In this document: one piece after another, positions 1 through 35,924 of the stretch | Layout: each line of letters opens with the position of its first letter | Position numbering within the stretch: the stretch's first letter is position 1 | From: Fonticula alba ATCC 38817 | Lineage: Eukaryota > Protista > Nucleariida | Assembly (NCBI GenBank): GCA_000388065.2 | Contig: KB932203.1 | Reading direction: 5' to 3' (one strand) | DNA length: 35,924 nucleotides | Translations under genes and position numbers: made by a program | Notes under the pieces: model-generated | Told to the model about the DNA's origin: nothing | What the model saw: only the letters and a program-made list of their open reading frames with translations | The model's database searches: none

Positions 1-4
1 GCCC

Positions 5-55
5 CCCCTCTACCTCCCCTCTACCTCCCCTCTACCTCCCCTCTACCTCCCCTCT
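5..55. repeat. 11-bp tandem repeat (CCCCTCTACCT) x4 plus a partial copy, in a VPS39 intron
   Basis: Units read directly at 5-15, 16-26, 27-37 and 38-48. Confidence 0.9.
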
Positions 56-92
56 CTTCCCTCTTCGCCACTCCCCCCTCACCACTCCCAAG

Positions 93-2616
93 ATGCCAAC
101 ACCCCACTGCTCAACTACATGCGTGAGGTCCACCGGCTGCTGAATGATTTGGAGATCAACCCGACCCGGCGCCCCCTGGACGACATCCCCGCCAAGGACC
201 GGGGCATGTATCGGTTCCTGGTGTCCCTGCCTGACCGGACGGAGATCACGCGCATTGTGGACACGGCCCTGCTGACGCTGCTGGTGGACATGAAGAACTC
301 CGGCCCTCTGCTGGAGATGGCCCTTCAGCGGAGCACCTGCAGCGAGGTGGACGCGCGAAACATCCTCCGGCAGAAGCCGGTGCGCCTCTCGGCCCGCGGC
401 CGCCACGCCACCACACCGCCCACATGCACACGCACATACATCACCACGGACATCTCACCTCCTTCCCTCCTCCCCCCCTCCCCCCCCCNNNNNNNNNNNN
501 NNNNNNNNNNNNNNNNNNNNNNNCTTTCCTTCCTCCTCCCCCCCCCCCCCACCCTCCCCCCCTGGCCCCCTTCCTCCGGCACTCGCCCACACAGCATGCT
601 CCCCATCTGATCACCCTCTACTTCTACCGGTGCCAGCACAACAAGGCACTCAGCCTGCTGAAGAACTTCGGCACCACGCAGGTCGGCACGCAAACCGGCG
701 TCCAGCATACGGTGGCCTACCTGCAGCGGCTGAATCCCTTCTATGCCACTGGCGTGACGCCGGCCGAGGGGACGTCCGGCGGGCCGGCCCCTCTGGCCGA
801 GCCGTCGGATGACACCGTCGGCCTGATCTTGGAGTACTCCATTTGGGTGCTGGACCATGACCCGACCCTCGGGGTGGACATCTTTGCCAATCACCCGCAC
901 GCCCTGGCCCTGGGGCCGGATCGGGTGGTGGCGCATTTGCAAAACCGCAAGCTCGGCATGCCGGCCCTGCAGCGGTACCTGGAGCGGCTGGTCCTGCGGG
1001 CCACGCTCCCGGCCTCCGAGCGCATCGACTCGCATGCCGGGTCCGGTGCCCATGCCGGCATGGGGGAGCTCCTGTCCGATGCCGGCCTGAAGACCGTGGA
1101 CTTGAGTCAGCTGGCCCGGCGGTCTCCGGCGTCGCTGGCTGTGGCCCCGCTGGATGGGGTGGCCCCGGCGCCGGCCACTCGGGATCTGACCTTCACCCGG
1201 GGGCAGCTGGTGCACCTGCATGAGAGCCTCATTCGCCTGTACCTGGAGGGGGTGTTGGGGGAGATCCGCCAGGCGGCCGGGCCGGCGGCCTCGGCACAGG
1301 TCCAGGAAGACCCCCGGCGTTATGCCACCCTCACGCCGCTGCGGCTGAAGCTCCTGCACTTCCTGGTCACCTCGCGGTACTATGCGCCGGAGCAATTCCT
1401 CGGGCGCTTCCCCATCAATGCCCTTTTCGATGCGCGCATTGTCCTGCTCAGCCGCGCCAAGCTCCACGACGAGGCGCTCAACATCATCGTCCAGCTGCAG
1501 GACGACCTGGCCTCGGCCGAGCTCTATTGCGAGCTGCATCTGGCGCGTGGTGCCGACATGCCGGCCTCCCAGTCCCACCCGCAGGAAGACCTCTTCATGA
1601 TCCTCATTCGGAAGCTCCTGGCGCCGAACTTGGTCGCCGGCCAGGAGCAGCCTCTCACGCCGGCCGAGACCGACACGCGCCTGCGCTTTGCCATTCACCT
1701 GGTGGAGAAGCACGGCCACAAGATGGACATTCTCCAGGTGCGCGCATTCCCGTCCTCGCGTTTGCTGCCCCTCGTGCCATTGTCGCTGGCTGTCCGCCGG
1801 CCGGGCAGGAGGGCGTCCATTTGCCGCGGCCGCATGCGCGTGTGCCTCCTTGCTGGGCCTCCGTCGGCCACCTGAGGCTCGGCTCGTCCCCACGCATGTT
1901 CCGGCATCTCCCCGTCGCTTCTCTCTCTCTCTCTCTCTCTCTTACACACGCACACGCACATGCACACGAACACGACTCCACTGTAGCTGGTCTCCGAGCT
2001 GCCGGCCGACACGCAGCTCGAGCGCATTGCCCCCTTGCTGACGGACCTGCTGCGGTCCTTCTCGACTGAGCGCCACGCGGTGCACCTGCAGCGGGCTCTC
2101 CTTCGGGCGTCGCATGTTCAAACTCGCGCCGAGCTGGCCGCCGCCAAGTCCCGGTACATTGTCATCGACCAGACGCGCACCTGCATCATCTGCTCCAAGG
2201 CCATCAGCCGGGCGGCTTTCGTCATCCAGACCGACGGCCAGCCGGTGCACTTCTTCTGCAGTTCCTACAAGCCGGACATGGCAACGGGCGCGGCCGGCCT
2301 CCCGGGCGCGGTGGCTACCCCGCCCCCGGAGCCGGCCTACTCCTCGAGCCCGCCCTTCGTGGTGGCGCCCAGCCCGGGGCTCGACTCGCCGACCTTCGGC
2401 GGCCAGTCCCATTACTCGCAGCCGCTGCCGCAGTCGATGCCCTTCCACCAGCAGCAGCCGCTGCCGCAGCAGCAGCCGGCCGGCGTCCCTCGGCCGACCG
2501 GGCAGGTACCGCCTTCGGCGGCTGGCGGTGGCGGCTGGTCCGGCGGCTTCAGCTCCGGGGGTGGCGGCACCTCGTCCGGCCCCGGCGGCAGCAACGGCAT
2601 GATGTTCCTGCGTTGA
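93..2616 (+). CDS. VPS39: Vam6/Vps39 HOPS subunit, 3' portion (5'-partial); exons <93-379, 595-1737, 1987-2616
   Basis: GT-AG junctions keep the frame (AG 91-92, GTGCGC 380, CAG 594, GTGCGC 1738, TAG 1986). Family-like motifs: HLITLYFYRCQHNKALSLL, LILEYSIWVLDHDPTLGVDIF, RLKLLHFLVTSRYYAPE..L.RFP...LFDARIVLLSR...HDEAL, and C-terminal CIICSKAISRAAFVIQTDGQPVHFFC. The paralog TGFBRAP1/Vps3 is not fully excluded. Confidence 0.88.
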
Positions 2617-2628
2617 GAGGGCGCCCCA

Positions 2629-2675
<47 letters not shown>

Positions 2676-2708
2676 GGTGAGTGTGTGTGTGTGTGTATGT
2701 GTGTGAGA
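2629..2708. repeat. G homopolymer (~46 nt, 2629-2674) followed by a (GT)n-rich tract
   Basis: Read directly, just downstream of the VPS39 stop codon. Confidence 0.9.
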
Positions 2709-2991
2709 GTGAATTACGCATACACACGTACACACATAAACATATCTCATCGACACATGCACCCATGTACGCGCACCCAGGTCCCTCCCCACCTCACCCC
2801 CAAGGTCGTACTTTTCGGCACTCCTGCGAGTAGGCACACCGGGAGGCAGGGCGGGGGGAGAGGTGCTCTTCGTGGCCGGTGGCTTCCCCGTGTTGCCTCC
2901 CATCCGCCCCCTCCCCCACCCCCCACCCCCCACCCCCCCCTCGCGTCCCCTCTCTCCTGGCCTGGCGGCCACTTCCGATAAACATTTTCTT

Positions 2992-3110
2992 TTCTGAATT
3001 TACCCGTCCCCAAAATGTGCGTGCTGGCGGGTAAAAAGCCCGCGAAAGTGATGCTGGCGTGTGTGGATTAACATGCCGGCCGAATGGGCCCCAGTCGCGG
3101 GTCTTCAGAA
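2992..3110 (+). ncRNA. Putative structured RNA element (three-way junction), family unknown
   Basis: Four helices found by eye: 2992-2998/3104-3110, 2999-3008/3026-3035, 3038-3045/3095-3102, 3053-3062/3071-3080, with G.U pairs favouring the + strand. No expression evidence. Confidence 0.3.
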
Positions 3111-3230
3111 TGGTGCATGTCTTAACTGTTCGGGGATGGCGAGGGGGGGCCCTGCTGGGCCGACGGACACGCGCCCTGGCGCCGCGCCACAGCTCCATGA
3201 ACCGAAAGGATGGGCACCTCCTCATCGGAA

Positions 3231-3303
3231 GCTCCTGTGGCTCAGTAGGTAGAGCGTGGGACTGTTAATCCCAAGGTCCGCGGTTCGATCCCGTGCGGGA
3301 GCG
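3231..3303 (+). tRNA. tRNA-Asn (anticodon GTT), intronless
   Basis: Acceptor stem GCTCCTG/CGGGAGC, A-box TGGCTCAGTAGG, anticodon arm TGGGA-CTGTTAA-TCCCA, B-box GGTTCGATCC, and a T-run about 10 nt downstream. Confidence 0.97.
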
Positions 3304-4858
3304 CATCCTTCTCTTTTTGGGTGCTCGTCATTTTGCCCTTCGGGGGAGAGGACCAGCCATCATTGGTGCATGTTCGTGCTGTGTGGATCTGCTGCATATG
3401 TGTGTCTGTATGTGCATGTGTTGCGGCAAGAGTATGTGCGCCCGCGCTTGTGACGAGGGGCACGGACGGGAGAGAGAGGGCGAGGGGGGCCAGGGGGGAG
3501 GGCATTGCGCCCGCCCGGCCCCGCCTTCCGGGGAGCAGGGGTCTGTTTTGGGTCTCGTGTTTTTTTCTTTTGGGCGAAGTTGCAGGGTGTGGGGGGTGGG
3601 GGGGGGGGGGGGACGGGGCGGGGCGGGGTAGGCGAGCCCCCCGCCCCCAGACGCGCCGGCGCCGGCCCGCAATGAGGGAGATGATGATGCGGAATCCAAT
3701 CATCATGACTGGTGGGCGAAGGGCCACTTGTCGAGGGAGGCCGGCGCCGTGGGCACTGTGGTGGGGGGCGGGGCGGGGGTCCTGGTGTGCCACGTAGGGG
3801 GCGCGCGCATCATGACACACCCCGGGCGGCCGGGGGGGGGGGGGCCAACCACCACCATACCCGTATGCGTAACATGCAACCGGCGAGGGGCGGAAGCCGN
3901 NNNNNNNNNNNNNNNNNNNNNNNNNNNNNNNNNNNNNNNNNNNNNNNNNNNNNNNNNNNNNNNNNNNNNNNNNNNNNNCGGGGGAGGAGGGACCCGAGCC
4001 ACGGAGGACGCGTCGTGCTCCCCGACGGAAGAGACGCCGCGCGTTCGCCGCGTCCGGCAGGACACACGAGCCTATTCGCCCTCCTCCCTCGGGCGCGCCG
4101 CGCCTGTCTCGCTGCCTCCTGCGAAGCATCCCGCTTCCCCCCCGGGGGTGGGGGGGGGGGGGCCTGGCAGACACAACCACCGGGAGGGCGGGGGGCGGAC
4201 CAAGCCGGCGCCGGCACCGGCAGCCCCCGCGCAGGGGTGCCGAGCCGTCTCCGTTGCCAAGAGGGCGCCGCGCGGCTCCGGGACGTGCCCCACCCGATGC
4301 CAAGCGTGCCTGAACGCCGGAAGCCGACGTCCACCGGGCGGGGCCACCCGCCGGCGCGTATTTCCTTCCCTCTCGGTCTGCTGGCCCTGCGGAGCCGGAC
4401 CGCGGCCGGCCGGGCCCTTCCGCGCCCAGTGCCAGGTGACATAAGTGGCGCAGCCCGGGCGGGTGCGCGGACCTCGGAGCGGGGGAGCCCCTCCCGAGCC
4501 CCGGGGCCGACCGCCGCATTCGCCGGGCGGATGAAAAGAGCTGGGCAAGGGGCAGCGCGCCGCCGCCGCCGCCGCCGCCGCCGCCGTTCCGCCCTGCCGG
4601 GGAAAGGGCCACCTGAGCTTGCCCCTGGGTTGGAGCATGCCGCTGGCTCTCGCTTGGGGAGGCGGGGGGGGGGGGCATGTTTGGGGGACTTCTTTTCCAG
4701 CGGCGTGGGGACGGCAGCGGGGCATGTGCATCCGTGCATCTCATATGTCCTGCGGCCCCGGTGATGTCGTTGCTGCCGTCGCCGCCGTTTCTGCCGCTGG
4801 CACCGCGGGGCGGAGGCCAGGGCGGGCCGCCTGCATTGCAACACGGGGGGTTGTCCGC

Positions 4859-4905
<47 letters not shown>
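4859..4905. repeat. (GCC)n trinucleotide microsatellite (a shorter one lies near 4556-4585)
   Basis: Read directly in the intergenic region. Confidence 0.85.
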
Positions 4906-4907
<2 letters not shown>

Positions 4908-7403
4908 TGAGCCAGCCGCACGCCGCCTGGCCAGGGGGGCGGGGGGGGGGGGGGGGCAGAAAAAAACAGGGCTCGCGGCGACCAGATTTGGGCGGCCAGT
5001 TGCGCGCGTACCGGCCCATCCGCGCGCAGGCAACACGCCTGGTGCGGATCGCCGCCCGGGGTTCGCCCGAACACCCGGCCAGGACCGGGCCGCGCCCGGC
5101 ACACACAGGGCACTTTCACGCAGGGCCCCCGTTTTCCGCCGACGGTCGTCCGTCTCCGGGGGGCCCCGGGGGACGGTTGAGCCGTTCCTCGCCTTGCCGG
5201 CCGCCCATGTGCCGGCGCGCCCACACCCGGCCCCCCCCCCCCCCCCGGCCGGCGCACGAGCCGACAGGACAATGGGGCAGGGCCAGGCCACGCGACCGGG
5301 GCGCGACGCGAGGGCGCTGCCCAACGCACAGGCGGCACACCCCATCCGGCCGCCGGGCTCCCGTCGCGTCAAGGGAGGCCTAGGCCGCGGCGGGCGCGGC
5401 CCGGCCGACGGCGCGGGCGAGCCAGGGCGTGCGCACATCCATGTCCGCATGTCCGTCCGCATGTCGGCCTTGCATGTCCGCCGGTGTCTGTGTGTGTGTG
5501 TGTGCGCATGTGTCCGGAGGCGCGCGCACGCGCGCGCGTGTCTTCCCGCGCCCACGGCCACCGCGTTCGCCGACACAAACACCACCGCCGAAAGGGGAGC
5601 GACCGATGGCTCGCCCGTGCGCGCGCGCGCGCGCGCGCGTGCCCTCACCCCGGGCCCGGCCAGGCGATTCCGGCCCGGGCGAGCAGCGGGCCCATATTCT
5701 TTGAAATAATACTGGCCATTATATTTACCCGCTTTTCCGTGCACATGCACGCATTCGCAAGTGCTATTGTGCATATTCTTCGGGTGTTTCGTCCGGTCTT
5801 CTCCACTGGCGAGAGGGGGCCGGCCGGCTGCGCGAACAGCGCCCCTCCCCGGACGCACACTCCCTTCGTACTGGCTTTTTTTGGGGGGGGGGGGGTCCCG
5901 CCCCGTGCCCACAGCCCGTCTGTCTGTCTCCGCCCCCCGCCAGCCCCTCCAAGGCCCCTCCTCTTCGAGCGATCTCTCCCCCCCGGGCCGCCGTGCCCGC
6001 GCCGGCGCCCCCGTTCCCCCCCGCCCCGCCCGCGGACGCCAGTCTCAAAATGGATGCCTGCTCAGAGGGAGGGGGGGGGGGGAGCGGGGGCTTCTTCCAT
6101 GCACGGGGTTTCCCGGAAGGGTCCGCGCCACGAAGGGGTTCCGGCGCGCCGGCCCGTGTGCATCCTGCAGTGATTGCAAGTCCCGCACGGCGCGGGGAGA
6201 CCCACGACCGGCGGCGGGACCCGCACGGACGCCCGCCCTCCCCCCCTCCCCTGCCCCGCCCGGGTGCGGGATACAATCCGTCGGCAGGGCACGCCGCGCG
6301 TCGCCCATCGCACGTCTGCGCGCCCCGGACAAACGCACTCGTCTGCGCACGCGCGCACGCGCGCCGGCGCCCCGCAGCCCCGCATGGCCGCGCTTGTGGT
6401 GAGACCGGATTGGCCGCCCGGCTGCGGCAAAGCATCCCCCGGTGCAAAATACCCGCCGGGGGGGGGGGGGGGCACCGGTCAGTCGCTCCCTCTACCGCAC
6501 CCTTCCGCTCGGCCGCGCGTCCTCCGGCCGGGTGGTCGGCCGGCTGGGTGGCGAACCCCTGTTCCCACACTGCTTCGTCCCCCATGGGTGCGGCCTCCCG
6601 GCCGCCGGGCGCAGAAAAGGTGCNNNNNNNNNNNNNNNNNNNNNNNNNNNNNNNNNNNNNNNNNNNNNNNNNNNNNNNNNNNNNNNNNNNNNNNNNNNNN
6701 NNNNNNNNNNNNNNNNNNNNNNNNNNNNNNNNNNNNNNNNNNNNNNNNNNNNNNNNNNNNNNNNNNNNNNNNNNNNNNNNNNNNNNNNNNNNNNNNNNNN
6801 NNNNNNNNNNNNNNNNNNNNNNNNNNNNNNNNNNNNNNNNNNNNNNNNNNNNNNNNNNNNNNNNNNNNNNNNNNNNNNNNNNNNNNNNNNNNNNNNNNNN
6901 NNNNNNNNNNNNNNNNNNNNNNNNNNNNNNNNNNNNNNNNNNNNNNNNNNNNNNNNNNNNNNNNNNNNNNNNNNNNNNNNNNNNNNNNNNNNNNNNNNNN
7001 NNNNNNNNNNNNNNNNNNNNNNNNNNNNNNNNNNNNNNNNNNNNNNNNNNNNNNNNNNNNNNNNNNNNNNNNNNNNNNNNNNNNNNNNNNNNNNNNNNNN
7101 NNNNNNNNNNNNNNNNNNNNNNNNNNNNNNNNNNNNNNNNNNNNNNNNNNNNNNNNNNNNNNNNNNNNNNNNNNNNNNNNNNNNNNNNNNNNNNNNNNNN
7201 NNNNNNNNNNNNNNNNNNNNNNNNNNNNNNNNNNNNNNNNNNNNNNNNNNNNNNNNNNNNNNNNNNNNNNNNNNNNNNNNNNNNNNNNNNNNNNNNNNNN
7301 NNNNNNNNNNNNNNNNNNNNNNNNNNNNNNNNNNNNNNNNNNNNNNNNNNNNNNNNNNNNNNNNNNNNNNNNNNNNNNNNNNNNNNNNNNNNNNNNNCCA
7401 GAC

Positions 7404-10400
7404 ATGGGCGACGAGTTCCCCCACTCGGACACGGACTGCGGCCACTCGGCCGACCGCTCGGCCACCGACACTTTTGACCTGTCAGAGCTGACCACCACCG
7501 CCCTGTCGCTTGCCGGCGACAGCTTCGGCGGGCCGGACCTCGTTGCCACAGCCATGCCCGGCTTCGCCGTGGCCGATGACTCGCTGGTGGACGATTGGAT
7601 GGCCGTCGGCCAGCCCGACGGTCACCCGGCCGCCGTGCCCCCCGGCCACACGCTACTCACGGTGTTCGCCTGCTTCGCCGGGAATGAGTGTGCCTCGGCC
7701 CGGCCGGCCTCCAACCATGGGCCGGCCCCGCCCAGCCCGCCGATCTCGCGCCCGGCCACGCGCCCCGTGTCCCAGCACTGTGCCGACCAGGAGGCAGCCC
7801 CGGCCCCGGCCCCGGCCCCGACCCCGGTCTCGGCCCCGCCCCCTGGTACCGGGCACATCCCCGTCTTCCGGAGCTCCATCACCCTGTGTGTGCCGGTGGA
7901 AAGCAACCTGGCCGACGTGCTGCGCCGGGCCTGCGCCGCCCTCTCCATCTGGGACGACCATAATTACTATCTGGTCGGGTCGACGCGCGAGCTGGCCCCA
8001 GGCAAGGGTGGCCCCGCCGGGCCGGCTCCCCTGCGCCCATGTGCCGCGCACACGCACTTCCCCGACTCCGTGGTTGTGGACGCCCTCTGCCTGAACTCCA
8101 ACTGCGCGGAGATCCTGGCCGAGGCCTGCCCGGCCCCGGCCGCCAGTGACTTCCCCATCTTCTGTTGTGAGGTGGGCCCGGCACCGGGGTCGGCCGCGGC
8201 TGCGGCCATATTGGCGGCCTCCGGTGCCACGGCCGCCCTCACGACCACGACCACGGCCACGGCCACGGCCACGGTCGCCCCAATGCCTGGCCACCCTGCC
8301 GACACCGGCCCCGGTGGCTGGGATCAATCGCCGCCGCGGTCGCCCATCGAGGAGACCGGCTCCCCGCGGCCGTCGCCGGCGTCGCACATGCTGGGCCAAC
8401 TGGCATCCAAGCGCTTTTCCGGGCCCTTTTCCGGGCTCGGCCGCAGTGGCGGGGGCCTCCCGGGCGTGGGTCCGGCCGCCGGGGGGTTTGGCTCTCGCCT
8501 GCCCCACCGCCACCATCGCCACCACCACCATCACCACCACCATCACCTGTCGACGCAGAGCTCCACCACCGGGCCCGCCGGGGCTGTCATCCCCTCGCCG
8601 CCGGTGTCCTCCTCCTCCTCTTCCTCCTGCTCGTCCAGCCACCCAGGGTCCTCGTCCTCGGACACGGCCAGCGATTCGGGATATCCCTCATCGCCGCGGC
8701 GCGGGCTCGGCTCCGACGCCGGGCCCCGGTGGTTCGACAGTGGAAGCCTCGGCCGCAGTCGCCGTGCCAAGGAGGCCCCCTACGAGGGCCCCGGTCTCCC
8801 GCCCTTCACCCGGGTGGCTGACCTTCAGACCGTGCGTTTCCCCTCTCCCTTGTAGCGGTCCTCTTCCGGGGGAGGGGGGCATCCCACCTCGCATCTGCGC
8901 GTGCCCTGCCGCACGCATCCACCTCCCCTGGTCCATGTTGTCCTAACTTCCACCCTCCCGCTGCCCCTCGCACGCACACGCACACGCACACGCACACGCA
9001 CACGCACACGCACACGCACACGCACACGCACACACACACACACACACACACGCACGCGCACACGCCTCCACCCAGTCCAATCTCTGTCTCTTGCCGGACC
9101 TCTTCGCCACGCGCGACATCTTCACCATCCAGCTGGCCCGCGGCGAGTCCATGACCCCGGCCCTGCTGGCATCGCCCTTTGCCGCCGGGGGGATGACCAC
9201 ATCCTCCGACAGCACCGGGGCGCCGCCCGGGGCCGGACACATCTCCGACGGCAGTGCCAGCGACTCGCTCTCGCCCTCCTGGGCGGCCATCGGCCTCGGG
9301 GACGGCCTGACCAGTGCCAATGCCGGATTCCAATTCCAGCCGGCCGGTCACTCGAAGACCATGCCGGCCCCGACGGGCCCCGGCTCCGTGATAACCGCCA
9401 TCACCACCCCCGGGCTGCCGGCCACCGTCACCAGCTCCAGCTCCACCTCCGAGGGCTCCTACCAAACGGGGCCCATCCCCTCCACCGACAGCGGGACATA
9501 CGGCGGCTCGGAGGGCTCCTTCGCCGATGCCGAGGACATGGACCTCGAAAGCATGGACCTGGTGTCCTTCTCTTCGACCTGCTCCGGGTCGGACCGCATC
9601 CCCCCCCTGCCGGAGGTGGTCCCGGCCCCGGCCCCGGCCCCGGCTCCGGCCCCGGCCCCGGCCCCGGCCGGCCGGTCGAAGAAACTCCTACGCGGCTTCA
9701 AATCCACCATCAAGAGCCTCTCCACCATGGGACTGCAGGTGACCGGCGGCGGGGGCCCCCGGAGCCCGAGCCTGGCTACGGCCCCCGGCGGCGGGCCCGG
9801 CTCCTCGGACGCCTCCACCAGCGAGCCCGATGACGCGGGGCCCGGCTCGCCCCTGTCTCCGACGGCCACGATGGTGGCCTTCCGGGCCTCGTCGGCGGAT
9901 GGCCCCGGCCCCGGGGCCGGGCCCAAGTCTCCCTGGCACTCGGCCGGGGCCCTGGGCGCCGCGCCGGTGCCGGCCAATGCGGCCATGCTCTCGCCTGCCT
10001 ACCTCTCCTGCGAGGTGGCTTGCAATGCCGGGCTTGGGTCGTGCGATGCGCCGCACATCCATGGTCCCCATGCTGCCGGGTCTTCGCACATTCTTTCGCA
10101 ATTCCTGACCCTGCCCTCGAGCAATGCCGCCTCCACCACCGGGGGCACATCCGCCGGGGCTCCGGGCCCGGCGGCCAGCCGTGCTCCCAGTGGGGCTCCC
10201 GGGCCGGCCCCCTTCCTCGGCAGCGCCGCCGGGCCTGCCAGCGCCTGCGGACCCAGCGCCGCCAGTGGCCTTGTGTCCTCCGCCTCGAGCATGTCCCTGT
10301 CGTCCATCTTCACCTCGGGGTCCTCCTCGGCCCCGGTGGCCGGGCTCTTTTCCTCATCTGCCTCCTCCTCCTCCTCCTCCTCCTCCTCCTCGTCATCCGA

Positions 10401-12517
10401 CCATGATGGCCGCGGTGGGATCCTTTCTCCCGGATCCGGGTCCGGGTCCAGCACGCCCTTCCTCCGGGCGGACGTCATTTCCTCGGCCAATCGGTTCGTC
10501 ACTCGGCCCAAGCACCTGCGCAAGGACAGTGTCTACTTGTCGGTCATCTTCTTCGACCGCCATATGAAGGTCTTGTCGCACAGCCAGTCCGGGCACCTGC
10601 CGTCGGTGGAGATCTGCCGGAACTACGGCCCACTGGAGGCCGACTCGGATGACTTCGTGTGGGCCTTCCAGCGGTCGCTGGACTACGAGAACACCGTGCA
10701 CGACATGTGCACCTTCCGGCCAGACTCCTCGGCGCAGTACTCCTCGGCCTATCTGGTGCGTACTCCCTGCCACCCCCTCTCTCCTTTGGCTCTCTTTTAG
10801 CGAGTCGCTGTGGCAGTTGTGGCAGTTGTGGCAGCTGTGGCAGTTGTGGCAGTTGTGGCAGTTGTGGCTGCTGCCGCCACCGCTGTCACCGCTGCCACCG
10901 CCGCCACCGCCGCCACCGCCCCCACCGCCGCCACCACCGGCATAGACCGCGGTTGCTGCCTTTCTTGTTTTCATCCTTCCCTCGCCGGAGCTGACACTTC
11001 CCCTCCCCCCCCCCTCCCTCGATGCACCAGACCGACCCCTCTGTGGCGTCGTCCTCCTTCCGCCAGGGATTCCTCCGGGCCGTGGAGCATTTCCTCAGCT
11101 TCGACATTTCCATCTTCGGGTACATGTACGACGCGCCGCTGGTGGTCAGCGACCGACGCGTGACACACTTGATGGTCCTGCGCCCGGTGTCAGCCGCATC
11201 GCCCATCCGCTCGCGGCGGCTGGACTCCGTCATCCAGGGCAGCGACGTGCAGGAAATCAGCCAGCCGGCCCCGGCCCCGGGGCCCGGGGCTCCGGCCCCC
11301 GGGAAGCTCGGCCTCTCCTGGCGCCCGCTGTCGGATCTGATGCTTACCTACCCCGGCGGGCCGTCCTCCGACCACCTGTGGATCAATCTGCCGGCCATCG
11401 TGGCGGCCCGGCGCCCGGCCGTTCCGTTGCCCTGTCTGTCACGCTTCCTTTCGGAGGGCGCCGCCCGGGCGCGGTCCTTCACGCACATGGCCGCCGGCCC
11501 GGTGGTGACCGACACTTCCTCGGCCGCCGCCGATGAGGACGCCCTCATGCGCACTTCCAGCAGCGGGTGTCTCTTCATGCTGACCAGCAGCAGCTCCTCC
11601 GGGGACTTGGTGTCCACCGTGTCCGGGGAGCTGGGCCTGGCGCACCAGGCCGCCGCCTTCACCGAGCCGCGCAGCGATCTCTGCCCGCCGGCCGGTGGTG
11701 TGGCCCCCGGCGCCGGCGGCGCCTCCCTGCGCGGTGGTCCTCTCCTGGGGGCCGGCGGCGGTGGCGGCGGCGGCGGTCCTGGGTCCCTGTCGGGCCCCGG
11801 GCCGGCCACCAGCTGGGCCCTCTCGCCGGTGGTTCTGTCCCTGTCATGCTCGGCCAACTTGGACCAGGCCCGCTTGTGGGAGGCCTCCTCCTGGGCCGAT
11901 GAGCGCCTGCTGTCGGCCGGGGCGGTGGCCGATGACCGGCCGCGCCGGCCGCGCAAGCTCGCCGCCCCGGTGGCCACCCCTGGGCTGTATGTGGCCGTGC
12001 TCCACATCGACAGCAGCCTCAACATCCAAATTGGCGTGCAAATGACCAATGGCTTCCTGCCGCCGATGGCGCGCGTGCGCGAGTCCGGCCTCCTGACCAA
12101 CGCCGAGTGGGCCCTCATCCGGCGGTCCTGCGGCACCGACACACTGGCCGTGGACCCGGGGTCGGCGCATGCCGGCCTCCAGCGGCAGCTACTCCTGGCC
12201 CTGGACAGCCTCGAGGCCCAAACCGGCCTGCACCTCCTGCATCAGTTCCTGTTTACCGAGGAGCCGGTGCGCCTCGGCGGTCCCGGGTCCACGGCCACCG
12301 TGGTTCTCTTTGTCATGCCCATGAGCCAGGGCGGTCGTGGAGGAGGGGGCCCTGGCGGTGGTGGTGGCGCTGGCGGCCGCGGCGGCGGCCCCGGGTCCGG
12401 GTCCCTGCTGCCCCTCGGCGGTGGGCTCGGTGCCGGCCCCGGCGCCGATCACCACCTCGGTGCCAGTGGCAAGGGCTCCGGTCGCAAGTCCTCTCTCAAG
12501 CAGGTGCTCACCCGCTT

Positions 12518-12548
<31 letters not shown>

Positions 12549-14063
12549 AACAGCAATCGCCCCTCGCCCGGTAGCCTCTCCTCCGGCATCGCGGGCGATG
12601 ACGATGGCAGCCTGGCCACCGGTGTGCCGCTGTCCGGCGGCGTGGGGCGCGGCTCCGGCCCGGGGTTCGGCTCTCTGCCGCCCTCCTCCGGGATCATCCT
12701 CAAGCCGCTGCTCCTGACCGACACCCTATACAAGCACATTTTCTTCCGGGCCCGGACGGCGGCCATGCGCCGGCGCACGCGCGACATCAGTGCCCGACTG
12801 GCCTACCTCCACCGGCTGGTGCCGCAGGTGGACGTGGAGCTGGACCTCCTGACGTCGGCCTCGACCCAGCTGATCTTCAGCCAGGCGGCTGCGGCGGCGG
12901 CCGCCGCCTCGGCAAGTGGCCCCCCGGACGGGGAGCCTGCCACCGTGGCGGCTCCCCCCCGGGCGGCCGGCAACCCCTTTGCCATGAGCATTGACTTCTT
13001 GCGGCAGCTGCGTGCGCGCCTGTTGGGGCTCATTTCGCACTTGGAGGCCCGGCGCGAGGCCGACCGGACCGGCTGGCGCCAGCTCGCCTGGTCCTTGAAT
13101 GTCATCGAGTGGGAGCGGCAGCGCGCGTTCACCCGGCTGACGGTCGGCCTGCGCCATGATTACTCCCTCGGCGGCGGGTCGGCCGACCTGCCGCTGGTGG
13201 CTGGTCCCTCGCCGGGCAGCGGCCCGTTGACGCGGTCCCTGAGCACTTCCGGCGCGAGTCCGCTCTCCAATGGCACGCCCTTGTCCGGTGGCGGGGATGC
13301 CGGCGCCGGCGGTGCCGGCCTCCTCTCCGTGGACACGGCGGCCGCCCCGCGGGTGGGCAGCCTCTCCGGCGGCCGGACCTGGGTGTCGCCCTCGGTGCCC
13401 ACCTCGCCGCAGCGTGGTGCTGCTGCCTGGTCGGGGACGGCCACCGCGCCGCGCTTCTCCCGGCCCCTGCCGCCGGCGCCGCCGGCCCCGGGGACCGTTC
13501 GCCTGCCGGGCAGCCTCAGTCCCAGCAGCGGGTTCTCCTCCGGCGGCGTCACCGGCAGCCCGGAGGACACCGAGGCGGTTCTGCAATCGGTCAGCGCCAC
13601 CTTCGGCCTGCGCACGGGCGACCTGCCGCCGGGGGGTGACCGGGTGCACCTGTCGCCGGAGGCGGCCCTGTCGCACAGCTCCCTCGAGGGTGGGGGGGCT
13701 CTCTTCCGGTCGACCTCCGATGCGGGGTGCATCTCGGCCATTCCGCCGGCGGTCGCCGAGCCGGACGCCGGCCGGCTGTCACCGCTGCCCCAGTCCCCGC
13801 TCGAGGCGGAGGAGGGTGCCCAGTGTGGCGGCCGTGCGCCGCTTGCTCCGCGCCGCCCGGCCGGCAGCGCCCCCAGCCGCCTGCCCATGTCGCGGTCCGT
13901 GCCGTTGGAGATGCACCGGCTGTCCTTGCGTGAGCCATGCATCGCCGCCTCCGTTGGTGGTGCTGGTGCTGGCCCTGGGTCTGGCGTCATCGCATCCACC
14001 GGGGCAGGGGCTGGGCCCCTGCTGGGTGGCATGCCGGAGGAGGACGAGCAGGCGGACCAGTAA
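7404..14063 (+). CDS. ANKFN1/WAKE/Banderuola-like protein, ~2046 aa; exons 7404-8831, 9076-10755, 11031-14063 (start could lie further upstream, in or beyond the 6624-7397 gap)
   Basis: Three long ORFs are joined by phase-0 GTGCGT..CAG introns. Five ordered blocks resemble the ANKFN1 C-terminal core as I recall it: SSANRFVTRPKHLRKDSVYLSVIFF..LPSVEI..DDFVW; PGLYVAVLHIDSSLNIQIGV..LPPMARVRE..LTNAEWALI; QRQLLLAL..LFTEEPVRLG..VVLFVMP; LKPLLL..HIFF..VELDLL; FLRQLR..WRQLAWSLNVIEWER. The CDS itself is near certain; the family call is from memory. Confidence 0.7.
8969..9063. repeat. (CGCACA)n then (CA)n microsatellite in intron 1 of the ANKFN1-like gene
   Basis: Read directly between donor 8832 and acceptor 9075. 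Confidence 0.9.
10809..10868. repeat. 9-bp tandem repeat (TGTGGCAGT) x~6.7 in intron 2 of the ANKFN1-like gene, followed by a degenerate (CCACCG/CCGCCA)n tract
   Basis: Units start at 10809, 10818, 10827 (variant), 10836, 10845, 10854 and 10863 (partial). Confidence 0.9.
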
Positions 14064-14563
14064 TGGCAGCAGCTGTTGCTGCTCCCGCGGAACCACGGCC
14101 CCGGTCTCCTGGCCGCCGCCCCCCCCCCCCCTCCCGTTCACCACAGAGGGCAGCCGCTTGCGGCCGGGAGCATGTCCCCCTCCCACTGCGCCGGTGTGGG
14201 TGTTTCCCACGTGCCTCTGCGAACCACTGCCAGCCGCACCGCCGGCCGCGGAGAGAAAGGTCCCCGAGGGAGGAACGAAGAGGGAGCGCGTGCGCGTCTC
14301 TTCCCCCTCTCCCCTCTGCGCGCACGCGTGTTCGTGTGCCATTTTCTCTCTTTCCCTCTCTTTCCTTCCCCCCTCTCGATGTCCGTGTGTCTCTCCCTTC
14401 CTGTTGCACGTCCCCCCCCCCCCCCCCCAGCCATCGCTTGTACATATTCCAAGGGCACACACTCCTTCCCAGCAGTGGCCCGCCTCCTCGCCCTTTTCCC
14501 GATATGCACCTCGCCGCATGCCGCCGCGCGCGCATATTCCCCATGTCCTTGAGCAGCAATATA

Positions 14564-14608
<45 letters not shown>

Positions 14609-16441
14609 TTGGTGCCTTGTGCGCGGGTGAGTGCGGGATGGCACTGTTTCTGGGACATCAGAACGTCACGTCACATGCCCCGCTCCGGCATGACCCAGAC
14701 TTTGCTCGTTGGCGTGCAATGCTTGTCGGGTGGCTCATCAGAGTGGGGGACTCAGGGGGAGGGGGGCGTGTGCGGCGGCTGAAAGTGTGTCCCCGCCCCT
14801 TGCCACCTCCACAACAAGCGGGCCGCGCCCGGCCGAAGGTGGCAAGCCTCCGCGGTAGGCGGCGAGGGGGCGGCCTTGCGCGCGGCCAGATCGCCTGGCC
14901 GAGACCCCGGCCGGGGTCCTCCTGAACGCAATCAGATGCTCGCATCAGGCCTCAGCCCCGTCCTCCCCCCCCCCCCCCCCCCCCCGCCCCCTTCTCCGCC
15001 GCCAGTCAGGCGAAGGGGGCGCGCATTGCCTTTCAGGCGGGGCCGGGGCTCGCGGGGCCGGGCCCGGGGCGCCACACACTGGTGCGCCCGCCGGCCGGTG
15101 ATGCGTTTCGACATTCTTCACGCTCCGGCTCCTGGCGGGAGAGCCTTCTTCTCGCCGGGCCCCTGCGGCCAGGGCTGGCCCGGGGCGGCGGCCGGCCGTC
15201 GAGCGGACAAGTCTTCCCCTGGGCCGGCTGCTGGGCCCGCCCCTGGCAAGCCCAATCTCCAGTATGCAGGTGCATCTGTGTCGGTGTGTGCGTACATACG
15301 TGTTTCAGGTCCGATGGAGCGTGCTTCCCGAATGTACCCCGTTCCACCGCCCCTTTGGGTGCCCCCCCCCCCCCGCCCCCCCGGTGAAACCGCCCCTGCC
15401 GTTGCTAGCTGCGCAGGAGATGGAGACGGCGGTCTCAGCGGTGATGTGTTTGGTCGAGGGATTTCCCCTCGCCACGCCAGAAGCACGGTCTGCCCGCCGG
15501 GGGGGGGGGGGCGAGAACCGGACGACGCGTTGCAGGAGAGCCGGGAAAAGGCCGGGGACAATCCCCTTGCCGTTGTTTATTTTCCGCGGTGGCGGGTCTG
15601 AATGACGGTGCGGCGGTGGTTTCTCCCACGAATTCCTTCCGCCAGGAGGTATGTTTGCCGCTCGCTCCCCCCCTCCCCCCCCGTTCCGTCCCCTCGCCCA
15701 GCCTTCAGCGGGGGGGTGGGGGCTGAGGCGGCCGGGGGCGATCTCACGCGCCCGGGGCCGGACCCCGGAAAGCGAGCCCCCAAGGGACTTGCCTGATTGA
15801 ACCAACTTCCCCCCTCCCCCGGGGGGGGACGGGGGGGAATGCGCGGGGCTGTCTCCCGAGGACCTGCACTAATGCCGGGCGCCAGAAACTCCAAGCTCAC
15901 ACGGCCCTGGGGCGCGGCGCGGCCAGGCACACTCACACAAGCACTTGCAGACACAGAGCCGGCCGTGCCATCAAAACTGGCCCCAGGCCGGACGGCGGCG
16001 CTGGGGCACACGCGTTGACACTCCTCTCCCCCCCCCCCCCTCCTCCCTCGCCTCTTCGCCCGCCTTGCCGGCCCCTCCCTCCNNNNNNNNNNNNNNNNNN
16101 NNNNNNNNNNNNNNNNNNNNNNNNNNNNNNNNNNNNNNNNNNNNNNNNNNNNNNNNNNNNNNNNNNNNNNNNNNNNNNNNNNNNNNNNNNNNNNNNNNNN
16201 NNNNNNNNNNNNNNNNNNNNNNNNNNNNNNNNNNNNNNNNNNNNNNNNNNNNNNNNNNNNNNNNNNNNNNNNNNNNNNNNNNNNNNNNNNNNNNNNNNNN
16301 NNNNNNNNNNNNNNNNNNNNNNNNNNNNNNNNNNNNNNNNNNNNNNNNNNNNNNNNNNNNNNNNNNNNNNNNNNNNNNNNNNNNNNNNNNNNNNNNNNNN
16401 NNNNNNNNNNNNNNNNNNNNNNNNNNNNNNNNCCCCCCCCG

Positions 16442-17301
16442 ATGAAGCTCCACATCGATGTGTTCGACTTGACCAATGTCAAGACCGACAAAGCTCGGCG
16501 CTTGGTGATCGACACCGAATGGACCATCGACCGGGTGCGGGTGGAGGCATACGCCGCGGCACTGGTCCTGCCGCCGCTGTTCGACGACGGCCGCCACCGT
16601 GACCAGGCCTCCCTGCAGGAGGCCCTGCGCCACACGGTCGGCATTTTCGGCATCCAGCTGTGGGCCCGGTCAACCCCGAGCATGGAAATCACCAACATGC
16701 AGCAGCTCACCCTGCTGATGGACAAGTCGGTGCTGGTAACCTTCGGCGGTCGGCCCGGGACCCAGCAGCCGGCCGCCGTGGCCCGACAGATCGCCGCCAT
16801 GGGGGTCAATACCCGGCTTCGGCCCGATGGCCGGGCCCCCACCGACCCGGTGTCGGCTCCCTGCTCGCCGGTGCTGGAGGTGCCGCCCGGGCCGCCCGGC
16901 GGCTTGGGCCTGGCTCCAGGCTTCGCCCCGCCCCCCGGTCCGCCGGGCAGCGGGTTCACCTCGGCCCCGGTGTCGCCACTGGCGCCGGCCGGGGTCGGCG
17001 GCCGCGCCGGGTCCACCGCCGCCGCACTTGGCTTCGGCGAGCCGCCGCCGCCGCCGCCGCCGGCCGGTGCGCCGCGGCCCATGGCTGGCTTTGGCGGCCC
17101 CCCGCCGGGCCCCCCGGGGCCGGGCTTCCACTCGTTGCAGGAGATCACCAACATGACCCCCTTCAAGCGGGGCCAGCTGCTGCTGAAGCTCCGCGACCAG
17201 GATCCCTCGAATAAGGTGCGTCCCTTTGCCCGGCCTCGCGTCGATCTCGGCAATTGCGTGCCTCTCCCCCTGGCCGCCCGTCTGGGGGCACTGTCTGACC
17301 T

Positions 17302-17341
<40 letters not shown>

Positions 17342-17934
17342 TTGGGCTGCCCCCCTCCGGCCCTCCCCCCCGATGGCACCCCTCCCCCCACCATGGCCGC
17401 GCAGACCTGCGTCGACTGTGACACCGACGAGACCGAGTGGGCGGCCACCTCGCACGCGGCCTTCATCTGCATCCACTGCGCGGGGCGCCACCGGCAAGTG
17501 GGTGCTGCCTTGACCGCCTGTCGATCGGTCTCCCTCGACTCCTGGACCCCGCAGATGATCTTCCTTGTGCAGATTGGTGGCAACGGCCGGTGCGCATCGC
17601 TCCTTGCTGCGGCTGTGGGCGCCTTTTCCCCGGCCCGTCTCCGCTTCTTTCCTCTGTCTCCCCCCTCCCTCCCTCTCTCTCTCTCTCGCTCTCTTCTCTT
17701 GGTTAGCTCCCATGGCCCTACTAACGTGCCTCCGCCCATATCACCGTCGCCCCTGGCTGTCTTGGTCCCCAGCTTCCGGCGGCTCCTGGACTCTCTGTCG
17801 GACCTGCCGCGGAAACAGCTCGGCTTCAATCAGGGCCTGGAGCCCTTCCAGGAGCGCTATTCCCACGCCAGTGTCCAACAGTACAAGGCCCGGTTGAAGG
17901 CCGAGCTTGATGAGCTCAGGTACGTCCATACATG

Positions 17935-17966
<32 letters not shown>

Positions 17967-18235
17967 CATCGAAGAGGCGGAGGAGGAGAAGGAGGAGGAG
18001 AGCGAGAGAGGCACATTCCCCTCGTCTGTGCCTTCCCCACCCGCCCTCCGCCTCTTGCACCTCAGTCCCACCCTGCGCTCCCCACGCGTATCTCCTGCCA
18101 CAGACATGCACCCAGCCGCGCGTCTCACTCACTGGCATCTTCTCCCCCCGCCCCCCCCCCTCCCACCCCACCCCACTCGGCAGCCACCTCGACGGGCCCG
18201 CCATCGCTGTCCGCTTCTCTCAGCTGGCTGAGTAG
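16442..18235 (+). CDS. ArfGAP zinc-finger protein with C-terminal GAP domain, ~385 aa; exons 16442-17215, 17405-17589, 17773-17919, 18184-18235 (last acceptor and start less certain)
   Basis: Splicing gives DPSNKTCVDC-x16-CIHC-AGRH-R (the CX2CX16CX2CX4R signature), then RSVSLDSW, GGNGRFRRLL and RYSHASVQQYKARL. Donors are GTGCGT, GTGCGC and GTACGT. Confidence 0.88.
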
Positions 18236-18551
18236 CTCCGGGAGCAAGATGGCCCATCCACGGTCCGGCCCCCGTTCCCCGTCGGCTGGCGGGGTGCTAG
18301 GCCACCACTCACAAATACACACCCGCCTTTTCTCCTGTCGGCTGTTTCCTGGTTGGCTTTTCCCCCCCTCTCTCCCTCCCCTGGGCACCTCCCCCTCCGC
18401 CCGACCCCCCTCCCGGACCAGGGCCCGAGGCGAGGGAGAGGCCAGGCAGGACAAGATCGCGCACGCGTCTCCACCGCTGCCGGCCCTCACCTCGACTGCC
18501 ACTGCCAACAATAACAACGCCCACACCGGAGGCGCCTGCACGGAATATTAT

Positions 18552-18588
<37 letters not shown>

Positions 18589-19628
18589 NNNNNNNNNNNN
18601 NNNNNNNNNNNNNNNNNNNNNNNNNNNNNNNNNNNNNNNNNNNNNNNNNNNNNNNNNNNNNNNNNNNNNNNNNNNNNNNNNNNNNNNNNNNNNNNNNNNN
18701 NNNNNNNNNNNNNNNNNNNNNNNNNNNNNNNNNNNNNNNNNNNNNNNNNNNNNNNNNNNNNNNNNNNNNNNNNNNNNNNNNNNNNNNNNNNNNNNNNNNN
18801 NNNNNNNNNNNNNNNNNNNNNNNNNNNNNNNNNNNNNNNNNNNNNNNNNNNNNNNNNNNNNNNNNNNNNNNNNNNNNNNNNNNNNNNNNNNNNNNNNNNN
18901 NNNNNNNNNNNNNNNNNNNNNNNNNNNNNNNNNNNNNNNNNNNNNNNNNNNNNNNNNNNNNNNNNNNNNNNNNNNNNNNNNNNNNNNNNNNNNNNNNNNN
19001 NNNNNNNNNNNNNNNNNNNNNNNNNNNNNNNNNNNNNNNNNNNCCCCCCCCCCCTGACGCGCCCGCCAGGGCGACACAACGCCGGACATACTGGACACGC
19101 TGCGTGAGAAAATATCCGGGCCCGAGTGCCAATGCTTTGGCGCACACCAGGATCTGGTGCAGCAGAATGCCCGGGCGCCGGCCCGGGCCAAGACACCTCC
19201 GTGCCCGCTGCCGGCGGGACATTTCATTCGCCGGTGTGGGAAGAGAGCCGCCCATCCGGCCAAGGGCCGGGGGCAGGGGCGGCGGCCACCGGTCGCGCGT
19301 ACGCCGACCCCGCCGCGGGTCGGCCTGCGAACCGCCGACCAGGGATAACCGGCGGGTGGGACGCACGCGCGTACGAGCAGCCCCCTGCGGGGGCCGTACG
19401 CGCACGGACACCTCGCAAGGACACACGTACATACACACACAGGCACATCCCCCCCGCCCCCGCTGTGGAGTATTCATATGGCGCCCCAATGCACAGGGGC
19501 TGGGAGATCGCGAGAACAGTCACTTTCCACCACACACCTCTCCCCGCTGCCGCCCCCCCCCCCNNNNNNNNNNNNCCCCCCGCCCCGCCTCGCCTCGCCT
19601 CGCCTCGTCTGACCACCTCCCCCTTGCC

Positions 19629-22600
19629 ATGGCACACTCAGCCGCCGTCGTCAGTACGGCCGGGTGGAGCGCCCGGTTACTCGGGTCCGCCCTTGCACCG
19701 GGAGTGGCGCTGATCACTGCCATGGTGACCTCCCTCCCCGGACCGACTTCCCGGCTGGGCCTGTCCTTCGCCTTGGCCTCGGCCTCGTCCTCGGCGTCCG
19801 GGTCCCTGGAGGACACCAACCCCCTCACCTGCCTGGACCTGGGCCCCACCTGGATGCAGGCCACCTGCATCACGCTGGACTTCGTGGTGTTGCTCCTGTA
19901 CCTGACCATCGCGATCCTATGCATCAAGGCCCTGACTTTGGGCTGGGACTATCGCGACAGCGCCGGGGTCCGGCTCATCCGGCAGCTGCTGTCCCTGGAG
20001 CCGCGCAACACGGTGGAGGTGTCCCACTCGCCCATCGGCGAGGGCTCCATCACCAATAGCAGCATCAACGGCGATGGCACCGACCTCCTTGGCGAGGATG
20101 AGGAGCACGATGTGTGCAGCCCGCTGCTGGCCACCTCCGGGGACATTTATGGCAGCGCGCACCGGTCACTGAGTACGACCACCACCACCACCACCACCAC
20201 CACCACCGCCACCGATTCCCCGGGCGATCTGGCGACCCAGCCGCACGCGCACGCGCACGCGCAGCCCTCCGGGCCGGGCCTCCGGGAGTCCACCCTCAGT
20301 GTCCCGGGCAGCATGGACTTCACGATGTCCTCCTCGCCACATCTGGTGCCCCTGCGAATGGGTGAGCCCCCGGAGCCGGGCCCCTTCTACGCGTCCGTGG
20401 ATGAGACGTCACCGCGGTTGCATGACGAGATGTTCGGGTACGGGCCGTACCGGCACTCGCTGGCCGTGCACCACTACCACCGGTACTCGGCGGCCGGCCT
20501 GCCGGCGTCCTTCTCGGCTGGCGGGTCGGGCACGCCGCACTCTGCCGGCGGCCCGGGCACCCCGCGCGTCGGCGCCCCCATGGCCGGGCCTTCCGACAAG
20601 CGCCAATGGCAGAAGTTCTTCCACCTTTCGCTGTTGCTGGGGTGCATCTGTACGTGAGCATCTGCCGCGCGCCTTCCTCCCGCTCTCGCTGCCGCCATGA
20701 CCCTGCCTCGCCTCCTCCTTCCCCCGTCACACGCACACACACACACACGCTGATTCCAACCCATCCACAGTGCGCATGGTTTACTTTGCCCTCAAGCCCT
20801 TCCTGTCGGTGTCGCTGCCCTTCTACCTGATCACCGACATGGCCACATCGGTGCTCTTTTTCTCGGCCTACAACGTCTTGCTGTACTACTGGGCCGAGAT
20901 GTACCACTCTACCTACGAGCGGACCATTCGCCTGCGGCCCTACTACATCGGCTACATGGGAGCCCTGTGCTTGGTGCTGCTGACCCTCTTCCTGGTCAAT
21001 TGGCTGGCCTACAATCCCTATTGCCTGGGGGGGAATTCGCTGGATGGCAGCGGCTCGGAGCCGTGCAATCCCTCGCTCACGCCGATCGACGTGCGCCGGC
21101 CCTGCCTTTCCCTCTTGCTCGGCTGCTCCCTTTCTCTGCCCTTTTTCTTGCACCCACCTGGCCTGCTCCCGCTGACATCCTGTCCCTCTTTCGTCGTCGT
21201 CGTCGTCGTCGTCGTCTTCATCGTGATTGCTGTCGTCGTCATCTGGCCCACCACCCCACCCGCAGATCGGCATCCAGCTCATCTCCATCATCCAATATGC
21301 GGTCATCTCGCTGGGGTTCTTCGTCTACGGAATACTGCTGTACCAGAAGTTCCGCAAGCTCAGCCAGACCACCACATCCAACCGGTCCAACACCAAAGCC
21401 ATGAACACCGTGCGCCCTGCCTCGCTTTGATGCGGCCTGTACTCACTCCTTCACTCCTTCACTCGTTCACCCACTCGCTCACTCGCTCACTCACTCGCTC
21501 ATCGGCCCGTTCGCCGCCCCCCCCCCTCACCCACCCACCCCGGCCGCTCTTCGTCATTCACATAGCTCCTGATTGTGTCCATCCTCTATCCGACTTTCTT
21601 CCTGGCCCGAGTCATCTTGCTGGTGGTGGTCGTCTTCAAGAGCTACACTCTCGTGTGGTGGTTTAATGCCGTGTACTTCACCCTCCTGGAGGTCCTACCC
21701 ATCTACATCCTGTCGCTGGTGTTCTCCTACAGTCGGATTAGCACTGGCACTGGTGGCACGCCTGGGGTCATGAGCAGCTCGCTGTCCGGCTCGACCACCC
21801 CTTTCGCCTCGCTGACGACCGTGACCCCGCATACGGCCAGTCGCGCGCGCTCCGGCACGGCCCTCGGTGGCCACCAGAAGTCCTCGTCAACCGGTACGGC
21901 GACCACCACCGGGGCCGGCCTCGGCGATGATCCTGCCCAGGCCGGCGGCTCGGCCTACCGACTGAATGATCCTGATCCCTTCGCCAGCCTGCTGGTCGAG
22001 CCGCCACCCCCCGCTGGCGGCAGCATCGATCAGCCGGCCACCCTATCACACCACCACCATCATCATCATCATCACCAGCCCCACCATCTGTCGCAGCACC
22101 ATTCCCATCCCCTGCCAGGGCATCTGATGGGCCCGTCTGCCTTTTCGGCGGTCCCGTCGGCGGCCGTGTCACGCACGAGCAGCTTCCGGGGCGGAGCCCC
22201 GCCGACCATTGTCGGGACGTCGGCCAACCCCGGGCCCCGGTCCCGGCTGCCGACCCTGCTGTCGGCGGCCGATCTCAAACCCAAGCACAATTACCTGGGT
22301 GATCTGCCGGTGGCCAACGAGGCGGGTGGCTCCAGCGCCGGGCCCACCCCTGCCGGGCCCACCCCCCAGGTCCGGTCTCCCATGGACCCGACTGGCCGGG
22401 CGGGCCCTGGCTCGGACTCCGGTTCGAACCCGGGCGGCGAGTCGACCTCGGCCCCCGACCTCGGGGCCCCCTCCGCCAGGCCCGCCGCCACTGCCGGCAC
22501 CTCCACCGCCGGCAGTGGCAGCAGTAGCAGCAGCAACAGCAGCAGCAGCAGCAGCAGCAACACCAGCACCGCCACGGGCCCCGGCGCCCGGCCGGACCTC

Positions 22601-23011
22601 ATCATCCCTTCACAGACTGCCATCATTGCGGCCTTGCAGTCGGTCGCCCTGCCGGCATCGCCCACCTCCGCGGCGCATCTCCTGGACTCGGGGTTCCTGT
22701 CGCACATGCACCATCACCATGCGTCGCTCGCCGGGCCGGCCCCGGGGTCGAGCGCCATGGGGGGCACCGGCGCCGGCGCCGGTCCTTATGCCCTGGCCGG
22801 GGCGGCTGCCTTCTCCCACTCGGACGACTTGGCCTCCTCCTTCTTCGACACCACGCTCCTGACGCGGTCAGCCAGTGCGGCGTCGGCGGCGGCGGCGGCG
22901 GCGGCCTCCTCGCGTGCGGCCGCCCGCGCACGCGCCGCCTCCCGTGCGGCCCAGCAACCGCCGGACCTGCCGCCGGAGGAGCCCCCCGCGCCTGGCGCCC
23001 CCTCTGCCTGA
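19629..23011 (+). CDS. THH1/TOM1/TOM3-domain (GPR137-like) seven-transmembrane protein, ~976 aa; exons 19629-20649, 20771-21090, 21266-21409, 21566-23011
   Basis: Motifs QWQKFFHLSLLLGCILRMVYF, LFFSAYNVLLYYWAEMYH, GFFVYGILLY and YFTLLEVLP match the plant TOM1 pattern (QKVFH, LFFSTYTLLVLFWAEIY, FLxYGGRL, YYxxxExLP). The exon total of 2931 nt is divisible by 3. Confidence 0.82.
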
Positions 23012-24657
23012 ATGCAGGGGGCGGATATGGGGGGCCTGTAGCAGCACGCCGGCGCGCACGCGCGAGAAATACACCACCGGCCATACGACCACTGCCCGGG
23101 CAGAGCGAGGCGGGGCGAGGGAGGGGGGCGGCACCAAGGCCGCGCGCGCGGGACCAGAGGAGGCCCCAAGCAGGGTGGGAAGACCGCGTGAAAAATAGAA
23201 AGCGACCCACAAAAAGAGCACTCTTGAGGAGGTGCGCGTGCCTGGGCGACAAACGGTGCAGGGGGACTCCTCCCCCGCGGAGGCCGCCCACGCCCGAACG
23301 GGAGGCGACTCACTTGCCGTTCTGGTGCCCAAGTGAGAACAGACATCCTCCTGGGGCCACAAAAACGAACAAGCCCGCCCGGGGCAGGTGTGGTGTGATG
23401 GCCGTCCGTGCAGCTGATCTCCAGCCAACTGGGCGTGTTAATTCGGGCCGTTCTGGAGGCGCCGGCCGTCTTTCCCCCATGATGCGCGCCGAGGGCCTTC
23501 CAGGATGTGGGCGGGGGGCCCTGGATGGGATGCTGGAGTATCAGACCCTCCGGACCCGACGCTCGGCCCGTTTATTATGCCCCTCCAGCCGGAGGGGAAG
23601 GGGGGGCCACTCCGGCCGGACGCGTCCTCGGCCTGGCCTCCCTCCCGCGGCTTGATTCTCTCGGGTCCGCGTTCGAATGGGCGGCGTCGCCACGGTGTCC
23701 AGCCCGGAGGACGCCTGGCCGCGGCCGGCTCTGTCCGGAAGACCACCGTCGCGACGCACGCCAACACGCCGGCCAGCCGCCCGCTGGCAGGAATGGGCGG
23801 CCTGCGACCGGCTGGAATGCGCAGCCTGACAATATCTCGCAGCTCCCCCGGTAGCCAGGGGGGCGGCCCCCCCCCCCCCCCCCCCGCGGCCTGTGTGCTT
23901 GCACTAGCCGGCATTGTCCCGAATTGATTCTTCCTCCCCCTCGGCCGGCGCGCAGGGCCGGGGCCTCCGGCCGAAGATCTCGATGGGGGGGGGGACGGAT
24001 CGGCACAGGGGAGGAGGCGGCCACCGCCCCGGGGGGACTGATGCGCCCGTGCGCGGAGCGTCCACGACCAGCCCATTCGATGGCGCACCCCATACAGCGC
24101 ATGTGTGCTCCTCCTCCACACACGACGAGGGCCGAGCATGCGGATATGTGGGCGCGGCCGGCCTCCGGGGCCTAGCGGTGCATTCCACACACACACACAC
24201 ACACCCGCACGCGCACGGACCCACATGCGGAAGTGCCCCCCCCCCCCCCCCGCCCGTCGACCCGGCCTTCGCCGCTCAAGCACATACCCCCCTCCCGTGG
24301 CGGCCGGCACCCTTCCGAGACCCGGGGTGGATGATTCATCGCGGCCCCCAACGGGCGATGGTTCCGCTGGAAACCTGTCGTCAACCACACACCCTCCCCC
24401 TCCTCCTCCCCCCCCCCTCGCGCCCGTCCCCGCCTCACGCTGGGCACATACCTTCCCCCCTAATCCCACCTCGCCACGCCTCGCCTCGCCAGCCTCGCCC
24501 CTCTCCGCGCACCGTATGTTCGCCCCGCTCACGCCCCCTCCCTGCCTCTCTCCCTCCCTCTCTCTCTCTCTTTGCCCCATTCATCGCGAGCTGTTCCTCG
24601 GTTACGGCCACTGACCTCTCTCTTGCCCACTCCCGCGCGTGCCCAGTCCCTTTATAG

Positions 24658-25536
24658 ATGTTCCGCCGGAAGAAAACGGGCGGCGTTCGCCTCAAGTGCG
24701 TGCCGGCTCGCCTCCGCCTCTCGCGCCACCGCCGGCTCCCCACGACCGCCTCCTAACACGCCTCTGCATCTCACCCCGCCCGCCCCCCCCCCCCCCCCCC
24801 TCGCGCGCGCGCGCGCGCGATAGTCTCACGACGGACACACTCGCCCCGCCGGAGGTGCTGAACCCGGCCCAGAGTGATCCGGCGGCCGACCTGTCCTCCG
24901 AGCTCCAGTCGCTGGAGATCAACACCGAGTACACCCTGGAGCTGCGGCCCAGCAATGTCGTCAACATCAAGGAGGTTGGCGCCGGCTCCGGCGGCACTGT
25001 CATCCGCGCCCGACACACGGTCACCGGGCGCCTGCTGGCCCGCAAGATCATCCACCACGTGGTGGCCGGCCCGGAGGAGCGGCGCCTCATTCTGCGCGAG
25101 CTGCAGCTCATGAAGGACTGCCATGCTCCGACCATTGTCACTTTCTATGGCGGTGCGTCACCGTGAGGGCGCGCGCCCACTAGGAGGCCCTTCATCTTCT
25201 CCGCCTCCTCTCCCTCGAACGGGGCTTCCTCGCGCGCCCCCGCTTGCTTGTGTCTGCTCCCGTCCCGTCCTCCCTCTTTCATTCTCCGATGTGTGACACA
25301 TCACCCCCCTCCCCCCCCCCCTTACTCACCTGTCCATGGTGCCGACCTCGCGCAGCCTTTTGGGACGACGGCGATATCTCGGTTTTCATGGAGTACATGG
25401 ATCTCGGGTCCTTCGATCGCATCATCGGTCTGGTTGGGCATCTGCCGGAGCACTATTGTGCCCAGATCTCCCTGGCCGTCCTGGAGGGCGTGGACTACCT
25501 GTACCGCACCCACAAAATCATGCATCGTGGTACGTA

Positions 25537-25572
<36 letters not shown>

Positions 25573-25820
25573 ACGCGCGCGTCCGCCCACTCCCCACTCC
25601 CCGTCACCATTCTTTCTGTCCCCCTGCCTTCGCCTCGACGTACTCTCTCTCTCTCTCTCACACACACACATACACACAGATATCAAGCCCTCCAATATCC
25701 TCTTCAACACGGCCGGCGAGATCAAGATCTGCGACTTCGGTGTCAGCGGCCAGCTGATTAACTCCATCGCCAACACCTTCGTCGGGACCAAGTGGTATAT
25801 GGCCGTGCGTGTGCATCCTA

Positions 25821-25857
<37 letters not shown>

Positions 25858-26611
25858 CCCAGAGCCCATGCCCTCTACATCGACACTGACCCTGCTCCTC
25901 CTCTTCCCCCAGCCCGAACGCATCCAGGCCCGCGACTACGGTGTTCAGTCCGACTCCTGGTCCCTCGGTCTCACGATGATGGAACTTGCCATCGGTCGGT
26001 GCGTCTGGCAGCCTGCCCTCCAAACACCCCCCCCCCTCCCCCCCCCCCCTGCCACCGACGCTGTGCGTCATACTCACCACGCACGCCCCCTCCGGCCACA
26101 GGTTCCCCTTCCCCTCCAAGGGGTCAGAGGGCCAGGGTGATGTCGAGCCCCAGAAGAAGCTCTCCATCATCGAGCTGCTTTCATACATTGTCAATGAGAA
26201 GCCCCCTCGCCTGTCGGACCACCCGCCGCGCAATGCCGACGGTACCATTGACAAGGACGCGCCTCCGTTCTCCCAAGATTTCGTGGACTTCCTAGATGCC
26301 TGGTCCGTGTGTGCACCCCCGCCTCGTCCTGCATTCCTCTGCCCTTTGCTAACATATGGCATCTTGCTTCGGGGGGGTGGGGGAAAAAATACCCGACCTC
26401 CAGCCTCATCAAGGACGACGCCACTCGGCCCACCCCGAGCATGCTGCTCGGCACGGTCCCCGAGACCGGCGAGATCCTCGGACATCCGTTTGTGCAGAAG
26501 GCTCGTGCCGCCCGGCCAGGCGTCGACCTGGTCGCGTGGGCCAAGGTCATCAGTGCCGCCATGGCCGAGGCACCGTCTCCCACCAGCTGCAAGGCGCCTC
26601 CCTATCCCTGA
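24658..26611 (+). CDS. Dual-specificity MAP kinase kinase (Ste7/Byr1/Fuz7/MEK1-2 type), 386 aa; exons 24658-24695, 24824-25152, 25356-25529, 25680-25804, 25913-25998, 26102-26302, 26404-26611
   Basis: Kinase motifs [69 protein letters not shown] (S-x3-T activation loop), SDSWSLG and GRFPFP. N-terminal basic/hydrophobic docking site MFRRKKTGGVRLNL. All six introns restore the frame (1161 nt). Confidence 0.95.
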
Positions 26612-26983
26612 CGCGCCCTCCTCACTTGTTCGCATTTTCTGCCCTGTTGCAAATGCGCACAGGCACGCAAAGACACACACACGCACACTCAAATGTCCTG
26701 TAGATTCCCCGTCGTGATGTTCATCACACCCCAGCCTGTCGCTCGTTGTCTCTCCCTCTCTCCCTCTCTTCCTTTCTTTCTTTAGTTCCCGCTCTCTTTC
26801 GCACCCCCGTCTACAGGTGTGGGGACCCATACCGGGACACGAGTCGAACCAAGTGTGCATGCACACTTGCACACAAGGACCGAACAAGAGCGTGCATGTG
26901 CTCATGTACCGCGTGCTTGCATCCGACGAAGGAGAGGGTCCACGCGAGGTGTCGTCTCTGTGAGAGATCGCTCGGACTGGCCA

Positions 26984-27016
<33 letters not shown>

Positions 27017-27890
27017 GCCCTGGGGGCCAAGGGTCGACGGAAAACAATACAACCTTAAAACTGCCCATTTTGTATCCGCACTCTCCCCTGCTCCTGCTCC
27101 TGCTCCTGCTCCTGCGCTCCTCCTCCTTCGCCGCGACACGCCTCCCTTTGCCGGATGGCACGGAGCCGCCACACCAACAAGAGATGCGAGAATAGCTTGC
27201 CGTGCCCGGCTCGAGGGGGGGATCCTCCTCCCTCCCCCCGGCGAAAGGAGGCCCAGCGACGAGGACGCCCAGCTCGCGGGCCATCTCCATACACAAGCGA
27301 AAAATGGTGGTATGTACTACATGCGCGCACGGGGAGGCACAAACAAACCGATCGCAAAATACAATCCATGTGATCTGTCCACGTGTGTCAGGCCCGCTCC
27401 CCGAGACCGTCTCCTGGGCCAGCGTGCCCGCTCCCTGCGAAAGAAACAGGAGCGCCGCCGAATTTGCCAGGCTGCTCACTCTGAACGTGTTTCACCCCCT
27501 GGTCCGGGTGGCGCCGGCTCCGCTTCCCCCCCCCCCCCCGGGCCGCCGTGGGCGTGCCGCCATATGGTCGACTCGTGCTGTAGGGTCCCTCGGGGGTACG
27601 GGGAAGGAGGGGGGGGGCTGGACCCGGCACGCATGTGTGTCGGAGCCTCTTTCCACGCGAGATCCGCTTGGGCTTTTCGCTTCCTCTTTCTTTTTCCCCC
27701 CCCCCCCCTCCAGACGCCATCGCACAACACAGGCGCACCCGGCCGACAGCGGCCACCGCCCCATGTCTTCGGCTGCCGGCGCCCCGCACCCCGGATGAGG
27801 GAGGGAGAAAGATTCCCCCCTCCCCCCTCGCCTCTCCCCCCGCCCCCGCCCCCGCACCCGCACCCCTTGCAACCTCTCCCCTCCGCCGCC

Positions 27891-28577
27891 ATGCTTTCTC
27901 TCCGCAGCGGCCTTGCCCCGGCTACGCGCCATCTAATGCTCGCCCAGCGCTCGGCGGGCCTCCTCGCGCCCCGGTGCCTGATGTCCACCCAGACTTCCGC
28001 CGGGCAGCAGACCCCGCCCCCGCCGAATGGCGACGCCCCCAAGCCGGAGGAGGAGACCGTGCGCCCCCCTCCCTCAAACACACCACCCGCCCGTGGCTCC
28101 GCGCATGCCGCGCACGCCCACTGACCCGGCACCCCCTCCCCCTGTCCCCCCCCCCCCCCCATGCAGAAGAAGCTCTCGCTGGCGGAAAAGATGAAGCATA
28201 TGACCAAGACCTACGGCCCGGTGGCCATCGGTGTCCACTCGACCGTCTACATGGTGACCATCTCCAGCATGTATGTGGCCCTCAAGAGCGGCGTCGACGT
28301 GACCAGCCTCATGAGCAAGGTCGGCCTGGACCGGCTGATCGACCTGTCCACGCTGGACCCCAACTCTGGCACCCTGCTGATGGCCTTCATCCTGGCCAAG
28401 TGCACGAGCCCCATCCGCACCCCGCTCACTCTGGCCCTGACCCCGCCGGCCGCGCGCATGGTCGATCGCACCCTCATCCGCATGGGCTACCCCCCGCGCT
28501 TCACCGGCAAGAAGCCCGCCCCCCCGACGTCGCCCTCTTCCGACGGCAACAAGGGTGACTCCAACCCGTCGGCCTAA
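27891..28577 (+). CDS. FAM210B-like (DUF1279) mitochondrial membrane protein, 192 aa; exons 27891-28058, 28167-28577
   Basis: Arg/Leu/Ser-rich, acid-free presequence MLSLRSGLAPATRHLMLAQRSAGLLAPRCLMS. Core KMKHMTKTYGPVAIGVH..YVALKSGVDV..GTLLMAFILAKCTSPIRTPLTLALTP matches the DUF1279 pattern. Confidence 0.85.
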
Positions 28578-29105
28578 TGCCCGCTGCCCCCCCCCCCCCC
28601 TCCTCCTTCTCCCTGACTGTCGCCAGGGATACGCTCTCCCTCAGAGCCCGCCCAGCTGTGCCCTCCCCCGCGTCTCCCGACGCCGGCGACCTCACGCGCA
28701 CATGCACATGCACACGCCCATCTCCCCTCTTCTTGCTGGCATTATCTCCTCATATTGCCTCTCCCCCCCTCCCCTCTCCCCCGCATAAAAAGCACTCTGA
28801 ATGCCCTCCTCCCCGACACAGTGATTTTAGCTGGCCCCTGTCAGACGCACAAAATACACCATACAATTTTTTTTGCACGCAACCTCGAGTGTGCGCACCA
28901 GGCACAAGGGAGGAGCGAAGATAAACGACGAGGGGCATCGTCCCCACCAGCTGTCCCTCACATCCGCCCCTCTGCCTGCTGGCAGCACACTCGTCCAAGC
29001 GCGCCCCCGGGCCTCCCCCTGAGGCAGATCTCTCGGTCACCGAGGTCCACGGCTGGGCGAGGAAAAAAATCCCCTCCCTCGCCCGCCCGGTGACGCAGGG
29101 CAACC

Positions 29106-29233
29106 GGATCGGCGACTAGCGATGGTGTCACCGTTGGCAGTACAAACTCCCAATTCCCGTATCTGGTAAATTAGAATGGACTGGGGAATGGCATTGTATT
29201 CTGTCGACGGTAGGCATCGCATCAGCGCCGACC
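29106..29233 (+). ncRNA. Putative long unbranched hairpin RNA (pre-miRNA/milRNA-like or cis-element), family unknown
   Basis: About 45 base pairs traced by eye, including ACCGTTGGCAG/CTGTCGACGGT (11 bp with 2 G.U), TCGGCG/CGCCGA and GCGATG/CATCGC. No expression evidence. Confidence 0.4.
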
Positions 29234-29641
29234 AGTGCGTGTGCACCCGGGGGAGGGGGGGGGGGCCGGGCGGGCGGGACGGGGGGCGCGCCGCCCCGGC
29301 CACCCAGCCGCTCTTGCCGTCCTCCCGCTCGCCCTCCGAAGCCGGGCCGGCACCCTGGATGCCCGAATGATGTGGGCGCCACAGCCACACCAAACGGCGA
29401 GGGGGAAGCATGCCGGGCGTCCGGTCGCACGGCCGAACCAAACGCCGACAGCCCGATGCTGCATCAGCGGCCTGCTCCCTCGCGGACGCATCTGGCCGCC
29501 GAAACCGGGCAGCGGCACGGCCCTGCACGCCTGAAGGGAGGGCTCCCGGGAAGGCGGCTGCTGGGCTGACATCACGCCTCTCCCCTCCTCCTCCCCTCCC
29601 CCCGCCCCTCCCCCCGCCCCCTCCCCCCTCTGCCGGCCGCT

Positions 29642-29689
29642 CGCACGCCCGCACGCCCGCACGCCCGCACGCCCGCACGCCCGCACGCC

Positions 29690-29722
<33 letters not shown>
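29642..29722. repeat. 8-bp repeat (CGCACGCC) x6 followed by (CA)n, just upstream of the uL10m start
   Basis: Read directly. Confidence 0.9.
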
Positions 29723-29724
<2 letters not shown>

Positions 29725-29749
29725 TCATACACGCCTCCGCACAAGCGCC

Positions 29750-30370
29750 ATGTCCTCCGCCGCCTCCGCCGCCTTCGTGCGTAACCGCCCCTTCTCCATT
29801 CTCAAGCGCACGCGCTACAACCAGTGCCTGGAGATCGCAGACCGCCCCTTCTTCGCCGTGGTCCAGTACAACAACCTGAACACCACCGATCTGCAGGCCA
29901 TTCGCCAGGAGCTCAGCAAGAAGGGCCTCTCGGCCACGGCCGTCCCGTCGAACATCTTCCGCCGGGCGGTTCTCAATGACCGGCCGAAGCTGCACCGCAT
30001 CGCCAACTTCTTCCACGGCCCGACCATGGTCATCTACTCCAAGGAGCAGCCGGCTGCCCCGACCCCGGAGGATCCGATGGCCCACCTGCCCAAGCCGGCC
30101 CAGCTGAAGGACATCCTGTCTGTGGTCCAGTCCTACGGGCGCCTGGTCAACCTGGGCGGCTCCTTCGAGGGGTCCCCCCTGAGCCTGGAGGACATGGTCA
30201 GCCTCAGCAAGGTGTCCTCCCGCCTGGACATCTACGGCCAGCTGCTGTCCCTCCTCAACAACCCGGCCCAGTCCCTCACCCAGTCCCTCAACCAGCACCC
30301 CTCCAGCCTGGCCTTTGCCCTGCAGCAGTACCTCGACCGCGAGAACGGCCCGGCCGAGGAGGCGTCCTAA
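29750..30370 (+). CDS. MRPL10: Mitochondrial ribosomal protein uL10m (yeast Mrpl11 / human MRPL10 family), 206 aa, single exon as seen
   Basis: L10-like pattern FAVVQYNNLNTTDLQAIRQELSKKGL....VPSNIFRRAV, FHGPTMVIYS, LVNLGGSFEG..LSLEDM..LSK, YGQLLSLLNNPAQSLTQSLNQHP. The N-terminus is presequence-like. Confidence 0.82.
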   Translation: MSSAASAAFVRNRPFSILKRTRYNQCLEIADRPFFAVVQYNNLNTTDLQAIRQELSKKGLSATAVPSNIFRRAVLNDRPKLHRIANFFHGPTMVIYSKEQPAAPTPEDPMAHLPKPAQLKDILSVVQSYGRLVNLGGSFEGSPLSLEDMVSLSKVSSRLDIYGQLLSLLNNPAQSLTQSLNQHPSSLAFALQQYLDRENGPAEEAS

Positions 30371-30649
30371 AGCCTGGCTCGCCCCNNNNNNNNNNNNNNN
30401 NNNNNNNNNNNNNNNNNNNNNNNNNNNNNNNNNNNNNNNNNNNNNNNNNNNNNNNNNNNNNNNNNNNNNNNNNNNNNNNNNNNNNNNNNNNNNNNNNNNN
30501 NNNNNNNNNNNNNNNNNNNNNNNNNNNNNNNNNNNNNNNNNNNNNNNNNNNNNNNNNNNNNNNNNNNNNNNNNNNNNNNNNNNNCCCCCCCCCGCCCACC
30601 GCCTTCCACCACACCGAGGACGTCCTGCTGCGGCTTCGCGCGCCGCCAG

Positions 30650-33600
30650 TCAGCCACCGAGCAGCTCGGCCAGAGCGGCTGCCTGGTCCGCCAAACGCCG
30701 GCGCTCGTCCAAAGCATCTGCCAGAGCCGAGCCACTGCCCGGCCGGGCCCGGTGACTGTCCGCCTCCAGCAGACCCCGGTGCAGGGCGGCCAGCGCGCCG
30801 AGCAGATCCCCCTCCGGCACCATGCCCGCCGGGGTGGTGGTGGTGGTGGTGGTAAACGCCGGCAAGGCCACCGCCGCCACGGCAAGCACCACCTGCCGGC
30901 AGGGCTCCACCGGGGCGTCCCCATCTCGCAGCATGCTGGCCGACAGCGTCAAGCAGCGCCCGACATAGGCTGACGCCCGGGCCTGGCCCGTCGGGCCGCC
31001 GGCCGCCCACAGCAGCCCGGCCAACATGGCCAGGGCTGCTCCGCGCTGGGCCAGCTCCGCCCATGCCGAGGGGCTCGCTGGGCTCGCCCCGGGCACCAGC
31101 TGCTCGGCCAGTACATCCCCCAACAGGGGGACCGTCTTGGCCGGGTGGTCCGGGGTCAAGGCCGCCGCGGCCAACGCATGTGTCGCCGCCGGATGCCGGA
31201 CCGCCGCCAACCAGATGCTGGTCCGGGTGGACCCGGCCTGCGGCTCGGCCAGGCGCGCGACCACCGCCTTGCGAACTGGGCACCCCGGCGCCCGGGTGAG
31301 GGCTCGCACCATGGCCCCGCGCGCGGCCAGATGCCACACAGTGGCCAGGTCCGGCGCGGGCACGCCTCCCGGGCCGCCGGCCACAGCTCCGGCCAGGTCT
31401 CCCGGCAAAATGGGCACCCGATCTACCAGGGCCCCCAGCAGGTGCACGATGGCAGTCAGCACCTCGGCCGGCACGCGGCCGGCCGGCGCCTCCGTCAGCG
31501 GAACCACCCCCACCAGGGACAGGGCGCGCCGCACAGCCCGCAAGGCACTCAGTCGAACCCGGTCCACCGTGTCGACACATGTCAGTAGTAGGGCCCGGAT
31601 CAGTTGCGCCGCGGCCGGGGCCACAGACTCCGGAACTGTCGGGCCACCGCCGAGTACCCGGTCCAGCAGGGGGATCGCCGCCGCGGCGGCCGCCGCCCGC
31701 ACCCACGACCCGACATCGCCCTGTGTCTGGGTGCTGGAGAAATCCATCAGCCCCTGGGCCAGGAGCCGGGCGAGTCGGGCCTCCGGCGGGCCGCCATTGC
31801 CGACCGCCTCCGGCAGTGGGATCGAGCAGATGCCCGCGGCATCGGTCGATGCCAGGATGGTCCCGAGGGCGAAATAGAAGTTCCGCTTGGTCAATGCTGT
31901 CGCCTGTGCATGCCGGGGCCCGGGGGGGGGGGGGGGGGCACGGGGGTCGATCATGTCAGTCTCGGGGGCAGGGCCGGCCGGCTGGCCGTGTGCTTGAAGA
32001 TGCGCGGCCGTGCCCGCGCGCCTGCGTGCATGGATGTGCCAGTGCCCGATGACATGCATCGCAAGCGCGTGGAAGGGCACCAGCGCGTGCAGGCGCTCAC
32101 GTACCGTCGCCGAGCTGAACAGCCCGAAGGCCCGGGCCAGCACCCGATGGTCAAGGCCGGCCTGGTCGGCTGCCAGGTGCCGGGACACCGCCGGCCAGCA
32201 TCCGGCCACCATGGCCGGCAGGACGGACCACAGGTCAGCCGGCGAGGAGCCGGGCGCCACGCGGGCCACTCGCGCCAGTGCCGGGCTCGCCTGGCGGTAG
32301 GGCGATGCGAACCCAGGGGCCACGCTGCAAAAGCCATCCAACAACCCACGGAGGCAGGCCACCACCGGCTGGCTGGCCACCGGCAGGTCGGCCAACCGCC
32401 GAAGCAGGCGTACGGCCTCCGACGCCGGGGCCGCTTCCGGCGCGAACCAGCTCTCGGCCGCCGGCGGGTCGACCCCCGCCGCAGTGGCTGCCACAGCCAC
32501 CGAGTCCGCCTGTCGGGCCAGTGCAAAGGCCGCCTCATCGCCGGGCGTCTCGGCGGACCCCGGCCGCGCAAACAGCCCCAACACAAAGGCCCCAGTGGGG
32601 AAGGCCGCCCTCAGGGGTGCCGCCTGGGCCAGGCATGGCGCGGCCCCCGGGCCCGGGATGCCCTCCTCCTGCTCCTCCTCCTCCTCCTCGGTGGCCAGGG
32701 CGGGTGGCTGGACCGCCAGCGGGTCACCGGCGCCCCACAGGAAGGCCGTCAGGTTGGAGATCGAGGCGGCCTCGGCCGCCGGCCGCCCGGCGCGCAAGAT
32801 CCCCGCCGCTCCGACGAGCACCGCCCACGCCGGCCAGTCGGCCGCCCGAGCAAAGTCCTCGAACTGCTGGGCCCCTGCCAAGGGACCCGCCACCGGCTCG
32901 GACGGGGCCAACTGCAGGAACTCCAGCACACGGCATGCCAGGCCCAGGACCGGCGCCGGGACCAGGTCCCAAAGCCGCGCAAGGGCTGGCGACCGACGCG
33001 CAGCCAGTGCCATCGCCGCCCCGGCCGGGCCCTCGGCCAGCAGCAGGGCCGCCGTCTGTCGGAGCAGCCCCGGGGCAAAAGAATCGCACCCCATCACCGC
33101 CAGGAAGGCCACCTCCCCCGGGGCCAGCCGATACCGGGCCAGCAGGTGCGGCATCAGGGCCAGCAGCAGGCACAGGGCCCCGTGCAGGGCCTCCGCCGAT
33201 GCCGGGGGCCCCGGCGCCGGGCCGGGCCCCACGCCCAGCGTCCAGAACAGGTGCCCGGCCAGCGCCGCCAGCAGCCGGTCCCCCGGGCTGTCAGCCCCAT
33301 CGCCGCCGGCCTTCCACACACTGCGCAGCATGGCCTCCAGCAGGAGGCCTCCGCGGAGGCGCAATTGCCGGGCCGATGCCCCGTCGAAATCCCCATAGTG
33401 CCCGGTGGTGATGCGCTCCTCGGCCAGGGACACCACCAACGCCGGCAGGTACACCAGCCGGGCGTCGAAACTGCATGGGGCGCCGCCCCGGCCGGGGGGG
33501 GGGGGGGGGCGGTGCCCTGGCGGCCGGGGGGAGAGCCGGCTCTTGACGGTCGCGAGAGTTGGCCACTCGGCCGGGGCGCCACCTGGCCGCCGGTGGGGGG

Positions 33601-35695
33601 GCGCATACACGCGCACACGNNNNNNNNNNNNNNNNNNNNNNNNNNNNNNNNNNNNNNNNNNNNNNNNNNNNNNNNNNNNNNNNNNNNNNNNNNNNNNNNN
33701 NNNNNNNNNNNNNNNNNNNNNNNNNNNNNNNNNNNNNNNNNNNNNNNNNNNNNNNNNNNNTAGAGAGGGTGATGCGCTCCCGCACGGGATCGAACCGCGG
33801 ACCTTGGGATTAACAGTCCCACGCTCTACCTACTGAGCCACAGGAGCACGGGGGAGCCTCCCCCACCTGCCCTCTTATGTGGATCCCCTGCCTTTTTTCC
33901 GCCTCCAGCCACTTGGGGCCGTGTCACACGCCCCGACACGCGTGCACGCACGCCGACGGCCGCGCACACACACATACAAACAAAAGCATGTGCTGGTCGA
34001 TGCAGGTATGCACACATGCATACAGATGTACGCATGCAAATGTACGCATACAGATGTACGCATACAGATGTACGCATGCAGATGTACGCATGCAGATGTA
34101 CGCATACAGACACATACATATACAGATGCACGCATACAGACACACGCATTCGTGCCCACACCCACGCACACCTACACCCATGCACGCCGAGACGCACCTG
34201 CAAATGGACGGCAAGACTTGGCGCTCAATCAGGCGCAGATCGCCAACATGGTAGAAGGACAGGTGCTCCGACAGAAGGACCCCGTGCGCCAGTGTCCCGG
34301 CCGCCGACCAGATCCGGTCCACTCGGGAGGAGCCCGACGCGGACTCGAGGCCGCTGTCACCACCCCCGGCCACCGTCACACCCCCGCGCGTCAGGGCCCA
34401 CCCGGAAGACCGGCCAGCCAACTCCTGGAAGGCGGCCGCCGCCCCGCGTCGAATGCTGACCGACACATCGAACAGCGCCGCTGCCAGGAGCTCGCGTGCC
34501 AGGCGCCCATGCAACAGCCACAGTAGCGCTGCCGAGCCGCCGGACCGGTCCCCGGTGCCCGGCTGACCATCAACCGGGTGCTCGAAGGCCACATACGAAG
34601 GGTGCGGATGTCGCGAGAGGGCTGACCCGAGGACCGAGCGGGGAGTAGAGGTGGATCCAACGACGTCAGCAAGAGGGACCCACAAAGAACCCCTCTTCCC
34701 AGCTGATGGGGACACGGGGAGGAGCAGGGAAGCGGAGAGGGGGAGAAAGAGAGAAAGAAAGAAAGAAGCAGAGGGAGAGGCAGAGCCGGTAGAGACAGCA
34801 GAGGAGCTGGAGTTGAAGCAGCAGGTGGACAGCGAAGGGGGCACGAGGGATCATCGGACCCGGGACACGCACCCCACGCCAAAAAGCAGGCCGTGTCGCG
34901 CACCGACACCACCAGACGCCGAAGCGCCGGCCGACTGGGCCCTGGCGGGAAGTGGTCCACCGTGAGGGTCAGCGCGTCGCAGGCTACCCCGGTTAGCCGG
35001 GCCAGCAGGGCCACCAGCTCTTCGGAGAGACCCGGCCCGCCGGGTGCCCCCTTGGACAGATCTCGCCGAGTGGCCTCGGCCACCGTAAACAGCACCCCGT
35101 GCAGGAGATTGGCATCGTGCGACCGGAGGAGCGTCTCGCGCCCGGGGACCCCGGCTGGCCCGGCCACCGCATCCAGCAGGTCGGCCACCAGGCGCAAGCG
35201 CACCACAGGCGCCAGGCGCGCCGACAGCACCGCCAGGCACTTGGCCGAGGTCATCCTCACCCCGGAGTCCTGCACACGCGAGACACCCGGCGCGAGGATG
35301 GGGGGTAGTGGGGGAGTGGGGGAGTGGGAAGAAAAACGGGATGGATTGTTTTGTCCGGGCCGGACCGGAGGAGGAGCGGGAGAAAAGGGGGCGTGAGCGA
35401 GAGAAGGCACCAGAATGTAGGGGCCCTGGCAAGTGGTGGCATAGGCGCCGATATCCGGAAGGGGCAGACCGCGCACCGAGTCGGCCAGATTCCGGAAGCA
35501 ATGTTGCAAACAGATGTTCGATGCCCATTGCGACACCTCGGCGAAGTCGGCCGCCTGGTACACGAAGGGCGAGGCTCCGTGGCTCGACACCGCGAAGGCG
35601 GCGGCGCCACGTGCCTCGACCGACAGCAAGTGACCAAAGGCAGTGTCGGCGGCCGGCGGCAGGAGGTGCACCGTGCACTGTGCGAGGACCTTGAG
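30650..35695 (-). CDS. TBCD: Tubulin-specific chaperone D (cofactor D), divergent, 5'-partial; exons 35695-35411, 35269-34873, 34621-34198, 33470-30650
   Basis: Motifs DSGVRMTSAKCLAVLSARL (cf. DTVVRWSAAKGIGRMAGRL), LHGVLFTVAEATRR, VRDTACFLAWALSR, ALFDVSVSIRRGAAAAFQELAGR, GDVGSWVRAAA and DTVDRVRLSA. Junctions are in frame (3927 nt). Confidence 0.88.
33775..33847 (-). tRNA. tRNA-Asn (GTT), identical to the copy at 3231-3303, inside a TBCD intron on the host strand
   Basis: Exact reverse complement of 3231-3303, lying within intron 34197-33471. Confidence 0.97.
34023..34140. repeat. 14-bp minisatellite (CAGATGTACGCATR) x6 plus degenerate copies in the TBCD intron
   Basis: Consecutive 14-nt units read from 34023. 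Confidence 0.9.
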
Positions 35696-35822
35696 CTACA
35701 GGCGTGGGGGGAGGGAGGGAAGCGAGTAGCCAAGTGGCGAGCAGGATGTCAGATCGACGCCATGGCGAGGTGGTCTTTGTGCGCGCGTGTGTATGGAGGA
35801 GACGGAGGAGGAGCGGGGTGGT

Positions 35823-35924
35823 AGAGATGGAGAGAGAGATGGAGAGAGAGATGGAGAGAGAGAGATGGAGAGAGAGAGATGGAGAGAGAGAGAGATGGAG
35901 AGAGAGAGAGATGGAGAGAGAGAT
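35823..35924. repeat. (GATGGAGAGA[GA]n) purine-rich tandem repeat, probably within an upstream TBCD intron, running off the window
   Basis: Read directly. Confidence 0.9.

Follow-up and report, generated by a model that had tools for sequence, protein, structure and literature searches.

A putative core-only relative of animal ANKFN1 in Fonticula alba, an amoeba-like relative of fungi

Results

A candidate multi-exon gene on contig KB932203.1

The window analysed here is a stretch of 35,924 nucleotides from contig KB932203.1 of Fonticula alba. An earlier note on this DNA had described five ordered conserved blocks between positions 10468 and 13130, and we recovered them there on the + strand, divided between two adjacent open frames (hereafter exon A and exon B) and following the order of the animal ANKFN1 profile. 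The features of the locus, as read from the sequence, the list of open reading frames (ORFs) and a scan for splice donors, are the following.

6624-7397: run of N adjoining the 5' end of the upstream open frame
7398..8831, + strand: upstream open frame, starting right after the N run; 465 aa in the ORF list, low complexity
8832..9075, + strand: candidate intron 1, GTGCGT...CAG, phase 0, 244 nt
9076..10755, + strand: exon A, 560 aa, with block 1 near its 3' end
10477..10692 (about), + strand: block 1, SSANRF..VYLSVIFF..LPSVEI..DDFVWAF..LDYEN, start of the predicted first Nudix-like domain (non-motif domain 1)
10756..11030, + strand: candidate intron 2, GTGCGT donor at 10756, CAG acceptor, phase 0
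11031..14063, + strand: exon B, about 1010 aa, stop at 14061-14063, within the 1013-aa ORF 11022-14063
About 11037-11195, + strand: FR..FLRAVEHF../YMYDAPLVV..LMVLRPV block, in ORF 11022-14063
11976..12284, + strand: block 2, PGLYVAVLH..NAEWALIRR..LFTEEP, start and middle of the predicted second Nudix-like domain (non-motif domain 2)
About 12294-12326, + strand: VVLFVMP block, in ORF 11022-14063
12327..12686, + strand: glycine-rich insert of about 120 aa within the second domain
From 12687, + strand: GIILKPLLL.. block, in ORF 11022-14063
13065-13130, + strand: block 5, GWRQLAWSLNVIEWERQ, candidate W..RW..D...AR element in the predicted helical hairpin (non-motif domain 3)

The upstream frame, in which Pfam recognised no domain, ends at a codon boundary that is followed by the GTGCGT donor at 8832. 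It probably belongs to the same gene as a 5' coding exon, and we infer its join to exon A. Both candidate introns are rich in repeats: the first contains a long CA-rich simple repeat, the second a tandem repeat of a 9-base unit and then a GCC-rich repeat. The acceptor of candidate intron 2 could be the AG at 11029-11030 or that at 11065-11066, which would place the start of exon B at 11031 or 11067, respectively; use of the first would add TDPSVASSSFRQ, in agreement with the FR.KLLQA element of the family (P=0.041).

Exon A is mostly of low complexity (54% G/A/S/P), and the frame that carries block 1 corresponds to ORF 9091-10800. Exon B carries the rest of the core, with low-complexity inserts between the blocks; its tail, about 310 aa long, is also of low complexity. 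The glycine-rich insert at 12327..12686, where animals have about 25 residues, is probably coding since the donor scan found no strong donor inside it. The protein encoded by this candidate gene would be mostly of low complexity, with a minimum length of about 1,560 aa that rises to about 2,020 aa when the upstream frame is included. The gene is present as a single copy in the Fonticula genome, in which a genome search found no paralogues.

Similarity to the animal ANKFN1 core

Blind searches failed to link this gene to any family. Pfam gave no match in exon A, exon B or the upstream frame. A phmmer search with residues 1-420 of exon B against 1.84 billion representatives returned a single protein, P0001, a spurious tandem-repeat match, and a word-index protein search with residues 296-420 of exon B returned nothing at E<=0.01 or at E<=10. 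The PDB sequence search gave glycine-linker noise only, the ESM Atlas feature search gave nothing either with a Fonticula block or with the animal core, and six-frame genome searches with profiles from our two core alignments, A1 and A2, raised no candidate. Because such searches miss the ANKFN1 link, the locus was picked first and tested afterwards.

For comparison we assembled profiles of animal sequences only. The published motif GLYLGYLK..PNVLP, back-translated into a degenerate DNA pattern, picked out 42 metagenome loci, each an animal ANKFN1 exon. One of these, L020, carries a 1005-aa ORF of a jellyfish-like ANKFN1 with weak Ank and fn3 matches; a word search with this ORF gave 194 matches, and among the 120 matches listed all were animal and most were named ANKFN1 by their source. 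Five vertebrate-looking metagenome contigs (L008, L009, L023, L025 and L032), possibly human DNA, were excluded from all alignments, comparisons and searches. The resulting core alignment A2 (60 rows, animal ANKFN1 only) was the source of the HMM, and all homology tests were run exon by exon. The human ANKFN1 motifs listed in the earlier note show the same pattern as the consensus of the ANKFN1 proteins assembled here and as the sequences printed in a published supplement.

In hmmsearch with the A2 HMM, the scores were 17.8 bits for exon B (P=4.8e-8) and 11.3 bits for exon A (P=4.5e-6), with a Fisher combination of 6.5e-12 for the two. The exons ranked first and second among the 299 six-frame ORFs of the window, the next best reaching -0.4 bits, and the maximum over 16,000 composition-preserving shuffles of the exons was 4.4 bits; the bias score reported by HMMER was 0.0. 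The best domains were block 2 (16.7 bits) and block 1 (10.9 bits, HMM positions 7-68). The hhalign comparisons with A2 placed exon A (block 1) on columns 7-70 (probability 70.7%, P=3.8e-5), exon B (block 2) on columns 188-294 (probability 87.2%, P=3.9e-6) and the C-terminal block 5 on columns 393-413 (P=0.065; hmmsearch domain i-E 0.15). The order of these columns is that of the gene, and their Fisher combination is 3.4e-9. These profile tests bear out the homology to the ANKFN1/WAKE/Banderuola core that the earlier note had proposed.

The blocks also matched the profiles according to position. Block 2 matched the profile of domain 2 alone with a probability of 94.4% (P=8.9e-8) and that of domain 1 with P=0.015, whereas block 1 matched its own domain 1 with P=3e-4 and domain 2 with P=0.24. 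Pairwise BLASTP against the L020 ORF was weak overall (E=0.001, 1.2 and 0.096), the first of these values corresponding to block 1 (residues 438-510) and the last to block 5 (residues 787-836). The small blocks taken alone (exon B residues 1-60, 378-425 and 541-620) were not significant and tended to match the duplicated element of the other domain. Block 5, with the peptide GWRQLAWSLNVIEWERQRAF, is in the right place and the right order relative to the animal core, with a weak match when taken alone.

GLYLGYLK is the most constrained peptide: its G, L and first Y show little or no variation across 49 animal rows. Fonticula has GLYVAVLH at this site, with these three residues kept and the second Y and K changed, and thus fits the non-animal variants GLYVGLYY and GLYLSVLV (Table S1 of Ross et al., 2021).

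A core without ankyrin repeats, FN3 or RA

The ANKFN1 orthology group is defined by ANK and FN3 motifs together with three conserved non-motif domains (Ross et al., 2021, PMC9210315). By the profile matches, non-motif domains 1 and 2 are present in Fonticula. As to the two ankyrin repeats expected, exon A, exon B and the upstream frame gave no Pfam match to any Ank family at E<=1, although some of the 5' end of the gene may sit in the N run at 6624-7397. The same Pfam run found no fn3 match in these three frames, and fn3 was weak in both animal ORFs (L020 and L024). Neither RA nor CRIB was found by Pfam, and the Fonticula frames contain no CRIB motif; an RA-like stretch in the upstream frame was rejected (P=0.2 against the RA profile). 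The small-GTPase-binding module of the family (an ancestral C-terminal RA, with an N-terminal CRIB in some unicellular forms) varies by lineage and is not strictly defining. The predicted Fonticula protein is thus a core-only form and not a full ANKFN1.

The ordered blocks of domain 1 (G.YL....LP.VE...DF.W) and domain 2 (GLY...., ..EW.., ...V.FL...P) are the same as in animal ANKFN1 (mouse Nmf9, Drosophila wide awake/Banderuola), and a weak candidate for the W..RW hairpin element follows them in the expected order. Fonticula differs from the animal proteins in having no detected ankyrin repeats, FN3 or RA; identity over the blocks is about 20%, there are insertions exceeding 100 residues, the low-complexity arms are long, and single-sequence searches missed the protein. 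The unicellular holozoans Capsaspora, Monosiga and Salpingoeca share this core, and their GLY peptides are degenerate (GVYVAHVM, GLYLSVLV and GLYLASVF); an FN3 match is listed for all three, an ANK2 match for both choanoflagellates and, for some, a CRIB at the N-terminus or an RA at the C-terminus (PMC4488434; PMC9210315, Table S1), whereas none of these was found in Fonticula.

The nearest relative by eye was the Mortierella verticillata copy printed in supplementary file 1 of Ross et al. (2021), which is also holomycotan and has the same core-only architecture. It reads IYLSVVLV/LPTV/PDFAWMF/PGLYVGLYY/AEWDWIRS/WRMVSWT..NEW where Fonticula reads VYLSVIFF/LPSV/DDFVWAF/PGLYVAVLH/AEWALIRRS/WRQLAWS..IEW, but the low-complexity inserts are much longer in Fonticula. 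The Fonticula sequence would thus be of the Mortierella type, with core domains and without ANK, FN3 or RA.

Predicted fold of the animal core

A first AF2 model built on the shallow alignment A1 (pLDDT 58.8) was discarded. The model of the animal core that we retained had a pLDDT of 90.4 and a pTM of 0.88, and its top Foldseek matches in the PDB were nearly all Nudix proteins, whose fold is an alpha/beta/alpha sandwich. In VIA-align the best match was NrtR (Z 9.5, rmsd 3.0, 120 residues aligned), a Z little above the usual background of 7-8, and further Nudix chains scored Z 8.9-9.2 on residues 13-181 of the model. Overall, Nudix regulators and hydrolases (NrtR 3gz5, AraR 5bs6, ADP-ribose pyrophosphatase 1viq and NUDT14) resembled the first domain of the animal model, with Z 8.9-9.5 and rmsd 3.0-3.7 over about 120 residues. 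When compared with one another, the two animal core domains, d1 and d2, also matched (P=3.2e-4 over 101 columns).

The likeness between Nudix proteins and the ANKFN1 core is one of shape only, taken from the animal model, and has no counterpart at the sequence level. The Nudix box, GX5EX7REUXEEXGU, is catalytic. A search of the 60 core sequences and both Fonticula exons gave neither the strict box nor a relaxed one, down to a bare REx2EE, and Pfam found no NUDIX match in the Fonticula exons or the animal ORFs. The animal core is predicted to consist of two tandem, anciently duplicated Nudix-like alpha/beta domains that lack the Nudix box, with a long helical hairpin after them. In Fonticula the blocks map, in the animal order, to the initial strands and helices of domain 1, to domain 2 and, weakly, to the hairpin.

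The predicted shape of the whole animal core was also matched by an ESM Atlas cluster of fungal MHYT domain-containing proteins, mostly from Basidiomycota (TM 0.63 by query, 342 residues), which suggests that the core fold exists in at least one other architecture. These proteins carry an N-terminal MHYT membrane domain, and the likeness described here is one of predicted shape.

Discussion

The profile tests make it very probable that the Fonticula gene encodes a true, although very diverged, homologue of the ANKFN1/Nmf9/wide awake/Banderuola core, the only recognisable part of its protein. Homologues of ANKFN1 have been described in choanoflagellates and filastereans, as well as a core-only copy in the fungus Mortierella verticillata, for which horizontal transfer was suggested as a possibility (Zhang et al., 2015, PMC4488434). 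A later list of possible distant homologues (Ross et al., 2021, PMC9210315) adds Trypanosoma cruzi and two Mucoromycota. The known carriers outside Holozoa are patchy: one Mortierella, one Hesseltinella and one trypanosome (PMC4488434, PMC9210315). Fonticula is absent from the supplements of both studies, and we found no publication naming both Fonticula and ANKFN1. Since a few non-animal relatives of ANKFN1 were already published, what is new here is the lineage, an amoeba-like relative of fungi, rather than the kind of gene, and the gain from the window itself is modest.

The earlier note had argued that the core predates animals, an idea that had already been published (PMC4488434, PMC9210315). 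The note had also considered that its proposal would fall if there were no significant profile match or if the family was known to be widespread outside animals; the match is significant, whereas the second point holds in part, because the choanoflagellate, filasterean and Mortierella copies are in the literature. The fact that each Fonticula block matches best the domain at its own position suggests that the duplication within the core is older than the split between Fonticula and animals, which would move the origin of the already-duplicated core back to the opisthokont ancestor at least.

A chance resemblance, produced by a long and compositionally biased open frame in GC-rich DNA, would account for the empty blind database searches, and about half of the protein is indeed G/A/S/P in a window where many frames contain long ORFs. 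However, none of the 16,000 shuffles and none of the 297 other ORFs of the window came near the scores of the two exons, with no bias correction by HMMER, and three blocks occur in order, each matching the domain at its own position. This reading is close to refuted, and we regard it as extremely improbable. The gene could instead be a decaying or unexpressed remnant, given that its model is known from DNA alone, that large inserts interrupt the core and that the third conserved domain is weak. We consider this distinctly improbable, as the frames remain open over 560 and about 1010 codons, both candidate introns share the strong donor and keep phase 0, and the G-L-Y residues are intact.

The kinship may also be real only at the level of domains, the Fonticula gene belonging to a sister family with a tandem Nudix-like core, such as that of the fungal MHYT proteins, instead of being the counterpart of ANKFN1. 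The missing ANK and FN3, both part of the definition of the orthology group, the very low similarity to animal ANKFN1 and the shape match of the MHYT cluster all speak for such a family, but the Fonticula genome has no MHYT match, the domain order and own-position matches equal those of ANKFN1, and the core-only Mortierella protein, which is the closest by eye, was placed with ANKFN1 by its authors; on balance it seems unlikely. A horizontal transfer of the core from a holozoan into Fonticula, or into holomycotans generally, as Zhang et al. suggested for Mortierella, would explain both the patchy distribution outside Holozoa and the lack of a relative in the exhaustive phmmer search. Yet the gene matches its host genome in base composition, in low-complexity style and in its GTGCGT introns, and it has diverged extremely far from the animal copies. 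That another holomycotan lineage, deeply separate from the first, has a core-only protein makes vertical descent with losses the simpler account and also weakens the published transfer idea for the fungal copy, so that transfer appears to us improbable.

A bolder reading, to which we give rather less than even confidence, is that the ANKFN1 core is an ancient tandem pseudo-Nudix module that the animal/fungal ancestor already had in duplicated form, that descended vertically in Holomycota (Fonticula, Mucoromycota and perhaps the fungal MHYT proteins), and that binds a nucleotide-like ligand or a partner protein without catalysis. ANKFN1 matters genetically: mice, flies and fish that lose it show defects in vestibular function, sleep, locomotion and asymmetric division. 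We found no biochemical role of its conserved core reported in the publications consulted; the predicted pseudo-Nudix fold would provide a concrete, testable idea of what the core binds. If the core is indeed an ancient, vertically inherited pseudo-Nudix binder, Fonticula or Mortierella would be the simplest systems in which to look for the biochemical role of wide awake/Banderuola/Nmf9. For Fonticula, one can picture the core as a module without catalytic activity that binds a small ligand or partner proteins and is held in the long flexible scaffold of the rest of the protein. It might act in cortical or polarity signalling, by analogy with the animal proteins, which have Discs-large and receptor partners, and the CRIB and RA fusions of unicellular holozoans hint at a similar role. 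As a whole, we hold this mechanism to be possible but doubtful.

Locus and Gene Structure

The earlier note had described five ordered blocks resembling the core of ANKFN1, the family of Nmf9, wide awake and Banderuola. These blocks were confirmed at their place, all five lying in two long open frames of the plus strand. The inferred exon/intron layout is listed below.

Features of the locus (window positions)
6624-7397: run of N hiding the 5' end of the gene
7398-8831, +: upstream open frame, beginning directly after the N run; its join to exon A is a candidate
8832 to 9075, +: candidate intron 1, from donor hexamer GTGCGT at 8832 to CAG ending at 9075, which would link the upstream frame to exon A
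8950-9065: long CA-rich simple repeat within candidate intron 1
9076-10755, +: exon A, 560 aa
9091-10800 and 11022-14063, +: the two long open frames carrying all five blocks (ORF reading)
10477-10692, +: block 1
10756, +: intron 2 donor GTGCGT, exactly on a codon boundary
10800-10935: about seven copies of the 9-base unit GTGGCAGTT, then a GCC-rich repeat, within candidate intron 2
11029-11030, +: intron 2 acceptor AG, the first after a long pyrimidine tract; alternatively CAG ending at 11066 (both keep the frame)
11031 (or 11067)-14063, +: exon B, about 1010 aa
11976-12284, +: block 2
13065-13130, +: C-terminal W..W block
489-523, 3900-3978, 16083-16432, 18589-19043, 19564-19575, 30386-30584, 33620-33760: further runs of N

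The earlier acceptor (11029-11030) adds TDPSVASSSFRQ, which agrees with the family element FR.KLLQA. Elsewhere in the gene there were only two donor-like hexamers, both within coding motifs. The GC content of the window is very high (~65-75%), and the seeming AT-rich islands in its composition profile are due to the several runs of N, each either an assembly gap or a withheld piece of sequence. From this layout the predicted protein would have at least about 1,560 aa, or about 2,020 aa if the upstream frame is joined, with G, A, S or P making up about half of the residues. The gene was found in single copy in the genome (31.3 Mb, 214 contigs).

Pfam recognised no family in any coding piece (upstream frame, exon A, exon B). 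In the upstream frame, the stretch IPVFRSSITLCVPVESNLADVLRRACAAL.., in the region 7800-8100 (+), resembles the opening part of an RA or ubiquitin-like domain; hhalign against an RA profile chose this stretch at just P=0.2, so that an RA domain is unsupported. A CRIB motif was not found.

Reference Sequences and Homology to the ANKFN1 Core

Family sequences were obtained by scanning metagenome contigs with a degenerate DNA pattern, back-translated from the published GLYLGYLK motif and from the PNVLP motif found 16 residues downstream of it in the family sequences printed by Ross et al. (2021). This gave 42 matches, every one of them to an animal ANKFN1 exon. Five of these loci (L008, L009, L023, L025 and L032) carried vertebrate-type exons, one on a contig of 101 kb, and might include DNA of human origin; they were excluded from every alignment, comparison and search after the first listing. 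Another locus, L020, holds an intronless ORF of 1005 aa with weak Ank and fn3 matches. Its core region used as query recovered 194 proteins; the 120 listed were all animal and mostly named ANKFN1 by their source, the nearest among the matches listed coming from a Rhopilema jellyfish. Animal proteins found with this query were used to build a 60-row core alignment (A2), which followed a shallower one (A1).

Homology was tested exon by exon and not on the joined protein. In BLASTP against L020, exon A matched residues 438-510 (E=0.001), exon B residues 600-672 (E=1.2) and the C-terminal block residues 787-836 (E=0.096); each match was weak, and the three fell in the correct order. In hhalign against A2, the exon A block aligned with columns 7-70 (probability 70.7%, P=3.8e-5), residues 304-406 of exon B with columns 188-294 (87.2%, P=3.9e-6) and the C-terminal block with columns 393-413 (0.9%, P=0.065), the Fisher combination of the three P values being 3.4e-9. 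The A2 HMM gave 17.8 bits for exon B (P=4.8e-8) and 11.3 bits for exon A (P=4.5e-6), combining to 6.5e-12. These two exons ranked first and second among the 299 six-frame ORFs of the window, the next one scoring -0.4 bits, and the best score in 16,000 local and global exon shuffles was 4.4 bits. A1 led to the same outcome. With the locus chosen before testing, a rough correction for ~1e4 genes and ~2.5e4 families brings a combined P near 1e-11 to an expectation of roughly 1e-3. The homology proposed in the earlier note thus holds, and the sequence comparisons make it very probable that the Fonticula gene is homologous to the ANKFN1 core.

Searches without a family profile were blank. A word-index protein search with the GLY block gave no match, even at E<=10, the ESM Atlas feature search no usable one, and an exhaustive phmmer search of residues 1-420 of exon B against 1.84 billion representatives returned a single spurious protein. 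The latter, a predicted protein of 1600 aa with ~19 near-identical repeats of ~80 residues, is unrelated, its score being the sum of many weak stretches. The relatives of the Fonticula protein are therefore invisible to single-sequence methods. Scanning all six frames of the genome with A1 and with A2 likewise gave no candidate, a blank of this type being uninformative.

Predicted Fold of the Core

AlphaFold2 with A2 modelled the animal core (L020:2003-3295) with high confidence (pLDDT 90.4, pTM 0.88). Residues 13-181 and 183-335 of the model have an identical order of strands and helices, and residues 336-405 form a long helical hairpin. The profiles of the two halves match one another (P=3.2e-4 over 101 columns), which indicates a tandem duplication. 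The top PDB matches of the model in Foldseek were nearly all Nudix proteins (MutT1, Dcp2, YmfB, NrtR, AraR; E >= 6e-3). An independent structure search placed on residues 13-181 NrtR (Z 9.5, rmsd 3.0, 120 aligned residues), a MutT/Nudix protein (Z 9.2), ADP-ribose pyrophosphatase (Z 9.1), AraR (Z 9.0) and NUDT14 (Z 8.9). As these Z values are just modestly above the usual background, we regard a Nudix-like fold of the animal core as probable rather than certain. Neither the 60 core sequences nor Fonticula had a Nudix box, in strict or in relaxed form, so that the core would be non-catalytic if its fold is Nudix-like. The animal core is thus predicted to consist of tandem pseudo-Nudix domains plus the hairpin. 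Our literature search found no paper connecting ANKFN1 or Banderuola to Nudix, nor one describing the core as tandem duplicated Nudix-like domains plus a hairpin.

Placement of the Fonticula pieces on the core
Block 1: first strands and helix of domain 1
Start of exon B: helix-strand element closing domain 1
Block 2: first and middle parts of domain 2
VVLFVMP and GIILKPLLL..: domain 2, continued past a glycine-rich insert of ~120 residues
W..W block: within the helical hairpin

Each block fitted the domain of its own position far better (block 1, P=3e-4 against domain 1 and 0.24 against domain 2; block 2, P=8.9e-8 against domain 2 and 0.015 against domain 1), so that the duplication predates the split between Fonticula and animals. 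In Fonticula the most constrained peptide reads GLYVAVLH, with G, L and the first Y retained.

Distribution and Possible Role of the Core

Homologues of Nmf9/ANKFN1 were reported in nearly all animals, choanoflagellates and a filasterean, the single fungal instance being Mortierella verticillata, with the conserved non-motif domains only and thought possibly acquired by horizontal transfer (Zhang et al., 2015; PMC4488434). Ross et al. (2021; PMC9210315) took ANK, FN3 and three non-motif domains as the defining features of the group; the possible distant homologues in their Table S1 are from Trypanosoma cruzi (aligned GLY peptide GFYVGFFL), Mortierella (GLYVGLYY) and Hesseltinella (none given). 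That the core is older than animals, as the earlier note had proposed, is in its essentials already published; Fonticula itself is new, being absent from the supplements of Ross et al., and we found no publication naming it together with ANKFN1. By eye, the Mortierella protein printed in that supplement has all the Fonticula blocks in the same order, and GLYVAVLH, beyond the retained residues, resembles the non-animal variants of Table S1.

The architecture of the Fonticula protein is core-only, and its gene is a new, deeply branching member of the family. What we add here is a second holomycotan lineage with this form, which argues for vertical descent, and a specific hypothesis on how the core is folded. 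An ESM Atlas shape search with the core model recovered ANKFN1 clusters (TM 0.88-0.92) and a mostly Basidiomycota cluster, "MHYT domain-containing protein" (~1018 aa, TM 0.63 over 342 residues). The modelled fold may therefore be commoner in fungi, joined to a membrane sensor domain; MHYT had no match in the Fonticula genome.

The core could be a non-catalytic binding module set in a long flexible scaffold, its ligand being perhaps a small molecule, as in the Nudix-derived regulators NrtR and AraR, or else partner proteins. The protein might then act as a signalling or polarity adaptor, to which family fusions to CRIB, RA and perhaps MHYT would point, as would the roles of the fly protein, reportedly cortical and receptor-linked in the Banderuola and wide awake papers.
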